IMG/VR virus record: IMGVR_UViG_3300020419_000004
From: a virus
Strand: one strand, 5' to 3'
Length of the DNA stretch: 64,000 bases
Positions 1 through 64,000 of this stretch are shown here, piece after piece (the stretch's first letter is position 1; every line of letters begins with the position of its first letter). A model generated the notes under the pieces. It did not search any database. It saw only the letters and a list, made by a program, of their open reading frames with translations, and had not been told where the DNA came from. Both the position numbers and the translations under genes were made by a program.

Positions 1-2409
1 GCTGCTCTTATATCACCTGATGGTACTGCATCACCTGCTGATAGTGCATTTACTAATGTTACTACACAACAGTATACACCTGGTGATCCAGCCCATCCAC
101 TACAGTTCGATACTCAGTTAAACACATGGTACGTGAGATGTACTGCTGCTACATCTAGTAGTGCTAGTGTATCATCTACTGGATACAAAGGTATCCACTA
201 TCATTTGGGTAACGATTCATTCTATGCTAATGCACTATTCACTGGTGCATCATACATGCAACGTGTACCTGACAATAGATCATCAAGAGACAGAACTTAC
301 AGAGTCAGATACGAAGTAGACAGCTCTCCTTCAGCTCTATCAAGAGAACCTATCAATGGTTACGTTATCCAACCAAGGAACGTACCTACGGGTCAGTCAT
401 ACGGGGACGTATATTATATCTACGACATTAAAACTGAACAGGAACTGATTAAATCAGTCCAGAACGGTATCTATTATATGACTGTTATCAAGGGTAGTGT
501 GTCACCTACCAATGGTAATGTCAATACATTTGCATTCTCACAGAACATCAATAACCTATATCCTACGTTGGATAAGGATAACCCAACTGAAGACTCTGGT
601 GCAGCAACATCTATTGCAAGTAATACTACTGTTGGTCTTGTTACTACAACAGATGGATCTGTTGAGGATAAGTCATTATCAATAACCAAAGAAATTGTCA
701 ATGCCTTCATCGTTGAGAATAGAAACGCATATGTAAACTCATCCACTTCAGACAGCTCTGTCTCTGGATACATCACTCTTGAAGCAAGAGATGGTGAGAC
801 TAGTGAAGTAGACAAGAACAAGAGGATGATACCTGTTAATAGCACAGGTGGTACACAGACAGAACTTAGACGACCTAGTATCCTAAGATCTGGTAACCAC
901 ACATTTGAATATGTTGGTTTCGGACCAGGTAACTATTCAACTGGTTTACCTTCAGTTCAGAACAGAGTTCTTACTGATGCTGAGACACTACTAGCACAGT
1001 CACAGAAGGAAGACGGTGGTATCGCATTCTACTCTGGACTTAACAGTAATGGTGACCTATTCATTGGTAACACTAGAATATCTGCTGTTACTGGTGAGGA
1101 AGCATCACTTGATACTCCATCACTATCAATCGTTGGTGAGACTGCAAACCTACGTCCTGTATTTGATGAGATCATTATCAGAGACAAGATCACAGTTGAT
1201 GACACTAACCTAGAGTCAGTATTCAAAGGTTTCTTATCAGTCAACCAAGACTTGAACGTATCCAAATCATTATTTGCTGAGGATGTCACAATTACTGGTG
1301 AGAGTGCAGACAACGAAGGAACTAAAAAGTTTGATGTTGTAACTACTGATCCTAATGGTAATACAACTGCTGCTAACAATGGTGACTATGCACTATTAAA
1401 TAACGTCACTCGTGGATCATCCTTAGGTTGGTATTGGAATACATCACAGAATGCATGGGTTAAGATGGGTCTTACCGATACTGGTAACCTTAATATAACT
1501 GGTGGATCTGGTACTGGTGATGCAACTGGTGATGTACAATTTAAGAACGGACTAGGTATTGACATACAGTCAACTGGTACATTAAATGTAAACAGTGGAA
1601 CTACTACACTTGGTGGTGAGTTAGATGTAACAGGTAGCGTTGATATTAATTCAACACAGTCATCTACAACTAACAGCACTGGTGCATTGAAAGTGGATGG
1701 TGGTGTTGGTATTGCCGAGAACCTCAACATGGGTGGTAGTGCTGACATTGATGCTAATCTAACAGTAGCAGGTAACGTAACTTTAGGTACCTCTGGTGCT
1801 AATAACGTCACATTTAATGCTGATATTAATAGTAATCTCCTACCTAATACCACTGGTGCACATAACTTAGGGTCAGTTGGACAGAAATGGGGTACAGTAT
1901 ATGCTGACGCAATCGTTGGTATCACCAATGTTACAGCAAGTATCACAGGTAACGTTACTGGTAATGTATCTGGTTCATCTGGAAGTTGTACTGGTAATGC
2001 TGCTTCGGCAACTGTATTACAGACAGCAAGAAATATTGGTGGTGTATCGTTCAACGGTGGTGCAAGCATTAATCTACCAGGTGTTAACACTGCAGGTAAC
2101 CAGAATACATCTGGAACTGCAACTCAGGCAGACAACATAAATATTGATGAAGCAAACGGTAACACCAACTATCAGGTATCGTTCTCAGCACTGAACAATG
2201 CAGGATACAACAGACAATACATTGATAGTGATGACAGTCATTTAGTGTATAATCCTGGCACTGCTACACTATCTGGATTAAATATTTCAGGTAGCACTAT
2301 AACAGCAAGCACATTTGGTAACTCAAACCAAAACGCATACGGTGCAAGGACAGTATCTACTGGTAACCCTAGTGGTGGATCCGACGGAGACATTTGGTAC
2401 AAGTATTAA
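1..2409 (+). CDS. Tail fibre / virion structural protein, C-terminal part (5' truncated by window)
   Basis: Frame +1 is open from base 1 to TAA at 2407-2409. G/T/S/N-rich fibre-like sequence ending PSGGSDGDIWYKY, a typical fibre-tip motif. Confidence 0.8.
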   Translation, partial: AALISPDGTASPADSAFTNVTTQQYTPGDPAHPLQFDTQLNTWYVRCTAATSSSASVSSTGYKGIHYHLGNDSFYANALFTGASYMQRVPDNRSSRDRTYRVRYEVDSSPSALSREPINGYVIQPRNVPTGQSYGDVYYIYDIKTEQELIKSVQNGIYYMTVIKGSVSPTNGNVNTFAFSQNINNLYPTLDKDNPTEDSGAATSIASNTTVGLVTTTDGSVEDKSLSITKEIVNAFIVENRNAYVNSSTSDSSVSGYITLEARDGETSEVDKNKRMIPVNSTGGTQTELRRPSILRSGNHTFEYVGFGPGNYSTGLPSVQNRVLTDAETLLAQSQKEDGGIAFYSGLNSNGDLFIGNTRISAVTGEEASLDTPSLSIVGETANLRPVFDEIIIRDKITVDDTNLESVFKGFLSVNQDLNVSKSLFAEDVTITGESADNEGTKKFDVVTTDPNGNTTAANNGDYALLNNVTRGSSLGWYWNTSQNAWVKMGLTDTGNLNITGGSGTGDATGDVQFKNGLGIDIQSTGTLNVNSGTTTLGGELDVTGSVDINSTQSSTTNSTGALKVDGGVGIAENLNMGGSADIDANLTVAGNVTLGTSGANNVTFNADINSNLLPNTTGAHNLGSVGQKWGTVYADAIVGITNVTASITGNVTGNVSGSSGSCTGNAASATVLQTARNIGGVSFNGGASINLPGVNTAGNQNTSGTATQADNINIDEANGNTNYQVSFSALNNAGYNRQYIDSDDSHLVYNPGTATLSGLNISGSTITASTFGNSNQNAYGARTVSTGNPSGGSDGDIWYKY

Positions 2410-2412
2410 ATT

Positions 2413-3303
2413 ATGGCAGTCCCTTATAACGATGTAATAGCAGGTTATCTTGACGGACACACACGTATCAAGAAAGATGGCACATGGCAAATCGTAGAAG
2501 ATATTCAAGTAAAACACTCAGGTGCATGGCGAGATACTAAGGCAGTATACGTCAAGTCAGGTGGTTCATGGCGTACAGTCCATGATGGTGAACATTTCTT
2601 ATTCAGTTACTATCAGTCAAGTGATGATGCTAGTGAGTTTAACTTAGCAGCACATATCTCAGGACTAGGATATGGTGGTAACTTAATTAAGGGGTGTGTA
2701 CAAATAAATGCAAAGAGACAGAGAGTACATCTAGGTAGTTTCTCATCCGACTCAAAAGTATTTCTTGGTGTTGCAAATTATGGTAGCATCAAAGGACGTG
2801 GTGGTAATGGTGGATCAGTTCCTAGTCAAAATGGCCAAGGAGGTCAGACTGCAGTATATTCTGGTGGTACACCATTTATTCTCAACAACGGTGGCATCAT
2901 TGCAGGTGGTGGAGGTGGCGGTGGTGCTGGCATCAACGGTCAATGTGTCTATCAGAATACATACTATTACGGTTGTATGAAAGGTGCCCAATGCGATGGC
3001 ACTGACCAACAGTTCTCACAGCAATCAGGCGGTGGGGGAGGTGGCGGTGCTGGCTATCCTGGTGGCACTGGTTACAATGGTGGTCAAAACGGTCAGGAAA
3101 CTGGCGGTGGTGGCGGTGGCGGTAACGGTGGTTGCGGAGCAGAATCTGGTGGTGGAGGTGGAAACCTCGGAGCTGGTGGTGGTAATGCAACTAGTGGTGG
3201 TAACGGTGCTGGTAACGGTATTGGTATCCAAGGTATCAACCACAGATACCAACAAGTAATGACAGGCGACGGTGACATCCGTGGCGGTACAAGTAACACT
3301 TAG
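2413..3303 (+). CDS. Glycine-rich tail-fibre-associated protein
   Basis: N-terminal VKHSGAW/VKSGGSW repeats and long poly-Gly runs; starts 3 nt after the fibre gene. Confidence 0.65.
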   Translation: MAVPYNDVIAGYLDGHTRIKKDGTWQIVEDIQVKHSGAWRDTKAVYVKSGGSWRTVHDGEHFLFSYYQSSDDASEFNLAAHISGLGYGGNLIKGCVQINAKRQRVHLGSFSSDSKVFLGVANYGSIKGRGGNGGSVPSQNGQGGQTAVYSGGTPFILNNGGIIAGGGGGGGAGINGQCVYQNTYYYGCMKGAQCDGTDQQFSQQSGGGGGGGAGYPGGTGYNGGQNGQETGGGGGGGNGGCGAESGGGGGNLGAGGGNATSGGNGAGNGIGIQGINHRYQQVMTGDGDIRGGTSNT

Positions 3304-3312
3304 GTTAAAACT

Positions 3313-3786
3313 ATGTCTTTAGAAGATATTGATCCGCAGTTTAGATTAGATGCAGACGTTGCACCACAGTTTAAATGCGAGAACTACAACGCAGAGGATA
3401 GAACCTTTGAAGTATGGTACAACGATGGTACTCTAAACAATGATGAGTGGTATGGTCCTCTTTATATGGATCTAGACTCATTGAAACCAGAGACGGAAGA
3501 ACCATTAAGGTTTCAGATAGGACAGGCAGTCTATGCTGCTGTAAATAATTGCAGACTAGCAGAGTGTGATATGTCTTCAACTACACTGGTATTATCTGGT
3601 ATGCTCGGAACGGTACAGACAGTACCAATGGAAGAGTTGATGAAGCATCAAGAAGCAATGGCGAAGAAGAATATACAGAACGTAGATCCAGTAGTACAGG
3701 CTACTACAGTCGTAAATGTATACAGTGAGGATGATTTCGACGAACAGTTTGAAGCATTGAGTGCTGCATTATCCGAAGAGGAGTAG
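3313..3786 (+). CDS. Hypothetical protein (acidic)
   Basis: 157-aa ORF tightly packed in the operon. Confidence 0.8.
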   Translation: MSLEDIDPQFRLDADVAPQFKCENYNAEDRTFEVWYNDGTLNNDEWYGPLYMDLDSLKPETEEPLRFQIGQAVYAAVNNCRLAECDMSSTTLVLSGMLGTVQTVPMEELMKHQEAMAKKNIQNVDPVVQATTVVNVYSEDDFDEQFEALSAALSEEE

Positions 3787-3787
3787 C

Positions 3788-4519
3788 ATGACAGGTATCT
3801 ACGCACTTGCAGAGTCCCAAGACGCACGCATTGCTCAGTATACATTTGGTAAGAGCATAGCACAGTTCGGTGTTAGTGTATTCTCATGCAATAATGCACG
3901 CAAAGGCAAGAAAGTGTTCGGCAACGATCCTGACCCAGTGAAGGAGATCATGCTAGAAACACAGGATGATATTATATCTGCACATATAAAGAGTAATCCT
4001 GACGGGAAGGTAGCAGGTTACGAGAAGATTATACGGGAATGTGGTCAGACATATCAAGTACACCACAGAACTGTATCGTTTGGTAGTACATGGAGGAGTG
4101 ACTCAGTCAAGCTATCAGACTATTCATTGCTATATCACGCTAACTCACACACTCACTTCCGTTTTCCTGGTATGAATAGACTGACATCACGAGAGGATGG
4201 AGGCACAGTTGCATGCTCAGGATTTGAAGATCTCAGTGCAACCGCACGTAAGGTGCATATGTTTGAGTCAAGTGACAGCTTTACACCCGCAGGTAATGGT
4301 AGTATAATAGTTCCTATGAAGGACATCTACTATCATAAGAAGAAAGTTTATCAACATTATCCATTCCCAGTATCAGAACTAGATACAGTACAGATCTCAG
4401 TTGATGAACCTACACTGGTCTTGGAATTTATTACAGATCAAGAACCTGATGTTGCAGAATTCACGCAGTCATGGTTAAATCAGATAGAAGAGGGATTAAT
4501 CGAAATCGTAAACAGATAA
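3788..4519 (+). CDS. Hypothetical beta-rich protein, paralog of next gene
   Basis: ATG at 3788, 1 nt after the previous stop. Shares FGxDP and FRxxGxxRxTS motifs with 4523-5194. Confidence 0.75.
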   Translation: MTGIYALAESQDARIAQYTFGKSIAQFGVSVFSCNNARKGKKVFGNDPDPVKEIMLETQDDIISAHIKSNPDGKVAGYEKIIRECGQTYQVHHRTVSFGSTWRSDSVKLSDYSLLYHANSHTHFRFPGMNRLTSREDGGTVACSGFEDLSATARKVHMFESSDSFTPAGNGSIIVPMKDIYYHKKKVYQHYPFPVSELDTVQISVDEPTLVLEFITDQEPDVAEFTQSWLNQIEEGLIEIVNR

Positions 4520-4522
4520 CAA

Positions 4523-5194
4523 ATGAATTGTGATTACACTGTAAGAGATAGTAATAACGATCTCACAGTACTATACTATAAGGGTTGCGGTCAAGGATTT
4601 AAGTTTTTCGGGGATGACCCAGAAGAATACAAGCATCACATCAAGCAAGAACATATTGAGATGGTGCAAGGTATGTTTGAACGGGAGTTGAAGGAGTTAC
4701 CCGTAGACTTCTTGCCCAAATTTTATATGCATAGTCGATGCCTAGTGTTTCCCGATGGTGTATGGATGAGTGAAACAGCAGGTGTTCCACAATATCTCAG
4801 GTATAGGTCAGGAACCAACCTGAGTTTTCGTGTATCTGGTGTCACTCGGTTCACATCATTGACCGAAGATAGTAGTGCTATCTGTATTGGTGCCGATCCT
4901 GGTGCGGATACTATTCCATTGCTACGTAGATTGGTACACAAATGCAGTGGTAGTACACACTTCATGCCACTCAGTACATCATCTATCCTCGTACCAACAG
5001 AGAATTGTACTTACGGAGACCTAAAGATAGACTTAGGACACCCAGTACTTGCCAAACATGAGTTTGATGAGTTAGTATTTGAGAAACCAGGTTACCTTAT
5101 TGAGTTTATGAATGAACCTATGAGTTTGGAAGAAGAGCTTGTAAACTATTGTCATCAATACATATCACAAGACATTGAGGTATTTCAGCGATGA
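4523..5194 (+). CDS. Hypothetical beta-rich protein, paralog of previous gene
   Basis: 223-aa ORF; FGDDPE, FRVSGVTRFTS, SILVP and LIEF motifs align with 3788-4519. Confidence 0.75.
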   Translation: MNCDYTVRDSNNDLTVLYYKGCGQGFKFFGDDPEEYKHHIKQEHIEMVQGMFERELKELPVDFLPKFYMHSRCLVFPDGVWMSETAGVPQYLRYRSGTNLSFRVSGVTRFTSLTEDSSAICIGADPGADTIPLLRRLVHKCSGSTHFMPLSTSSILVPTENCTYGDLKIDLGHPVLAKHEFDELVFEKPGYLIEFMNEPMSLEEELVNYCHQYISQDIEVFQR

Positions 5195-5517
5195 TGTTTA
5201 TAGAGGATGGACTGTATCCGCAATGGCAGAAGCATTTAGATCATCCACCACTGGAGTATAAGCATCTTGAACGTGATAAGTTTGAAGAGTTACTCGATCT
5301 AATGATAGAAGCACACCCAAATCACGAACTAACGGAGTGGTTGAAGCGTGGTTACGCTATGAATGAGGGAGATAGTACCATAACATTCGCTAGTCTGCAA
5401 GGACATAGAGTATTACAGTGGACTATGAACCATTTTGATGAGGAGGATGCGGAGAGTTATGAAATGATGTTCGGTGAAGAGGAGGAAATGGACTGGGATG
5501 ACGATTGGGACGATTAA
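5191..5517 (+). CDS. Hypothetical protein, very acidic C-terminus
   Basis: ATGA overlap with the previous ORF. Confidence 0.75.
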   Translation: MMFIEDGLYPQWQKHLDHPPLEYKHLERDKFEELLDLMIEAHPNHELTEWLKRGYAMNEGDSTITFASLQGHRVLQWTMNHFDEEDAESYEMMFGEEEEMDWDDDWDD

Positions 5518-5563
5518 TAAAGTTGCACAATAGCTTGCATATCCGCACAAAATAGACTATAAT
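5507..5563 (+). promoter_or_regulatory. Sigma70-type early promoter with degenerate upstream motif
   Basis: TTGCAT (5535-5540) N17 TATAAT (5558-5563); upstream GGGACGAT-N8-TTGCAC. Confidence 0.7.
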
Positions 5564-5588
5564 AAGTACATACACAAACAGGAGACAC

Positions 5589-6074
5589 ATGACAGTAGCA
5601 ACCGCACCTGCAACACTCGAAGAAAGAGTACAAGGTTGGGCTAACGATCTATGTTCAGCACTAGACTTAAACTATAAGAAGCAAGCAATCAGACATCATG
5701 AGAGAGAACTAGCAGATGAGAGATCATATGCGGAGTATCATGAAGAGCAACTAGACAAGATTGCATTTGGTACTGCTAACCTAAACAGATTTGTTGCATA
5801 CACAGGACGTAAGTACATCAAGATCGTTATGCAAGAGTTTGGCAGACACGAGACAGAGTACAAGGACAGCACTGTACATGCATTTATAGATAAGAAGACA
5901 GGTCAGGTGTATATGCCTGCAGGTTATAATGCACCAACAAAGACAGGTAAGTATCCAGTAAGATGGGACTTAAGAATTATCAAGGATAGAGAGTATATCC
6001 TTAATCCAGTAAACTGCACATGGTCTGGTGGTTATCTTTACGATAGATCAACTTTACCTACCAAGTATATCTAA
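5589..6074 (+). CDS. Hypothetical phage protein
   Basis: 161 aa, AGGAG RBS; GRKYIKIV...HAFIDKKTGQVYMPAG motif of a type seen in phage early genes. Confidence 0.8.
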   Translation: MTVATAPATLEERVQGWANDLCSALDLNYKKQAIRHHERELADERSYAEYHEEQLDKIAFGTANLNRFVAYTGRKYIKIVMQEFGRHETEYKDSTVHAFIDKKTGQVYMPAGYNAPTKTGKYPVRWDLRIIKDREYILNPVNCTWSGGYLYDRSTLPTKYI

Positions 6075-6102
6075 GACCCCACAGGGGGTCTCAGACCCCT
6101 TT
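6074..6102 (+). terminator. Hairpin / possible intrinsic terminator
   Basis: AGACCCC-ACAG-GGGGTCT, or alternatively GGGGTC-TCA-GACCCC followed by TTT. Confidence 0.45.
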
Positions 6103-6114
6103 CAATAGAGAATT

Positions 6115-6372
6115 ATGCCAGTATATAGAGACTACGAGATTAGACTTAACCTCAATGAATTAATAGAACACAGGATACCAACCTGTGATTTGTTGCATCC
6201 AGACCATTGTTTATCTGAAGCACAGGTGGCACAGATAGCACACGATATTAACATGGATTTAGATCTGCATCCAATCTATCATCAGATAGATGATCACATC
6301 ATGCGGTATGTCAAGGCAGCAGGTATTGATAACTCAGAACATTGGGTAGAACCTAAACTCAAAGACCTATGA
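6115..6372 (+). CDS. Hypothetical cyanophage protein
   Basis: 85-aa ORF with AGAG upstream; overlaps the next start. Confidence 0.75.
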   Translation: MPVYRDYEIRLNLNELIEHRIPTCDLLHPDHCLSEAQVAQIAHDINMDLDLHPIYHQIDDHIMRYVKAAGIDNSEHWVEPKLKDL

Positions 6373-6515
6373 AGAAGATACTTGAATACCTAGTCTTGAT
6401 AGGATTTATAGTAGGTTTATGTTTTGTATTTCTATTTGAGGTATTGGATCTCTTTTTGGTGCGACCCATATATCAAAGGTTCTTTAAAAAGAAAAAAAGG
6501 AGGAGAAGGCGATGA
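6369..6515 (+). CDS. Small membrane protein with polybasic tail (not in ORF track)
   Basis: MKKILEYLVLIGFIVGLCFVFLFEVLDLFLVRPIYQRFFKKKKRRRRR; ATGA overlaps at both ends. Confidence 0.65.
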   Translation: MKKILEYLVLIGFIVGLCFVFLFEVLDLFLVRPIYQRFFKKKKRRRRR

Positions 6516-6709
6516 ATGACATAACAATATTCATATTCGGTCTTAGTTTTGCAGCAGTCACTGGTGCAACATTCGCATTTATGTTTAAGATGACAGGTGC
6601 TGTATTAGAAGACGCGAAGAAACCACGGAGAACAGTGCATCCAGAGATGAAAGAGGTGCAAGATGGTGAAGAACTCCTCGTATTCCGTGCGGAGGACAAG
6701 GACGAGTGA
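6512..6709 (+). CDS. DUF2973-like small membrane protein
   Basis: N-terminal TM helix and C-terminal HPEM...GEELLVF motif resembling cyanobacterial DUF2973. Confidence 0.55.
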   Translation: MNDITIFIFGLSFAAVTGATFAFMFKMTGAVLEDAKKPRRTVHPEMKEVQDGEELLVFRAEDKDE

Positions 6710-6909
6710 AGAAGATATGGAAGATATGGAAGTATGCACTCGGATCTTTCCAAGATGAGACAACTAAAGAGTATGATGATATCATATGTTGCATAAGATC
6801 TCTAATTATGCTACAATTGGTTATCACCAACTGTTTCATTATAGGTGGCAACATTCGTCATTGGAATGACCACTATACTAGACCACATTATGAACATATT
6901 CGTAACTGA
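6706..6909 (+). CDS. Hypothetical cyanophage membrane protein
   Basis: GTG start in a GTGA overlap; WKYALGSF...VITNCFIIGGNIRHW. Confidence 0.7.
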   Translation: MKKIWKIWKYALGSFQDETTKEYDDIICCIRSLIMLQLVITNCFIIGGNIRHWNDHYTRPHYEHIRN

Positions 6910-7387
6910 CGCTGATCCGCATAAGTCTGCACAGGTGTTACCTGACAAGCATATTGTCAAGATGCCACTAGAGACATGTCAAATGTTATCTATTGTTGCA
7001 TCCGAGAAGTGGGGTCATGGTTTCGGCACACTACCTAAGTTAGATGGTACTCCGTACAAAACTGACAAAGGTGCGTTTCGTAATCATCCATGCACCATCT
7101 GGGCACAGACTAACTTCTATTGGTTAATAGAACATGGTCTTGCATTGTGTGCAGAGTATACACACAGGTACAACAAGGTTCATAGTTGTCAGCATACTAT
7201 TGAGTGTGCGGATATTATGTTTCCATCATGCCCACCACCCACATCCTTTACACGTGCTATGCCCGATGAGTTTAAATATGACACAAGCATTGACACTTTT
7301 ACTGCTTACAAGAATTACATTGGCAGCAAACCTTGGGTTGCATCTAATTATTTACGTGACCCATCCCGCAAACCAGATTGGTTATGA
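6890..7387 (+). CDS. Pyrimidine dimer DNA glycosylase / endonuclease V-like (Pyr_excise family) protein
   Basis: MNIFVTDADP...DKHIVKMPLETCQMLS and NHPCTIW motifs; probable start at ATG 6890. Confidence 0.7.
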   Translation: MNIFVTDADPHKSAQVLPDKHIVKMPLETCQMLSIVASEKWGHGFGTLPKLDGTPYKTDKGAFRNHPCTIWAQTNFYWLIEHGLALCAEYTHRYNKVHSCQHTIECADIMFPSCPPPTSFTRAMPDEFKYDTSIDTFTAYKNYIGSKPWVASNYLRDPSRKPDWL

Positions 7388-7605
7388 GTAGAGTGTATCC
7401 CAACATGAGTGCTAACTTGCAACTCACGTTTACTGAAAGAGAACTAGAGTGTATAAGAGTGTGTCTAGCAAACGCACCATCACCATATGATATTCGGTTG
7501 AAGAAACTTCCGAAAACAATCTTAGATAAGATTGGTGAACCAACACCACTCAAGGGTGAACCATTACCACTCATTGAGTGTGATTTAACAAAATACGATA
7601 GATGA
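7384..7605 (+). CDS. Hypothetical protein
   Basis: ATGA overlap; operon packing. Confidence 0.65.
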   Translation: MSRVYPNMSANLQLTFTERELECIRVCLANAPSPYDIRLKKLPKTILDKIGEPTPLKGEPLPLIECDLTKYDR

Positions 7606-7880
7606 AACTAACACAGGAAATTATTGACCAGATACAGGAAGCAATGCTTCATACCAAGAAAGATGGTAGTATCAACTGGAAAGATGGAGATGAATTGGAA
7701 GTGCAGTTAGCAGGTACGTTTGCTGCTGATAGATTTATTGTCATCAAGAACAAGAGAATGTCTCCTGTTGTGAGTGCAGCACCTCATCCTTACTTTGATT
7801 ATGAGAAGAATGTCTTTACCGAAGATGGTAGAGATAAGTGGATGAAGGATTGGATGAGGGACAATCCTGATGATGAATAA
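7602..7880 (+). CDS. Hypothetical cyanophage protein
   Basis: 92-aa ORF with ATGA overlap. Confidence 0.75.
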   Translation: MKLTQEIIDQIQEAMLHTKKDGSINWKDGDELEVQLAGTFAADRFIVIKNKRMSPVVSAAPHPYFDYEKNVFTEDGRDKWMKDWMRDNPDDE

Positions 7881-8805
7881 AGTATTATTCGGTGACTGTC
7901 GTGAAACACTGAAGACTATTGATACCAAGGCACGCATGTGTGTCACATCGCCACCATACTACGGACTACGTAACTATGGTGATGAGGACAGGCAGATAGG
8001 TATGGAACAATCACCAGAAGAATACATTGCTGAAATGGTTAAGGTATTCCGATCAGTACGTGATGTACTCACTGATGATGGTACACTATGGTTAAACATA
8101 GGAGACACATACTATAACTACAGGTCAGATGGTAACTATCCTAAACAGACAGTATCCAGAACCAAGCAAGACCTACCTAACTTCTCACCTGTTCGTGGTA
8201 ACAAACTACAAGGACTGAAGAGTAAGGACTTGATAGGTATACCATGGATGTTAGCATTCGCATTGAGAGCAGACGGATGGTGGTTAAGACAGGATATCAT
8301 CTGGAATAAACCTAACCCTATGCCTGAGAGTGTCAAGGATAGATGTACCAAGTCACATGAGTACATATTTCTATTGAGTAAGAGTAAACAGTATTATTAT
8401 GACAATGAAGCAATTAAAGAGCCAGTCAAGCAAGACTGGGGGACAAGAGACCGCACGAACGGTAAGTACCATAATCCTGGTACTGGCCTGGCTCCTCATA
8501 GTGGGTTATCCAAGTCTTATGACAGGAAGAATAAACGATCTGTTTGGACTGTGACTAATAAACCATACAAGGGAGCACACTTCGCTGTATTCCCACCTGA
8601 CCTCATTGAACCATGCATACTAGCAGGCAGTGAGGAGAATGATATAGTCCTTGACCCATTCATGGGTAGTGGCACCACAGCAATGGTTGCCAAGAAACAC
8701 AATCGTAACTACATTGGTTGCGAGTTACATGAGGACTATGCCAGTTTACAGACTGACCGCATTGACAGCATTCCATCCCAATTACCTGCTATACTATGGA
8801 AGTAA
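7873..8805 (+). CDS. DNA N4-cytosine/N6-adenine methyltransferase (beta class)
   Basis: Catalytic motif TSPPY near the N-terminus and SAM-binding DPFMGSGTT near the C-terminus. Confidence 0.92.
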   Translation: MNKVLFGDCRETLKTIDTKARMCVTSPPYYGLRNYGDEDRQIGMEQSPEEYIAEMVKVFRSVRDVLTDDGTLWLNIGDTYYNYRSDGNYPKQTVSRTKQDLPNFSPVRGNKLQGLKSKDLIGIPWMLAFALRADGWWLRQDIIWNKPNPMPESVKDRCTKSHEYIFLLSKSKQYYYDNEAIKEPVKQDWGTRDRTNGKYHNPGTGLAPHSGLSKSYDRKNKRSVWTVTNKPYKGAHFAVFPPDLIEPCILAGSEENDIVLDPFMGSGTTAMVAKKHNRNYIGCELHEDYASLQTDRIDSIPSQLPAILWK

Positions 8806-9005
8806 TCATCACAGAGCAACCAGAAATGGACAAAGTAGTAACTATGGTTGAACTCGATACTCAACAGATCAAGTATCTTATTGATCTTATGTGGTCTACC
8901 GATCCTACAATTTCAAACAATGTAGCATTGAGACACAGCGTTGATGACGTTCAACTAGAGAGTAGATTGAACCTAGCACTAGGTAGTGCACTAGGAGAAG
9001 TATGA
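8796..9005 (+). CDS. Hypothetical protein
   Basis: 69-aa ORF overlapping both neighbours. Confidence 0.65.
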   Translation: MEVIITEQPEMDKVVTMVELDTQQIKYLIDLMWSTDPTISNNVALRHSVDDVQLESRLNLALGSALGEV

Positions 9006-9196
9006 ACGCAAAAAATATGTCAAGCACAGAAAAACTTATCTTTATCTTCTCATTCATTAATTTTCTTCATTGGTCATGTCTTGTTATGTCACGTTTGGTG
9101 GGTATCGCAATCGGAAGCGTATCGCTCGCAATGCAGTCGAGTGGTTCCTACAACATCGTAAACTCAATCGCTTCAACACGTTTATCCATATTGTAG
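9002..9196 (+). CDS. Possible small hydrophobic protein
   Basis: ATGA overlap with the previous gene, but overlaps the next ORF by about 120 nt. Confidence 0.4.
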   Translation: MNAKNMSSTEKLIFIFSFINFLHWSCLVMSRLVGIAIGSVSLAMQSSGSYNIVNSIASTRLSIL

Positions 9197-9534
9197 ATAA
9201 ACGACTGTGGCCTGAGGATGATGGTGCTTGTATCGCCATTGATAGTATGTCACGTCCTAGATACTTTGAGATTGAGATAGAAAATCGTCTCGATAACAAA
9301 GAACAATACCTCACAACTCTATTTCATGAGTTAATTCATGTAGAGCAACGTCTTCGTAATACACACAGTGTCACTTATGATGCACGTCTCTGTCGTAGTG
9401 TCAACAAATGGCATGGTGATGTAGTTCCACCAGAAACTGCATACATGGATGAACCATGGGAGATAGAAGCATATGGTTTAGAGGGTCAACTGTATAAGGA
9501 ATACAGGAAATATGAAGCAAAACTTAAGAATTGA
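9076..9534 (+). CDS. Zn-metalloprotease-like (HExxH) protein
   Basis: TLFHELIHVEQ and downstream PWEIEAY motif. Confidence 0.7.
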   Translation: MSCYVTFGGYRNRKRIARNAVEWFLQHRKLNRFNTFIHIVDKRLWPEDDGACIAIDSMSRPRYFEIEIENRLDNKEQYLTTLFHELIHVEQRLRNTHSVTYDARLCRSVNKWHGDVVPPETAYMDEPWEIEAYGLEGQLYKEYRKYEAKLKN

Positions 9535-9994
9535 GACGTTTTACGTTAAACCACCAGTAAATACAGATGAGATCCTTGATGATCTCGACTGGTGTCGTAG
9601 GGAAGATGCACCTGTAAAGGCAAATCTGACCGAATGGAATATATCTGACTACCTACCCGACCTATGCTCACAATTATATGTCCTCTTCCCGAACTATAAG
9701 ATCGAAGATCTTTGGATTGCTTCGTACGGACTGGGAGACTACACAGAAAGTCATGACCATCGCGGTTTTGATTGGAGTTTTGTGTGGTATCTGGATGCCT
9801 GTATTGACTGCAGTCCTCTCACGTTCCCAAACTTAAAGCATCCATGGTTGCCACCTCATGTAATATATCCTAAGGTAGGCAACCTGCATGTATTTGATGG
9901 TGGATTAGTCCACTATGTGTGTCCACACACATGTACCCACGATCGAGTTGTGGTATCTGGAAACCTGACTACATATAACTCGGATAAGAAATGA
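9512..9994 (+). CDS. 2OG-Fe(II) oxygenase superfamily protein
   Basis: HDH...SFVWYL, distal H in LVHYVCP, and RVVVSGN 2OG-binding strand. Confidence 0.8.
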   Translation: MKQNLRIETFYVKPPVNTDEILDDLDWCRREDAPVKANLTEWNISDYLPDLCSQLYVLFPNYKIEDLWIASYGLGDYTESHDHRGFDWSFVWYLDACIDCSPLTFPNLKHPWLPPHVIYPKVGNLHVFDGGLVHYVCPHTCTHDRVVVSGNLTTYNSDKK

Positions 9995-9998
9995 AACA

Positions 9999-10241
9999 AT
10001 GGATCCTGACATTCAAAAACACTTTGACTTCAAATATGTGGAGGGAGAACTTCACATGTATATTAAGGCAGAATTCGTCAAGAAACTAGGATGGACGGAT
10101 AAAGATATAGAACTATCATTCGGTAACATCAAGAGAATGAATAGTTTTAAGGGAGCATCCCTATCCATCAACACAATTGAACAATCACATTATGAACACC
10201 CATGGCACTTACACCAGAAGAAAGAGAACTTAGAGCAATAG
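9999..10241 (+). CDS. Hypothetical protein
   Basis: 80-aa ORF in the operon. Confidence 0.65.
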   Translation: MDPDIQKHFDFKYVEGELHMYIKAEFVKKLGWTDKDIELSFGNIKRMNSFKGASLSINTIEQSHYEHPWHLHQKKENLEQ

Positions 10242-10420
10242 CAAGATTTTATAAGGATGCCAAGTATGGTTTTGCGACCGAAGACGGTTATTACGCAATC
10301 CCTAGTGATGGTAAGAAGTTGGCTTTATTCCATAAAGGTGCTATAATTAAATGGTGTAGGAACGAACAATCCGCACGCAATTTAGTTAATCGCCTTCGTA
10401 AACGTGAAACCAATCGTTAA
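10202..10420 (+). CDS. Hypothetical basic protein
   Basis: 72-aa ORF in the operon. Confidence 0.65.
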   Translation: MALTPEERELRAIARFYKDAKYGFATEDGYYAIPSDGKKLALFHKGAIIKWCRNEQSARNLVNRLRKRETNR

Positions 10421-11273
10421 ATACCAAGGTGGTAAGTCAAGAGAGTTACCACTCATCAAGACATTACTACCACAGAACTATGACACTGTGCTCGAACCTT
10501 TTGCAGGTGGAGCAGCAGTGTCTTTTGCATTAGGACACCGATGCATATTAAATGATATGAATGATGCATTGATAAACATGTATCAACAAGTATCAAATCC
10601 AACTACCTTTCATGATGTATTCTCTCATGTAGCATACTTGAAGACACTGGAGCATGATGCACTCAGTGATGAGTACTATAAAGCAAGAGACTACATCAAT
10701 GGTACAGAACGTGACCCATATGACTGGGCAGTATCATATATCACATTGAGACAGTTATGTTTCAGTGGTATGGAGAGATACAACAAGGATGGTAAGTTCA
10801 ATGTACCATTTGGACATTACAAGAGATTTTCATGTAACCTAGACTGGAACCACATGAAGTTCTTACATCAATCAGGTAGTAGCATCTATCATGGAGACTT
10901 CGCACCCATATTTGATATGGCAACAGAGGATGACTTCATATTCATAGACCCACCATACCTAGACAGACTAGGATATACACATGGGGATGGAGGTAATACA
11001 CTTCATACAAGACTAGTCGAGTGTATGCATAAGACCAAGGCAAAGTGGTTGTTCATACACACTAAGCATGACTTCTACATGGATACACTATGGGAGTATA
11101 ACATCATGTTCAGACCACATGGTTACTCACAGAGGTTCGGTAAGAACAGAGACCATAGTGGTGCACAGGTAGAACACATGTATGTTACCAACTACGAGGA
11201 TGATATGACACTCCATAGGGTGTCTAACTCATCGTTGCAGAATTTATTAGACCATGATAGAATAGGAGCATGA
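10404..11273 (+). CDS. dam: Dam/D12-class N6-adenine DNA methyltransferase
   Basis: KYQGGKS, EPFAGG, FNVPFG and DPPY motifs (alpha class). Target specificity not established. Confidence 0.88.
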   Translation: MKPIVKYQGGKSRELPLIKTLLPQNYDTVLEPFAGGAAVSFALGHRCILNDMNDALINMYQQVSNPTTFHDVFSHVAYLKTLEHDALSDEYYKARDYINGTERDPYDWAVSYITLRQLCFSGMERYNKDGKFNVPFGHYKRFSCNLDWNHMKFLHQSGSSIYHGDFAPIFDMATEDDFIFIDPPYLDRLGYTHGDGGNTLHTRLVECMHKTKAKWLFIHTKHDFYMDTLWEYNIMFRPHGYSQRFGKNRDHSGAQVEHMYVTNYEDDMTLHRVSNSSLQNLLDHDRIGA

Positions 11274-11953
11274 AACTAAGACCCCAATCACCTGGTAATG
11301 AGTACTTGAGGTATAACCTACTACCTCTCATTGATAGTATCGTGCCAAAGAATACATCATCCAGTATATTATCTGCATGTGGTTTAGGTGATACCACATC
11401 AAGTCAGAGTATACTCATCACATGTGGTAACCGTTTCGAGAAGTTTTGGAACAAGGTCATTACACACAGTCGTGGTGTAGACAATCAATTACCATTTGCA
11501 AATGGCACTGATAGGATTAAAGTTGATGCTAAGGACAGACAAGTAGATCACTTCTTCAGTATTCATGACCTTGAAAACAACAACTATGTGTATCTGGAGA
11601 GTAAGACCAACCTCGACTTCGATACAGAGAAGAAACCAGAGAGTAACGAGAAGATCAAGAGAGTTGGTGAACAACTAGGATTTGCATTTGATGCAACAGT
11701 AAATTGTGGTTACTATGTACCAGTTGAACGTGAGATTGACCAGAAGGTTAGATCACACTATACCAAACATGGTGTTAATGTATATGGTGTAGAGGACATG
11801 TTCCGATGGTTAAATGATGTACCATTCACAATAGATGAGTATTTCATATTCCTACGTGAGGTCATAGGTCCTATATTGAAGGAGAAACTTGATGGTGTGA
11901 CAGTGCAACAACCTGCACACAGTGGTAGACATAGTGACCTAGATGCACTATAA
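11270..11953 (+). CDS. Putative PD-(D/E)xK restriction-type endonuclease
   Basis: ATGA-coupled to the MTase; E(GNRFE)...VD...ESK spacing fits a PD-(D/E)xK active site. Confidence 0.55.
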   Translation: MKLRPQSPGNEYLRYNLLPLIDSIVPKNTSSSILSACGLGDTTSSQSILITCGNRFEKFWNKVITHSRGVDNQLPFANGTDRIKVDAKDRQVDHFFSIHDLENNNYVYLESKTNLDFDTEKKPESNEKIKRVGEQLGFAFDATVNCGYYVPVEREIDQKVRSHYTKHGVNVYGVEDMFRWLNDVPFTIDEYFIFLREVIGPILKEKLDGVTVQQPAHSGRHSDLDAL

Positions 11954-11954
11954 T
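11897..11954 (+). promoter_or_regulatory. Sigma70-type early promoter with upstream motif
   Basis: GTGACAGT at 11897; TAGACA (11926-11931) N17 TATAAT (11949-11954). Confidence 0.7.
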
Positions 11955-11977
11955 AATAGAGGGAAACAAAGGCACAC

Positions 11978-12229
11978 GTGCTTTTTGTTTCTCGCACCCT
12001 ATTACTCACGGAGAGGTACTTGACCACTTATTATTATGACGTTGTATGGACTGACTATCAGTACACACACAACCTTACCACAACAGAGATGCAAGAAAAG
12101 CATCATATTGATGCAATGCTTAAACAAGTAGACCATCTCAAGTGGCAAGACGAGCAACGTAGCAAATGGATGGGTGGTGAAGAACCAGAGTATGTATCAA
12201 GGGGTATCCCCGAAGACTGTCCTTTTTAA
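11978..12229 (+). CDS. Hypothetical protein (start uncertain)
   Basis: ORF immediately downstream of the promoter. Confidence 0.5.
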   Translation: MLFVSRTLLLTERYLTTYYYDVVWTDYQYTHNLTTTEMQEKHHIDAMLKQVDHLKWQDEQRSKWMGGEEPEYVSRGIPEDCPF

Positions 12230-12237
12230 TCATCATC

Positions 12238-12351
12238 ATGTCACAGACATTCGCAAACTTCCTTCTTTGTCAAGCAGATACAGGCAATGACTTGCTTGCT
12301 ATACTCGAAGACATCGTGGACACAGTAGACTATGATCACACCATCTTATAA
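12238..12351 (+). CDS. Small hypothetical protein (not in ORF track)
   Basis: MSQTFANFLLCQADTGNDLLAILEDIVDTVDYDHTIL fills the gap between neighbours. Confidence 0.55.
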   Translation: MSQTFANFLLCQADTGNDLLAILEDIVDTVDYDHTIL

Positions 12352-12355
12352 CTCA

Positions 12356-12538
12356 ATGTCCACTGTTACCACTCTTGCTTCAGTCAACTCTATGATTAAA
12401 TCACTCAAGAAGGCACTCAAGGCATCTGACCTTGATCCATTTCTATATGAGGAGAAGGAGATCATATACATGAAGACCAAACTTCGTGAAATGTATGCTG
12501 AAAGACAAGAGTTAAATAGTGGAAATGGTTTTGGTTAA
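12356..12538 (+). CDS. Hypothetical protein
   Basis: Probable start at ATG 12356; TAATG overlap with the next gene. Confidence 0.7.
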   Translation: MSTVTTLASVNSMIKSLKKALKASDLDPFLYEEKEIIYMKTKLREMYAERQELNSGNGFG

Positions 12539-12744
12539 TGAAACTACCTTTCCGCAAGGGAGATCACGTACAGTATGAAGGTAAGCAATGCCTTATCACA
12601 TTTGTATGTCGCGATTACATCACAGTATGTACTCAGCAGTGGCCAGATGAGAATACTCTTCATGGTCACAAACAAGTCAACGTTGTAGTATCTCGTAGAT
12701 ACTGGAACACTATCACACCTCATGCTTCAAATGAAGAAAAGTAA
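12538..12744 (+). CDS. Hypothetical protein (SH3/KOW-like beta strands)
   Basis: FRKGDHVQY...ITFVCRDYITV pattern. Confidence 0.65.
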   Translation: MKLPFRKGDHVQYEGKQCLITFVCRDYITVCTQQWPDENTLHGHKQVNVVVSRRYWNTITPHASNEEK

Positions 12745-12952
12745 GAACGTACAGTTCTCCGTCCTCAACAGTGACGTGACTGTCCAACTACAACCGAAGA
12801 GAAGAGGGATATATTGGAACTATCAGGATGTACCATTTAACTATGGTCCATTCAAAGACGACAATCAGGCAATCAATGATGCCAAACTATACTCACAGTA
12901 TGGTACAACATCAAAGGTCTTCCTTACTACACAAGGTAGGAGGAGAAGATAA
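12722..12952 (+). CDS. Hypothetical protein
   Basis: Operon packing; TAATG overlap with the next gene. Confidence 0.65.
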   Translation: MLQMKKSKNVQFSVLNSDVTVQLQPKRRGIYWNYQDVPFNYGPFKDDNQAINDAKLYSQYGTTSKVFLTTQGRRRR

Positions 12953-13098
12953 TGCAGAACGTACCGTTTTATGACTTACCACAGTCACCAATACTATGGA
13001 TAGGACTATGTGGCATACTGTTCACGTTAGTACTGTACTACTTCACGCAGAGAGCGTATTTCCAATCACCACTCAATAGGGACAATGACAAAAACTGA
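12952..13098 (+). CDS. Small membrane protein (not in ORF track)
   Basis: MQNVPFYDLPQSPILWIGLCGILFTLVLYYFTQRAYFQSPL..., AGGAG RBS. Confidence 0.65.
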   Translation: MQNVPFYDLPQSPILWIGLCGILFTLVLYYFTQRAYFQSPLNRDNDKN

Positions 13099-13348
13099 AA
13101 TCATCCTCGAACGCTTCCCATACAGATTTGTACAGAAAGGACTGCTAGAGATCAATGGCGAACCAGACTATCGCATACAGAAGTTCAATGACATCACCAG
13201 ACAGTACAATGACATGTACTACCTCGATAGCAGCATACAGTTAGATGCATGCCTAGAGGATCATGAGTATGTCAAGTGGTTAGACCCAGATCCTGAGGTT
13301 GCTGCATATCCCAACAAGACAGACAAGGTGGTATCCCCATATGCCTGA
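13085..13348 (+). CDS. Hypothetical cyanophage protein
   Basis: 87 aa; DYRIQK...KWLDP motif. Confidence 0.75.
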   Translation: MTKTEIILERFPYRFVQKGLLEINGEPDYRIQKFNDITRQYNDMYYLDSSIQLDACLEDHEYVKWLDPDPEVAAYPNKTDKVVSPYA

Positions 13349-13523
13349 TAGAATACTCGAACGTAGACAACGATGCTACAAACAACTGATACAGACAGAC
13401 CTGCCCATGGAGTTTGTATATGCATATTGTACTGAATGGGCAGAAGGAGACGAGATCGAACTCAATGTACCCAAGAACCCCAAGGTAGTCAAACGTGTTC
13501 CTACGTACAGACCAAGTAAGTAA
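13341..13523 (+). CDS. Hypothetical protein
   Basis: Probable start at ATG 13341, overlapping the previous stop. Confidence 0.6.
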   Translation: MPDRILERRQRCYKQLIQTDLPMEFVYAYCTEWAEGDEIELNVPKNPKVVKRVPTYRPSK

Positions 13524-14076
13524 TAATAAACTCATCGGACTAGAACATGTGTATCCTACACTTAAACAAGAGTGGGATGCATATAACCATGACATAGAGT
13601 GGAGAGACTTTACCACTTATATGGAACGTACTATCAATCAATCTAACCAAGGACATGAGATAGACAGTATAGAGAATGCACCAATAGCAACACCTCAATC
13701 TAAATGGAGTATCGCACCATTATTCTATCACAATCAACCATATACAAGGAATACTAACCTATTACCTAAGTTAAGGAAGACTATGTACTGGTTAGGAGAG
13801 ACTAGTTACGTAGGAATGGTTAAACTAGCATCAGATAGTGGTCTTGGATGGCATTATGACCCTGATCCGAACCCAGTTACTCAGAGGATCAGATGTCAGT
13901 TACCATTTGACTGCTCAATCTCTACGTTATCTGTACAGAGTGAGAATAGACCCTATGCGGAGGGTAAGCTCATGATTTTCTTGAGTTCCGCACGTCATAA
14001 AGTACAAAATCAGGGAGAAAACGATAGAATTTCACTAGTTTTTGACCTGTTCCGTAAGGGGAAGGGTATTTTGTAG
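13495..14076 (+). CDS. Asp/Asn beta-hydroxylase-like 2OG-Fe(II) oxygenase
   Basis: WHYD (HxD), RCQLP, distal H in ARHKVQN, and DRISLVFD; start codon uncertain. Confidence 0.72.
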   Translation: MFLRTDQVSNNKLIGLEHVYPTLKQEWDAYNHDIEWRDFTTYMERTINQSNQGHEIDSIENAPIATPQSKWSIAPLFYHNQPYTRNTNLLPKLRKTMYWLGETSYVGMVKLASDSGLGWHYDPDPNPVTQRIRCQLPFDCSISTLSVQSENRPYAEGKLMIFLSSARHKVQNQGENDRISLVFDLFRKGKGIL

Positions 14077-14194
14077 TGAAATGAGTATAGGATAGTATCC
14101 TTTTATGAAACGTTTAATTAAATGTAACTGGGCGATTTACTTTGCGGATCTCTTGTAGTCTAAGCCCGCAGTCTAGCAGAAGTCAAGCTCGCAT

Positions 14195-14251
14195 GTGCCA
14201 CTATGTAAACTGTCTGAAATATTTGACAATTCTCTGAGGTTTCGCTATAAT
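14195..14251 (+). promoter_or_regulatory. Consensus sigma70 promoter with upstream motif
   Basis: TTGACA (14223-14228) N17 TATAAT (14246-14251); GTGCCACT at 14195. Confidence 0.85.
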
Positions 14252-14274
14252 TAATAGTATAAACACAAAAAGAA

Positions 14275-14529
14275 ATGCCCGCAAAGAAACACACATTTGA
14301 CATCGGCGAGTTGAGTTCTGCCATAGATAAGGTAGTCGTGCAAGGATCCAAGGTTTTCATCAATTTTTCAGGAAACGAAAAAACCTACGAGTATAAGTGG
14401 AAACCTGCAAGCTCGCAGCTTTTGTCAGTTCTTGAAGGTTTTGTCAAAAACCCAGAAAGTGTATCACTTGGACGCTTTTACAACAATTCACTAAAAAGTG
14501 AAGACCTTGTACAAATTACAACAGTCTAG
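14275..14529 (+). CDS. Hypothetical early protein
   Basis: First ORF after the consensus promoter; SSAI...YEY...SLGRFYN pattern. Confidence 0.75.
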   Translation: MPAKKHTFDIGELSSAIDKVVVQGSKVFINFSGNEKTYEYKWKPASSQLLSVLEGFVKNPESVSLGRFYNNSLKSEDLVQITTV

Positions 14530-14553
14530 TAAAAACTACCAAAAGGCAAACTA

Positions 14554-14721
14554 ATGGCAAATACTTGGAGTTATCGTGGAAACGGTAAGAAAGGTTCATT
14601 TGGTCAAAAAAAGAAGAAACTGAAAGAAAATGAGGATTTGAGATCTTCTGGCTATTATGACATGTTATCTAATAGGCAAAAGATAAATAGTGATACAGAC
14701 ATGGAGGACCTTTATGGTTAA
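14554..14721 (+). CDS. Small basic hypothetical protein (not in ORF track)
   Basis: MANTWSYRGNGKKGSFGQKKKKLKE..., 55 aa. Confidence 0.6.
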   Translation: MANTWSYRGNGKKGSFGQKKKKLKENEDLRSSGYYDMLSNRQKINSDTDMEDLYG

Positions 14722-14914
14722 GCTGCCACAGCTAGTACAAATGTACACAGATGGACTCATGAGTCCATTAGAACAAATAGAACTAGTACAAATCCTACTA
14801 GACACTGAATTATTATCAGAGTATCCACAATTTGACAAACTGGCAGATTATTTCATAAGTGAAGGTTTATGCTACTATGTGCCAATTAATATAATGCCTG
14901 AACTAAAGGATTAA
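14714..14914 (+). CDS. Hypothetical protein
   Basis: Probable start at ATG 14714 with GGAGG upstream. Confidence 0.65.
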   Translation: MVKLPQLVQMYTDGLMSPLEQIELVQILLDTELLSEYPQFDKLADYFISEGLCYYVPINIMPELKD

Positions 14915-14919
14915 AAGAC

Positions 14920-14948
14920 AAAAAAAAGAGGGGTTGACCCTCTTTTTT
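14920..14948. terminator. Bidirectional intrinsic terminator
   Basis: A-run GAGGG-GTTGA-CCCTC T-run between convergent gene blocks. Confidence 0.85.
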
Positions 14949-14949
14949 A

Positions 14950-15111
14950 TTATATAATGGTCAACTCCTCTGGACGGAATGCCTTACGGTCAAACCTCTC
15001 CTCTACTGTAGTGATACAGACCACGGAGTTGATCTCAGGGAAGAGAGATAGAACCCACCATTCTAATCCCTCTTCGTCTCTTACCTTGTCGGAAATACTC
15101 AGCTGAGTCAT
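14950..15111 (-). CDS. Small hypothetical protein (not in ORF track)
   Basis: MTQLSISDKVRDEEGLEWWVLSLFPEINSVVCITT..., 53 aa; ends at the terminator. Confidence 0.6.
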   Translation of the reverse strand: MTQLSISDKVRDEEGLEWWVLSLFPEINSVVCITTVEERFDRKAFRPEELTII

Positions 15112-15230
15112 GAAAATTCTCTGATGTAAAGTTCGTAATTGATCATGTCATCTAATTCTACGGGGATATCCTCTTTAAGATATGCCCGTAGTTTAGCAGT
15201 AGATGCTCTGCGAATTTCGTCATGTGTCAA
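15108..15230 (-). CDS. Small hypothetical protein (TTG start)
   Basis: MTHDEIRRASTAKLRAYLKED...; TTGA and ATGA overlaps at its ends. Confidence 0.5.
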   Translation of the reverse strand: MTHDEIRRASTAKLRAYLKEDIPVELDDMINYELYIREFS

Positions 15231-15421
15231 TGGTCGCACCTCTTGTCCTGATATGCATCCTCGTTCCAATGCTCATTAGCATCCAATGCCCCTACGTATT
15301 GTAGGATTTCATCATAAGTTTGCATACCACTACGTGACATTCTATTACAGGTGTATTCCCATCCTAGGTCACAAAGTTTATCCATTAGCACGGATAGTTT
15401 AATTTGCTGTTTTGATTTCAT
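15227..15421 (-). CDS. Hypothetical cyanophage protein
   Basis: 64 aa; LGWEY...RMS.SG motif; ATGA overlap. Confidence 0.7.
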   Translation of the reverse strand: MKSKQQIKLSVLMDKLCDLGWEYTCNRMSRSGMQTYDEILQYVGALDANEHWNEDAYQDKRCDH

Positions 15422-15681
15422 GCCGCCACCTCTTCTTCAAGGTAACGGAATGGATTGAAACCGCCATCATAAATCTGGTTCATGATGTCTCTTACTCGCT
15501 CTCTGTCGAGACTATCGCCATCGCCCCACGTGTAAACGTCGCTGTCATAATGTGCAATAGCATCAAGGTAAATGCATGTAGCGTAGGCAATCTGTTCACG
15601 TGACCTACCTTGATCATATAAACCACCGTAACCATAAAATTCTTTACAGTAGTTTATGAAGTCGTTAAAAGATGTGTTCAT
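15418..15681 (-). CDS. Hypothetical cyanophage protein
   Basis: Probable start at 15681; FYG.GGLY...GDSLDRERVRD motif. Confidence 0.7.
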   Translation of the reverse strand: MNTSFNDFINYCKEFYGYGGLYDQGRSREQIAYATCIYLDAIAHYDSDVYTWGDGDSLDRERVRDIMNQIYDGGFNPFRYLEEEVAA

Positions 15682-15683
15682 GA

Positions 15684-15878
15684 TTAACCTACCATTTTTT
15701 TGATATCGTTTAGGAAATCTTCGTATTTCCATTGTGCTGATTGGTTCAGCATCTGTTGACCGTACATAGGTAGGTCTCCAGTATCCGTTGCTTCTGCTAC
15801 TACTTCGTCGTAGCATGCCTGATAGATACCCTCGTTTGTTACAGGATAGTCACTAGGGTCAACGTAGAAGAATTGCAT
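15684..15878 (-). CDS. Hypothetical acidic protein
   Basis: 64 aa, first gene after the 15915-15974 promoter. Confidence 0.65.
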   Translation of the reverse strand: MQFFYVDPSDYPVTNEGIYQACYDEVVAEATDTGDLPMYGQQMLNQSAQWKYEDFLNDIKKMVG

Positions 15879-15914
15879 AATCTAAAAATGAATGAATTTC
15901 GTTTGTACTCTTTT

Positions 15915-15974
15915 ATTATAGTCGAAAGTATGCCCAAAAAAGAGATAAGTGAGCATACTGAAACAATTCGTTAC
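15915..15974 (-). promoter_or_regulatory. Promoter with tandem GTWWCR upstream motif
   Basis: Minus-strand TATAAT (15920-15915) with GTAACGAA-TT-GTTTCAGT starting 54 nt upstream. Confidence 0.55.
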
Positions 15975-16483
15975 AAATAACCTGCGACCTCTTGACCTGG
16001 TTCATCATAGAACCAACTCATGCTTAAGTCGTCAAATTGCTCACAAATTGCTGAATGGATTTCCTCAGGTGGAGACCACGCAGTTTCAAAATTGACCTCG
16101 AAACCGTTTGGCATATCGCAATCGTCAATCTCTAAGGAATAAGCATCCCACTTAGTTCCCCAGTTTGCATTTCGCCAGTTGTACCATCTGTCATCATTAT
16201 TTCCAGTAGAGGGAAAGCAAAGACCTCTCATAGGATCTTCATTCATTACAGGCAGTTCACCAACTTCACCTCTAGGGGAACTGAATGAATACTCTCTAAC
16301 GTGTTCTTCAGCGAGGGGAACTTTACTCCAATCAGGTTCGGGGACAAATGATCCGAACACGGAATCTCTTCTCTCTGTATTGTCATCATTCTTAAGACCC
16401 TTTTTAAATATGTTATGTAGTTTAAGGATCGCTGTTGTATCTTCACTATAGAAAGTGACTCTGTTATGGCAATGATTTGGCAT
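15971..16483 (-). CDS. DUF1281/YubB-type ferredoxin-like domain protein
   Basis: MPNHC start; WYNWRNANWGTKW, FETAWSPP and YDEPG motifs. Confidence 0.7.
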   Translation of the reverse strand: MPNHCHNRVTFYSEDTTAILKLHNIFKKGLKNDDNTERRDSVFGSFVPEPDWSKVPLAEEHVREYSFSSPRGEVGELPVMNEDPMRGLCFPSTGNNDDRWYNWRNANWGTKWDAYSLEIDDCDMPNGFEVNFETAWSPPEEIHSAICEQFDDLSMSWFYDEPGQEVAGYL

Positions 16484-16611
16484 TAATGACACCTCTGTTG
16501 GAATAGTTCGTTTGCTAGGTCGATTTGTTCTTCGTATGACAAATCTGGTCTCTCTTCTAGGACATCTTCGTAGATGTCCATTAAGATGTCTGCATGATGG
16601 AGGGAACTCAT
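16483..16611 (-). CDS. Small acidic protein (not in ORF track)
   Basis: MSSLHHADILMDIYEDVLEE..., 42 aa; TAATG overlap with the next gene. Confidence 0.6.
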   Translation of the reverse strand: MSSLHHADILMDIYEDVLEERPDLSYEEQIDLANELFQQRCH

Positions 16612-16672
16612 TTTTTGTTGCCCCCTAGATAACGTTTCTTAGGGAATCCGTCTCTGTTGTACTGTCCACAGT

Positions 16673-16879
16673 TCATTTCTTTACCTCGTATGGTTCGTAA
16701 TCAAATGGGGATGGTTCGCAGTATTTCTCACAGAGTGAGTCATATGCTTCTTGAGTTGAATCGTCGATCCAACCCATATCGTTAAAAAACGAGATCATGT
16801 CGCCGAGTACGGTTTCTTCGTCTTCGGTCATTGTGATGGTTCTTAGAAAACCAGAGTTTGCGAATGAATTATCTCTCAT
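16673..16879 (-). CDS. Acidic hypothetical protein, probably leaderless
   Basis: ATG at 16879 lies 7 nt downstream of TATAAT (16891-16886). Confidence 0.65.
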   Translation of the reverse strand: MRDNSFANSGFLRTITMTEDEETVLGDMISFFNDMGWIDDSTQEAYDSLCEKYCEPSPFDYEPYEVKK

Positions 16880-16885
16880 GATTCT

Positions 16886-16934
16886 ATTATACTCCCTCTG
16901 GATGACATAAAGAAACAATGACATCATCTGTAAC
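16886..16934 (-). promoter_or_regulatory. Promoter with GTTACAGA upstream motif
   Basis: Minus-strand TATAAT at 16891-16886; GTTACAGAT starts at 16934. Confidence 0.55.
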
Positions 16935-17129
16935 AATGTTGACTTGATCAACGTGTTTGAAGTACTGATTGATGTGCTTGCTAGTTGTACGACTGTAATA
17001 GGTCTCAGTTTTGAAGTGACCTAGTTTAGGTGAAAAACCTGCAACAGGTGTTTCATATGAAAAGAATAGCGTATTGCCATTGTTCAAACTGATTTCGGTT
17101 TGGTTGCTACCGACTTGTCTTAAGATCAT
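16887..17129 (-). CDS. Hypothetical phage protein
   Basis: NQTE...FFSYETPVA...YSRTTSKHIN motif; probable start at ATG 17129. Confidence 0.75.
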   Translation of the reverse strand: MILRQVGSNQTEISLNNGNTLFFSYETPVAGFSPKLGHFKTETYYSRTTSKHINQYFKHVDQVNIVTDDVIVSLCHPEGV

Positions 17130-17157
17130 TTTAGTCTTATTGGTTTGGTACTCTTCT

Positions 17158-17252
17158 ATTATAGACTCACGGATCACTGAATCAGGGAAAAAGTGGACGG
17201 AAATATTACTGGCACACTGAGTCGGGTTTGGATGGATATCACCCCTTATAAT
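17158..17252. promoter_or_regulatory. Divergent promoter pair around one pseudo-palindromic site
   Basis: TATAAT on minus (17163-17158) and plus (17247-17252); central AGTGGAC-N9-ACTGGCAC at 17192-17215. Confidence 0.7.
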
Positions 17253-17273
17253 GGAATCAGTTCAACAAAGACT

Positions 17274-17588
17274 ATGCAAACCCACTCAATCACCCTAGGA
17301 ATGAATATTGGATCCGAGGGAAGAGTAACGAATCAGATGTGGTTGCAATTCCTAACCGATGAGATTTGCTCCATGCTCGACTATGCCACAATCACCGATG
17401 CAATCGGAATTTATAAAGGCACCGTTGAGAATTCAAAAATCATTTCAGTGACTGTTGACGAACGTACAACACGCGGTAACTCAATCATTGAATCATTACA
17501 AGAGGTCGGACAGACCTACAAAAAACAGTTCAGGCAAGAAGCAATCTTGTATACATGCACGGAGGTCCCCACGCTCACCTTCGCGTAA
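17274..17588 (+). CDS. DUF3574-like / candidate SAM lyase
   Basis: GIYKGTVENSKII and YKKQFRQEAILY motifs; probable start at ATG 17274. Confidence 0.5.
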   Translation: MQTHSITLGMNIGSEGRVTNQMWLQFLTDEICSMLDYATITDAIGIYKGTVENSKIISVTVDERTTRGNSIIESLQEVGQTYKKQFRQEAILYTCTEVPTLTFA

Positions 17589-17663
17589 TTATGCCGAACC
17601 CTTACGGGTGATCCTACTCACCTTTGCCCTATTATTTGAATCCTAAGCAGCTTGAATCCTTAT

Positions 17664-17723
17664 GTTACAGATTGTTTCAATTCTCTATCTTTCACTACTC
17701 ATCATACACTTACCGAGTATAAT
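17664..17723 (+). promoter_or_regulatory. Promoter with HLR1-like tandem repeat
   Basis: GTTACAGA-TT-GTTTCAAT (17664-17681); TATAAT at 17718-17723. Confidence 0.6.
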
Positions 17724-17729
17724 AGTAGT

Positions 17730-17891
17730 ATGAACAAACTTCAAACACATTTCAACGGTGCAGTACTCATGAACGAGACAGCAACCAAAGACAAAGCAGT
17801 AATGGCAGCATTAACAGCAATGTCGAAACGCAACTTTGAACCACAGGAAATCAATCGCTATGGCATATGGTACATAAGCGATAGGCACTAA
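17730..17891 (+). CDS. Small hypothetical protein, probably leaderless
   Basis: ATG 7 nt downstream of TATAAT; 53 aa MNKLQTHFNGAVLMNE... Confidence 0.7.
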   Translation: MNKLQTHFNGAVLMNETATKDKAVMAALTAMSKRNFEPQEINRYGIWYISDRH

Positions 17892-17897
17892 GTGCCT

Positions 17898-18116
17898 TGG
17901 GCATTGATTGGGCATGGTGAGAGTCCATGCATAAAGGAGATCAATCTATGTAAGTCCCATTCCACTAGGCAGTAAGAACCTTAAATGACCGTGTATTGAA
18001 CATGGTGGTTGTAACGTAAGTCCTATCCCACAGTCAGGCAAGCGTGACCTCATTCCTCTAAGTCTAAAGACTCGCGAGACGGAGGTGGTACAGGTCTTTA
18101 ATTTGAAGCTCTGACT
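17898..18116 (+). ncRNA. Putative structured non-coding RNA, three tandem bulged-stem units
   Basis: Closing stems TGGG/CCCA, TAGG/CCTA and AGTCAGG/TCTGACT with a shared G(T)AAG(T/C) bulge, joined by TTCCAC and TCCCAC linkers; no ORF. Confidence 0.6.
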
Positions 18117-18155
18117 CTATTCTAGCACGAAGGATGTTGGTTCGGCCACAGGCGA

Positions 18156-18213
18156 GTGCCAGTTTACAAAGTGTCCACTGAGTCATGACTCGGTGGGCAT
18201 TTTCTTTTATAAT
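18156..18213 (+). promoter_or_regulatory. Early promoter with upstream motif and palindrome over the -35
   Basis: GTGCCAGT-N9-GTCCACT (18156-18179); perfect palindrome GAGTCATGACTC (18180-18191); ATGACT N17 TATAAT (18208-18213). Confidence 0.75.
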
Positions 18214-18240
18214 AGAATCAAACAAACAAAGGTTTACTAA

Positions 18241-18495
18241 ATGCTAAATCAAACTTCACTCAACCTCACCGATCTCCCAAAGAAGGACTATAACGGTTGG
18301 TCAGACTGGACTACATGGAATTGTGCCTTATGGGTTGGAGGTGACGAAGGACTCTATAACCTCGCTAAGGACTGCGAGTCATGGTTCGACTTCATCATAT
18401 GCATGCAAGATATGGGCATGAACCAGACTCCAGATGGTGCAAAGTGGACAGAAGCAGACTATGACGAGATGATGGAGATGATGGATGAATTGTAA
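18241..18495 (+). CDS. Hypothetical phage protein (YNGW family)
   Basis: YNGWSDWTTWNCALW...DEGLY motif. Confidence 0.75.
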   Translation: MLNQTSLNLTDLPKKDYNGWSDWTTWNCALWVGGDEGLYNLAKDCESWFDFIICMQDMGMNQTPDGAKWTEADYDEMMEMMDEL

Positions 18496-18552
18496 ATCTT
18501 TGTTACAACACCTCGTCATTACTATAGACGAGGTATTCATCAATGCTATAAT
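18492..18552 (+). promoter_or_regulatory. Extended -10 promoter with GTTACA upstream motif
   Basis: TGnTATAAT (18544-18552); GTAAATCT-TT-GTTACAAC at 18492-18509. Confidence 0.55.
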
Positions 18553-18580
18553 TAGAACATACACATCATCACTTGAACAA

Positions 18581-18769
18581 ATGAACAAAACTACTTGGGC
18601 AGTTCAACCTACATCATGGGGAAACGATTTAAGATCATGGGCAGATCATTGTGCTACATGGGAACAAGTCGAAGACATGGCATTAGACATGGCAGAGGAA
18701 ATGATGGAGGAAATGACAATTTTCAAAGTCGGATCAGTAAGCGAGTTTAAATGGGCGACTAGGGGTTAA
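18581..18769 (+). CDS. Hypothetical acidic protein
   Basis: Probable start at ATG 18581; 62 aa. Confidence 0.65.
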   Translation: MNKTTWAVQPTSWGNDLRSWADHCATWEQVEDMALDMAEEMMEEMTIFKVGSVSEFKWATRG

Positions 18770-18823
18770 CGCACCCCGTCGAACTATTAGACGACTAATT
18801 ATTCACCTTTTCTATTACAATCA

Positions 18824-18946
18824 ATGACGCGACTCATCATTTTAACTTTGGCAATCTTTTGCATAGGACAAAACACATTTGCTCGAACGCAATTATCAAA
18901 CGTGTTAGACTTAACAAGTGATGTAATTAGACCTAGTTCATACTAG
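18824..18946 (+). CDS. Small protein with hydrophobic N-terminus
   Basis: MTRLIILTLAIFCIGQNTFA..., 40 aa, ending inside the terminator. Confidence 0.45.
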   Translation: MTRLIILTLAIFCIGQNTFARTQLSNVLDLTSDVIRPSSY

Positions 18947-18956
18947 GTCTTTTTTT
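18929..18956 (+). terminator. Intrinsic terminator
   Basis: AGACCTAGT-TCAT-ACTAGGTCT followed by a T run. Confidence 0.85.
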
Positions 18957-19057
18957 ATACCCCGTCGAATATACAGGGCGGGCTATATATCGCTATATGT
19001 GGGTATATAATACACATATATGAGATTAATTTGTTTTGTTATATCAGCTCATATATT

Positions 19058-19180
19058 ATATACTATACACATATACTATTATACTCATATACTATACACA
19101 CATATAATATACTATGACACATATATAACTGTCACATATACTATACTATAGTCAATATACTATACTATAATAATACTATA
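19058..19180. repeat. AT-rich short direct repeats (ATATACTAT x6)
   Basis: Exact copies at 19058, 19071, 19087, 19107, 19136 and 19155, plus degenerate ones. Confidence 0.8.
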
Positions 19181-19196
19181 CACATATATCACACGT

Positions 19197-19349
19197 ATGA
19201 ATTCACTATCTAATGACACATATGAGTCACTACTCAATGACAAGTTTATTAAAGAACACTTCACAGTAATAACATATGGATCACTAGAAGAGGAACGCGA
19301 AGACTTAGGGTATTGCCCTTGCTGTTGCTCACCACCTGAGGAAGAGTAG
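19197..19349 (+). CDS. Small Cys-cluster peptide (not in ORF track)
   Basis: 50 aa ending GYCPCCCSPPEEE. Confidence 0.45.
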   Translation: MNSLSNDTYESLLNDKFIKEHFTVITYGSLEEEREDLGYCPCCCSPPEEE

Positions 19350-19361
19350 CACTCAGGCAGT

Positions 19362-19394
19362 ACCGCCCCCCCGTCGCGGTTTTGCCCCCCGCCC
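19362..19394. other. G/C-run element (hairpin on plus strand, G-quadruplex-capable minus strand)
   Basis: ACCGC-C6-GTC-GCGGT-TTT-G-C6-GCCC in an AT-rich genome. Confidence 0.6.
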
Positions 19395-19489
19395 TAGCTT
19401 AACTTTCTATATAAGTCTAACCTACAAAGTCTTGCATGAGCGAGCGTGATATAAAATAAAAAATTTTCCCAAAATTGCCCAGACCCCCA

Positions 19490-19669
19490 ATGAAAACTTT
19501 CGATGTAGAAACCACAGTAACCTATAAGCAGTGGATCAGAGTGGATGCCGATAGTGAGTATGCTGCTCAGAAACGTGTCAATGATATGGCATGGGACGTA
19601 ACCGCAATCCAGTATCAGACGATGGAGAGTGCGAATGCCACAGGAACGGTTAGAGAGTGCCCAAACTAA
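19490..19669 (+). CDS. Hypothetical protein
   Basis: Probable start at ATG 19490; MKTFDVETTVTYKQWIRVDADSE. Confidence 0.65.
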   Translation: MKTFDVETTVTYKQWIRVDADSEYAAQKRVNDMAWDVTAIQYQTMESANATGTVRECPN

Positions 19670-20103
19670 TATACTCGGATGACGTAGCAAACGTTTATCT
19701 AACTGAAGATGTCAAAGCTGCCCTAAGAGATTTTCTTGGCAGATACCCTCTGAATTGCAAAGAGAGCATCCAACTACACTGGAACAAATCTGACACCGCA
19801 CACTACGCTGTAGTAGCAGTGGGTTTCAGAGAACTTGGAGTAGATATTGAGTACATGAGAGATAGAAGGTTCGGAGATATATCTCGAAGATACTTTCATA
19901 AGGATGAAGAGACAGTCAATATCAACATCTTCTATGAACTATGGTGTAAGAAAGAAGCATACACCAAGTGGAAGAAAGGTAAGATATCTCAGTATATGTC
20001 TCAGAAGATAGACAAGGATGTGTCTCAACTTGTACCACAATCGAGGTATTCTCTGATAGAACTAGAGTTACCTGATAATCTCAAAGGATATCTCTGCTAT
20101 TGA
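19657..20103 (+). CDS. 4'-phosphopantetheinyl transferase (compact Sfp/AcpS superfamily)
   Basis: LGVDIEY (GxDxE) and FYELWCKKEAYTK (WxxKEAxxK) signature motifs. Confidence 0.85.
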   Translation: MPKLIYSDDVANVYLTEDVKAALRDFLGRYPLNCKESIQLHWNKSDTAHYAVVAVGFRELGVDIEYMRDRRFGDISRRYFHKDEETVNINIFYELWCKKEAYTKWKKGKISQYMSQKIDKDVSQLVPQSRYSLIELELPDNLKGYLCY

Positions 20104-20128
20104 CATTGTGTTCAAACTCAGATATAAT
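20100..20128 (+). promoter_or_regulatory. Consensus sigma70 promoter
   Basis: TTGACA (20100-20105) N17 TATAAT (20123-20128). Confidence 0.8.
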
Positions 20129-20154
20129 AAATAAAACATCTACACTCCTTGCCA

Positions 20155-20331
20155 ATGCAATACGTCTTGTACAACGAACATCTAGACCAAGTAGGTACTT
20201 ACAGTAGTATCTACGATTTACGTAAGTTTCTCTGTGATCGAAAGTATGAGATAGACTGTGACAAGGACATAGGGGATACATTTGATTATATCAAACATAT
20301 CAAGTGGACATTCGACATCAAACAAAATTAA
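20155..20331 (+). CDS. Hypothetical cyanophage protein
   Basis: Probable start at ATG 20155; TAATG overlap with the next gene. Confidence 0.7.
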   Translation: MQYVLYNEHLDQVGTYSSIYDLRKFLCDRKYEIDCDKDIGDTFDYIKHIKWTFDIKQN

Positions 20332-20543
20332 TGGCATTATCAAACGAAGAACTTCTCGGTCGGATTGAGGCACTCGAAGCAAAGGTGAGACAATCTCGAC
20401 TAATGATGAAGAGACCTGGTCATGATGAATATGAGAGACTTGTCGATGTTGTATGCGACCATGAAACCAGATTAGCAAGAGAGGAAGAGGAACTTCAGAA
20501 GTGTTCTGAGAGTGTCTCTGAGCTTGAAGATGCGAACTGGTAA
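20331..20543 (+). CDS. Coiled-coil hypothetical protein
   Basis: Probable start at ATG 20331; heptad-rich. Confidence 0.7.
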   Translation: MALSNEELLGRIEALEAKVRQSRLMMKRPGHDEYERLVDVVCDHETRLAREEEELQKCSESVSELEDANW

Positions 20544-20589
20544 AAAATCGCGAATCCTAACCAAAGGGCAAAAATCGCGTCGTGTATCT

Positions 20590-20596
20590 CTAAATA
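20590..20596 (+). promoter_or_regulatory. T4-type late promoter variant
   Basis: CTAAATA about 20 nt upstream of ORF 20617. Confidence 0.6.
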
Positions 20597-20616
20597 AACT
20601 CAAGTAAGTAACAACC

Positions 20617-20832
20617 ATGTTAGGACTGGAATCACTCGAAGGAGAGTTCGTTATCAAAAAGGATGGTCAACTCATAAGGCATACGAAAGCCAGAGACCTA
20701 CCTGCTAGTTTCGACCATCTAATAAAGTTTTGCCCTACCCCTCCCGAACCTCCACATAGTGTGAATGATCATACAGAAATGAGTCGGTATACGGAATACT
20801 TGCAGGAATTAATGACAAGAGAAACTAAATGA
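20617..20832 (+). CDS. Hypothetical protein preceding PAAR gene
   Basis: 71 aa; FDHLIKFCP...PPH...H.EM motif. Confidence 0.7.
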   Translation: MLGLESLEGEFVIKKDGQLIRHTKARDLPASFDHLIKFCPTPPEPPHSVNDHTEMSRYTEYLQELMTRETK

Positions 20833-21026
20833 CAGAATACGATTTCTGGTTCGACGAAGAAATACCAAAGGCACAGTACGGAAGTCTCCAATGTTGGATA
20901 TCAAATGAGAAGACGCAACCATGGTCAACTGCATACGATATGACAATACATAGTATTATGTACGAGATAGCGTCAAAGAACGGATTAATATTAGGAGGGA
21001 GCGAATGCCAGCAGTCACCCGTATAG
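20829..21026 (+). CDS. Hypothetical protein
   Basis: ATGA overlap. Confidence 0.65.
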   Translation: MTEYDFWFDEEIPKAQYGSLQCWISNEKTQPWSTAYDMTIHSIMYEIASKNGLILGGSECQQSPV

Positions 21027-21292
21027 GAGATGCAGACACACCTCATTGTTCTGGAATGTCCAGAGCACAGGGTTCGTCTAATGTGTTTTGCAATGGTATA
21101 GGTATCTCTCGTCAAGGAGATAACAATACTGTTCACCTTAAACCTCCTGCAGCACCTGTATGTCCTCCTCATTCAGCATCAATAGCTACAGGAAGTACAA
21201 CTGTCTTTGTAAATGGCAAAGGATGTGGTAGAGTAGGAGATGCAACATGTACTAGCGTCGCTGCTGGTTCATCAAACGTATTCGCAGGTTAA
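21005..21292 (+). CDS. gp5.4: PAAR-repeat spike tip protein
   Basis: MPAVTRIGD, VFCNG...RQGD, VFVNGKGCGRVGD and SSNVFAG motifs, with His/Cys metal ligands. Confidence 0.92.
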   Translation: MPAVTRIGDADTPHCSGMSRAQGSSNVFCNGIGISRQGDNNTVHLKPPAAPVCPPHSASIATGSTTVFVNGKGCGRVGDATCTSVAAGSSNVFAG

Positions 21293-21294
21293 TT

Positions 21295-21435
21295 ATGGCA
21301 ACAAGATATGCAATGGGTCTTCCCTCTATTGAGCAGCACCCAAAGAAGACAAGACAAGGTAAAGGATCACATACCAAGTATTCTGCTACCTCTAGAAATA
21401 AAGCAAGGAAGAGATACCGTGGCCAAGGCAAATAG
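21295..21435 (+). CDS. Small basic protein (not in ORF track)
   Basis: MATRYAMGLPSIEQHPKKTRQGKGSHTKYSATSRNKARKRYRGQGK. Confidence 0.7.
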   Translation: MATRYAMGLPSIEQHPKKTRQGKGSHTKYSATSRNKARKRYRGQGK

Positions 21436-21580
21436 AATTAAAGACGGTGGAAGGAACGCTAACATTCCTGTGGATATGAGTGATCATTTTTACGATCATG
21501 GTAACGAATATTGTAGATATTTGATCACAGATCCTAGGTCTGATAGGGCAGGTAAAAAAAAGTCACAAAAAGAAGTATAA
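21419..21580 (+). CDS. Small hypothetical protein
   Basis: Probable GTG start at 21419 (the track starts it at 21308); NIPVDMSDHFYD...CRYLITD. Confidence 0.6.
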   Translation: MAKANRIKDGGRNANIPVDMSDHFYDHGNEYCRYLITDPRSDRAGKKKSQKEV

Positions 21581-21583
21581 ATA
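21576..21583 (+). promoter_or_regulatory. T4-type late promoter
   Basis: Exact TATAAATA upstream of gp25. Confidence 0.8.
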
Positions 21584-21610
21584 TACCTGAGGTTAATAAT
21601 AGGCTAACAG

Positions 21611-22000
21611 TTGGCATTAATATCGAAGTCATTTCGTGACTTCTCGTTGACTTTTGAAAAGAACGCAGTGACAAACGATGTATTGGCACTGAACAATGAA
21701 GCAGCCATTAAGGAATCAGTAAAGAATATTGTACTCTACAACTTCTACGAGAAACCTTTTGACCCAGCATTCGGTGGTAATATCATCGGATTGCTTTTTG
21801 AAAATTTTACACCAAACGACGCACAGAAGATTAAGAGACGACTTAAGCAATGCATAGGAACTCATGAACCCAGAGTGGCGGTATATGAGATAAAGGCAAC
21901 TTGGACTGAGGATCGTAATCAATTAGATGTAAGTGTAGCATACGTTATTATGGGTTTACCACCAACTTTTGATTCCATTGACGTAGCATTTAAACCATAA
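21611..22000 (+). CDS. gp25: Baseplate wedge subunit gp25
   Basis: KESVKNIV...EKPFDPAFG...HEPRV motif; position before gp6. Confidence 0.92.
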   Translation: MALISKSFRDFSLTFEKNAVTNDVLALNNEAAIKESVKNIVLYNFYEKPFDPAFGGNIIGLLFENFTPNDAQKIKRRLKQCIGTHEPRVAVYEIKATWTEDRNQLDVSVAYVIMGLPPTFDSIDVAFKP

Positions 22001-23853
22001 TGGCATTTAATCAGGTCAACGCCTTAGAATTTAATCAAATCAAGGCACAAATTAAAGATTACCTAAGGGCACAGGAACAATTCTCGGATTATGACTTCGA
22101 GGGATCGTCCATGACTGTCCTTTTAGACGTTTTAGCATACAATACTTACTATACAAGTGTAAATGCTAACCTTGCAGTGAACGAAGGGTTCCTTGAAACT
22201 GCTGTTTTAAGAGAAAACGTTGTAAAACTTGCTAGAATGATTGGATATACTCCAAAATCAGCAAGATCTGCTCAGACAGTAGTCGATATTTCAGTTCAGA
22301 CTGTAGTTCCATACCCAAAAACAGTTACAATCAACAAAGGATTGGTTTTAAACTTCACAGGATTGGATAATAACAACTTTGTATTCTCATTAGGGACTGA
22401 TACTACCCAATCAGTAGACAGTACGAGTGGAATTGCCACCTTTACTGGTGTACAATTGTTTGAGGGAGTGTTTCTTACCGATACTTTTGTAAAAGATATC
22501 AACCAAAGACAGAGATTTATACTAACCAATGCAAATGCAGACACAACTTCTATGAGAGTAGAGGTTACTTCTGGTACTATTACAGAAAGATACCTTCAAG
22601 CAACTGATATTACAAAGATAGATTCAACTTCTAAGGTATTTTTCCTAGAAGAATCTGAGTATGAGATACCCGAAATATTATTTGGTGACGGAAAGGTAGG
22701 AAAGGATCTAGAGAATGGAGATGTAGTAAGCGTACAGTATTCTACATCTAGTGGAACTGGTGCAAATGGACTAAAAGTGTTTGAGAATATTGGTACATTT
22801 AGAGATAACCTTAATAATACAATTACAAGTGGCATCACTATTACTGCTACTACGTTCCCTGATGGGGGTTCTCAAGCAGAAACTACGGAGTCTATTAAAT
22901 TTGCTGCTCCTAAATTCTATTCTGCCTTTGGTAGAGCAGTTTCCACACGAGATTATGAAGCAATTATTCCTCAAATATATCCAAACGTGGGTTCCATAGC
23001 ATGTTATGGTGGTGAGGAAGCAGAACCACCTGAATATGGTAAAGTATTTTTGGCAATCAAACCAAAAAATGCAGATAAATTATCTCTTTCCGAGAAAAAT
23101 GTGGTTCTTAAGAGGTTAAGAGAGTATTCAGTTGCTGCAATTCAGCCTTCTATCATTGATCCGTCCATATTATACATTGATGTGGACAGTTTTGTGTACT
23201 TTAACCCGAATATAACGCGGAGAGAAGCGTCTGGAGTGAAAAATACCGTAATTAATTCATTAACTGTCTTGAATAATAGCGGAGAGTTCAATAAATTTGG
23301 CGGAAAATTCAAATTTTCAAAGCTTCAGAGTATAATTGATAGTTCAGAGACCTCAATTACGTCCAATATCACTCGTCTCAAGATGAGAAAGAACGTAACT
23401 GTCGATCTGGGTGCACGTGTGAACTACAAGATATGCTACGGTAACCGCATTAAGCAAGGAACTAGCACAAAACCTACCGTTATTAGTAGTGGATTTAAGA
23501 TTGTTGGAGATGATTTCAACACTTACTACTTAAATGATGACGGAGCGAGTTCTTTGAGACTCTATTATGTCAAAGGAACTGGTGAATATGAGTATGTTGA
23601 TGGTCTATGGGGTACAGTTGACTACTCCATGGGTGAAATTGTAATCAATGATTTGATTATTTCATCTACAAGTGTAGCAAATAATCAATTACAGATATCT
23701 GGAACTCCTGAATCTAATGATATCATATCTTTACGAGAAACCTACTTGACAGTAGGCATAGATAATACGACTGTAAGTGTTGTAGAAGACACTATCAGTA
23801 GTGGTTCAAATATTTCTGGTACAGGAGTAGTACCAGAGTCCAGCTATAGTTAG
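22000..23853 (+). CDS. gp6: Baseplate wedge subunit gp6
   Basis: FSDYDFEGS...LLDVLAYNTYY and RAVSTRDY motifs. Confidence 0.95.
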   Translation: MAFNQVNALEFNQIKAQIKDYLRAQEQFSDYDFEGSSMTVLLDVLAYNTYYTSVNANLAVNEGFLETAVLRENVVKLARMIGYTPKSARSAQTVVDISVQTVVPYPKTVTINKGLVLNFTGLDNNNFVFSLGTDTTQSVDSTSGIATFTGVQLFEGVFLTDTFVKDINQRQRFILTNANADTTSMRVEVTSGTITERYLQATDITKIDSTSKVFFLEESEYEIPEILFGDGKVGKDLENGDVVSVQYSTSSGTGANGLKVFENIGTFRDNLNNTITSGITITATTFPDGGSQAETTESIKFAAPKFYSAFGRAVSTRDYEAIIPQIYPNVGSIACYGGEEAEPPEYGKVFLAIKPKNADKLSLSEKNVVLKRLREYSVAAIQPSIIDPSILYIDVDSFVYFNPNITRREASGVKNTVINSLTVLNNSGEFNKFGGKFKFSKLQSIIDSSETSITSNITRLKMRKNVTVDLGARVNYKICYGNRIKQGTSTKPTVISSGFKIVGDDFNTYYLNDDGASSLRLYYVKGTGEYEYVDGLWGTVDYSMGEIVINDLIISSTSVANNQLQISGTPESNDIISLRETYLTVGIDNTTVSVVEDTISSGSNISGTGVVPESSYS

Positions 23854-23859
23854 TAACAG

Positions 23860-26800
23860 ATGACAAATTCTTCCTGGAAGGTTAGTTCGTGGACTACCCC
23901 GACCACAACGGTTTCTGTACCACCAGTACCGTCTGAGGTCAGTCCTGAATCTAAATCGCAAATATCCCTCAGTGTTGCGGGACAGTTTGCTTCGTTTATA
24001 CAGGAAAATTATCCAACCTTCATATCGTTTGTAAAAGAATACTATAAGTCACAAGAATTAAAGGGATACTGTTTTGATGTCATTCAGAACTGGTCTGATT
24101 ATTATAATATTGACAACTACGGTGGTCTAGTTACTGAGACTACACTAATTTCAGCGTTAACAACTACCTCTTCAGCAGTTGACGTTGAATCTACTCGTGA
24201 TTTTCCTAATGAAGGTCTTTTAATGGTAGATGATGAGATCATTTACTACCAAAAGAAAGGATCTACACTTTTTCAAGACTGTGCAAGGGGATTTAACGCT
24301 GTAAAGTCAGTTGGAGAGGTTGGAACTTTCCAATTTGAAGAAACAACTGCTGCAACTCATGCTCTTGGAGCAAAAGTTGTCAATTTAAACAATATATTTC
24401 CACTTTACATACTTGGAAAGTTCAAAGAACAGTTTTTAGCGACTTTTCCAAAGAACTTTGCAAGTGGAGTTACTGAATCAACAGTAATTAAGAGAATTAA
24501 AGACTTCTATGCTGCAAAGGGGTCTACAAGGTCATTCCAATTTGTTTTAAGAACACTATTTGGCGTAGAATCAGAAGTTAACTACCCAAGAGAGAGAATA
24601 TTCAAACCATCCGATGCATATTACACCTCCAGAGAGGTTATTCGTGCGGTTGCTGTCTCTGGAGACCCTATTGCACTTGTTGGACAAGTATTATACCAAG
24701 AAAACGACGCAAACGACGCAAATGTTGCTTCTGCAAGAATTTACGTTAAGGGAGTTGTAGAAGTATTCACTCCAAGTGGCACAATCTTTGAAATTGACGT
24801 AGATACCAATAATTCACTAGGTACATTTGTTACACCGTACAAATCTACTCTTGCAAATGACTTAGGTGGTCAATTAACAGATACAACTGTTACAGTTGAC
24901 TCTACATTAGGTTGGCCAGAGGCAAATGGTCGATTTAGGATCGAAGATGAGATTATAAGTTATACAGACAAGACTGTAACCCAATTTCTTGGTTGTAACC
25001 GTGCTAGAGAGAATACAATTATCAATGCACATGATTCAGGTCAAGAAGTCTTTGCTGCATTCAAGATTTTCGGATATTCTAATGTAGATAACTCAGAAAT
25101 CCAGTTAAAGGTATATGGTGGTACTAGAGGTGTAATATTGAACGATGGTGGTAAGTATTATCTACCAGACAGTAAAGTCACAACACCTGCAGCACCTGGC
25201 TTTGATAGTATTGATCCTCTATGGGATAGTTTTACATATAATGTGAGACGTGCTCTCAGAGGGTCTTCAGCGACCCTAGGAAGCGTACTTGCTGATGGTT
25301 CGGTACGTTGTACTGTTGTGACTAAAGAGAGACATTATTTAAAAAGAGATGATGTCATTAGAATACTGAATGCACCTGAAGACATCTACAATAATATGCA
25401 CGATGTTGCAGGTATTATTGATGACTTTACATTTGAGTTTATATTCAGCTCAACACCTGCAAATGGTATAACAGGATTTGAATTCTACATTGCTAGAGAG
25501 TTTGCATTTGGTAAGAGTGACTATAATTCAATTAATGTAGGAATTGAGAAGTATACCGCAGATGTACAGAACACTTATAAGAGTAGTACAGATGCACTTG
25601 TAACTAGTACAGGTTTACCATCACATAAGATAGGTCCTTTCGGTACTAACGACTTAAATCCTGGCAACCAGAGATATCTTAAGAGAATACCTCTTGTACC
25701 ATCTACTAAGAGTACAAAGACTGCTACTCCAGTAGGTCAAGTTGGTATTGGATCAAATGGTGTACCTTTCTTCTCATATAAGGGAGAAGGTAAAAAGAAA
25801 TATGGTGGATTGAAGTCTATTACGAAAATTAACGGTGGAACTGGATATGATATCACAAACCCTCCTACAGTTGAGTTTGAAGCAGACTATAAACTCAATA
25901 CACCCTATGCTTCAGGTATAAGAGTCAAATATAATGGTAATAGGTATAAATCGTTACAAGCAGGTATATCTTCTAATACATTATACCCAACACACAATAC
26001 TGGAGACGCTGCAGTAGGTCAAATCACTTGGGAATACGAAGGAACGCCAGCAGCAGCGACTGTTTCCGTAAAAGGATCAGTAACAGCTATAAACGTTACT
26101 AATGGTGGTAGTGGATATACAACAGAACCAATTATATCAATTACTGGTGGTGGAACAACCTCTGATAACCAAGCATCTGCTACTGCACAGATTACATCGG
26201 GTACTGTAACTGGTATTAACGTTGTTAGTGGTGGATCTGGATATACCAGTGTCCCAACTATCACAATTACTGGTGGTAATGGTTCTGGGGCAACTGCAAC
26301 CGCAACTTGTCGAGGTCCTGTTGATACTATTAACATTTCTAATGCAGGAACTCAATATACATACGAACCAACTATCAATTTGATCTCTGGTAGTGGTGCT
26401 GTTGCATATCCGTCAATATTGAACGGAAAGATCGAAAGTATTATTGTTACATTTGGTGGTAGTGGATATTTTGGTGCTCCAGACGTTATTATCACTGGAG
26501 ATGGAGTTGGTGCTACTGCATTTGCTCAAGTAGACCTTTCTAGCAACATTGTTACAGGTATTGTCATAACAAACAAAGGTGCAGGTTACTCTGCAGGTGC
26601 TACAACCGTTAGTATCGTATATCCTGGTTCTGGTGCGTCATTCCAGACCAATTTGACAGAATTAACATATAATGAAGCAGCAACAGCAGAAGAACTAGGA
26701 GTTCCGTCAAATCAGTTCACAAATAGGAAAACTGTAGACGCTTCAAACGGTGCAACCATGCAAGGTGAGAACTATTTGATATATGGTGGAGAATATGGAT

Positions 26801-29800
26801 ATTTGTACAATCCTAAGCAACTTAGATTCCTTTTAAGGGATAATATTGACGCAAACATGACTGAGTTGAATCCAACCTCTCATTCACCGATTATTGGGTA
26901 TGCATTTGACGGACATCCGATATATGGACCTTATGGTTTCGAGGATGCTGAAAATACCGCACCATACAACTCATATAAGTTGATGGTTTCCAGTTATAAC
27001 GTAAAGTCCTCTAGAGATGCTCTTCTAAGCGGTCTAACAGACCCTATGGGGACTTATATCGACGATTATGAATATACAGAAGGATATGGAGATTTAGATC
27101 AATATAATGGAAGATTTTGTGTTACTCCCGAATATCCAAATGGAGTTTATGCATATTTCGCTACAATTAAGGGATCTGCGGGAGAACCGAAGTTTCCGTA
27201 CTTTGTAGGACCTAATTTCTACTCAGAAGCGGATGCTGTCAACTGGAATGGTAATGGTCTGCAGAAAAACTTCACAGAAGACGCAGTTAGGTATAAAGCA
27301 CCATTTATCAGCACAGATAACATTGTAGCGAAGAGAAAACAGTTAGATAACCGAGTTGACTTCTTTTTAGCACTAGAAGACACCACAACTTTGATTGTGA
27401 TGGAAACTGGGGAGATATTAACTTATCTTGAAGATGGAATTGGGTATTACAGTTACTATCCTACTATTAGAGGTGGTACTGCTGATTCTATGGTTGTATC
27501 AGGTACTAATAAGTATTCATCCTCTGGCGTTGACCAATATCTAGTTGAAGGTGGTGGTAAAGAGTATAAAGTCAATGATAGACTTCAATTTGACAATACT
27601 GGCACTGGTGGAGAAGGTATAAGTGCAATTGTATCAAATGTACAAGGTACTACAGTAAGTTCCATCAGTATGATGGTTTTATCAGGTGAGGACAGATATC
27701 TTGCAACTGTTAACACTACAGAGAACCATTATTTGCAAGTTAACGATACAGCTGTCATTACAGTAGCAGATAATCTTTATACGAGAAATATCAAGACAAA
27801 AATCATTGGTAGCAGATATCACTTCAAATATGGAGATATGTTGAGTGGTGGAATGAAACTTATTGCCCCATATCAAAATACTACCGCATATGTCTATGGT
27901 GACTTAATATATGTTGCAGATAGAGTTTATAGAGCTGCACAAGGTACATCTGGTTCATCAGCACCTACACACACTTCTGGGACTGTTTCTGACGGTTCTA
28001 TGGACTGGACTTACATGAGATTACGTACAGATGGTAATTTGTACCAAGATGGTTGGTCTAGCATCACAGGTGGGTCTGGATACACAAATGGCACATATTC
28101 TGGAGTTCCTATAACAACTAATGGATCTGGTAAGGGTGCAAAAGCAACTATCGTCGTTTCTGGTGGTTCTGTAACAAATGTTACACTTACAGAGATGGGA
28201 ACCGCATATAACGTCGGTGACACTATAACTGCTGCAGATATTAACCTTGGTAATGCAGGTGGGTCTGGATTTACAATAACATTGACTGAAGTTGAAACTG
28301 AAGCACAAATTCAACTTAATAAAGCTCATCAGACTGAAATTGGCGATATAGTCAATATCTCAGGTGTATCACCTGCGTCTTACAATAAGACAGACTATAC
28401 AGTTGTTCGTAGTGATACATTAAGAAGATTTGTCGTAAAACGCAACTTTGGAAGTGTTGCAGCTGCAACAACGACTAATGCCGAGGTTTATGTCCAAGAA
28501 CCGAAGTTAAAACTCATTGACGGACACAAATACACTTTTGACACTTCTGATGCAAGTAATGTTGGAAAAACACTTGCATTTACTTTAGATTCGGCAAATA
28601 CCGATATTTTCACTTATAAGAACATTACTGACGAAGTTAGAGACGCAGTTACTGGAGATCAGACCTCAATCACTATTTTGGTCGATGGTTTACCTGGTAT
28701 CTTCTATTATTTCGATATTCAAGGATCTACAAGCGGAAATTACTTCCAAGCGATTAATGATCCGATTATCGGCACTCAAACCGTATTCTCAAAAACTGAT
28801 ACATCATTTACCTATGAAATGGCAGTTGCACCTGAAAGTGGATATGCAGCTGCAACTTACACTACAGACTCCGTTTATCCTTCAGGAGGGATTGCATCTA
28901 TCTCTATTGGTGATCCTGGTCGAAATTACTCATCTCTTCCAAAATTATTAAGTTCTACTAGATCTGGTTCTGGAGCAACTGCGGTAGCGACTATTTCTGG
29001 TTCTTTATCAAATGTATCGGTTACTAATCAAGGATCTGGATATAATCAGGCATCTTTACCAAGTGGAGTTGTTACGTTACCAGATTACGTAGATTTAACA
29101 CTTACTAACATACTTGGGTCATTTGTTCCAAATGAGATCCTTATTTCACAAACAGTCCAAGGTAACCAGACTGCTAGGGGACAAGTAATTAATTGGAACC
29201 CAGTTACCTCTGTATTGAGAATTAGACCACTTAGGAACGAAAGAACTGGTGCAGGTAATAAAGGATACATTATGTTCAGTACTGGGGTTGCTGAGACCAA
29301 TAATCTCTTTAGTGCAGATTCACAAGCATCTATTAGTGCTATAAGTGGAACCCAAGCAACTGTAGCAACTGTAGTGTCTGGTGGTGGTGCACTTTCAGAA
29401 GTGACCGTTACTGCTGCAGGTTCTAACTACAGAGCTGCTCCTAACGTTATATTTGATGATCCTTACTATGGATCTGTAGATACTATTACTACACTAGTCC
29501 AACCAGCTGGTAACGGTACATATACCGCAGACCAGACTACAACTGGTGTAACTCAAACTAGTGTTGCTCCTGTCAACGGTACAGGTGCTACTTTCACAGT
29601 TGTCACAGATGGTAATGGAAGAATAGCTACTGTCACCGTGACTGGTGGTGGTAGTGCATATGCATTGGGTGATGTAATCACTTTTGATGGTACAAAGATA
29701 CCAGGTGGTGCTTCTAACGAAGACTTTACTGTGACAGTTAATGGATTGGCACATGCTAATCCTGCAACGATCGCTACTCTGTTAGATGCTGCTGTAGATA

Positions 29801-32800
29801 CCATTACTATTACTAATAGTGGATCTGGTTATCTATCTGCTCCTAATATCGAAGTTAGTGGTGGTAATGGAATTAATGCTAAGTTCAATGCTACTATAGT
29901 CAATCAGGGTGTCAGTGCAATTAATATCGAGACTGGTGGTCTTCAGTACCAAAGTGCTCCTGTAGTCAATATCACACAAAAAACAGGTTCAGGTGCTTCT
30001 ATACTACTCAAGTCATCAGACATGGGTAAGATATTGAAGATAGGTGGAGATAACATCACATTCAACTATTCTCACGATAGAACCTTAAAACCAGAACTCA
30101 ATACAACATATAACCTTCAACTTACAAGAACTCAGGTTCTTGATTACTTCACTATCACTTCTGGTGGTGCGAATTTCGTATCTACACCTGAGATTGTTCT
30201 TGTCGGTGGAAGTGGGTCATTATATGAGACAAGGGCATTAATAGAGAACGAAGTCATACAAACCATTCAAATCATCAATGAAGGTAGAGGTTTCTTAGCT
30301 GCTCCTACAGTTGAAGCAAGAGTAACTCATACATGGGTTGGATTGCAGTCTAATAGTACTTTAAACTTCCCATACAATACTAAAATACCAACAGGGACTA
30401 AAGTAACCCTACAACAGAACAGTGGTCAGTTCCCACCACCTCTTGCTGTTGGTACAACTTATTATGCTGTTGCAGCAACTATAGCAAATGGATTGGCAGA
30501 TAACCAGATCAGACTAGCTACAAGTCTTGCAAATGCAAATACTGGAACAGTCATTTCGTTTACTGGTGCACCAGTGGGTGATGCTCTAACTGGACAAACA
30601 TCCTTTACACTTCAGACTAGTGACCTAGGAGATAATATTACTGCGTTTATGAAACCTGCTACTTTCTCTGTTGGAGAGAGGATTTATCAGGGTGCATCAA
30701 CATCTTCCTTTACTGCATATGGATTTGTTAAGAACTGGGATGCTTCTGGTCGTGTTGTAAGTGTAGAGATAGTAGAAGGTGAGTTTAAGGTCGGTGAACC
30801 TGTATTTGGTGAAGAGACTGCTGCATTTGGTCAGATCCATGAGTTTACTAGAGCAGATGCTGTATTTGAGGTTTCACCAATCAGTACATCAGCAACCACA
30901 TGGGAAAAGACAACTGGTTTCTTAGATCTTAACGAACAGAGACTATATGACAGTGACAGGTATCAGGAATTCTCATATGACATCTCCTCATCTATTAATA
31001 TTAATGATTGGAAGAACCCACTTAAGTTTGCTGCTCATCCTGCAGGCTTTAAAGTCGTTGGTACACAAGTACTATCACAAGCAAGCATTAAAGACCATAG
31101 ATCTAAACCAACTCTTAACCTTAACTCTGGTAATTCATACGATTGGTGGATTCCAGCTACAAATAGTCTAGGAACTACCTTTAATGGTACAACATACGTC
31201 ATACCTAAACCATCTGCTAGAAATACTGGTAAGTTATCAGTTATTCAGAACTTTGCTCTAGGTAAGGCAGACTATAGTGCAGCAGTTCCAACTGAGGTTC
31301 AAGTATATGGTAAGCAACTACTAGACATTCAGAAGATCTTATCTTGTATTGCTTATAAGGCAGATGACATCAGTGATAGGTCTCTCAGTTTTGATGGATC
31401 ATCATCTAGTCTCGTAGATACAAGCACTAATAGAATTACTCTTACAGGTCACAACCTAGTTGATGATCAACGTGTCATCTATAACTCTGGTGGAGATAGA
31501 TTCCAAGATGCTAGAGATTTGGTCATTAAGAATATTGATTATATCGTAGAAGAGGTCATTGGTGATCTAAACTACACATACCCAAATCTTATATACAACT
31601 CAACAACCTGTGCTAGAGATACAAGACTAATATTAGCTGCATTTGCAAATGATTTAAGATATGGTGGTAACCAGTTTAGTTTAACAGCAGTCAATTCTTA
31701 TGTTGGGCAGACTATATCTCAAGGTAATGCTTATATTGACGCTGCTAATCTCTTAAAGGACAATAAGAACCTAATTGCTGCTGAAGCAGTGTATCAAATG
31801 TTACAAGACCAAACAGTTGGTATACCAAGTGGTTATGCAGGTGTACCAGGTGGAGATCAGAACTGTATTGACGATATTGTAGATGTAATTGAGGCAATTG
31901 CTTATAACCTACGTTATGGTGGTAATAGTGAAGTATGGGATGCTGCAAACTACTATGTAAACACAGTTCACCTAGATGGTGAAGAAACCCAATCAGTATG
32001 GGCATTTAACAAAGCAAAAGAATATGCTGCTAGTATTCTTATCAATACTGCGATTACTATCCAAGGACAACACGGATACACCCAAGTAACTAACACTGGA
32101 GTCACATTTGATGCTGCGACATGTGCAACTGTAGACGCTGCAATGGACACTCTATTCAATATTGTTACTACTGCTATCAGTAATGATACTCTTGCTAGTG
32201 TAACCAGAACTAACCCATCAAATCACATTCTGCATATTGAGGGAGAAGAGATTGAAACCATTCATGCAATCAACAAAGCTAGGGACTTAATGAACTTAGC
32301 GGTAGTCAACAACCTACCTATTGGCACATACACTACCAAGGTTCCTGTTACTGACCTCAGTATTACACTAGCCTCAGACAGTTGTGCAACTGTCACATCC
32401 GCTATCACAACCCTTGCTAAGTTGATGACTGATGGTATTGATAATCCATCTACACTACCTCAACTGAACGAAGGTAACTATCCAAATATTAGAACAGGAA
32501 CCCCTATTACAGGATTAACTAATGGTACTGCATACTTTGTCAAATATGTTGATGCAAATACAATTGAACTTAGAACTATAGCAGGTGGTCAGTCAATTAA
32601 CTTAACTGGGGTTGGTGCTGGTACAGGTCATACTATTAGAGCATTTATTGATGGTGTTAACACTCAGTTTAAACTAGTTGAGAATGGAGCTCCATTCAGT
32701 ACTAGACTAGGTAAGACTCCAGATAAGGATCAGTTATTTGTTCTTGCTAATGGTATTGTTCAGAACCCTACCAATTACACATATGCAAGTGATATCATAA

Positions 32801-35800
32801 CCTTCAACAAACCATTACTTAGTGGAACGACTGTTGTGGCGATGTATTACGATCGTGCATCATATACCTCCAGTTTCCAGTTAGATACTATTGGAGATGA
32901 GATCAAGACATTTGATGTTGCTAATGGTCTAACACCTGGCAATGGATATAGTAATGGCACATATATCAATGTACCACTTAAAAATAATCTTGGTTCTGGT
33001 AGTGGTGCTACTGCAGATATTACAGTCACAAGCAATAAGGTATCTAATGTTGTACTCAACCAAGCAGGTAATGGATATACTGAAAATGATGTATTGGGCA
33101 TATCTGAGATAGGAGAACAGTTAACTAATAATTACATTCCTTCTACAGCATCTTATACACCTGCTAGTGGTGATTTAGAGTTGACTATTGGTAATCACAC
33201 TCTAACAACTAATGACACAATCAGAATTGCTAATGATGCTCTAATATTCTCATGCAGTTACGGTGGTGGTGGCAATCAGAACTATCCTAGATCCACAGAC
33301 CCTATCGGAAATCTATTTGATGTTCCTATTACTGCTACTAGTGCAACCACTATTACAGTCAATGCTTTACAAGGCACAACTCCTACAAACACTGATGCTC
33401 ATACATGGCAAGGATTAAAGGCATATCAGTTCCAACCTACTAAGGTCAAGTATATTCCTGCAACAGGTGACATGATAGTTACTGCTGCTAGTCATGGAAT
33501 GTATAAGGGAGATAGAATTCAGATTGATACAGATTCATTCACCTTCACTTGCTCTAAAGATAATAACAGTAGTAATCACACATATCCTCGTGCTTCAGAT
33601 CCTGTAGGTGGTGCATGGTTGACAATTGCTAGTGTAACCACAGATGCATTCACAGTTAACGTTGGTGCTAACGAGAGAATGTCATTTACACCATCAGCAT
33701 CAACATATAATGCTGCTACAGGTGATGTGACACTTGATATTGGTGCACATGCTTTAGTTGCTCCACTAGATCATACTGCAACGAATGCAGTCTATACACC
33801 TGCTGATGGTAAGGTTGTTATCACTGTAGTTGGACATGGAATGTCTAATGGTGACAGAGTGTGGATCGTAGATGATTCATTATCATTCACATGTACTCAT
33901 GGTTCTGGAACTAAAACATATCCTAGATCAACTGACCCTATCAGTGGTAAGTTTGTAGAGATCTTTGATGTATCAAATGATACATTCACTATTCAGTGTT
34001 TGGAGACTATCCCATCAAGCAATACTACTACTCATACATTTGTATCTGCTCAAGGTGCAGGTATTAAACAAGCAAGAGATTTTGTAAGAATTAAGAGAAA
34101 TGGATTGATCTATACTTGTGAGATGGATGACAGAGCAACACGTCATTCTTATCCTCGTCAAGGTGATCCTGCAGATGGTGCACCACTAGGTGTTAAATCA
34201 GTCTCAGGCAACGTTATCACTGTAAACGTTGGTAAGTCACCTATTGTCAATTACACCCCTACAGATGCCACATACTCCCCAACCACAGGAGTTATGGAAT
34301 TGACTATCGGTTCTCATAGTCTTGTTGCTGGTAAGAGTATTAAATTAGCAGAGGGTGCTGTAACATTTACCTGTGCACAGGATGGTAATACTGTCAGTAA
34401 GAGTTATCCAAGATCATTGACAGATGGATTTGATGTAACAGGTGTTAACTATAATCCTGACAACGGTGTTATGACAGTTACGTCACTGGCACATGGTATG
34501 GCGAATGCTGATTGGATTAAATTCAAACCAGAATCATTAACATTCACATGTGGACTAGATGGTAATGTTAAGAAAAAACAGTATCCACGTGCTACAGATT
34601 ACCCCTATGATAGGTGGTTAAAGGTATCAAATGTTACAACTGATACATTTGACGTTGTTGTTCTAGATGTTGTACCTTCTACTAATACAGATACCCATTT
34701 ATTCAGTCCATTACCTACTAGAGGACCTTCCTCAGTATCTTATAATGCAACTTCAGGTATAATGAGTATCTCAGTTGAGCAGTTTAATGTAACTGATGCA
34801 ACTTATAATGGTACAACAGGTGACATGGTACTAAACATTGGTACTCATAACCTAACAACTCTTAATGTAATCAGACTTGATGAGGAATCATTATCATTCA
34901 GTTGTGAATATAACGGACAAGTACAGACTAAGGCATATCCAAGATCAAATGGTAATGACTATGTTTACAACGTTGATATTCCAATCACAGCATACACACC
35001 TACTACAATTACAGTCAATGTAAATGGTGGTCAAGGTGCTATCAGTCATGCTGTACCTCATACCTTTATAAGTGCTACCGCAAACTGTGTTAAATCTGGT
35101 CATGGATTATCAAATGGTGACTTCATTAAACTTAAGGATGATTCACTAACATTCAGTTGCACACAAGGTCTTGGTAATAAGAATTATCCTAGAGCAGTTC
35201 AGGCACAATATACTGCTGCAGCAGGTACTACCTATGATCCTGTAACAGGTCTTATGAATGTTACTACTTCAATCAACCATGCAATTCAGGTTGGTGATAA
35301 AATTAAATTTGATGATGGTGCTACATCATTCAGTTGTACTGCAGGTTCATTCCCACATACATTCGTAAGTGCTACTGCTAACGCTGTTACTGTAGTGACA
35401 GATAGTAATGCTCAGAGAAACGTAACAGATGCAGCATATAATCCTGCAAATGGTCAGGTAGAATTGACAATAGGTTCTCACAGTTATACAACAAGTGATA
35501 CCGTTAAGATTGCTGTTAACTCTATAACATTTACTTGTGATGAAGATAGTAATGCTACCCTTCACTCATATCCTAGGATAACTGATCAGGCATATGAAGC
35601 AGTATTACCAATTCTTGCTGAGACTGGTACTACAATTACGGTTGCTGTTGGTACTGCAGCATCTACTGCTGCTACTGCATACCCAAGATCAGGAGACTAT
35701 GCTAGTGGTAAATGGTTAGAGGTATATTCAAGAACTGCTAATACCTTTACTGTCAAGGTATTGGATAGCGTTCCTTCAACAAATATTGCACCTCATACAT

Positions 35801-38193
35801 TTACGACTGGTTCTACTAATGGTATTACATTAAAGGATCCTGCAAGTCAAGAGTTTCTTCCTGTATCAAATGTTACATTCAACTCATTCGATGTACAAGT
35901 TCTCAATACTGTACCTTCAACTAATACAACCGTTCACACATATATCTCTGGTGATGCAGATGCCATTACCATTGCACCATTTGAGAAGAAGCGTGACCCA
36001 TTCTATGATACTGCCTTAAAGATTACTGCAACTACTGCAACGACTATTAGTGTTGATGTTCTTACTACTGAACAGAGTACAAATACCTACGCTCATAGTT
36101 TCGTATCTGCCTTAGCAGATGGAGTTATAACAGGTGGTAACTATGCTCATACATTTGTCGCTGCAGATGCTGGTGCTATTGTAACAGGAGATAGACATAC
36201 ATTTGTGAGTGCCACTTCAAATAGTGTCACAAGGGGTATTGTCACCCATGGTGTATTTGCGTATAACAAACTTGCAGATGCAGGTAGGTTGATACGTGAC
36301 AACCTAGAGTTCATTGCAACTACTGCATATGGTAGAATGCTTGCTGCTAACCCAAGTTTCAATGGTGATGCCTACAAAGTCAAATGTATTCGTGACACTA
36401 AGTTGATATGTGATGCTGTTGCAGATAATATAGAATTTGGTGGAAACGATGCTACTTATGATGCAGCAAACTTCTATGTTGGAACTGTACACTTGACTGG
36501 TGAAGAAGATCAGTCTGTTCAAGTATTCAACGCTGCTAGAGATATATGTCGTGAAGTTATGCGTAATATCACAGTTACAACTAACTCAACCACTCTTGGA
36601 TCTCAATTCAAGGATCTAACTATAACTAACGATAGTGGAAATGATGTGTACGACACAAATGACTGTACTGCCATCGCTTCTTCTATCACAACACTCTTCG
36701 CTATTGTTACTACCGCAGTTGGTACTACAGCAGGTGGTTCTGGTAATCTTAATAGTATTACAAGAACAGAAGCATCCAACCCATTCTTCCAGATTGGAGT
36801 GGGAACTGTAACCTTTGATGGCACAGACACCACATATACTGCACAGGTAGGCGGTAGTACACAAGTACTACCCGCAAGTGATAACTTCCTAATATTCTTG
36901 AACAGCACCCTACAGGTTAAAGGTAGTACTGAGTCTTACACATACACTGGTAGCACATTAACCTTTAATGAGGCACCTCTACCAGGAATGGACTTCTATG
37001 GGTTCTACTTTGGTAAATTGGAACTTATTGACGATCTTGCACCATACTTTGACAACTCTAAGAGAAACTTCACTATGAAGAAGGATAATGAACCAATATC
37101 CTTAGAATCTGATAACGCTTCTGTTATTGCATCTAACAACTTGGTCATCTTCCTAAATGGTGTATTCCAAGAACCTCAGCAAGCATATAACTTGAGAGGA
37201 TCTATTATTGAGTTCAGTGAAGCACCAAGAGCAGGTTCTGACTGTACTGCATTTATATTCACAGGATCTGCTGAAGACGTATTATTGAGTAATACATACA
37301 ACTCTGTTGATCCTGGTGACAGACTTCAGGTTGCTAGTGAAGGAGATGACAGACTGATTGCTACAGTTTCTAGTTCTACTTCTATTGATAGTTACGAGTA
37401 CGTAGGTCTTAGACCAATACCTGCAGAGTTCGTAGCTACTATATCCAGTGGTAGAGTGACACAGGTTAGTATAACTAATCCTGGTTCTAACTATGAAGTA
37501 CCACCAATCTTATTATTCCAAGGTGGAGGTGGTGAAGGTGCATTCGCAGAAACAACTATCGAAGAGGGTAGTGGTAAGGTTATCTCAGTTACAAACTTGA
37601 AAGGTGGTAATAATTATGCTACAGTGCCTACAGTGTTAGCAACACACCCACTTCACTTAGAGAGAAAGGAAAGGAACAGAATTATCTCAGATTCAAATCT
37701 GATTGCTAATTCCTTCCTAACTAGTTCTGTCACAGATAGTGATACTACATTAAATCTGCAGAATGTCTGGTATGATGTTTCTCAAAAATATGGTTTCCCT
37801 GATGAAGCAGAAGTGCTTATTACATTCTATAATACTGTGAAGCAACATTGGACTGCTGAGAGAATTCTCTATGGTGCAAAGGATACATCTGCTAATACAT
37901 TAACAGTAGCAACTGGTGGTAGAGGGTTTATGGGAACGACTGCCCATGCTCACACTATATTAACAGGAACTTACAGTGCGACAGGAACTGCGTGTACTGT
38001 AACTACAGCATCAGCTCATAATCTAATCAATGACATGTATCAATACTTAGATTTCACGAGTGGTGATGGTTTCGACGGATCTTATAAAGTTACCGTTACA
38101 GGAGCCACAACATTCACAGTCGAATTCCCGTTCTCTAGAACAACAAGCGGAAACGTAAGTCTCCTCCCAGAAGTTCGTCTGAGATCATTATAA
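23860..38193 (+). CDS. gp7: Baseplate wedge initiator gp7, giant (4777 aa) with fibre-like repeats
   Basis: ENYPTFISFVKEYY and IKDFYAAKGS...LF motifs, C-terminal HPAG motif, YHYH domain; lies between gp6 and gp8. Confidence 0.88.
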   Translation: MTNSSWKVSSWTTPTTTVSVPPVPSEVSPESKSQISLSVAGQFASFIQENYPTFISFVKEYYKSQELKGYCFDVIQNWSDYYNIDNYGGLVTETTLISALTTTSSAVDVESTRDFPNEGLLMVDDEIIYYQKKGSTLFQDCARGFNAVKSVGEVGTFQFEETTAATHALGAKVVNLNNIFPLYILGKFKEQFLATFPKNFASGVTESTVIKRIKDFYAAKGSTRSFQFVLRTLFGVESEVNYPRERIFKPSDAYYTSREVIRAVAVSGDPIALVGQVLYQENDANDANVASARIYVKGVVEVFTPSGTIFEIDVDTNNSLGTFVTPYKSTLANDLGGQLTDTTVTVDSTLGWPEANGRFRIEDEIISYTDKTVTQFLGCNRARENTIINAHDSGQEVFAAFKIFGYSNVDNSEIQLKVYGGTRGVILNDGGKYYLPDSKVTTPAAPGFDSIDPLWDSFTYNVRRALRGSSATLGSVLADGSVRCTVVTKERHYLKRDDVIRILNAPEDIYNNMHDVAGIIDDFTFEFIFSSTPANGITGFEFYIAREFAFGKSDYNSINVGIEKYTADVQNTYKSSTDALVTSTGLPSHKIGPFGTNDLNPGNQRYLKRIPLVPSTKSTKTATPVGQVGIGSNGVPFFSYKGEGKKKYGGLKSITKINGGTGYDITNPPTVEFEADYKLNTPYASGIRVKYNGNRYKSLQAGISSNTLYPTHNTGDAAVGQITWEYEGTPAAATVSVKGSVTAINVTNGGSGYTTEPIISITGGGTTSDNQASATAQITSGTVTGINVVSGGSGYTSVPTITITGGNGSGATATATCRGPVDTINISNAGTQYTYEPTINLISGSGAVAYPSILNGKIESIIVTFGGSGYFGAPDVIITGDGVGATAFAQVDLSSNIVTGIVITNKGAGYSAGATTVSIVYPGSGASFQTNLTELTYNEAATAEELGVPSNQFTNRKTVDASNGATMQGENYLIYGGEYGYLYNPKQLRFLLRDNIDANMTELNPTSHSPIIGYAFDGHPIYGPYGFEDAENTAPYNSYKLMVSSYNVKSSRDALLSGLTDPMGTYIDDYEYTEGYGDLDQYNGRFCVTPEYPNGVYAYFATIKGSAGEPKFPYFVGPNFYSEADAVNWNGNGLQKNFTEDAVRYKAPFISTDNIVAKRKQLDNRVDFFLALEDTTTLIVMETGEILTYLEDGIGYYSYYPTIRGGTADSMVVSGTNKYSSSGVDQYLVEGGGKEYKVNDRLQFDNTGTGGEGISAIVSNVQGTTVSSISMMVLSGEDRYLATVNTTENHYLQVNDTAVITVADNLYTRNIKTKIIGSRYHFKYGDMLSGGMKLIAPYQNTTAYVYGDLIYVADRVYRAAQGTSGSSAPTHTSGTVSDGSMDWTYMRLRTDGNLYQDGWSSITGGSGYTNGTYSGVPITTNGSGKGAKATIVVSGGSVTNVTLTEMGTAYNVGDTITAADINLGNAGGSGFTITLTEVETEAQIQLNKAHQTEIGDIVNISGVSPASYNKTDYTVVRSDTLRRFVVKRNFGSVAAATTTNAEVYVQEPKLKLIDGHKYTFDTSDASNVGKTLAFTLDSANTDIFTYKNITDEVRDAVTGDQTSITILVDGLPGIFYYFDIQGSTSGNYFQAINDPIIGTQTVFSKTDTSFTYEMAVAPESGYAAATYTTDSVYPSGGIASISIGDPGRNYSSLPKLLSSTRSGSGATAVATISGSLSNVSVTNQGSGYNQASLPSGVVTLPDYVDLTLTNILGSFVPNEILISQTVQGNQTARGQVINWNPVTSVLRIRPLRNERTGAGNKGYIMFSTGVAETNNLFSADSQASISAISGTQATVATVVSGGGALSEVTVTAAGSNYRAAPNVIFDDPYYGSVDTITTLVQPAGNGTYTADQTTTGVTQTSVAPVNGTGATFTVVTDGNGRIATVTVTGGGSAYALGDVITFDGTKIPGGASNEDFTVTVNGLAHANPATIATLLDAAVDTITITNSGSGYLSAPNIEVSGGNGINAKFNATIVNQGVSAINIETGGLQYQSAPVVNITQKTGSGASILLKSSDMGKILKIGGDNITFNYSHDRTLKPELNTTYNLQLTRTQVLDYFTITSGGANFVSTPEIVLVGGSGSLYETRALIENEVIQTIQIINEGRGFLAAPTVEARVTHTWVGLQSNSTLNFPYNTKIPTGTKVTLQQNSGQFPPPLAVGTTYYAVAATIANGLADNQIRLATSLANANTGTVISFTGAPVGDALTGQTSFTLQTSDLGDNITAFMKPATFSVGERIYQGASTSSFTAYGFVKNWDASGRVVSVEIVEGEFKVGEPVFGEETAAFGQIHEFTRADAVFEVSPISTSATTWEKTTGFLDLNEQRLYDSDRYQEFSYDISSSININDWKNPLKFAAHPAGFKVVGTQVLSQASIKDHRSKPTLNLNSGNSYDWWIPATNSLGTTFNGTTYVIPKPSARNTGKLSVIQNFALGKADYSAAVPTEVQVYGKQLLDIQKILSCIAYKADDISDRSLSFDGSSSSLVDTSTNRITLTGHNLVDDQRVIYNSGGDRFQDARDLVIKNIDYIVEEVIGDLNYTYPNLIYNSTTCARDTRLILAAFANDLRYGGNQFSLTAVNSYVGQTISQGNAYIDAANLLKDNKNLIAAEAVYQMLQDQTVGIPSGYAGVPGGDQNCIDDIVDVIEAIAYNLRYGGNSEVWDAANYYVNTVHLDGEETQSVWAFNKAKEYAASILINTAITIQGQHGYTQVTNTGVTFDAATCATVDAAMDTLFNIVTTAISNDTLASVTRTNPSNHILHIEGEEIETIHAINKARDLMNLAVVNNLPIGTYTTKVPVTDLSITLASDSCATVTSAITTLAKLMTDGIDNPSTLPQLNEGNYPNIRTGTPITGLTNGTAYFVKYVDANTIELRTIAGGQSINLTGVGAGTGHTIRAFIDGVNTQFKLVENGAPFSTRLGKTPDKDQLFVLANGIVQNPTNYTYASDIITFNKPLLSGTTVVAMYYDRASYTSSFQLDTIGDEIKTFDVANGLTPGNGYSNGTYINVPLKNNLGSGSGATADITVTSNKVSNVVLNQAGNGYTENDVLGISEIGEQLTNNYIPSTASYTPASGDLELTIGNHTLTTNDTIRIANDALIFSCSYGGGGNQNYPRSTDPIGNLFDVPITATSATTITVNALQGTTPTNTDAHTWQGLKAYQFQPTKVKYIPATGDMIVTAASHGMYKGDRIQIDTDSFTFTCSKDNNSSNHTYPRASDPVGGAWLTIASVTTDAFTVNVGANERMSFTPSASTYNAATGDVTLDIGAHALVAPLDHTATNAVYTPADGKVVITVVGHGMSNGDRVWIVDDSLSFTCTHGSGTKTYPRSTDPISGKFVEIFDVSNDTFTIQCLETIPSSNTTTHTFVSAQGAGIKQARDFVRIKRNGLIYTCEMDDRATRHSYPRQGDPADGAPLGVKSVSGNVITVNVGKSPIVNYTPTDATYSPTTGVMELTIGSHSLVAGKSIKLAEGAVTFTCAQDGNTVSKSYPRSLTDGFDVTGVNYNPDNGVMTVTSLAHGMANADWIKFKPESLTFTCGLDGNVKKKQYPRATDYPYDRWLKVSNVTTDTFDVVVLDVVPSTNTDTHLFSPLPTRGPSSVSYNATSGIMSISVEQFNVTDATYNGTTGDMVLNIGTHNLTTLNVIRLDEESLSFSCEYNGQVQTKAYPRSNGNDYVYNVDIPITAYTPTTITVNVNGGQGAISHAVPHTFISATANCVKSGHGLSNGDFIKLKDDSLTFSCTQGLGNKNYPRAVQAQYTAAAGTTYDPVTGLMNVTTSINHAIQVGDKIKFDDGATSFSCTAGSFPHTFVSATANAVTVVTDSNAQRNVTDAAYNPANGQVELTIGSHSYTTSDTVKIAVNSITFTCDEDSNATLHSYPRITDQAYEAVLPILAETGTTITVAVGTAASTAATAYPRSGDYASGKWLEVYSRTANTFTVKVLDSVPSTNIAPHTFTTGSTNGITLKDPASQEFLPVSNVTFNSFDVQVLNTVPSTNTTVHTYISGDADAITIAPFEKKRDPFYDTALKITATTATTISVDVLTTEQSTNTYAHSFVSALADGVITGGNYAHTFVAADAGAIVTGDRHTFVSATSNSVTRGIVTHGVFAYNKLADAGRLIRDNLEFIATTAYGRMLAANPSFNGDAYKVKCIRDTKLICDAVADNIEFGGNDATYDAANFYVGTVHLTGEEDQSVQVFNAARDICREVMRNITVTTNSTTLGSQFKDLTITNDSGNDVYDTNDCTAIASSITTLFAIVTTAVGTTAGGSGNLNSITRTEASNPFFQIGVGTVTFDGTDTTYTAQVGGSTQVLPASDNFLIFLNSTLQVKGSTESYTYTGSTLTFNEAPLPGMDFYGFYFGKLELIDDLAPYFDNSKRNFTMKKDNEPISLESDNASVIASNNLVIFLNGVFQEPQQAYNLRGSIIEFSEAPRAGSDCTAFIFTGSAEDVLLSNTYNSVDPGDRLQVASEGDDRLIATVSSSTSIDSYEYVGLRPIPAEFVATISSGRVTQVSITNPGSNYEVPPILLFQGGGGEGAFAETTIEEGSGKVISVTNLKGGNNYATVPTVLATHPLHLERKERNRIISDSNLIANSFLTSSVTDSDTTLNLQNVWYDVSQKYGFPDEAEVLITFYNTVKQHWTAERILYGAKDTSANTLTVATGGRGFMGTTAHAHTILTGTYSATGTACTVTTASAHNLINDMYQYLDFTSGDGFDGSYKVTVTGATTFTVEFPFSRTTSGNVSLLPEVRLRSL

Positions 38194-38196
38194 ATA
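38189..38196 (+). promoter_or_regulatory. T4-type late promoter
   Basis: Exact TATAAATA upstream of gp8. Confidence 0.8.
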
Positions 38197-38216
38197 ACCA
38201 ATAAAGCTTGTAGGTA

Positions 38217-39731
38217 ATGGCATTAGTTACTGATAAATTTAGAATATACGCTGCCGAGAGCTTCAGAAATACTCTGCAAAGCTCAAACAAAGTGTACATG
38301 TTCGTCGGTAGGGCGAAAACATGGGGGTCTTCTGACATCCCACCAACAGGTGAGCCTATCGACAGTTTTGAGTATGCAAGAACTACATATCAGGATTCCG
38401 TTGCCTTTAAGCGTGTTGATATATCTGATACTGCATTAGTAGTTCCTAGAGTTGATTGGGTTGACCCAACAAAGACAACTGGTGGAGTTGGTCGTACATA
38501 TTCAATGTACAAACCAGACTATGCACCAACTAAGACAACCGCAAACGGTGCGTCTAGGTTGTATGATAGTAACTTCTATGTTATGAACTCAGACTTCAAT
38601 GTCTATAAGTGTCTTTATAATGGTGAAGATCCAGACTATCCAAGAGGTAGACCTTCTTTGGTAGAACCAACTGGTACATCAACCACAATTATTGAAACAT
38701 CTGATAGTCCTGGTGTATATTCCTATAGATGGAAATATCTCTATACTATTGATGCTGATAATATTCTAAAGTTTGTTACTTCTGAATTTGTCCCTGTATT
38801 ATCCAATACTCTAGTAAATTCTGCAGCAAACCCAGGTTCAATTGACACTGTTGTCGTTGAGAATGCTGGTGCAGGTTATAACAACGGTACATATACCAAT
38901 GTTCCTATTCGTGGAGATTGGGAAATCAATAGTGGAACCCAAGCACTATGTACTGTAACTGTTGTTTCAGGTTCTATATCTGCAGTGACTGTTACTCAAG
39001 CAGGTTCTGGATATAGTTTTGCTTCTATTGATGTGGCACTAATTACTAATATTGGTAATGGTACTAATGCAGCACTTGACGTTGTACTACCTCCTCAGGG
39101 TGGTCATGGTGCAGACGCTGTTAGAGAATTAGGTGCATATCGTCTTATGTTCACTAGTAAATTAGAAACTACTAGTGCATTCGTTGATTTCCCTAATGAT
39201 TTGTCATACAGAAGGGTTGGTCTTGTACTAAACCCATTTGATTACAATACTACTAGTATTTGTAGTCAGAACACAAGATCTGCTGTTAAGGCAATGATCT
39301 TTCCCCAGTCTGGTACTGGTACTCCTAGCGGAAGTTTTGCACCTGGTGAGACTATTACACAGACAAGCACAAATGCGAAAGGATTTGTAGTTTCTTATGA
39401 CTCTACAACTAAAACTTTAAAATATTATCAGGATTCTGTTGATGGTACTGTCAATGGCAATATTATTGCGTTCTCTGGTTCAAACCAGATTACAGGTGGT
39501 ACAACATCATATACCGCAACCCCTGATGCAACATTTGGAACTTCATCCGTTCCACTATCACAGATTACTATTGGTGTATCTGTGTATGAGTTAGGTCTTT
39601 CATTCGTCACTGGTTATGCCAATGAAGAGATAGAACTAAACTCAGGTGAAATGCTTTACATAGATAATAGGATTCCGATCACAAGATCGGCAGACCAAAA
39701 CGAAGAGTTAAAAGTAGTAATTGAATTCTAA
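38217..39731 (+). CDS. gp8: Baseplate wedge subunit gp8
   Basis: FYVMNSDFNVYKCLYN, YRWKYLY and SGEMLYIDNR...ELKVVIEF motifs. Confidence 0.92.
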   Translation: MALVTDKFRIYAAESFRNTLQSSNKVYMFVGRAKTWGSSDIPPTGEPIDSFEYARTTYQDSVAFKRVDISDTALVVPRVDWVDPTKTTGGVGRTYSMYKPDYAPTKTTANGASRLYDSNFYVMNSDFNVYKCLYNGEDPDYPRGRPSLVEPTGTSTTIIETSDSPGVYSYRWKYLYTIDADNILKFVTSEFVPVLSNTLVNSAANPGSIDTVVVENAGAGYNNGTYTNVPIRGDWEINSGTQALCTVTVVSGSISAVTVTQAGSGYSFASIDVALITNIGNGTNAALDVVLPPQGGHGADAVRELGAYRLMFTSKLETTSAFVDFPNDLSYRRVGLVLNPFDYNTTSICSQNTRSAVKAMIFPQSGTGTPSGSFAPGETITQTSTNAKGFVVSYDSTTKTLKYYQDSVDGTVNGNIIAFSGSNQITGGTTSYTATPDATFGTSSVPLSQITIGVSVYELGLSFVTGYANEEIELNSGEMLYIDNRIPITRSADQNEELKVVIEF

Positions 39732-42700
39732 ATGGCACAGAATACTAACCTGAACATAGCTCCTTACTACGACGATTTTGATCAGAGTAAGGGTTTCCTA
39801 AAAGTACTGTTCAAGCCTGGCTACCCAGTCCAAGCGAGAGAACTTACTACGCTTCAGAGTGTACTTCAAAATCAGATCGACACATTTGGTACAGGTGTCT
39901 ATAAAGAAGGTTCTATGGTGGTGCCAGGTGGCATTACACTGAACAATGATGTAGCTTGTGTCATAATACAAAATACGTACCTCAATTTAGATGTAGAACT
40001 ATACAGAACTGCTCTCGATGGATTAGTTATTAAGGGATCAACCTCTGGTGTGCGTGCCCGTATACTATTTTCTATTAGTGCTACTACATCAACTAAAAAT
40101 AATATCACATTCTATGTCAATTACCTCCAAAAGGCAACTGACAACACTACTAGTTACTTCTCAGATGGTGAAACCTTCACTTGTGAGACTGATTTCACTT
40201 ATGCTTCCACAACTATTGCTGCTGGAACACCTATTGCACAGTTATTAAACTCTAATTCTAATAGTAGAGGTTCTACAGCGAGTGTAGGATCTGGAACTTA
40301 CTATGTTAGAGGATATTTTGTTCCTGTAAACGAACAAACTCTCATTTTAGACCAGTATGGCACTTCACCATCATATAAAGTTGGTCTAAAAGTAGAAGAA
40401 AGGATTATAACTGCTGATGAAGACGCAACTCTTTACGATAATGCCATTGGTAGTACCAATTTCTCAGCACCAGGTGCCGATAGATTTAAAATTAACCTAT
40501 CTTTAGTCAAAAAAGCAGTCACAGACCCCAATGCTGCTGACTTTATTGAGCTTCTTAGGACTGATACTGGTAAAATTCAGAAGAAAGTCGAACGTAGCAC
40601 ACTAGGATTCATCAATGATGTCCTTGCTACTAGAACAAAAGAAGAATCTGGTAACTATTATGTCAAGAAATTCACTATAGATGCAAGAGAGAACCTTGAT
40701 GATGGGTTTAACAATGGTGTATTTGCTTCAGGCTCTACTACCTCTGATGGTAATACTCCATCTGAATCTAATATTGCTGTTCAACTATCTGGTGGTTCTG
40801 CATACATTTCTGGTTACAGAACAGAAAGACTATCTACATCTTATAAGGATGTGGAAAAACCAAGGACTTTTGATACTGTAGTAAATCAATCTCTTACATC
40901 TGATTTTGGTAACTATGTCTTCATGACAAACCAACATCAAGCACCTACCATATATGAGACAATTGAACTAAGAGATACAGTCACTACAACACCAGGTAGT
41001 CCTGCAGGTACTGTTATAGGTCTAGCAAGATCTCTTAACTTCTATCATGAGTCTGGAGCATATAATAATCAAGAAACAGTTTACAGGACATATCTTTCTG
41101 ATACTCAACTGTTTACAAAAATTACGTTAACTGGTAGTGGGACTTGGACAAATGGAAGAAAAGTGTACGGTGCAACTTCAGGGGCTACAGGATTCTGCAG
41201 ATCGGGTTCAGGTACTACTGGATATCTTTACCAGACTAATGGTACTTTCGTTGCAGGAGAAGACTTAAAGGTCAATAATGCTGGCGGTGCTGCTCATGGT
41301 ACTATTGCAGCTGGTGGAGTTAGGGCATATAACTTTAGTGATGTAAAATCATATGCATTCTCATCTGGTGGTGGTACTGCTGATGCAGTCATGGATGTTA
41401 GAGTTGCATTACCTGGCTCAGGTCCTATTATCTCTGGTCAGAGTGGATCTGGTACATCTCAAACTGCTACTATTACAGCAACCTTATCTAACTTCAACAC
41501 TCAGTTGAAAGTAGGTGATCTTGTTGAGTTTTCAAACAATGGTATAGCACATAAGTGTTCAGTTACTGCTGTTACCAGTGGTTCTGTATTCACAGTTCAG
41601 AAAGCAGAAGCTGGTGCAGGTAACATGGCTAATGGTGCTATCAATGGTAGTGTTGTTAGATCTCGTCCAGAAATTAAGGAAGCAACTAAGAAGAAACTCC
41701 TTACACCACTAGGATTTGAAGCATTAAAGAATACTAATAATAATAACAGTCAAAATCCTGCAGGTTATTACAGGATGAGTGTAACAGGCGTTTCTGTAAG
41801 TGGTGGTGCTGCTACAGTTGATGTAGGTTCAGGTCTATTAATTAAGAATGCAGACAGTGGTGATGACTTTGTTGTCAGTGTCACATCTGGTACAGGTGAT
41901 GGAGATATATTAAAAGAAGGTGACTTTACTACAGGTAATCCCTCAGTCAACACACAGTCTGTTGCTCTAGGTGGTTTATGTGGTGGTGGTTCTGGTACTA
42001 TTGATGTTACTGTAACAGTATACAGTTCTAATAGATCTGCTAAGGCAAAGACCACTGAGAGGATGAAGATCCTTAAAATTGACAAGACAACTGTATCTGG
42101 TAGTCCAAATGGTCTAACAACTGCTACTACTGGTAATGGATACAGAGTAGATGATGACCGTATCGCTTTAGGTACTGGTGATGTATTCAAGGTTAAGGCA
42201 GTATATGAATCTGTAAACCAATCAGATCCACAACTTCCTCAGTTTACCTATACAAATTTACTAGGTACTCTATCTGTTGACGAAGTTATCACAGGAGATA
42301 CCTCAGGTTCTAGAGCAAGAATTATATCAACCACAAGTAATATTGTATATTTCATCCCAGTAGAGGATGATGTGTTCACTGACGGTGAAACTATCACAGC
42401 ACCTAATGCTACATTAAAGATCACTACAGGTGGACTTGTTAAGGGTGCAACTGATATAACTGATAGTTTTGATTTAGATGATGGTCAGAGAGATCAATAC
42501 TATGATTATTCAACTCTTACAAGGAAGGCAGGTTATTCAGCACCTACACATAGAATATATGTTATAGTTGATCGTTTCCTTACTACTGCAGGTGTTAACC
42601 CATATACAGTAGATTCTTATTCAACATCTGAGTATAAAATTATACCAGAGTTTGATACTGGAAACCTTAGAGATGTTATTGACTTTAGACCAATAGTTGC

Positions 42701-45700
42701 AGAGTTACTAACTGGTGCTGGTTCTGTTGCTTCTCCATGGACTTTAAATGCCACTAAGTTCCTTGACTTTGATAATAGAGCATTTACTGGTAACTTAACT
42801 GGAATTCCTGGTATAGGAGATACCACTATTATTAGTCTACAGCATTACCTTGGAAGGATTGATAAGGTCTTTATGAACAAGGATAACATTGTTCAAGTAG
42901 TTAAAGGTGCACCTGCTACTAACCCTGCACCTCCTGATGATATTGATGATGCAATGTTATTGGCAACATTGAGATATGAACCATATGTCTTTGATGTTGA
43001 AGAAGATATAAGCATAGAAGAGACAAACTTTAAGAGATTTACATTCCGAGATATTCAAGTACTTGAAAATAGGATCAAAAATCTAGAGTACTATACTCAA
43101 CTTTCATTACTTGAAGGTGAGACTGCAGGTATGGAGATCAGAGATGCTAGTGGTCTTAGCAGATATAAGAATGGTTTCATCGTAGATAATTTCGCAAGTC
43201 TTGCTACTGCTGATACCTTACACCCTGATTATAGAGTATCTACTGACTTTGAAGAGGGTCAGATGAGACCTTCTCATTACACAACTCAGGTTCCATTAAC
43301 ATATGGTACAAGTAGTGCAAATGTACAGCAGACTGATGATATAATTACACTTCCATACACAGACGCAGTTTTAATAGACCAACCATATGCATCAGCTGTG
43401 GAAAACGTTAACCCATTTAACGTCTTTACATATGTGGGTGACATTGAACTATATCCTGAAAATGATAACTGGGTAGATACTAAATCTCTCAACCCAATCA
43501 AAGGTCCTGTTGTAGAAGGTAACTTCATGACAACAGTAAGAGAATATAACGCAGACCAGAATGGTTTCTCACCTATACAGTGGAACTCATGGAAAACTAC
43601 ATGGACAGGTAATTCTGTAACCAAAGAAACTGGGTCATGGAGAAGAAGTGGAAAGCATAGAAGAAGAAGAGATAGAACTATTACTACTACATCTACTACC
43701 ACTACAAAGCAAACTAGAAGTGGTATAAGGTTTAGAGTTACTCCTGTGATTGAGCAACAATCTCTAGGAAGTAGAGTTGTTTCTGTTGAGCATATTCAAT
43801 TTATGCGTTCTAGGAACATTGAGTTTGTATGTCAGAAACTAAAACCAAGAACTAAGTTCTATGCATTCTTTGATGGTATTACACTCGCTAAGAAACTAAT
43901 TACACCTAAGGTGATGGGATTAGTTAAGGATCCATCTACTGATGCTCAGACAAACAGTATTCCATTCCAGATTGGTGAAACAATCCACGTTAAGAAAGGA
44001 AATGGTAAGTTCAGATTTAAAGCAAGAGTAGCATCTCCTAATGAAGGATACAATATCAATCCATTAGACGGTACAGATATTACAACTATTTCTGATTATA
44101 AGTCTAACCTATCATTTATTAACATTGATACCAAATCCCTTGCTGATCAAGTAAAAGGAACCTACTATGGTTCTCCTAAGATCAATGACTACATTGTTGG
44201 TGAAACATCTGGTGCTATTGCTAAGATTAGCAATAAAGACCTAGTGACCGATAAGAAAGGTAAACTTAGAGGATCATTCTTTATTGACCAACCAAATGTT
44301 GATGGAAACGTCAAATTTAAGACTGGTACTAAACTATTCAGATTAAGTGACTCTGATAGTGATAGTAAGGTAGTTGGTATCTCAGACTCTAACGGTGAAG
44401 CAGAATTTACATCTTCTGGTTTATTAGAGACAACTCAAGAGACTATTATATCTGTAAGAAATGCGAAGGTGACATCCGAAGATATGAAGGATGCTAGAAC
44501 TGTGACTAGTGCAAGTGTATCAACTGAGACAGAGACTAGATGGTGTGACCCACTAGCACAAACATTCCTAGTTGAGGATTCAACCCTAGAGGGTGGTGTA
44601 TTCTTAACGAAGATTGATATATTCTTCTTTACTAAAGACGAAGAGATCCCTGTTGCATTAGATGTTAGAACTGTAGAAAATGGAAATCCAACACAAGATA
44701 TTTTACCATTCTCTAAAGTAGTAAAGGATCCTGAGGATGTATTTACATCTACTGATGCTTCTAAACCTACATCATTTACCTTCAAAGCACCTGTCTTCTT
44801 ACCATTCAGACAAGAACATGCAATAGTTCTTACATCTGATAGTAACCAGTATAAGGTATTCATATCATTACTTGGTAAGGATGCTATTGATGCTGCACAC
44901 TCTGGAGAGAAGATATCTGAGCAACCATATATCGGTGTGCTATTTAAGTCACAGAACGCATCTACATGGACACCATCTCAGTATGAAGACTTGATGTTCA
45001 AGATCTATAGAGCAGAGTTCACAATTCCTACTACAGCAGCAAATAGTACACTTGTACTAGAAAATGCACAGTTGGGTGAATCTAATGGTGGAGTTCTAAA
45101 TCTTAGAACCAATGCACTACAGACCACATCTGGTAGTGATGAGATAAGAATATTCCATGGTAATCATGGTCAACAGTCTGGTCTTAACTATGTTGAACTT
45201 AGTGGAGCAATCTCTGAGGTTGCAAATACTACTGTCAATGTGGGAGCTGGTTTGAGTACTACTGCTACTTCTGTAACTGTTGCTGATGCATCTCAGTTCC
45301 ACACAACTATAGGTGGTTCTGCTGTTGGTAGTTCAAATACTGGATTTATAAGGGTCGTAGGTACACAAGAGGATGGTAGTGGTGATGAGATCATTGCATA
45401 CGATAGTATTGCAGGTAATGTCATTAACTTCAATTCAACTGGTAGAAAATATTCAGGATCTTCAGGATCCTCCACTGGATTAGCACATGCTGATGGTGCA
45501 GTGGTAGAATGCTATAACCTATGCGGTATACCTCTTACATTAATCAACACAACACATAACAGTACAACTGGTGGTGTGATTTCAATCAATAGTCCTCATA
45601 GTTACAACTTGAAGATTACTAATAAGAATGCTGGTAAGAGTATTAACTGTGGAGGTCCTAACCTCACAGTATCCCAGAACGTACCATGGGATGTCCTTAC

Positions 45701-46418
45701 ACCACAGATACAAAGTCAGGTAGAACCTATGACAAGCATTGTTGCTAGAGTCAAGGGTACTAGTGGAACCTCATGTGGTCCTTTCCCAGTTGGCGAGAGT
45801 GCAGAAACATCATTTACTAAGGACAGCAACTGGCAAGACATTACTATTGCTGAGGAGAACTACTTCCCAGACACTAAGATCATTGCTAACCAGTTGAATG
45901 AGATTAATAGAATGAGTAGTGCTAAATCATTTACTATGGAACTTAACCTCAGTACTGAGGTAACTCACCTATCTCCTGTCATTGATCTAACTCAGTGTGC
46001 TATTATTACTACTGCGAACCAGTATAATAACATCGAACCTACTTCAGGTATTGGTGGAGAGTGTGCTGCTAACTATATTACTAAGGTGGCAAGACTAGAG
46101 AAGAGTGCTAGTGGTATCAAGGTCATGCTTGCTGCTAATACATTCAATCAATCCAAGATCGTAGTGATGTACAAGTTGGTTCCAGTTGGTTTTGCAGGTA
46201 ACCTTGATGATCTAGAATTCACATTCTTTAACAGCACAGGTAGACCAGATAGCGGTGAGTTAGTTCCTCAGAACGACTTAACCACATTTACTGACTATGA
46301 GTTCACTGTTGAGGACACTGATGACTTCGATGCATTCCAGATCAAAATCAGTCTGCTCAGTTGGAGGCAACCATACATACCTAGAGTAAAAGACTTTAGA
46401 GCGATAGCGTTGGCATAA
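39732..46418 (+). CDS. vrlC: VrlC-like (DUF4815) virion structural protein
   Basis: NIAPYYDDFD...LFKPGYPVQARELTTLQS, APGADR, GFIVDNF and DPLAQTF motifs. Confidence 0.85.
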   Translation: MAQNTNLNIAPYYDDFDQSKGFLKVLFKPGYPVQARELTTLQSVLQNQIDTFGTGVYKEGSMVVPGGITLNNDVACVIIQNTYLNLDVELYRTALDGLVIKGSTSGVRARILFSISATTSTKNNITFYVNYLQKATDNTTSYFSDGETFTCETDFTYASTTIAAGTPIAQLLNSNSNSRGSTASVGSGTYYVRGYFVPVNEQTLILDQYGTSPSYKVGLKVEERIITADEDATLYDNAIGSTNFSAPGADRFKINLSLVKKAVTDPNAADFIELLRTDTGKIQKKVERSTLGFINDVLATRTKEESGNYYVKKFTIDARENLDDGFNNGVFASGSTTSDGNTPSESNIAVQLSGGSAYISGYRTERLSTSYKDVEKPRTFDTVVNQSLTSDFGNYVFMTNQHQAPTIYETIELRDTVTTTPGSPAGTVIGLARSLNFYHESGAYNNQETVYRTYLSDTQLFTKITLTGSGTWTNGRKVYGATSGATGFCRSGSGTTGYLYQTNGTFVAGEDLKVNNAGGAAHGTIAAGGVRAYNFSDVKSYAFSSGGGTADAVMDVRVALPGSGPIISGQSGSGTSQTATITATLSNFNTQLKVGDLVEFSNNGIAHKCSVTAVTSGSVFTVQKAEAGAGNMANGAINGSVVRSRPEIKEATKKKLLTPLGFEALKNTNNNNSQNPAGYYRMSVTGVSVSGGAATVDVGSGLLIKNADSGDDFVVSVTSGTGDGDILKEGDFTTGNPSVNTQSVALGGLCGGGSGTIDVTVTVYSSNRSAKAKTTERMKILKIDKTTVSGSPNGLTTATTGNGYRVDDDRIALGTGDVFKVKAVYESVNQSDPQLPQFTYTNLLGTLSVDEVITGDTSGSRARIISTTSNIVYFIPVEDDVFTDGETITAPNATLKITTGGLVKGATDITDSFDLDDGQRDQYYDYSTLTRKAGYSAPTHRIYVIVDRFLTTAGVNPYTVDSYSTSEYKIIPEFDTGNLRDVIDFRPIVAELLTGAGSVASPWTLNATKFLDFDNRAFTGNLTGIPGIGDTTIISLQHYLGRIDKVFMNKDNIVQVVKGAPATNPAPPDDIDDAMLLATLRYEPYVFDVEEDISIEETNFKRFTFRDIQVLENRIKNLEYYTQLSLLEGETAGMEIRDASGLSRYKNGFIVDNFASLATADTLHPDYRVSTDFEEGQMRPSHYTTQVPLTYGTSSANVQQTDDIITLPYTDAVLIDQPYASAVENVNPFNVFTYVGDIELYPENDNWVDTKSLNPIKGPVVEGNFMTTVREYNADQNGFSPIQWNSWKTTWTGNSVTKETGSWRRSGKHRRRRDRTITTTSTTTTKQTRSGIRFRVTPVIEQQSLGSRVVSVEHIQFMRSRNIEFVCQKLKPRTKFYAFFDGITLAKKLITPKVMGLVKDPSTDAQTNSIPFQIGETIHVKKGNGKFRFKARVASPNEGYNINPLDGTDITTISDYKSNLSFINIDTKSLADQVKGTYYGSPKINDYIVGETSGAIAKISNKDLVTDKKGKLRGSFFIDQPNVDGNVKFKTGTKLFRLSDSDSDSKVVGISDSNGEAEFTSSGLLETTQETIISVRNAKVTSEDMKDARTVTSASVSTETETRWCDPLAQTFLVEDSTLEGGVFLTKIDIFFFTKDEEIPVALDVRTVENGNPTQDILPFSKVVKDPEDVFTSTDASKPTSFTFKAPVFLPFRQEHAIVLTSDSNQYKVFISLLGKDAIDAAHSGEKISEQPYIGVLFKSQNASTWTPSQYEDLMFKIYRAEFTIPTTAANSTLVLENAQLGESNGGVLNLRTNALQTTSGSDEIRIFHGNHGQQSGLNYVELSGAISEVANTTVNVGAGLSTTATSVTVADASQFHTTIGGSAVGSSNTGFIRVVGTQEDGSGDEIIAYDSIAGNVINFNSTGRKYSGSSGSSTGLAHADGAVVECYNLCGIPLTLINTTHNSTTGGVISINSPHSYNLKITNKNAGKSINCGGPNLTVSQNVPWDVLTPQIQSQVEPMTSIVARVKGTSGTSCGPFPVGESAETSFTKDSNWQDITIAEENYFPDTKIIANQLNEINRMSSAKSFTMELNLSTEVTHLSPVIDLTQCAIITTANQYNNIEPTSGIGGECAANYITKVARLEKSASGIKVMLAANTFNQSKIVVMYKLVPVGFAGNLDDLEFTFFNSTGRPDSGELVPQNDLTTFTDYEFTVEDTDDFDAFQIKISLLSWRQPYIPRVKDFRAIALA

Positions 46419-46642
46419 TGGACAAAGATATAATTGAACTGATCCCTGTCGAAGGACATAACCAACTTGGTAGGGATCCAAATTCTAATGCAATTGTGAA
46501 TACTGACTTAACTGCGTACGAGTCTTATAAGAAAGCACGTGCAGAAGCTAAGCGAAAAGCAACAGAAATGGAGGATTTGAAGGGTGAAGTTGCCGAATTG
46601 AAGAGTCTTGTGAAGAGGTTGATTGAGAAAGAAGATAAATAA
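46418..46642 (+). CDS. Small coiled-coil hypothetical protein
   Basis: VEGHNQLGRDPNSNAIVN motif; TAATG overlap. Confidence 0.8.
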   Translation: MDKDIIELIPVEGHNQLGRDPNSNAIVNTDLTAYESYKKARAEAKRKATEMEDLKGEVAELKSLVKRLIEKEDK

Positions 46643-46656
46643 AGTTAAGCTAAATA
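46635..46656 (+). promoter_or_regulatory. T4-type late promoter variants
   Basis: ATAAATA (46635-46641) and CTAAATA (46650-46656). Confidence 0.6.
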
Positions 46657-46672
46657 ATATAGTTGTAAAAGA

Positions 46673-47011
46673 ATGGCTAGTGCTGTATCCAATTTACTGA
46701 TATATCAGGGTTCTGACTTCATCATCGACTTCACTATTGAAAACGATAATGGGACAGTATTCAATTTGACTGGATATACAGTAGCATGTAAAATCAAAAA
46801 GCATTACACAAGTAGTACGTCCACTACTGTAACTGCTGCAGTTCTTTCACCTGCAACCAGTGGGCAGATTCAATTATCTCTCACAAACGGACAAACGGCC
46901 GCAATGAAGTCAGGTCGTTATGTATATGATGTCGTTATCACAGCAACGTCTGGTGTAAAATCCAGAGTGCTGGAAGGTTCTGTCAGCGTACTTGAGGGGG
47001 TAACTATCTAA
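46673..47011 (+). CDS. Virion structural protein (Ig-like, BppU-N-like)
   Basis: IYQGSDF...NLTGY...GRYVYDV...RVLEG motif. Confidence 0.8.
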   Translation: MASAVSNLLIYQGSDFIIDFTIENDNGTVFNLTGYTVACKIKKHYTSSTSTTVTAAVLSPATSGQIQLSLTNGQTAAMKSGRYVYDVVITATSGVKSRVLEGSVSVLEGVTI

Positions 47012-47232
47012 TGGCAAGACTAAGATTTGGAGATCAATCAGTTCCAAGAGTAACACGAGTCGCCACAGGTGGTGGTGGAGGTACTATTGGAGGAATGTCT
47101 GATGTAGATCTTACAGACGTATCTCAAGGAGGACTAGCCGACGGTTCAGTGCTAGTGTATTCTGCTGCAGACACAAAATTTGTTCCAACGAACGTATTAA
47201 ACAACATCACTATCAATGGGGGTAGCTTCTGA
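47011..47232 (+). CDS. Small virion/fibre-associated protein
   Basis: Gly linker and DVD...DGSVLVY repeat-like motif. Confidence 0.75.
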   Translation: MARLRFGDQSVPRVTRVATGGGGGTIGGMSDVDLTDVSQGGLADGSVLVYSAADTKFVPTNVLNNITINGGSF

Positions 47233-48917
47233 TGGCTTCAAATATACTCATAAAAAGGAGTACTGGTTCAACCGCACCAGGCAGTATTACTTACGGTGAA
47301 TTAGCCGTAACAACAGGTGCTAATGGTACCCAAGCAAACGCAGGTGACCGTGTATTTGTCGGAGACAATAACGGTGCTGCTCAGGTTGTGGGTGGTAGAT
47401 ACTTCACAGATCTACTAGATCATGTCCATGGAACTATTACCGCAAGTTCTGCTGTACTTCTAGACAGCAACTTAAAAGTTGATAACTGGAATGTTGATGA
47501 CATTAACCTAAATGCTAACGTCATTACTACTTCCACAACTGACTCTGACCTTGTTTTCCGTGCAAATGGCACAGGTAAACTGGTAATTGAAGATGGTCAG
47601 GAACTAGAATTTGGAACTACAGGTGATGTAGAATTTGTATTTAACGACTCTGATGCTGTTGTAGACATCAAGCGTGTAGCAGGTACCCCCGACTTGCGTA
47701 TCGCTGATGACATGAAGCTTCACTTCGGTAATACAAAGGATGCTTCCATATACTATGATGAGACAACTTCTGACAAAATCCAAGTAGAGGGTGCAGATTG
47801 GAACTATGCTGTCGGTGTTACTGCAAGTTATGCAGATACAACTGATGCTTCCAACGTAGCAACTGCATCTGTAACCTTTGCTGGTGGTATTGGTATTTCA
47901 GCAACCACATGGACTAAAGACCTTAAGGTTGATGACAACACAACTCTTGGTACTGCTAATACAGACATATTGACTGTTAATGCAACAACTACCTTTCAGA
48001 ATGGTGTAACCTTTAATGGTCAAACAAATATCTCTGGTAGCACACAGCAGACTGGTGATATTCAGATTGATAACCTTAAGTTAGATGGTAACACACTATC
48101 TACTATTAATAGTATACAAGAATTGATTATTGACCCATTTCCTGCAGGTGGAGACGCTGATGGATTGGTCATAATTAAAGGTGACCTTCAAATTGATGGT
48201 ACAACAACGACTGTTAACAGTGCTTCAATGTCTGTTAATGATCCTACCATTGAGTTGGCTGATCCTACTACACCTGTCACAGTTAAAACTCTTGCTACCT
48301 TTGCAGGTAACGCAACAGTTGATGTTATACTTGACACTGTAGAGCAATTACAAGTAGGTAATTCAATTACTGGTACTGGTATTCCTGGTGGAACTACAAT
48401 CTCTGCTATCAATACAGGTACAAAAACTATTACACTTAGTGCAGCAATTACTGCTGACCAAGTTGTAGGTGCTACCCTAGTATCAGTTAGGGGTGCTGAT
48501 GATGCAATGGATCGTGGTGTTAAAATCCACTACAATGCTTCTGGAACTAATAAGTTTGGTTTCTTTGGTTATGACCGTACAGGTGGTAACGATGGAGCAG
48601 GTGCATGGACATTCATTGAAGATGCAACTGACACTGGAACAGTTTTCGGTGTAACTGGAAACCGTGGTACAGTTGTATTGGGTGATCTTGAATTAGATAC
48701 CGACCTCGCAGTTCAATACGGTGGTTCTGGTGCTAGTTCATTTAATACAAATGGTATCATCTATGGTAATGGCACAGGTGCCTTACAAGTAACTGAGGCT
48801 GCTAATATGGCATCTCCTGGTACTACACCTGACATGGCCGAATCTTATCAAATTTTAACCGTAACCTCTGGTGGTGTTCCCGTATGGACGAACACGATCG
48901 ACGGGGGTACCTTTTAG
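47232..48917 (+). CDS. Tail fibre-like structural protein
   Basis: ILIKRS...GELAV N-terminal motif, IDGTTTTVNS, C-terminal IDGGTF. Confidence 0.8.
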   Translation: MASNILIKRSTGSTAPGSITYGELAVTTGANGTQANAGDRVFVGDNNGAAQVVGGRYFTDLLDHVHGTITASSAVLLDSNLKVDNWNVDDINLNANVITTSTTDSDLVFRANGTGKLVIEDGQELEFGTTGDVEFVFNDSDAVVDIKRVAGTPDLRIADDMKLHFGNTKDASIYYDETTSDKIQVEGADWNYAVGVTASYADTTDASNVATASVTFAGGIGISATTWTKDLKVDDNTTLGTANTDILTVNATTTFQNGVTFNGQTNISGSTQQTGDIQIDNLKLDGNTLSTINSIQELIIDPFPAGGDADGLVIIKGDLQIDGTTTTVNSASMSVNDPTIELADPTTPVTVKTLATFAGNATVDVILDTVEQLQVGNSITGTGIPGGTTISAINTGTKTITLSAAITADQVVGATLVSVRGADDAMDRGVKIHYNASGTNKFGFFGYDRTGGNDGAGAWTFIEDATDTGTVFGVTGNRGTVVLGDLELDTDLAVQYGGSGASSFNTNGIIYGNGTGALQVTEAANMASPGTTPDMAESYQILTVTSGGVPVWTNTIDGGTF

Positions 48918-48928
48918 ATTAAATTAAA

Positions 48929-49132
48929 ATGAACGCACAAATTGTTATTTCTAGATTACAAAGAAAAGTATCTGAATTGACCCTTATTAACGTGATGCTG
49001 GAAGCACAGATTGAAGACCTGCAAACCCAGTTAAATAGTATAAACGAACAACCTAGTGATGCTCAAGTAGATGGCAACGAGAATCAAACTCAAGAGATCG
49101 ACAACAGCGACGACAGTCCCGACGACTTCTAA
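48929..49132 (+). CDS. Small coiled-coil protein
   Basis: 67 aa; overlaps the next gene by 62 nt. Confidence 0.7.
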   Translation: MNAQIVISRLQRKVSELTLINVMLEAQIEDLQTQLNSINEQPSDAQVDGNENQTQEIDNSDDSPDDF

Positions 49133-52100
49133 TTTAGAAGACGGTGAAGTCGCGGTTAATATAGCCGATCAAAAATTATACGCCAGAAATGGTGCAGCGA
49201 TAGTCGAAATTGCGAACCAGAAACCGAATGTCGGTGAGGTGACTACTGCTATGTTGGCAACGGACATTACGAACGGTGCTGGTAACACATGGTTCGTTAA
49301 CAAGTCTGGTTCTGACGTTACTACATTATCAAACTCTGGTGCGAATGGTAAGCATTCAGATTCTTCGTTCCTTACAATCGCTAAAGCACTTACTGTAGCA
49401 CAGTCTGGAGACACTATATTAGTGGGTGTTGGAGAGTTCCAAGAAGTATTTCCCCTAGCAATTCCTGATGGTGTAACTCTACGTGGTACTAATCTACGTT
49501 CAACTCAAATAACTCCTACATCTGGAACTAAAACTAATAACGCAATGACGTTATCAGGAGATTGCCACGTCTCTGATATTACAATTAAAGGTTTTGAATA
49601 CGCTAGTGGTGCCGATACAGGATATGCATTCGTTCTAGTATCAACAGTTAATTCAGAAAAAAGTCCATATATTGAAAGAGTAACAGTAGCAACTAAAGGT
49701 AGTGTAACTTCTGCATCAGATCCCTATGGATTTAACCAAGGAGATGCAGGACGTGGTGCTAAATTAGATGGTGCATTAATAAATTCTGCTTCACAGCATG
49801 CTGCAGTGCTCTTTAACGAGTGTACTTTCATCACACCTAACCAAGTTGGTCTTTTACTGACTAATGGTATTCGTTGTGAGTGGTTAAATTGCTTTAACTA
49901 TTTTGCATCTATTGGTATACAAGGTATCCAAGGTGCTACAGGTAAGTATGGAGCAGGTCAAACAAGATTAAAACTAGGTGGTACAAGTGGTACTTTCTCT
50001 GCTGCTGAGGTAATATATCAGTTAGAGGATGGTTTCCAGTCAGGTACATATACTAGATCAGGAACTACTGTCACTCTAACAAGAACTGGACACGGTTTAG
50101 TCACTAACGACTACATCTATGCAGACTTTATCAGTGGTGGTGCTACAGATAACTTCTATCAAGTTACTAAAGTAGACAATAACGTTGTTACATTTAGTGA
50201 TAGTGCATCTGGAACTATAGCAGCTGGTAACGTAACTTATAAGAAAGCAGTTGGTCGTGGTGTTATTGCTTCTAATGATGGTACTTACCTCTATGTTAAT
50301 GGTAAGGGAAGTGGGATATTCACAACTGCACTCAAACCAGTAAAGGTATTAAGTAGATTTGGTGACACCCAAATTGACACTGCACAAAAGAAATTTGGTT
50401 CAGGTTCACTACTACTTGACGGTACGCAAGATAATTTAAAAGTTCCTGACGATACAGACTTCGGATTTGGTACTGCAAACTTCTGTCTAGAGGCATTCAT
50501 ACGTCCAGCTAGTGTTACTGGCATACAGCATATATTTGACCTCAGAAACGCTTCTGCTACAGACACAGCAGGTAAACTTTACTTAAATGGTACTGCACTA
50601 CATTACGGTGTAGGTAACGCATCTACTCGTACTGGTGGTACTCTATCTACAGGTACATGGTATCATGTTGCTGTTGCAAGAAATGCTGGAACTACTAAGT
50701 TATTCTTAGATGGTGTAGAATTAGCAACTGGTGCTGATACAAATGACTATGGAACTACAAAACCTGTTGTCATAGGTTCAGACTATCAGGCATCTCCAGC
50801 TGAAGCATTTAATGGACATATTGATGAGGTAAGAATTAGTAAGGGTGCTGCTAGATTTACTGGTGCATTTACTCCCACTACAGGTGCATACGTTTCAGAT
50901 AATAATACTGTACTACTATTACATGCTAATGGTGACGATGCTTCAACAACATTCACTGATGAATCTGGTGGAACATCTGATATTAGATCAAATGGTGGAG
51001 ACAGTGCTACTCAGGTAACAACTGCTGACTACTCTGCATTTGGTGCTGAGTTGCGTTCAGTTGCTTCTGCATGTGTATATGGTAGTAAAGGTGTACAGGC
51101 AGATGGATCTGGTGTAAAACTCTTATTGACTGCACATAACTTTGCTTATGTTGGTGCTAATGCTGACTATACCAATGACCCCTCACTTGCTATTCAGGCA
51201 AACGAAGTAGAAGAACTGAATAGTGGTAAAGTATTATACTCATCAACTGACCAAGACGGTGACTTCCGTGTTGGTGATGCTTTCACAGTTGATCAAGCAA
51301 CTGGTAACGTTCAGTTCCAAGCAACATCTACCGCCCAGTCTGCTGCCAACATCACCTTGAGTGATGGAACTGGTACTACTAACATCTATCCTGCATACGT
51401 TGAAACAGGTAACTTACGATTAGCAGGTAATAGTCTTACATCTACGTCAGGTAAGATCATCCTCGACCCTGCAGGTGACGAAGATATTCAGCTAAATGGT
51501 CAGGTTATTGCTCCAGAAAATATCTACTTTGCTTCAAATAGACTAGCATCTTTCCTAGGTACTGGTAACTCTTCTGTTGCGTTCACAGTTGGTACTTATG
51601 CACAAGCAGGTTTCTCCTCTTTTGGTATCTTCTCGAATAAGAACTTTGGTGTTAACAAGAAATCTCTTAACGAAACCACTGGTGTTACAATCACCAACGA
51701 AGGTTCAGGTTATACACCAGGTGCATATAGTGCTGCAACCTTATCAAACCCAGATCTAGTTGCTACAGCAACTGCAACCCTTGCAACTGATGGTTTAATT
51801 GGTACTATTACCATCACTAATGCAGGTTCTTTATATACTACATCTCCTACTGTAACCGCATCCCCTACACCATCATCAGGTATCACAACCTTCCTAACTT
51901 CTCTAGAGAGTGGTGGTAAGGTAGCAATCATTGCTGTACCAGGTGGATCAGGTGGATCAGGATACACATCACCTACAGGAATATTTACTGCACCTCCTAA
52001 CAGAGAATTTGATGCTAATACTTCTATTGCTAACAACGCTATAACATTTACTAATACATTCCTAAGCAATGGTGACAAATGTGTTTACGATAATAATGGT

Positions 52101-55100
52101 AATAGTGACTTAACTAACCTTACTAATGGTTCAACATATTATGTTGTAAATAGAGACGCAGTAAATCATACTATTCAACTTGCTGCAACTTCAGGTGGTA
52201 CTCCAATCGTTCTAAGTGCAACTGGTGCACAGGAAATGCATATCATCAGAGGTTTCACTGCTACTACTGGTGCAGTAACTGTAGCTGCTGGTGTCATCAC
52301 TGCTGTTGCTATAGCAGATCCTGGTTCAGGATACACCGTGGGTGCTTCTCCTACTCTTACTATGAGTGAGGATGGTGGAGCAGGAGTTACAGCTGCGACA
52401 TTTACAATCACACTTGGTTCTCCAATTTCTGCGGTCACCACTACAGGTGATGGTGTGTACGCTTCAATACCTACACTTACTGTTACTAATGACAGTAATG
52501 ACACCACAGGATCTGGTGCTGTACTTACCGTTTCTAATTTAACATACGCTATTGCTTCCCTAACCATTAATAATGGTGGTTATGGATATTCATCTACTCC
52601 ACAAGTAAGTTTTAGTGGTGGTAATGCAACTAACGATGCTGTTGCTACTGCTGTTCTAGACACTGAATTAGGACAAGTATCAGAAATTACTTTATCACAA
52701 GGTGGTGAAGGATATGATTCAGTTCCTACCGTTGTTATATCTGGTGGATCTGGTACAGGTGCTAATCTAGCTTTAACAGTCTTACCTATCGGTGGTACAA
52801 TAACATCTGCAGGATCTGGATACGTAGCTGGAACTTATGCTAACGTTTCATTCACATCGACTACAGGTAGTGGTGTAAATGCTGCTGCAACATTCACAGT
52901 TCGAGGATTATTTGGTACTATCACAGCAGGTAGTGGAGGTACAGCTGGTGAGTATATGCAGATTGACGTTGTTAATAACAATCCTGCAGCGACATACACA
53001 GTCACCACTGTCAATAAATTACAGTTACCTTCTACTGTTAGTGGAATAACAGGAAGCGTAACCGTCGGTGCTACTGCCACAGGTGCAACATCTGGTGCAA
53101 CTGGTGTCGTAAGTTATGTTGGTGCTGCAGCTGCAGGTACTGACAGTATGGTATTCCTAAACTTCCCTGTCACTTCAGGTACATTCCAAGATAACGAAGT
53201 AGTTAACTTCTCTAGTGGTGGTAGTTTGACAACTAGTGGAGATCCAGCTGCAAGAGGAAGATATTTCATAGACGGAACTGAGGCAGCAAGTCTTACTATG
53301 GTTCAGGGTAATACATATCGTTTTGATATGTCTGATACCAGTAACAACGGTCATCCACTTGTTATGGATGGTACATCTCAGGCTGCTACAACAGAATTTC
53401 AAACAGTAACATACGGAACTGCTGGTCAAGCAGGTTCTTTCGTAGACATAGTTGTTAAACCTAGTGCAACTATAGGTAACACTGCATACTACGAGTGTTC
53501 TACACACGGTCGTGTTATGTCGGCAAATGCCTTAATTAACGTTACTGCAGGTGCTGCTGGTGAATATGGGCATGGTGCTCAAATGGATATTACCGTAGCA
53601 AGTGGTGGAGTCACTGTAGCAACCTTTGCAACAGGTATGCAAGGTAGTGATTATAAAGTGGGTGACGTTCTTAGGGTAACAGCCACTTCTCTTATTGGTG
53701 ATACCTCAGGGTTCTTATATACAATCACTGGTAATGACACTGGTATCTTTAGTATAACTGAGATACAGGCATCTGGTTCAGGTTATGCTGTTGGAGATCA
53801 ACTTAGTGTTGATGACGCAGACGTTGGTAATGCAGGTGGTTCTGGTTTCGTATTTAACGTAACTAAAGCAGGTTATGTATCTTCTGCTCTTGTTAGTGCA
53901 GGTGGTGGTGGAGCAGGTTTCTTTAGTGGACAAACTCTAGTATTTGATAGTCTACAGTTTGCAGGTATGGGTGATGGTGGATCAGGTTTTGCTATGACAG
54001 CAAATACTATTGACACTACTGGTATCACAACTATCTCTGGTGATGGTTCATTAACCTCAGCAAAATATGCATTCTCAACTGCAGGCGATCTAACAATTGG
54101 TATCGGTGGTTCTACCACAACAAGTATTTCTGCAGACACTGTTACAACCACAAATGGAAACTTTACTGGTAATATGGTCATCGGAACCAACGCTACTGTT
54201 GGTGGAACCTTTGGTGTTAATGGTATATCAACCTTCACAGATAATATTACAGCTAATGGTCTAGACAACCACATCTTAAATGGTAAGATTGGTATCCAGA
54301 ATGGTACTAATACCGTTCCTTCAGTTTACCTAGCAGCTGACACTACTACTGGTTTCTACAGATCATCTGCTAATGAGATAAGCATCACACATAACGGTAC
54401 ACAAAAGCATGTATTCTCGCCATTGAGTATACAAACTGCAGGTGATATCATTGCTGATAGCACTATTGGTAATGCTGCTCCATTCTTTAAGGTAGATTCT
54501 ACTAACGAAACTCTAACTGTTGGTACTGCAAACTCTGGACTTCAACTTAACAACGCTGCTGTACTGACTGCTGCAGGTCAAGATGCTGACATTCCTGTAA
54601 CCATCACTCCTAAAGGTGAAGGTGACATGATCATCACTGGTGGAACTAATAGAGACTTTGTAGTTAATGATGGTGTTGTTGGGCAAGACAAATTAAAATT
54701 AGACACTCAGACTGGTGATGCAGAATTAACTGGTACTTTAAAAGTTGATGAGAAACTTAAGTTTGTAACATCTGCTATTGAAAACGCAGACATTGGTGGT
54801 ACTAACTCTTTCGGTGAGATAGTCACAGTTGGTATTACTGGTACAGGATCAGGTTACACTGATGGTTCTTACACTGCATGTACTGTAACCGCAACGACTG
54901 GTGTTGGTTCAGGAGCAACCTTTGATGTCACAGTATCTGGTGGTGCGATTACTGCTGCAACAGTAACGACTGCTGCTAGAGGTTACAACTATTATGTTGG
55001 AGAAGAGATCACACTTAATCCTGCTACGATTGGTGGTGGAACTGGAAACACTATTACTATTCTTGACACACAAGGTCAAGGTTTAACATTAAAACCAGGC

Positions 55101-56417
55101 GGTGGTAAGAGTGTACTCGTCAAGACAACTGGATCACTTATTATTCCATCTGGTACTACAAACCAACGTCCACTCTCTAATGACAGATTAACTGGTGCGA
55201 TAAGATTTAATAATACTCAGTTACAGTTCGAGGGATATAATGGAACTGACTTTGTATCTCTTGGTGGTGTTCGTGACGTTGACCAAGATACTTACATATT
55301 AACTGAAGCATCTCCTGGTTCTGATGAAGATACATTTGAGTTCTATGCTGCAGGTATTAATAATCTTTCATTAACCAACACTACCCTAACGTTCAAACCG
55401 AACATGACGGGTACAAAGTATGATACATCTCACCTTACTACAATTGATGGTGGGTACTCACTTAAAGGAACAGTCTTCGATACTAACCCATTCAATGTTC
55501 TTGTAGGTGCACAAAATATTGTATCTGTAAGAGCGAAGAAAGACCTTGAAGTTTCTGGTGGTCTAAGACTACGTAGTGTACCTGCTCAGGGTGTCGTTGC
55601 TACATTAGATGCAGCAACCCTAACACAGGTTGCAACATCATATACTGCATCCACAACCTTTAATGCAGTTCCCACAACAGCATCTGTTGAAGGTATTGGA
55701 GCAACATTAACGGTTACTACTGACGGTAACGGAACTGTGACTACAGTTACTATTGCCTCTGGTGGTACTTTCTATGAAGCAGCATCATCTCCTTCAGCTG
55801 GAGACGGTGAAACATTAACAATAGCAGGTACTGCTCTTGGTGGATTAACTCCATCTCAAGATGTAACAATCAAGGTAGATACTATTTCTAGTCCTTCTAC
55901 CCCATATGCTCGTAATGATATCCTCCTTCAGGACTACATTACCAGATTAGATAATAAAGCATTTATTTCATTAGATTCTAACGCATCAGAATGTAAGTGG
56001 AAAATTAATAGAGGATGGAACGGTGGTTCAGAAAGCTACCTAACAGTATTTGATTCCACTGCTGATTTCGTAGAACTAGATGACTGTAGAGTAGAGGGTG
56101 GTCAAATGACTACGTTTACTTCTAACTCATCTATCACACAGTTTGATAAGACAGCATACAAAGGAGCGAAAACTCTCATTACTATTGAAAGTGATGATGG
56201 AAAGGTTCACATGCTTGAAGTAACTGCTATCTGTAGTGCATCTGGAACTACAGCACATGCTACGGTTACTAACTCAATAACTTCTGATAACGATCTTGTA
56301 GATGCAACTGTTGCTGTTGCTGCTAACAACATCAATATTAGTTTGAATAAATCATCCGCAGCCACATCCTCAACCTCATTTACTGGTAGATTTACGACTA
56401 CCAAAGTTAAGGTATAA
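49071..56417 (+). CDS. Large tail fibre / structural protein (2448 aa)
   Basis: IKLKRS...DGEVAVN N-terminus, beta-helix-like region, LamG-like domain, repeated (N/T)xGSGY modules. Confidence 0.85.
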   Translation: MATRIKLKRSTTATTVPTTSNLEDGEVAVNIADQKLYARNGAAIVEIANQKPNVGEVTTAMLATDITNGAGNTWFVNKSGSDVTTLSNSGANGKHSDSSFLTIAKALTVAQSGDTILVGVGEFQEVFPLAIPDGVTLRGTNLRSTQITPTSGTKTNNAMTLSGDCHVSDITIKGFEYASGADTGYAFVLVSTVNSEKSPYIERVTVATKGSVTSASDPYGFNQGDAGRGAKLDGALINSASQHAAVLFNECTFITPNQVGLLLTNGIRCEWLNCFNYFASIGIQGIQGATGKYGAGQTRLKLGGTSGTFSAAEVIYQLEDGFQSGTYTRSGTTVTLTRTGHGLVTNDYIYADFISGGATDNFYQVTKVDNNVVTFSDSASGTIAAGNVTYKKAVGRGVIASNDGTYLYVNGKGSGIFTTALKPVKVLSRFGDTQIDTAQKKFGSGSLLLDGTQDNLKVPDDTDFGFGTANFCLEAFIRPASVTGIQHIFDLRNASATDTAGKLYLNGTALHYGVGNASTRTGGTLSTGTWYHVAVARNAGTTKLFLDGVELATGADTNDYGTTKPVVIGSDYQASPAEAFNGHIDEVRISKGAARFTGAFTPTTGAYVSDNNTVLLLHANGDDASTTFTDESGGTSDIRSNGGDSATQVTTADYSAFGAELRSVASACVYGSKGVQADGSGVKLLLTAHNFAYVGANADYTNDPSLAIQANEVEELNSGKVLYSSTDQDGDFRVGDAFTVDQATGNVQFQATSTAQSAANITLSDGTGTTNIYPAYVETGNLRLAGNSLTSTSGKIILDPAGDEDIQLNGQVIAPENIYFASNRLASFLGTGNSSVAFTVGTYAQAGFSSFGIFSNKNFGVNKKSLNETTGVTITNEGSGYTPGAYSAATLSNPDLVATATATLATDGLIGTITITNAGSLYTTSPTVTASPTPSSGITTFLTSLESGGKVAIIAVPGGSGGSGYTSPTGIFTAPPNREFDANTSIANNAITFTNTFLSNGDKCVYDNNGNSDLTNLTNGSTYYVVNRDAVNHTIQLAATSGGTPIVLSATGAQEMHIIRGFTATTGAVTVAAGVITAVAIADPGSGYTVGASPTLTMSEDGGAGVTAATFTITLGSPISAVTTTGDGVYASIPTLTVTNDSNDTTGSGAVLTVSNLTYAIASLTINNGGYGYSSTPQVSFSGGNATNDAVATAVLDTELGQVSEITLSQGGEGYDSVPTVVISGGSGTGANLALTVLPIGGTITSAGSGYVAGTYANVSFTSTTGSGVNAAATFTVRGLFGTITAGSGGTAGEYMQIDVVNNNPAATYTVTTVNKLQLPSTVSGITGSVTVGATATGATSGATGVVSYVGAAAAGTDSMVFLNFPVTSGTFQDNEVVNFSSGGSLTTSGDPAARGRYFIDGTEAASLTMVQGNTYRFDMSDTSNNGHPLVMDGTSQAATTEFQTVTYGTAGQAGSFVDIVVKPSATIGNTAYYECSTHGRVMSANALINVTAGAAGEYGHGAQMDITVASGGVTVATFATGMQGSDYKVGDVLRVTATSLIGDTSGFLYTITGNDTGIFSITEIQASGSGYAVGDQLSVDDADVGNAGGSGFVFNVTKAGYVSSALVSAGGGGAGFFSGQTLVFDSLQFAGMGDGGSGFAMTANTIDTTGITTISGDGSLTSAKYAFSTAGDLTIGIGGSTTTSISADTVTTTNGNFTGNMVIGTNATVGGTFGVNGISTFTDNITANGLDNHILNGKIGIQNGTNTVPSVYLAADTTTGFYRSSANEISITHNGTQKHVFSPLSIQTAGDIIADSTIGNAAPFFKVDSTNETLTVGTANSGLQLNNAAVLTAAGQDADIPVTITPKGEGDMIITGGTNRDFVVNDGVVGQDKLKLDTQTGDAELTGTLKVDEKLKFVTSAIENADIGGTNSFGEIVTVGITGTGSGYTDGSYTACTVTATTGVGSGATFDVTVSGGAITAATVTTAARGYNYYVGEEITLNPATIGGGTGNTITILDTQGQGLTLKPGGGKSVLVKTTGSLIIPSGTTNQRPLSNDRLTGAIRFNNTQLQFEGYNGTDFVSLGGVRDVDQDTYILTEASPGSDEDTFEFYAAGINNLSLTNTTLTFKPNMTGTKYDTSHLTTIDGGYSLKGTVFDTNPFNVLVGAQNIVSVRAKKDLEVSGGLRLRSVPAQGVVATLDAATLTQVATSYTASTTFNAVPTTASVEGIGATLTVTTDGNGTVTTVTIASGGTFYEAASSPSAGDGETLTIAGTALGGLTPSQDVTIKVDTISSPSTPYARNDILLQDYITRLDNKAFISLDSNASECKWKINRGWNGGSESYLTVFDSTADFVELDDCRVEGGQMTTFTSNSSITQFDKTAYKGAKTLITIESDDGKVHMLEVTAICSASGTTAHATVTNSITSDNDLVDATVAVAANNINISLNKSSAATSSTSFTGRFTTTKVKV

Positions 56418-56420
56418 ATA
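56413..56420 (+). promoter_or_regulatory. T4-type late promoter
   Basis: Exact TATAAATA. Confidence 0.8.
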
Positions 56421-56441
56421 AACCATAGGTAATCTAGAGTC

Positions 56442-56975
56442 ATGCCAGTTAAAAATTTCGCATCCATAGGGGGATTTGCAGTAGGTTCTACTGAAGTCTT
56501 TAATACGGAGTACGCATTGAAGAATGTCAGTGCGATACATATGACTAGTAATAATTTTACTGACGCTACTCATGATAAGTACCTAACTAAGAGAGTTACA
56601 GATGCTGCTAACAATACACTACAGTTGACGTTAGATGGCACAACTGCTCTTACAACCAATACCCCTCCACTTGCTGCGGATAGGGTATCCTTTATCAGAG
56701 CAAGGGTTTTTGGACAGGAAACTACCAACAACCAGTATGTTTATGCAACAAGTTTTGATGTAATCGTGACCACTGCTAATGATGGAACGCCAACAGTATC
56801 AGCGACACACGAAAACATTATTAAAAATAATCCTCCTGGGCAAGAGGATTGGGTAGTAACACCTGATGCCTTCCTAATAGGAGGAGCTCCATATTTTACA
56901 TTTGAGGTAAAATCCGTGACAACCAATTCTATTGTTAAATGGATTGGCATTTTAGATATCACAGTCGTATCATAA
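56442..56975 (+). CDS. Structural protein
   Basis: 177 aa downstream of a late promoter; NFASIGGFAVG start. Confidence 0.75.
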   Translation: MPVKNFASIGGFAVGSTEVFNTEYALKNVSAIHMTSNNFTDATHDKYLTKRVTDAANNTLQLTLDGTTALTTNTPPLAADRVSFIRARVFGQETTNNQYVYATSFDVIVTTANDGTPTVSATHENIIKNNPPGQEDWVVTPDAFLIGGAPYFTFEVKSVTTNSIVKWIGILDITVVS

Positions 56976-56988
56976 TAGTTGGGAACTA

Positions 56989-59900
56989 ATGGCTCTTAAG
57001 ATTAATTCTGACCAACAGAGAATATCAGCATCGGGGAATACCCCCACAGGTAATTGGATAAACGCTACTTACAGTAGGACTGTGACTGGTATGGTCAACA
57101 TCCTGTCTGTTGCACATGGGTTTATTGGAAGTGATAAGTTGTATATCGACTTCACTTCTGGTGGAGAAACGGATGGAACTTATACTGTCACGAAGGTAGA
57201 TGACGATAATTTACAATATCAGAGTACAAATTTAGGTGTCATAACTGCTGGTAATACTCTAGCGTACAAAAGAGTAAGATCTTTAAGTATTCAGGGTGAC
57301 GAGACCATTGAAATGTCAGTGGGTACTGGTGCAAATGAGAAGGATGCACTTACCGTCAACCTAAATGCACAAAATAATATACGTATTGGTGTTAATACTA
57401 CCGATCCTCTATACGAATTAGATGTTGAAGGACAGATAAGAACCACTCGTTCTATCATTTCTGATACTGCACAGGTTGTTAACTTAGATATTCAGACGAT
57501 TATCAACCCTGCACTGGATCTTCGTGGTCCTAATTTAATAAATTACGAAGATACAGACGTAACAAGTCCTACTTTTGGTACGACTTTTTACCCAACTGCC
57601 GATACTCCACCTCTAACTGACCAGTCCAGAAGACTTGCAACCACTGACTTTGTATATAAAGTTGCTACTAATGACACTGGTGGTCGTGTTTATGTGTCTG
57701 CAACCATCGGTAATGACGAAAATGATGGTCGTTCAGCTGCAAGACCAGTAAAAACAGTTAAAAAAGCAGCACAGATTGCCTATACATTACAAAAAGCAAC
57801 CCCAGATCCTAGTGATGAATACGTTTCATTGATCGTATCTGGTGGTGAATACCTTGAAGACAACCCAATTTCACTTCCTAGGAACTGTTCACTAATCGGT
57901 GACAACCTACGTCGTGTTGTTATGCGACCAGCTAACCAAGATCGTCACATGGTTAAAGCGTCTAACGAGACGTATGTGTTCGGTGTTGTATTCAGAGACG
58001 CACTACAAAACCCATCAGACCCACAAAGTACTGTAATCCATACTTGGAAGTATGCATTTGTGTTTGATGACAAGCAGAGATTATACTACGAACCAGAACT
58101 TCAGCAGATACCTGCTATTCCTGGTGATAAGTTCCGTGGTGATAACCTTTTCAATATTACTTTTAATAACCATACAGGTAACAATACTACTCTCGTAGTT
58201 GGTTATTTTGTACAAGGTGGATCATCAGGAACACTAGGTACAATTCAATCTATTACTTTCACAGGTCCTGATGCATCTCCATACTCAACTGGTAGTATAA
58301 CGATATTAATTACATCAGGTGTTAACGATGTATTCCAAGACGCTGAAAAAGTATTCTATGATGCTGTGGCAGCAAATATCATTACTGATATTAATAATGC
58401 TAGTGTATCAAACCGCTTTGACGTAGCAGATGCTGAATCATTAAGACCTGAACTAGAAACTATATCTAACCAGATCTATCAGCACACAGTTAATTCCGAA
58501 AGATTTTTTGAAGCATTCTCTGGTGACGCAACCAAGGTCAACCTAACAACAGATCGTATCACAGTTCCTAATCATTATTTTGAGACTGGTTCTGCTGTTT
58601 ACTACCAAAAGGATGAAGCAACTGTCCTTGCTGGTTTAGCTGACACTACTGTATACTATGTCAGAGTTATTGATTCAAACACGATTGAACTTTATGATAA
58701 CTATACAAATTCTGTAGCGACTACTACAACTACAGGTAGAAAAGACATTACCTCAGTATCTACAGATACAAAACTTCACTTGTTTACTTGTGGTAATGTA
58801 ATGCCAGAAAGTAACAATATCAGAATTCCAACACACCAATATGCAACTGGTGATGGTGTAGTGTACCGTTCAGGTGCAATGGGTGGTATTGATGGTCTTG
58901 TAAGTGGAACTTCATATTATGTCTACAGAGAAAATAAAGATTGGATCAGACTTGCATCATCTGCTGCTAACGCAGTACAAAAAGATGCACAGGGTAACGA
59001 TGATCCTGTAACTCTTCCTATCAATAGCACTGGTACTGGTTATCAGAGATTTGAACTTGCAGCAAATCTTCTATCAGTTGGTACTATAGACACTACTATT
59101 GCAACACAGCAAACCTACAGAGGTCCTATCTTAACTCTTGCTGGTACTGAATACCATGACTATGAGGTAGGACAGGAAGTTCATCTATATGGTTTCCAAA
59201 GTTCTGCTATTAACTTTGGTTCTTCCACTAACACTTCTTGGTCTTTATCAAGTGGTGTAGTTACTGTTACCATCTCAAGCGTAGATAACACTCTCACAAG
59301 TGGGCATTTTAGTAACTGGATGACACTAACAGAATGTGGTCTCACATTTAACTTTAGTGGAACTGGATCTGAAGCATTAAGCAAGACATATCATATTGAT
59401 CAATTTGATCTTGGATCTGGTACTCCATCTCTACCTGGCAACACTGCATTGGGTATGGGTTATGCTAGGTACAATAGTTCTAGTACAACTATCACTTTCG
59501 TATTAAAGACAGCAAATATACAATCAACATCTAATACTGCCACTGCAACTGGATCTACAGTCAGTGTCTTGGATAACGTTGCTGACCTTAATGGACGTAA
59601 GTACATCACACACCGTATTGAACGTGCTGATGGATACTCCCTACAGTTTGTTATAAGAGCTGCTATCAGTGTATTTTCTGCTTCGCTTAACCCAACTGGT
59701 AACCAGACAGTTATCTCATCTAGTAACTATGTTCTAGCATCCTTAAGAAACTCTCCTTATGGATTTACCAAGATCTCTCAGACTGACAGATATAGAGATG
59801 GTGCTGAATCTATTAAGAGAAACCAAGAATTTATTGCAGAAGAAGCATACGGTTATGTTAAGTCACATTATGAACAGTCTGGTACTAGAAGCAGTACGCT

Positions 59901-62900
59901 TGTAATAGGACCTACAACATTCAATGCTTTAGGAGATACCTTTACACATCCTATCAGTGAGTGGACACTAACCTACAATTACCTTAAGGTTAAGGTCAAT
60001 ACTGGTCACAACTTAAGCAAAGGATTTAGAAATCATAACCACATATACAATGGTGGTACAGCATCTAATGCTATTACAATTACACAAGGTAGTGTTCAGA
60101 AAGATGTAACTGATGCAACATACAATCCTGTAACAGGAGATCTAGTATTAACAATTGGTGCTCACGCCTATACAACTGCTAATACACTGGTTATTGCTAA
60201 TGGTGCTATTAGTTTCACATGCTCTAGAGACAACCACGCAACATCTCATACCTATCCAAGAGCAACAGATCCTGCATACGGTGCTACTCTACCAATCACA
60301 GCAGTAGATGCTGCAGGTACAGTTACAGTCAACGTTGGTGTTTCTGCGGGTGTCACAATTTCAGGTAGTTCTACTGCTGGTATCAATGGTACTTGGGCAA
60401 TCTCTGACGTATATGATCATAGAGAATTTACACTAGACATTGGTGAAAACACTATCTCTACTGGAACTACTGGTACTGATGGTTCATTCAATGATATAAG
60501 AAAACCATATAGAACTCCAAATACATTCCCTGTCAGCAACAAGCAAGGTGATGGTGCAGACTTAATTGCTAATAACGCTGAATTAATTGCTGAAGTAGCA
60601 GTTAAGAAGATGCTTGCTGCCAACGCAGGATATACTCCTACAGGCGGTACTTCAGCATGTACTGATGACCTTAAGGACTTCTTACAGAAATCACTTTACC
60701 ATAACCTCAAATGGGGTGGTAATGACAGAGTATATGATGCTGCAAACTACTACATTCATTATGTAAGCACAGGTAATAAGGATAGATACGCCGAAGCATT
60801 TAACTATGCTAAAGAATATTGCATGAAGGTTATCCGTAACCTACCAATACTAAGGCATCCTCATACTCTTGCACCTCAGTACTACGATACTAGCATCACC
60901 CTAGACAGAGCTGTCTATGGTACAGTTCCTAACCTAACTCAAGATGCAGCAAACTTATTGAATGCTAACAACAAGTTTATCTCTGAGGAATCTGTAGAGC
61001 GTTTCATTTCAAAACTAACAGACGTTGCTGTTGATGCAGTCAATGGAAATGAGATCACTATCAATGCTCTAAACGGAACAACTCCAACAAACACAAATCC
61101 TCATACATTCCAAGGTGTAGCTACATATCAGTTCACACCAACTGGAGGATCATACGATCCGTTAACTGGATATATGACTTTAACTATGAATGGTCACCCA
61201 TTTGTAGATGGAGATAAAGTTCAGTTTGCTGCAAATTCTATTAAGTTCACATGTGACTTAGATGGCGATGCATCTATCAAGTCATATCCTCGTACTACAG
61301 ACCCATGGTATAACAAGTGGATCGGTGTACAGAAGGTAGACGCAAATAATATTAAAGTTAACGTAGGTCCCGCTAAGACTGACGTTACCAATCACACATG
61401 GTCAAGTGCTACAACTAATGCGGTATCAAGAGCAGTTGTTTACAATGACACTGGATTTACACAGCATACTGTAACTGGTGCTAACTACGAACCAATCACA
61501 GGTATACTAACTCTTACAATTCCTAATCATGGATTTACTATAGGAGAGAAGGTACAGGTTGCACAGGATTCATTGACATTCACTTGTTCAATGGATGACA
61601 ACTTCTCCAAGCACACATATCCAAGAGCAACAGATCCAGCACTTAATGTTTGGAAGAGTGTTACTAACGTTACACAAAATACTTTCGATATTAACGTAGG
61701 AACTACACCTCCTGTCACTTTCACTCCTACAAACGCTACATATACGCCTACAACAGGTCTTATGGAGTTGACTATAGGTAATCACACTCTTGAAGCTCCT
61801 ACTAGTCATACAGTCACAGACGCATCATTAGACACTAGCACTGGTATCTTTACTGTAACTATTAATAATCATGGTTTCCAAGAAGGAGACAAGATTAATG
61901 TTGCACAAGGCAGTATTCAAATGTCTTGTGGATATAGTGGTGGTGGTAATGAATCTTATCCTAAGGCAGGTCAATATGCTGATGGTAAGTGGTTAAACAT
62001 CTGGGGAGTTACTCAGAACACATTTAGTTTCGACTGTACTGGTGGTGTAGCGGTATCCGTTAGTGATGCTCATACATTTGTATCTGCGACAACTCTTGGT
62101 TTGAAGCATGTTAAGGAGCATATCAAACTTACAACAGGTGCGGTTACATTCAAGTGTGCTGCTGATGGTAATTCAACTGATCATGCATATCCAAGATCAA
62201 TCGTAGATTCACATACTGCAACAACTGGTACAACATATGATCCTAATACAGGTATCATGAAGATTACCACAACTGCTGCTCATGGTATGAGAAATGGAGA
62301 TTGGGTAAAACTTTCTGAAGGTTCTATTTCATTCAGTTGTGGATATAATGGTGCAACTGGTTCAGCTGCTATCAAGGCATATCCAAGATCATCTGATCCT
62401 ATCTACAACCAGTGGCAGAAAGTTTTCAACGTAACCTCATCAACATTTGATCTTCAGGTTCTTGACAGTATTCCTTCTACTAATACTGATACACATACAT
62501 TCGTATCTGCAACATCTAATGGTATTCAACAGAAGAGAGATAAGACATACAATACTTCAGTTCCTATCGTAGCAATATCTGGTACTTCAATTACTATTGA
62601 CGTTGGTATTTCATCCAACACTACTGCACACGTTTATCAGTCTGCACTTAACAACTCAGTTATTACTGGTGGTAACTACAGTCACACATTCATTAGTGCA
62701 ACAACTAATGGTATTAAGAGAGCAACTGCATCCACAATTAATAACTACGTACCTTCTTCAGGAACATATAATCCTACAACTGGTGCTCTTGTATTAAATA
62801 TCGGTGCCAACGATCTTTCAGCACCTCAAACTTATACTTCCACTAATGGTGTGTACAACCCAACAACGGGTATAATGACAGTCACTGTTGCCAATCACGG

Positions 62901-64000
62901 GTTCCAACCAGGTGATAAGGTTAAGTTTGCTGTAGGTGCAATAAGCTTTAGTTGTACTTATGGTAGTGGTGGCACAACTGCATATCCTAGATCATCAGAT
63001 CCAATTGCTGAAAAGTGGGTTAATTGTTTTAACATCACTACAAATACATTTGATGTACAAACATTAGATACTACTCCATCAACAAACACAAATCCTCATA
63101 CCTACGTCAGTTCTGCTGCTAATGGTATCAGTCATGCTAAGTCTACAATTAAGATTGCAGTAGAAGCATTAGAGTTGAGTTGTACTTATGGAGATCAGAG
63201 TACTAAGAAATATCCTCGTGCAACTGACCCAATAGCAAATCCAAGATTTACTATACCTAACCACAATCAAGATTGTAAGGATGACGTATCTGATGTTCTA
63301 AGAGCAGTAGCATACAACCTTACTAACGGTGGTAACGATGCTGTCTATGACCATGCAGGTTACTTTGTCGGCACTCCACACGTAGATGGTGAAGAATTCC
63401 AAGCACGTGCTGTTATGGAACTTGCTAGTGATATCTCACAAGAAGTTCTTGCTAATGAAACAGTTAACATTAAAGGTTGGCATGGTGTAGATCAGACTAA
63501 GGATCTCACAATTACAGTAGAACCTGGTGGTTGTGCTTCTGTCAAATCTACATGCGACACTCTATTCTCTATAGTTGAACAAGCAATCGTTACTGATAGT
63601 CTTGCTCATGCTACAGATACAGCAGCGTCTACTCCAACATGTGCTGATGTAGCATCTTCTGTCACAACATTCTTCGATATTATTACAACTGTAATCGGTA
63701 CTGAAGCTGGTGGATATGGATCTCTTCCAACCACAAGAACAGTTTCAGTTGGCGATCAGCAGTGTATTGATGACATTCTTCATGTCGTTAGAGCATTCCA
63801 GTATGACCTCAGATACACTGGTAACTCTAAGATAGTTGAAGCTGCTAACAAATATATCTCAAGTGGTGCAATCGTACACATCACTGAGGAGATAGATTAT
63901 ACTCGTGCGATCTATGCATACGCAAAAGAGTTATGTATCAAAGCAATAAGAAATGATCTAGAGGCTGGTTTCTTCTCATTGATTGCTCCAATATCTAATG
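56989..64000 (+). CDS. Giant structural/fibre protein, 3' truncated by window (not in ORF track)
   Basis: ATG at 56989 (MALKINSDQQRI); the last codons of the window are still in this frame and open (>2300 aa). Carries the same repeat modules as gp7. Confidence 0.85.
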   Translation, partial: MALKINSDQQRISASGNTPTGNWINATYSRTVTGMVNILSVAHGFIGSDKLYIDFTSGGETDGTYTVTKVDDDNLQYQSTNLGVITAGNTLAYKRVRSLSIQGDETIEMSVGTGANEKDALTVNLNAQNNIRIGVNTTDPLYELDVEGQIRTTRSIISDTAQVVNLDIQTIINPALDLRGPNLINYEDTDVTSPTFGTTFYPTADTPPLTDQSRRLATTDFVYKVATNDTGGRVYVSATIGNDENDGRSAARPVKTVKKAAQIAYTLQKATPDPSDEYVSLIVSGGEYLEDNPISLPRNCSLIGDNLRRVVMRPANQDRHMVKASNETYVFGVVFRDALQNPSDPQSTVIHTWKYAFVFDDKQRLYYEPELQQIPAIPGDKFRGDNLFNITFNNHTGNNTTLVVGYFVQGGSSGTLGTIQSITFTGPDASPYSTGSITILITSGVNDVFQDAEKVFYDAVAANIITDINNASVSNRFDVADAESLRPELETISNQIYQHTVNSERFFEAFSGDATKVNLTTDRITVPNHYFETGSAVYYQKDEATVLAGLADTTVYYVRVIDSNTIELYDNYTNSVATTTTTGRKDITSVSTDTKLHLFTCGNVMPESNNIRIPTHQYATGDGVVYRSGAMGGIDGLVSGTSYYVYRENKDWIRLASSAANAVQKDAQGNDDPVTLPINSTGTGYQRFELAANLLSVGTIDTTIATQQTYRGPILTLAGTEYHDYEVGQEVHLYGFQSSAINFGSSTNTSWSLSSGVVTVTISSVDNTLTSGHFSNWMTLTECGLTFNFSGTGSEALSKTYHIDQFDLGSGTPSLPGNTALGMGYARYNSSSTTITFVLKTANIQSTSNTATATGSTVSVLDNVADLNGRKYITHRIERADGYSLQFVIRAAISVFSASLNPTGNQTVISSSNYVLASLRNSPYGFTKISQTDRYRDGAESIKRNQEFIAEEAYGYVKSHYEQSGTRSSTLVIGPTTFNALGDTFTHPISEWTLTYNYLKVKVNTGHNLSKGFRNHNHIYNGGTASNAITITQGSVQKDVTDATYNPVTGDLVLTIGAHAYTTANTLVIANGAISFTCSRDNHATSHTYPRATDPAYGATLPITAVDAAGTVTVNVGVSAGVTISGSSTAGINGTWAISDVYDHREFTLDIGENTISTGTTGTDGSFNDIRKPYRTPNTFPVSNKQGDGADLIANNAELIAEVAVKKMLAANAGYTPTGGTSACTDDLKDFLQKSLYHNLKWGGNDRVYDAANYYIHYVSTGNKDRYAEAFNYAKEYCMKVIRNLPILRHPHTLAPQYYDTSITLDRAVYGTVPNLTQDAANLLNANNKFISEESVERFISKLTDVAVDAVNGNEITINALNGTTPTNTNPHTFQGVATYQFTPTGGSYDPLTGYMTLTMNGHPFVDGDKVQFAANSIKFTCDLDGDASIKSYPRTTDPWYNKWIGVQKVDANNIKVNVGPAKTDVTNHTWSSATTNAVSRAVVYNDTGFTQHTVTGANYEPITGILTLTIPNHGFTIGEKVQVAQDSLTFTCSMDDNFSKHTYPRATDPALNVWKSVTNVTQNTFDINVGTTPPVTFTPTNATYTPTTGLMELTIGNHTLEAPTSHTVTDASLDTSTGIFTVTINNHGFQEGDKINVAQGSIQMSCGYSGGGNESYPKAGQYADGKWLNIWGVTQNTFSFDCTGGVAVSVSDAHTFVSATTLGLKHVKEHIKLTTGAVTFKCAADGNSTDHAYPRSIVDSHTATTGTTYDPNTGIMKITTTAAHGMRNGDWVKLSEGSISFSCGYNGATGSAAIKAYPRSSDPIYNQWQKVFNVTSSTFDLQVLDSIPSTNTDTHTFVSATSNGIQQKRDKTYNTSVPIVAISGTSITIDVGISSNTTAHVYQSALNNSVITGGNYSHTFISATTNGIKRATASTINNYVPSSGTYNPTTGALVLNIGANDLSAPQTYTSTNGVYNPTTGIMTVTVANHGFQPGDKVKFAVGAISFSCTYGSGGTTAYPRSSDPIAEKWVNCFNITTNTFDVQTLDTTPSTNTNPHTYVSSAANGISHAKSTIKIAVEALELSCTYGDQSTKKYPRATDPIANPRFTIPNHNQDCKDDVSDVLRAVAYNLTNGGNDAVYDHAGYFVGTPHVDGEEFQARAVMELASDISQEVLANETVNIKGWHGVDQTKDLTITVEPGGCASVKSTCDTLFSIVEQAIVTDSLAHATDTAASTPTCADVASSVTTFFDIITTVIGTEAGGYGSLPTTRTVSVGDQQCIDDILHVVRAFQYDLRYTGNSKIVEAANKYISSGAIVHITEEIDYTRAIYAYAKELCIKAIRNDLEAGFFSLIAPISN

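Follow-up and report, generated by a model that had tools for sequence, protein, structure and literature searches.

What occupies the 350-nt gap that separates a 53-aa ORF on one side from an 84-aa ORF on the other in this phage genome (Table 1)? The initial annotation of the window, by which we mean the whole stretch of 64,000 nucleotides analysed here, had read positions 17898-18116 on the + strand as three consecutive folded units lying in an ORF-free region, and had taken them for repeats of a single bulged stem, suggestive of a multivalent protein-binding or processed small RNA. As a reading of the DNA this description is accurate: the stems, bulges and inner hairpins are all where they were placed, as are the linkers (TTCCAC between units 1 and 2, TCCCAC between units 2 and 3), and the MFE fold of each unit reproduces the described stems. 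The region is ORF-free in a qualified sense, for mechanical ORF calling finds two frames (35 and 53 aa) that run across part of it on the minus strand, although nothing supports either as a gene. Its limits had been drawn too tightly: the three units are real, but the structured region is longer and includes a fourth hairpin and a terminator. Fold energies show no excess stability over dinucleotide shuffles (z of -0.85, -0.92 and -0.37 for units 1, 2 and 3), and single-sequence folding z-scores are non-significant on both strands, so the case for structure rests on comparison between loci.

Table 1 Features of the array locus, with positions counted from the first nucleotide of the window.
Feature	Position	Strand	Description	Basis or remark
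TATAAT -10 box	17718-17723	+	ATG of the 53-aa ORF 6 nt on	read from sequence
53-aa ORF	17730-17891	+	phrog_27623; C-terminal ISDRH	homologue of P-HM2 early gene PHM2_068
Stop-codon hairpin	17884-17896	+	GGCAC-TAA-GTGCC; 5 bp, stop in 3-nt loop	read from sequence
Unit 1	17898-17959	+	adaptor stem TGGG/CCCA with GTAAGT bulge	family of 5 variants
Unit 2	17966-18025	+	adaptor stem TAGG/CCTA with GTAAGT bulge; core 17972-18015	19 variants, covariation, covariance model R1
Unit 3	18032-18116	+	7-bp closing stem AGTCAGG...TCTGACT, internal loop GCAAGCGTGA ... TTTAATTTGAAGCT, variable insert	regex, alignment
Unit 3 insert hairpin	18055-18085	+	CCTCT-AAGTCTAAAGAC-N6-GAC-GGAGG	loop recurs with covarying stems
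Fourth hairpin	~18122-18162	+	GCAC...GTGC	fold; absent from the initial annotation
Terminator-like hairpin	18168-18203	+	intrinsic terminator-like hairpin with T run; 16 pairs	fold
TATAAT -10 box	18208-18213	+	next transcription unit	read from sequence
84-aa ORF	18241-18495	+	phrog_871; motif YNGW-DWTTWN	conserved downstream neighbour of the RNA region

The gp25 and gp6 baseplate genes of the source phage display 76-78% DNA identity to those of the Prochlorococcus phages P-HM1, MED4-213 and P-HM2, and judged by this resemblance it is a P-HM1/P-HM2-like, T4-like cyanomyovirus. The 53-aa ORF is 62% identical to PHM2_068 of P-HM2, and PHM2_067 to PHM2_074 all fall within the early expression cluster of that phage (PMC5082946, supplement). 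Because PHM2_068 and its neighbours are early genes, the placement of the array in the early region, proposed earlier, holds by homology. The small ORF and the -10 box said to precede the array are likewise present; since the box lies only 6 nt before the ATG, the mRNA of the 53-aa ORF may be leaderless or near-leaderless, and in the relatives L146 and L118 the distance from box to ATG is ~25 nt. The hairpin that holds the stop codon of this ORF in its loop recurs, with TAG, in L211, L198 and L201. The 17-nt stretch containing it (17882-17898) is 82% identical to the start of unit 2.

On the other side of the units, the fourth hairpin has a counterpart (GGCAC...GTGCC) at the same position in L200 and L118, just ahead of a TTTACA element, and the strong terminator-like hairpin of the window, as folded, probably marks the 3' end of the RNA. 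Window positions 18160-18213 hold a conserved element, (C)CA(C/G)TTTACAAA(C/G)TGTCC, ahead of the terminator hairpin and the next TATAAT; the same element lies 3' of RNA modules in L200, L211, L172 and L118, and a diverged form, CCACTCTATAAACTGGCAC, is found in S-SSM7. The TTTACA sequence is -35-like and yet unfit for a standard promoter, because ~40 nt separate it from the -10 box, which is too far. At all loci the modules are co-oriented with the flanking ORFs. PHROG annotation places the neighbouring ORFs in families of unknown function only, with no RNA-binding or RNA-processing protein among them.

Are the three units copies of one another? Several observations speak against the repeated single unit of the initial annotation. 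Tandem Repeats Finder detects no array in 17898-18116, and the sole direct repeat between units is the 16-nt GTAAGTCCNATNCCAC (88% identity), in the 3' part shared by units 1 and 2. A covariance model of unit 2 (R1) hits one copy in the window and fails to detect unit 1, and the CCAC linkers, thought to be fixed, are not conserved in syntenic loci. Comparison between loci shows instead that units 1, 2 and 3 belong, by their alignments, to three different RNA families. All three are conserved in the DNA of other marine phages and display compensatory changes, and the proposal of a structured non-coding RNA on the sense strand is borne out. The suggested analogy with the ToxI or pseudo-ToxI antitoxin repeats fails on the same grounds. 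Like the modules, ToxI and pseudo-ToxI are phage-borne small structured RNAs, which would act by binding a protein, and the window does present consecutive units with similar linkers in an early region. However, ToxI consists of tandem near-identical repeats of 34-36 nt, no ToxI-type Rfam model matches at the gathering threshold or at E<=10, and no ToxN-like gene is found among the neighbours searched. Since the units lack repeat identity, an antitoxin mimic of repeated units is largely refuted and in our estimate scarcely credible.

What units 1 and 2 do share is NNGG-C on the 5' side and GUAAGU-CCNN with a few linker bases on the 3' side, and nothing else. Generalised, this is an adaptor, NNGG-C...cargo...-[G/A]UAAGN-CCNN, whose complementary outer pairs form a 4-bp stem and which both units match. 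The pattern occurs 48 times in sense and once in antisense orientation in 345 kb of T4-like cyanomyovirus loci, around cargos of 14-97 nt that are of many unrelated sequence types. Anchoring the search on GTAAGNCC only gives 42 sense and 3 antisense sites, and an exact complementary NNGGC lies within 130 nt upstream of 37 of the 42 sense sites, where chance would supply ~0.11 per site. One Synechococcus genome shows no enrichment of the pattern, and in the whole 129-kb IMG/VR contig to which the window belongs, sense-strand adaptor units and unit 3 are found at the array locus only. The compensatory change from TGGG/CCCA in unit 1 to TAGG/CCTA in unit 2 is true covariation, the adaptor stem taking five pair types across loci. 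The GTAAGT bulge, described earlier as a feature of the unit, belongs to this separate adaptor: it surrounds the unit 2 core in the T4-like subset only, and the core occurs without it in other phages. These matches show that T4-like cyanophages use one adaptor stem for many unrelated structured cargos. Kink-turn, sarcin-ricin and UAA/GAN readings of the adaptor loop were rejected on inspection as misfits to the respective consensus.

The cargo of unit 1 begins with a helix (ATTGAT/ATCAAT), followed by the hairpin GCATGG-TGAGAGT-CCATGC and then a bulge, ATAAAGGAG. Alignment of five variants (the window, L167, L176, L172 and L174) reveals compensatory changes in 6 of 19 pairs: the inner hairpin is found as GCAUGG/CCAUGC, GUAUGG/CCAUAC and UAGGG/CCCUA, and the second helix and the adaptor also carry such changes.

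The core of unit 2 comprises an irregular helix (G-C, U-A, A.A, A-U, R.R and AACC/GGUU), a 7-nt bulge (UUAAAUG) and a 7-bp hairpin with the 5-nt loop AUUGA. A blastn search against cultured and GenBank phages returned a 95% match of 40 nt, internal to unit 2, from Marine virus AG-345-O18, and pattern scans of IMG/VR and JGI metagenomes returned 19 distinct variants in marine phage DNA; looser patterns gave mostly chance matches, which a hairpin-pairing filter removed. In the resulting alignment 98% of cells are paired and five pairs display double-sided changes, such as one of A-U to G-C in the AACC helix and two of U-A to A-U, one adjoining the A.A mismatch and the other in the hairpin. None of 500 shuffles reached the observed score, and all slid registers were far worse. 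A G-U pair of the hairpin, compatible with the + strand only, is kept in 18 of the 19 sequences. The invariance of parts of the core is partly an ascertainment artefact, because the search patterns fixed those bases; the covarying positions had been left free. Beyond the core, the outer stem covaries freely (TAGG/CCTA, CTGG/CCAG, GAGG/CCTC, GTGGGAG/CTCCCAC, GTGTAAGAG/CTCTTACAC and GGCTTCAAG/CTTGAAGCC). Model R1 scores window positions 17954-18033 at 79 bits (E 3e-20) and finds exactly one copy per locus, while outside the ~45-nt core the flanks are unrelated between loci. The core pattern has 0 matches in 185,579 bacterial and archaeal species (one genome each). At the AG-345-O18-type locus a helicase, a DNA methyltransferase and phrog_455 lie beside the motif, and since by these three neighbours the locus does not look T4-like, the unit 2 motif probably extends beyond T4-like phages.

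Unit 3 is defined by an internal loop with GCANGNGURR on its 5' side and UUUAANNNGAANCU on its 3' side, a covarying N6-N12 pair and an inner helix. The window matches the corresponding regex, which in related loci hits the sense strand 24 times and the antisense strand 0 times. Across 12 sequences (the window and 11 relatives), 12 of 15 pairs show compensatory changes: the N6-N12 pair is seen as G-C, C-G and A-U, the closing stem takes at least seven sequence forms, and the inner helix covaries. The loop of the insert hairpin, AAGUCUAAAGAC-N6-GAC, recurs in L005, L118 and L146, followed there by a T run, on the stems GTCCCT/GGGGAC, GGCACC/GGTGCC and AGTCCCC/GGGGACT, respectively; apart from those in L005 and L146, matches to the exact insert pattern were chance ones. 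One more module, ~130 nt long, is common to these three loci (L005 at ~6015-6150, L118, and L146 at ~3820-3950) and has no counterpart in the window. It runs through ...GTAACTC-GAT(A/G)(A/G)GCATGGAA(T/A)TTGC..., then a hairpin, then a stretch rich in A and C (CAACCACACAA in L005 and L118, CAACCTAACAACACA in L146), and ends in the AAGTCTAAAGAC hairpin.

Searched for in bacterial genomes, the unit 3 pattern turned up in coding sequences, by chance, and otherwise solely in one 194-kb phage-like contig. L247 (193,981 bp, from a Synechococcus sp. CUG2217 MAG) has an adaptor unit with a unit 3 module behind it and is as long as a cyanomyovirus genome; it probably represents a phage that was binned together with its host. 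In the cultured phage S-SSM7 (L245, NC_015287; region ~41900-42050), the annotated CDS SSSM7_050 (a hypothetical protein of 33 aa) overlaps a unit 3-type module with the closing stem GTGAGAG/CTCTCAC and is, because of this overlap, probably a mis-annotation; near-identical copies of a promoter cassette, ATAAACTGGCACACAG(A/G)TGGTTG, stand on both sides of that module. A tRNA-like acceptor end was considered for unit 3 and rejected: the A-CCA of many relatives coincides with the start of the conserved promoter-proximal element CCACTTTACAAACTGTCC, and the window is without it.

How stable is this arrangement between phages? With the 53-aa ORF family as query we collected 80 related viral loci, in most of which, P-HM2 and P-HM1 among them, the next ORF follows without a gap. 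Eight others (L146, L211, L172, L174, L198, L200, L201 and L202) have 215-450 nt of non-coding DNA and then the 84-aa ORF family, and these syntenic stretches consist of recognisable modules in differing combinations. As aligned, the loci show that the site between the two ORFs holds variable module combinations, or none, across relatives. Modules can also be nested: in L118 a unit 2 core sits within a unit 3-type loop, itself within an adaptor. In the same locus (1666-2318, oriented) the 53-aa ORF homologue lies downstream, not upstream, of the RNA modules, so the order of ORF and RNA cassette is permuted between relatives. Among cultured phages, P-HM2 (GU075905 41397-41461) and MED4-213 (NC_020845 71701-71764) carry the same adaptor at the same site with different cargos, followed in both by an identical unit 3-like module. 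Both stretches are unannotated, and in P-HM2 the units fall where the early cluster (PHM2_074) gives way to the middle one (PHM2_075).

Exchange of this kind could operate on DNA, with the conserved palindromic adaptor and the modules forming single-strand hairpins at which cassettes of the hyperplastic early region recombine or are exchanged, much as in T4-type promoter-stem-loop cassettes, REP/BIME or integron attC. REP/BIME and the T4-type promoter-early stem-loop cassettes are short conserved intergenic palindromes, often clustered, that have been linked to gene-cassette shuffling. The cargo replacement on an identical adaptor in P-HM2 and MED4-213 fits such a role, as do the promoter cassettes around the S-SSM7 module and a 17-nt direct repeat around unit 2 in L009 and L127. 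Those known elements, however, are uniform hairpins, whereas here an adaptor stem of just 4 bp encloses diverse cargos that are themselves conserved and covarying and carry sense-specific G-U pairs. Moreover, the strand bias follows the direction of transcription and no recombinase gene is associated with the modules. We therefore consider a DNA-level function unlikely.

The positions that modules occupy relative to genes bear on what the RNA itself might do. In seven independent lineages 20-28 nt separate the end of the unit 2 hairpin from the start codon (ATG) of a small ORF, in many cases an acidic one, and the ORFs behind this leader are unrelated to each other. L119 has a terminator directly 3' of unit 2, and in L130 (527-679, Sargasso Sea) unit 2 sits in an adaptor with a tRNA-Asp(GTC) gene within a few bases on its 3' side. 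The ORFs that follow the core in L006, L114, L123, L128 and L131 are small and strongly acidic, with no mutual homology found; small, strongly acidic ORFs are typical of early host-takeover or DNA-mimic proteins. In L009 (~5740-5870) and L127 the repeat that flanks unit 2, GATTCTCTC(C)TCTAATA, is 17-18 nt long, direct, and looks like a duplicated junction.

The strongest rival to an RNA acting in trans is that the modules act in cis, on the stability or translation of mRNA. They would then be UTR elements, either terminal structures shielding early mRNAs from host RNase E, RNase J and 3' exonucleases, or devices setting the translation of small ORFs through a bound repressor or 30S subunit. 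The distance of unit 2 from the ATG in seven lineages is no less compatible with a cis-acting leader than with an RNA that acts in trans; in L006-type loci a terminator and a TATATT box immediately precede unit 2, which would place it at the 5' end of the mRNA; and a stop codon on one side and a terminator on the other enclose the modules of the window and of its syntenic relatives. A simple protective hairpin, however, would have no need of ~34 invariant or covarying positions common to otherwise unrelated phages. The same unit 2 core is found in 5' leader, 3' tail and tRNA-adjacent positions alike, upstream of mutually unrelated genes, and the flanking ORFs of the window do without any module in most relatives. 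A cis-acting role is thus possible, though we lean against it.

The leader position also suggests that one or more modules might be ligand-sensing riboswitch aptamers: unit 2 is a compact, highly conserved bulged hairpin found in this position in several phages, and the orphan riboswitch-like motifs manA, wcaG and glnA are known in T4-like cyanophages (PMC2864571, PMC9964418). The downstream genes, however, are small, unrelated and mostly acidic, with no metabolic theme, there is no evident expression platform, and the window module is not upstream of a start codon, which makes a riboswitch very unlikely. Highly improbable, too, are translated minigenes that sequester ribosomes or tRNAs like lambda bar. 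The candidates are a four-codon ORF, AUG-ACC-NNG-UAY-stop, in the bulge and hairpin of unit 2 and, in unit 1-type modules, an AUG-UAA at the adaptor bulge. All 19 variants preserve the unit 2 mini-ORF with an in-frame stop in the loop, whereas a stop would survive in just 23% of random loops; in one variant UGA is lost and UAA gained one codon earlier. AUG-UAA stands ahead of the adaptor stem in all unit 1-type modules. But the third codon varies (V, E or L) and tracks its pairing partner rather than the peptide, the ORF lies hidden within a 7-bp helix, there is no conserved Shine-Dalgarno sequence, and other adaptor units have no AUG before GUAAGU.

Do the modules correspond to any RNA already described? 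Rfam 15, searched by cmscan at the gathering threshold and at E<=10, returned no relevant match for the window, for its 901-nt and 281-nt sub-regions or for 20 related loci, in keeping with the earlier statement that no family was recognised. The manA, wcaG, PhotoRC-II, glnA and abiF models were found neither in the window nor in the 20 related loci, and the modules show no correspondence to the cyanophage RNAs CfrI, PhotoRC-II, wcaG, manA, glnA and abiF (PMC9964418, PMC2864571). ARAGORN detected 0 tRNA genes in the window and, among 38 loci, none except the tRNA-Asp beside the module of L130; RF00005 has no match at E<=10, the 7-bp closing stem of unit 3 notwithstanding. Small self-cleaving ribozymes (hammerhead, twister, pistol, HDV-like) were rejected, with no core motifs and no Rfam match. 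The modules are confined to phage DNA, being found neither in bacterial genomes nor in Rfam.

The closest parallels are ones of kind. Like the modules, manA and wcaG (RF01745, RF01761; PMC2864571) are orphan, intergenic, sense-strand RNAs recognised by covariation, without an assigned function and almost confined to marine metagenomes and T4-like cyanophages. The modules differ in having no sequence or structure match to them by cmscan, in being smaller, and in forming mixed arrays in which a shared adaptor holds exchangeable cargo, an organisation undescribed for manA or wcaG. The tRNA gene cluster of phage T4 encodes two stable RNAs, called C and D or species 1 and 2. They are small and structured, lack an assigned function, and derive from a polycistronic transcript that also yields other small RNAs. 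The unit 2 of L130, directly upstream of tRNA-Asp, resembles them in its setting, whereas the window has no tRNA gene. Literature searches by motif and topic turned up no account of the motifs; a 2023 catalogue of ~10,000 candidate viral structured RNAs (PMC10690425) lay outside the sequence comparison, and overlap with it is possible. The modules count among orphan phage structured RNAs, and there is a real chance that their adaptor-and-cargo organisation is categorically new.

The explanation we prefer, and to which we give an even chance, is that the gap is a mosaic of sense-strand structured RNA modules that acts as a stable multi-domain early RNA binding a host or phage factor. The array would be transcribed early as the 3' tail of the 53-aa ORF mRNA, ending at the 18168-18203 terminator, and would act, whole or after processing between units, as a stable non-coding RNA with several domains. 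Its partner would be a conserved factor of the host or phage, and the putative contact is a recurring hairpin flanked by an A/U-rich bulge. Bulges of this type, picked out by inspection, are UUAAAUG in unit 2, UUUAAUUUG and UUUAA(A/U)NNG in unit 3, AUAAAGG or (G)UUUAAAGG in unit 1, and UUAAAAG in another common cargo. Because modules swap rapidly, an accessory role in host takeover or counter-defence is suggested, not housekeeping of the flanking genes. That the unit 2 core is shared with a phage whose neighbouring genes do not look T4-like points to a conserved cellular target.

More tentatively, the modules may form an RNA cassette system, in which the adaptor with its GUAAGN bulge presents interchangeable structured cargos, of which the loci compared contain at least eight sequence types. 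These cargos would be shuffled between phages and joined into early multi-domain non-coding RNAs, each cargo serving as decoy or effector against a different host factor. If true, such a system would parallel, at the level of RNA, the hypervariable islands of anti-defence genes.

Marine T4-like cyanophages rank among Earth's most abundant viruses, and the hyperplastic early parts of their genomes tend to be interpreted as series of tiny, uncharacterised ORFs. Our comparison indicates that part of this space encodes conserved, modular structured RNAs undescribed in databases, with members that are unannotated, or mis-annotated as a 33-aa protein, in the cultured phages P-HM2, MED4-213 and S-SSM7. 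As these phages grow on Prochlorococcus MED4 or Synechococcus WH8109, the function of the modules is directly testable. If confirmed, an adaptor with exchangeable RNA cargos would represent a new principle of phage genome plasticity.

Follow-up and report, generated by a model that had tools for sequence, protein, structure and literature searches.

The gene under study lies in a window of 64,000 nucleotides, the whole stretch of viral DNA that was analysed, and encodes a 148-aa protein that is a member of the 4'-phosphopantetheinyl transferase (PPTase) superfamily. Judged from its predicted structure, the protein reads as a miniaturised Sfp-like, two-lobed PPTase rather than an AcpS. [quoted passage not shown] Both the transferase activity and the ACP as its substrate are inferred.

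The coding sequence starts with GTG and overlaps the preceding ORF (64 codons) by 13 nt. This start is sound, since homologues begin at the same position, where they carry Met (N-termini MPKLIY/MPQVIF). The two PPTase signatures that the earlier note had listed within the 148 residues, GVDIE and WCKKEAYTK, were both read directly from the sequence, and its remark that the usual FNxSH motif is WNKSD in this protein was borne out by a profile alignment to Sfp, which places D46 on His90. The coordinates of the gene, its motifs and the features around it are shown in Table 1.

Table 1. Features of the PPTase gene and its surroundings; positions refer to the window.
Feature	Position	Strand	Basis and remarks
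3' part of long tail-fibre gene, PHM1_031 homologue; window and contig start inside it	1..2409	+	tblastx
Sigma-70-like promoter candidate, 10/12	19114..19142	+	Consensus match only; could drive the 19197-20103 unit
64-aa ORF overlapping the PPTase start	19475..19669	+	Adjacent to PPTase in ~13/47 relatives with enough upstream DNA
Compact Sfp-like 4'-phosphopantetheinyl transferase CDS	19657..20103	+	ORF, PF01648, phrog_23098, AlphaFold2 model
WNKSD motif, residues 42-46, counterpart of Sfp F86-N-I-S-H90	19780..19794	+	Read from sequence, profile alignment
GVDIE motif, residues 61-65, with the counterparts of Sfp Mg2+ ligands D107 (D63) and E109 (E65)	19837..19851	+	D63 and E65 invariant in family
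WCKKEAYTK motif, residues 96-104, W/KEA type; E100 corresponds to Sfp E151, K104 to K155	19942..19968	+	Both invariant
Residue pairs, phage PPTase to Sfp: D46-H90, D63-D107, E65-E109, E100-E151, K104-K155			Profile alignment
Perfect TTGACA-17-TATAAT, 12/12 consensus	20100..20128	+	Consensus match; would serve the downstream 60-aa gene
Conserved 60-aa gene, PHM1_078 homologue, T4-GC 391	20149..20331	+	48-62 nt after PPTase in 46/73 related loci

A Pfam search with PF01648, named as a check in the earlier note, gave a match above the gathering score (29.2 versus 25 bits, E 1e-6, residues 60-112), and a six-frame search of the contig with the same profile returned the same match. The identification as a phosphopantetheinyl transferase made in that note is thus upheld by PF01648, by the alignment to Sfp, by the AlphaFold2 model and by the structural matches. 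Among the PHROGs the protein matched phrog_23098 (E 3.6e-39), an entry annotated as 'unknown function'. None of the NCBIfam equivalogs was passed: AusB scored 36.5 versus 225 bits, HetI (NF042922) 27.9 versus 370 and AcpT 13.7 versus 174, all of them far sub-threshold and partial matches restricted to the C-terminal halves, and no AcpS family match at the sequence level was obtained for the phage PPTase in the NCBIfam search. A W/KEA motif characterises the HetI group, reportedly the only PPTase type in cyanobacteria.

The AlphaFold2 model (pLDDT 88.7, pTM 0.83) comprises an N-lobe of residues 3-56, with beta-beta-alpha-beta-beta topology, and a C-lobe of residues 61-147. The best PDB match of this predicted structure was Sfp (4mrt_A; E 1e-4; Z 12.2, rmsd 3.3 A, 133 residues; Foldseek, VIA-align), model residues 11-148 being aligned on Sfp 1-206 across both lobes, with a chain of only 148 aa and a reduced N-lobe. 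The top 13 structural matches were all Sfp-type, Sfp being followed in the ranking by PcpS, human AASDHPPT and mycobacterial PptT/PptAb; chains of the AcpS type appeared from rank 14 and aligned to residues 58-148 only, with Z about 8. A profile-to-PDB search aligned the family to Sfp residues 83-157, with Sfp matched at 3.3e-7. Because the Sfp match spans both lobes and the AcpS chains cover only residues 58-148, the predicted fold was read as Sfp-like and not as AcpS.

That the protein is instead a group I, homotrimeric holo-ACP synthase of the AcpS type with an N-terminal extension is the least probable of the explanations considered. It would agree with the small size of the protein, and with the superposition of AcpS structures, single domains of ~120 aa whose active sites lie between the subunits of a trimer, on residues 58-148, a fold common to the phage C-lobe; the PPTase was also labelled 'ACPS' in Sullivan 2010 (PMC3037559). 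The presumed substrate, an AcpP-like type II ACP, is a further point of likeness to AcpS. On the other hand, the best matches are Sfp-type in the PDB sequence search, in the structural comparison over both lobes and in the partial AusB/HetI/AcpT hits, and residues 1-57 are predicted to fold as a beta-beta-alpha-beta-beta lobe with a strand equivalent to FNxSH, a feature of the Sfp N-lobe. AcpS is devoid of the folded N-lobe of ~57 residues, with its Sfp-type motif-1 strand, that is found in the phage PPTase model.

Compared with Sfp of Bacillus subtilis (PDB 1qr0, 4mrt), the prototype of group II, the modelled phage protein aligns with both lobes of the alpha/beta pseudo-dimer, keeps the residues equivalent to D107, E109, E151 and K155, and has a motif 3 that fits W-x-x-K-E; the longer form of this motif, (W/F)xxKE(A/S)xxK, is matched by WCKKEAYTK. 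Identity is only about 21%, the chain has 148 aa versus 224 aa in Sfp, and ~70 Sfp residues, mostly from N-lobe helices, are without counterpart; the phage family as a whole is far shorter than the Sfp-type enzymes of about 220-240 aa. In motif 1, FN(I/L/V)SH(S), the conserved His (Sfp H90) is absent and its place is taken by Asp46, consistently Asp in the family, while Sfp Ile88 is replaced by Lys44. The protein has the profile match, the catalytic residues and, in the model, the fold of the superfamily, and departs from the canonical Sfp type in two features, length and the motif-1 His. Since His90 of Sfp contacts the CoA phosphates, its replacement by Asp means that CoA binding by the phage PPTase may differ or be weak.

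These departures also bear on whether the protein is still a transferase. A degenerate or repurposed PPTase fold, which would carry out no phosphopantetheine transfer from CoA and might instead work with a different nucleotide-linked donor or serve solely for binding, is considered very unlikely, even if it would explain a length of 148 aa versus about 225-240 aa for Sfp-type enzymes with half of the N-lobe lost, the presence of WNKSD instead of FN(I)SH with the Asp at least 90% conserved, and scores that fall well short of all the NCBIfam PPTase equivalog cut-offs. Sequence conservation argues against it. A total of 135 homologues were found among 5.8 billion proteins, every one derived from a marine metagenome or virome and almost all of them 135-170 aa long, and the family has diverged to about 40% identity. 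The alignment of 33 homologues nevertheless contains 21 invariant positions, including W42, S45, G61, D63, E65, W96, K99, E100 and K104, and conservation reaches at least 90% at N43, K44 and D46. The invariance of D63, E65, E100 and K104 points to strong constraint on all three metal ligands and on the catalytic Lys. Moreover, both lobes are kept in the AlphaFold2 model, and wherever this could be checked the PPTase occurs together with a carrier protein whose serine is intact. Bacterial (Bacillota) MAGs, too, contain short PPTases of the Sfp-like kind, with 150-180 aa, so that small size alone is not unique to the phage proteins. Going by the model, the 148-aa family would be one of the smallest two-lobed PPTases and could be of interest to users of Sfp-type enzymes as labelling tools.

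The family is sharply delimited. When 1.84 billion cluster representatives were searched with its profile, phage members appeared at E of 1e-19 or below and generic PPTases at E of 1e-15 or above; six representatives had E 1e-30 or better and were followed by a gap and then by thousands of generic PPTases. When 185,579 species genomes of bacteria and archaea were scanned by motif, only partial matches appeared, with 25-49% identity over the best segment and none of them cyanobacterial. As the cellular matches are only partial and none is cyanobacterial, no donor lineage can be named for the phage PPTase.

The window is part of a linear IMG/VR contig of 129,240 bp, which comes from a T4-like Prochlorococcus myovirus and is estimated to be about 71% complete. 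Its nearest cultured relatives are the T4-like myoviruses of Prochlorococcus MED4 P-HM1, P-HM2 and MED4-213 (genus Eurybiavirus), with all three of which it is collinear. By tblastx, the window was collinear with P-HM1 from P-HM1 coordinate 24,329 onwards and therefore begins inside the long tail-fibre gene PHM1_031. At least one other long IMG/VR contig of the same clade (G001) also starts in or near this long tail-fibre gene.

The PPTases of P-HM1 (PHM1_077) and P-HM2 (PHM2_076), annotated as '4'-P-pantetheinyl transferase, T4-GC 500', and of MED4-213 (CPMG_00044) show 44-50% full-length identity to the window PPTase; they share its motifs and, at 148-152 aa, its size class. In the window the gene closes an island of small early/middle genes, and the PAAR/gp25/gp6/gp7 baseplate block begins ~0.9 kb downstream of it. 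In P-HM1 and P-HM2 it occupies the same slot, preceded by several small genes and followed by the T4-GC391 gene and PAAR/gp25/gp6/gp7. The small genes upstream of the PPTase in the three cultured phages differ from those of the window. The three phages also carry a 'toxin' gene (T4-GC504; in P-HM1 PHM1_082, L001:6348-6857) between the PPTase and PAAR, just upstream of the latter, which the window lacks: no counterpart was detectable at 20835-21004, and the PAAR homologue (21005-21292) directly follows the small genes. In view of the adjacency counts in Table 1, the small flanking ORFs were rejected as obligate partners of the PPTase. Upstream of the unit, a terminator-like hairpin (18929-18950) precedes the first of the two promoter candidates; the -35 hexamer of the second, at 20100-20128, contains the PPTase stop codon. 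A Pfam search of the small neighbouring ORFs gave no match except DUF7249 (E 2.3e-13) for the 84-aa ORF at 18241-18495. This ORF falls within the interval of ~18.2-20.1 kb for which G006, a relative without the PPTase, has a different set of small ORFs.

In the earlier note, the gene had been described as a stand-alone PPTase with no carrier protein nearby. The literal part of this description holds, as an ACP is not present in the window: no PF00550 match was found in the whole 129-kb contig by profile search, the P-HM1 ACP protein used as query had no match in the contig, and the ACP helix-II motif was absent from all open frames of at least 60 aa in the window and contig. The gene cpeT, which is the neighbour of the ACP gene in relatives, was likewise not found in the contig. 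P-HM1, P-HM2 and MED4-213, in contrast, carry a visible ACP partner. The lack of the ACP-cpeT block is attributed to the contig beginning in the tail-fibre gene, downstream of the ACP position in relatives; for the same reason, the lack of an ACP in the contig was rejected as evidence of its true absence. The shared starting point of this contig and G001 suggests an assembly breakpoint in or near the tail-fibre gene, by which ACP block and PPTase come to lie on different metagenome contigs.

A single PF00550 gene is present in each of P-HM1, P-HM2 and MED4-213, 22.5-22.7 kb upstream of the PPTase in the first two and 23.5 kb away in the third, and among 50,697 phage records a full-length ACP was found only in these three phages, which have the PPTase. 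In P-HM1 it is PHM1_027 (L085:10001-10474), a 158-aa protein annotated as 'acyl carrier protein ACP, T4-GC 457', located 22.4 kb upstream of the PPTase and about 5.3 kb upstream of the equivalent of the window start. Its gene adjoins cpeT, which in other relatives lies 0.4-3.4 kb downstream of the ACP gene. The candidate tailoring enzymes noted in P-HM1 are two annotated oxygenases, TauD-family PHM1_004 and 2OG-Fe(II) oxygenase PHM1_043, neither of them linked to the ACP.

To extend this comparison, IMG/VR relatives of the first gene of the window were fetched and the 35 loci with at least 7.5 kb of upstream DNA were counted. An ACP gene was located 5.3-8.9 kb upstream of the window-start equivalent in 32 of these, and in two of the three apparent exceptions (G014 and G023) a PF00550 gene lies just beyond the edge of the fetched locus. 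In all, 34/35 relatives with enough upstream DNA have an AcpP-like ACP 5-10 kb upstream of the window start. We infer from them that this phage has an ACP gene as well, 5-9 kb upstream of the first base of the window and within the missing ~29% (roughly 50 kb) of its genome. The ACP family comprises more than 97 IMG/VR loci, and both the DSL serine and helix II (DSLDMVELVMFLEE) are invariant in 86/86 sequences. The core of the phage ACP just passed TIGR00517 'acyl_carrier' (70.5 versus a cut-off of 70.45 bits). This core is extended by ~30 residues at the N-terminus and, at the C-terminus, by a tail of ~60 residues that is Lys-rich and of low complexity.

All five PPTase-positive records that cover the ACP position contain an ACP (P-HM1, P-HM2, MED4-213, the 83-kb G003 and the complete, 200-kb G014). 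The reverse does not hold: in G006 (77.6 kb), G007 (87 kb), G012 (82 kb) and G015 (complete, 189 kb) the ACP is present and the PPTase slot is covered, and the PPTase is absent. Of the ACP-bearing loci compared, G006 is the one nearest to the window (~80% nucleotide identity over the first 1.6 kb of the window), and both G006 and G007 are collinear with the window around the PPTase, with other small ORFs in its slot. PPTase thus implies ACP and not the reverse, the ACP being the more widespread of the two. From the four long or complete relatives with ACP and without PPTase it appears that the host enzyme can presumably prime the ACP and that phages of this kind can do without a PPTase of their own. 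In this Prochlorococcus myovirus clade the ACP thus counts as near-core, and the PPTase as a flexible gene of the small-gene island. With an ACP 5-10 kb upstream of the window start in relatives, and in every PPTase record that could be checked, the description as a PPTase without a carrier does not stand for this lineage; the 'orphan' status of the gene is a product of contig truncation inside the tail-fibre gene and is corrected here. The earlier note had also stated that a cognate ACP cluster elsewhere in the genome would make this a routine pathway gene: through the relatives this is very nearly the situation found, but in the contig itself the ACP was not seen.

The ACP and PPTase pair (T4-GC457 and T4-GC500) was described in 2010 by Sullivan et al. 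as 'ACP and its synthetase' (PMC3037559). In the transcriptome of P-HM2 infection, both are middle genes: PHM2_076, the PPTase, was classed as Mid(B) under either light regime, and PHM2_029, the ACP, shared this class in light and was Mid(C) in the dark (PMC5082946, S2 Table). Flanked by late baseplate and fibre genes, PHM2_029, PHM2_030 and cpeT make up an island of middle-class genes (PMC5082946). No functional study of a cyanophage PPTase, or of a phage-encoded ACP and its phosphopantetheinylation, was found in the literature.

The likeliest alternative to priming of the phage's own carrier concerns the choice of substrate. As in the auxiliary-metabolic-gene idea of the earlier note, the PPTase could act mainly on host carriers, Prochlorococcus AcpP or others, and sustain fatty-acid, lipid or alkane synthesis after host transcription stops, the phage ACP being at most a secondary substrate. 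The core of the phage ACP is very AcpP-like (helix II DSLDMVELVMFLEE, TIGR00517 passed), so that a PPTase recognising it would probably accept host AcpP too. Expression of the P-HM2 PPTase in the middle class, together with metabolic genes, would suit this explanation, as would the separation of the ACP and PPTase genes, which are not adjacent but 22-28 kb apart and do not form one operon. Against this, the PPTase never occurs without a phage ACP where this can be checked (5/5 records), a co-occurrence that counts against a host-directed enzyme because such an enzyme needs no dependency of this kind. The host, besides, already has a Sfp-type PPTase serving its own ACP. A third point comes from the ACP sequences. 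At residue -3 from the serine, an E or D was found in 5/5 PPTase-positive records (loci L085, L005, L006, L084 and L225) and an M or G in 4/4 PPTase-negative ones (L129, L135, L196 and L223), in a small and related sample. P-HM1 (...DDLELDSL...) and G006 (...DDLMLDSL...) differ at residue -3 alone, in an otherwise similar context. Across 86 ACPs, residue -3 is M in 42, E in 20, D in 16, G in 3 and N in 3; bacterial AcpP has Met or Gly there, as do the ACPs of PPTase-less phages. The tracking of PPTase presence by this residue hints at adaptation to the phage carrier, and the pattern may represent enzyme-carrier co-adaptation, although the sample is small and not phylogenetically independent. 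Taken with the other two points, a mainly host-directed PPTase appears improbable, and the proposal of the earlier note that the phage may activate or re-route host ACP is not sustained as the main role in this lineage, whose collinear relatives have their own AcpP-like carrier, although the enzyme may act on host ACP as well.

A more far-reaching version of the preferred reading was also considered. The mini-PPTase and the phage ACP might form a co-adapted and partly host-independent priming pair, in which the reduced N-lobe and Asp46 would reflect changed recognition of CoA or of the carrier, and the carrier with its Lys-rich tail would deliver a phage-specific acyl cargo, beyond adding to host fatty-acid synthesis. 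This is regarded as a possible but rather doubtful elaboration.

Under the preferred reading, priming of the phage ACP, the PPTase would take the phosphopantetheine arm of CoA and attach it to the DSL serine that is invariant in this carrier. The supply of holo-carrier during the middle phase would be self-sufficient and independent of the single Sfp-type PPTase of the host. Cyanobacteria reportedly lack AcpS and depend on Sfp-type enzymes (Copp and Neilan 2006). The phage ACP would dock with enzymes of host FAS II, which are its most likely partners because the core of the ACP resembles that of fatty-acid-synthesis ACPs. As an annotation the PPTase is ordinary, its pairing with a phage ACP having been known since 2010. 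What the comparison indicates for these cyanophages is that nearly all of this clade of abundant Prochlorococcus myoviruses retains an AcpP-like carrier, much extended at both the N- and the C-terminus, and that only some of its members add a mini PPTase of their own.
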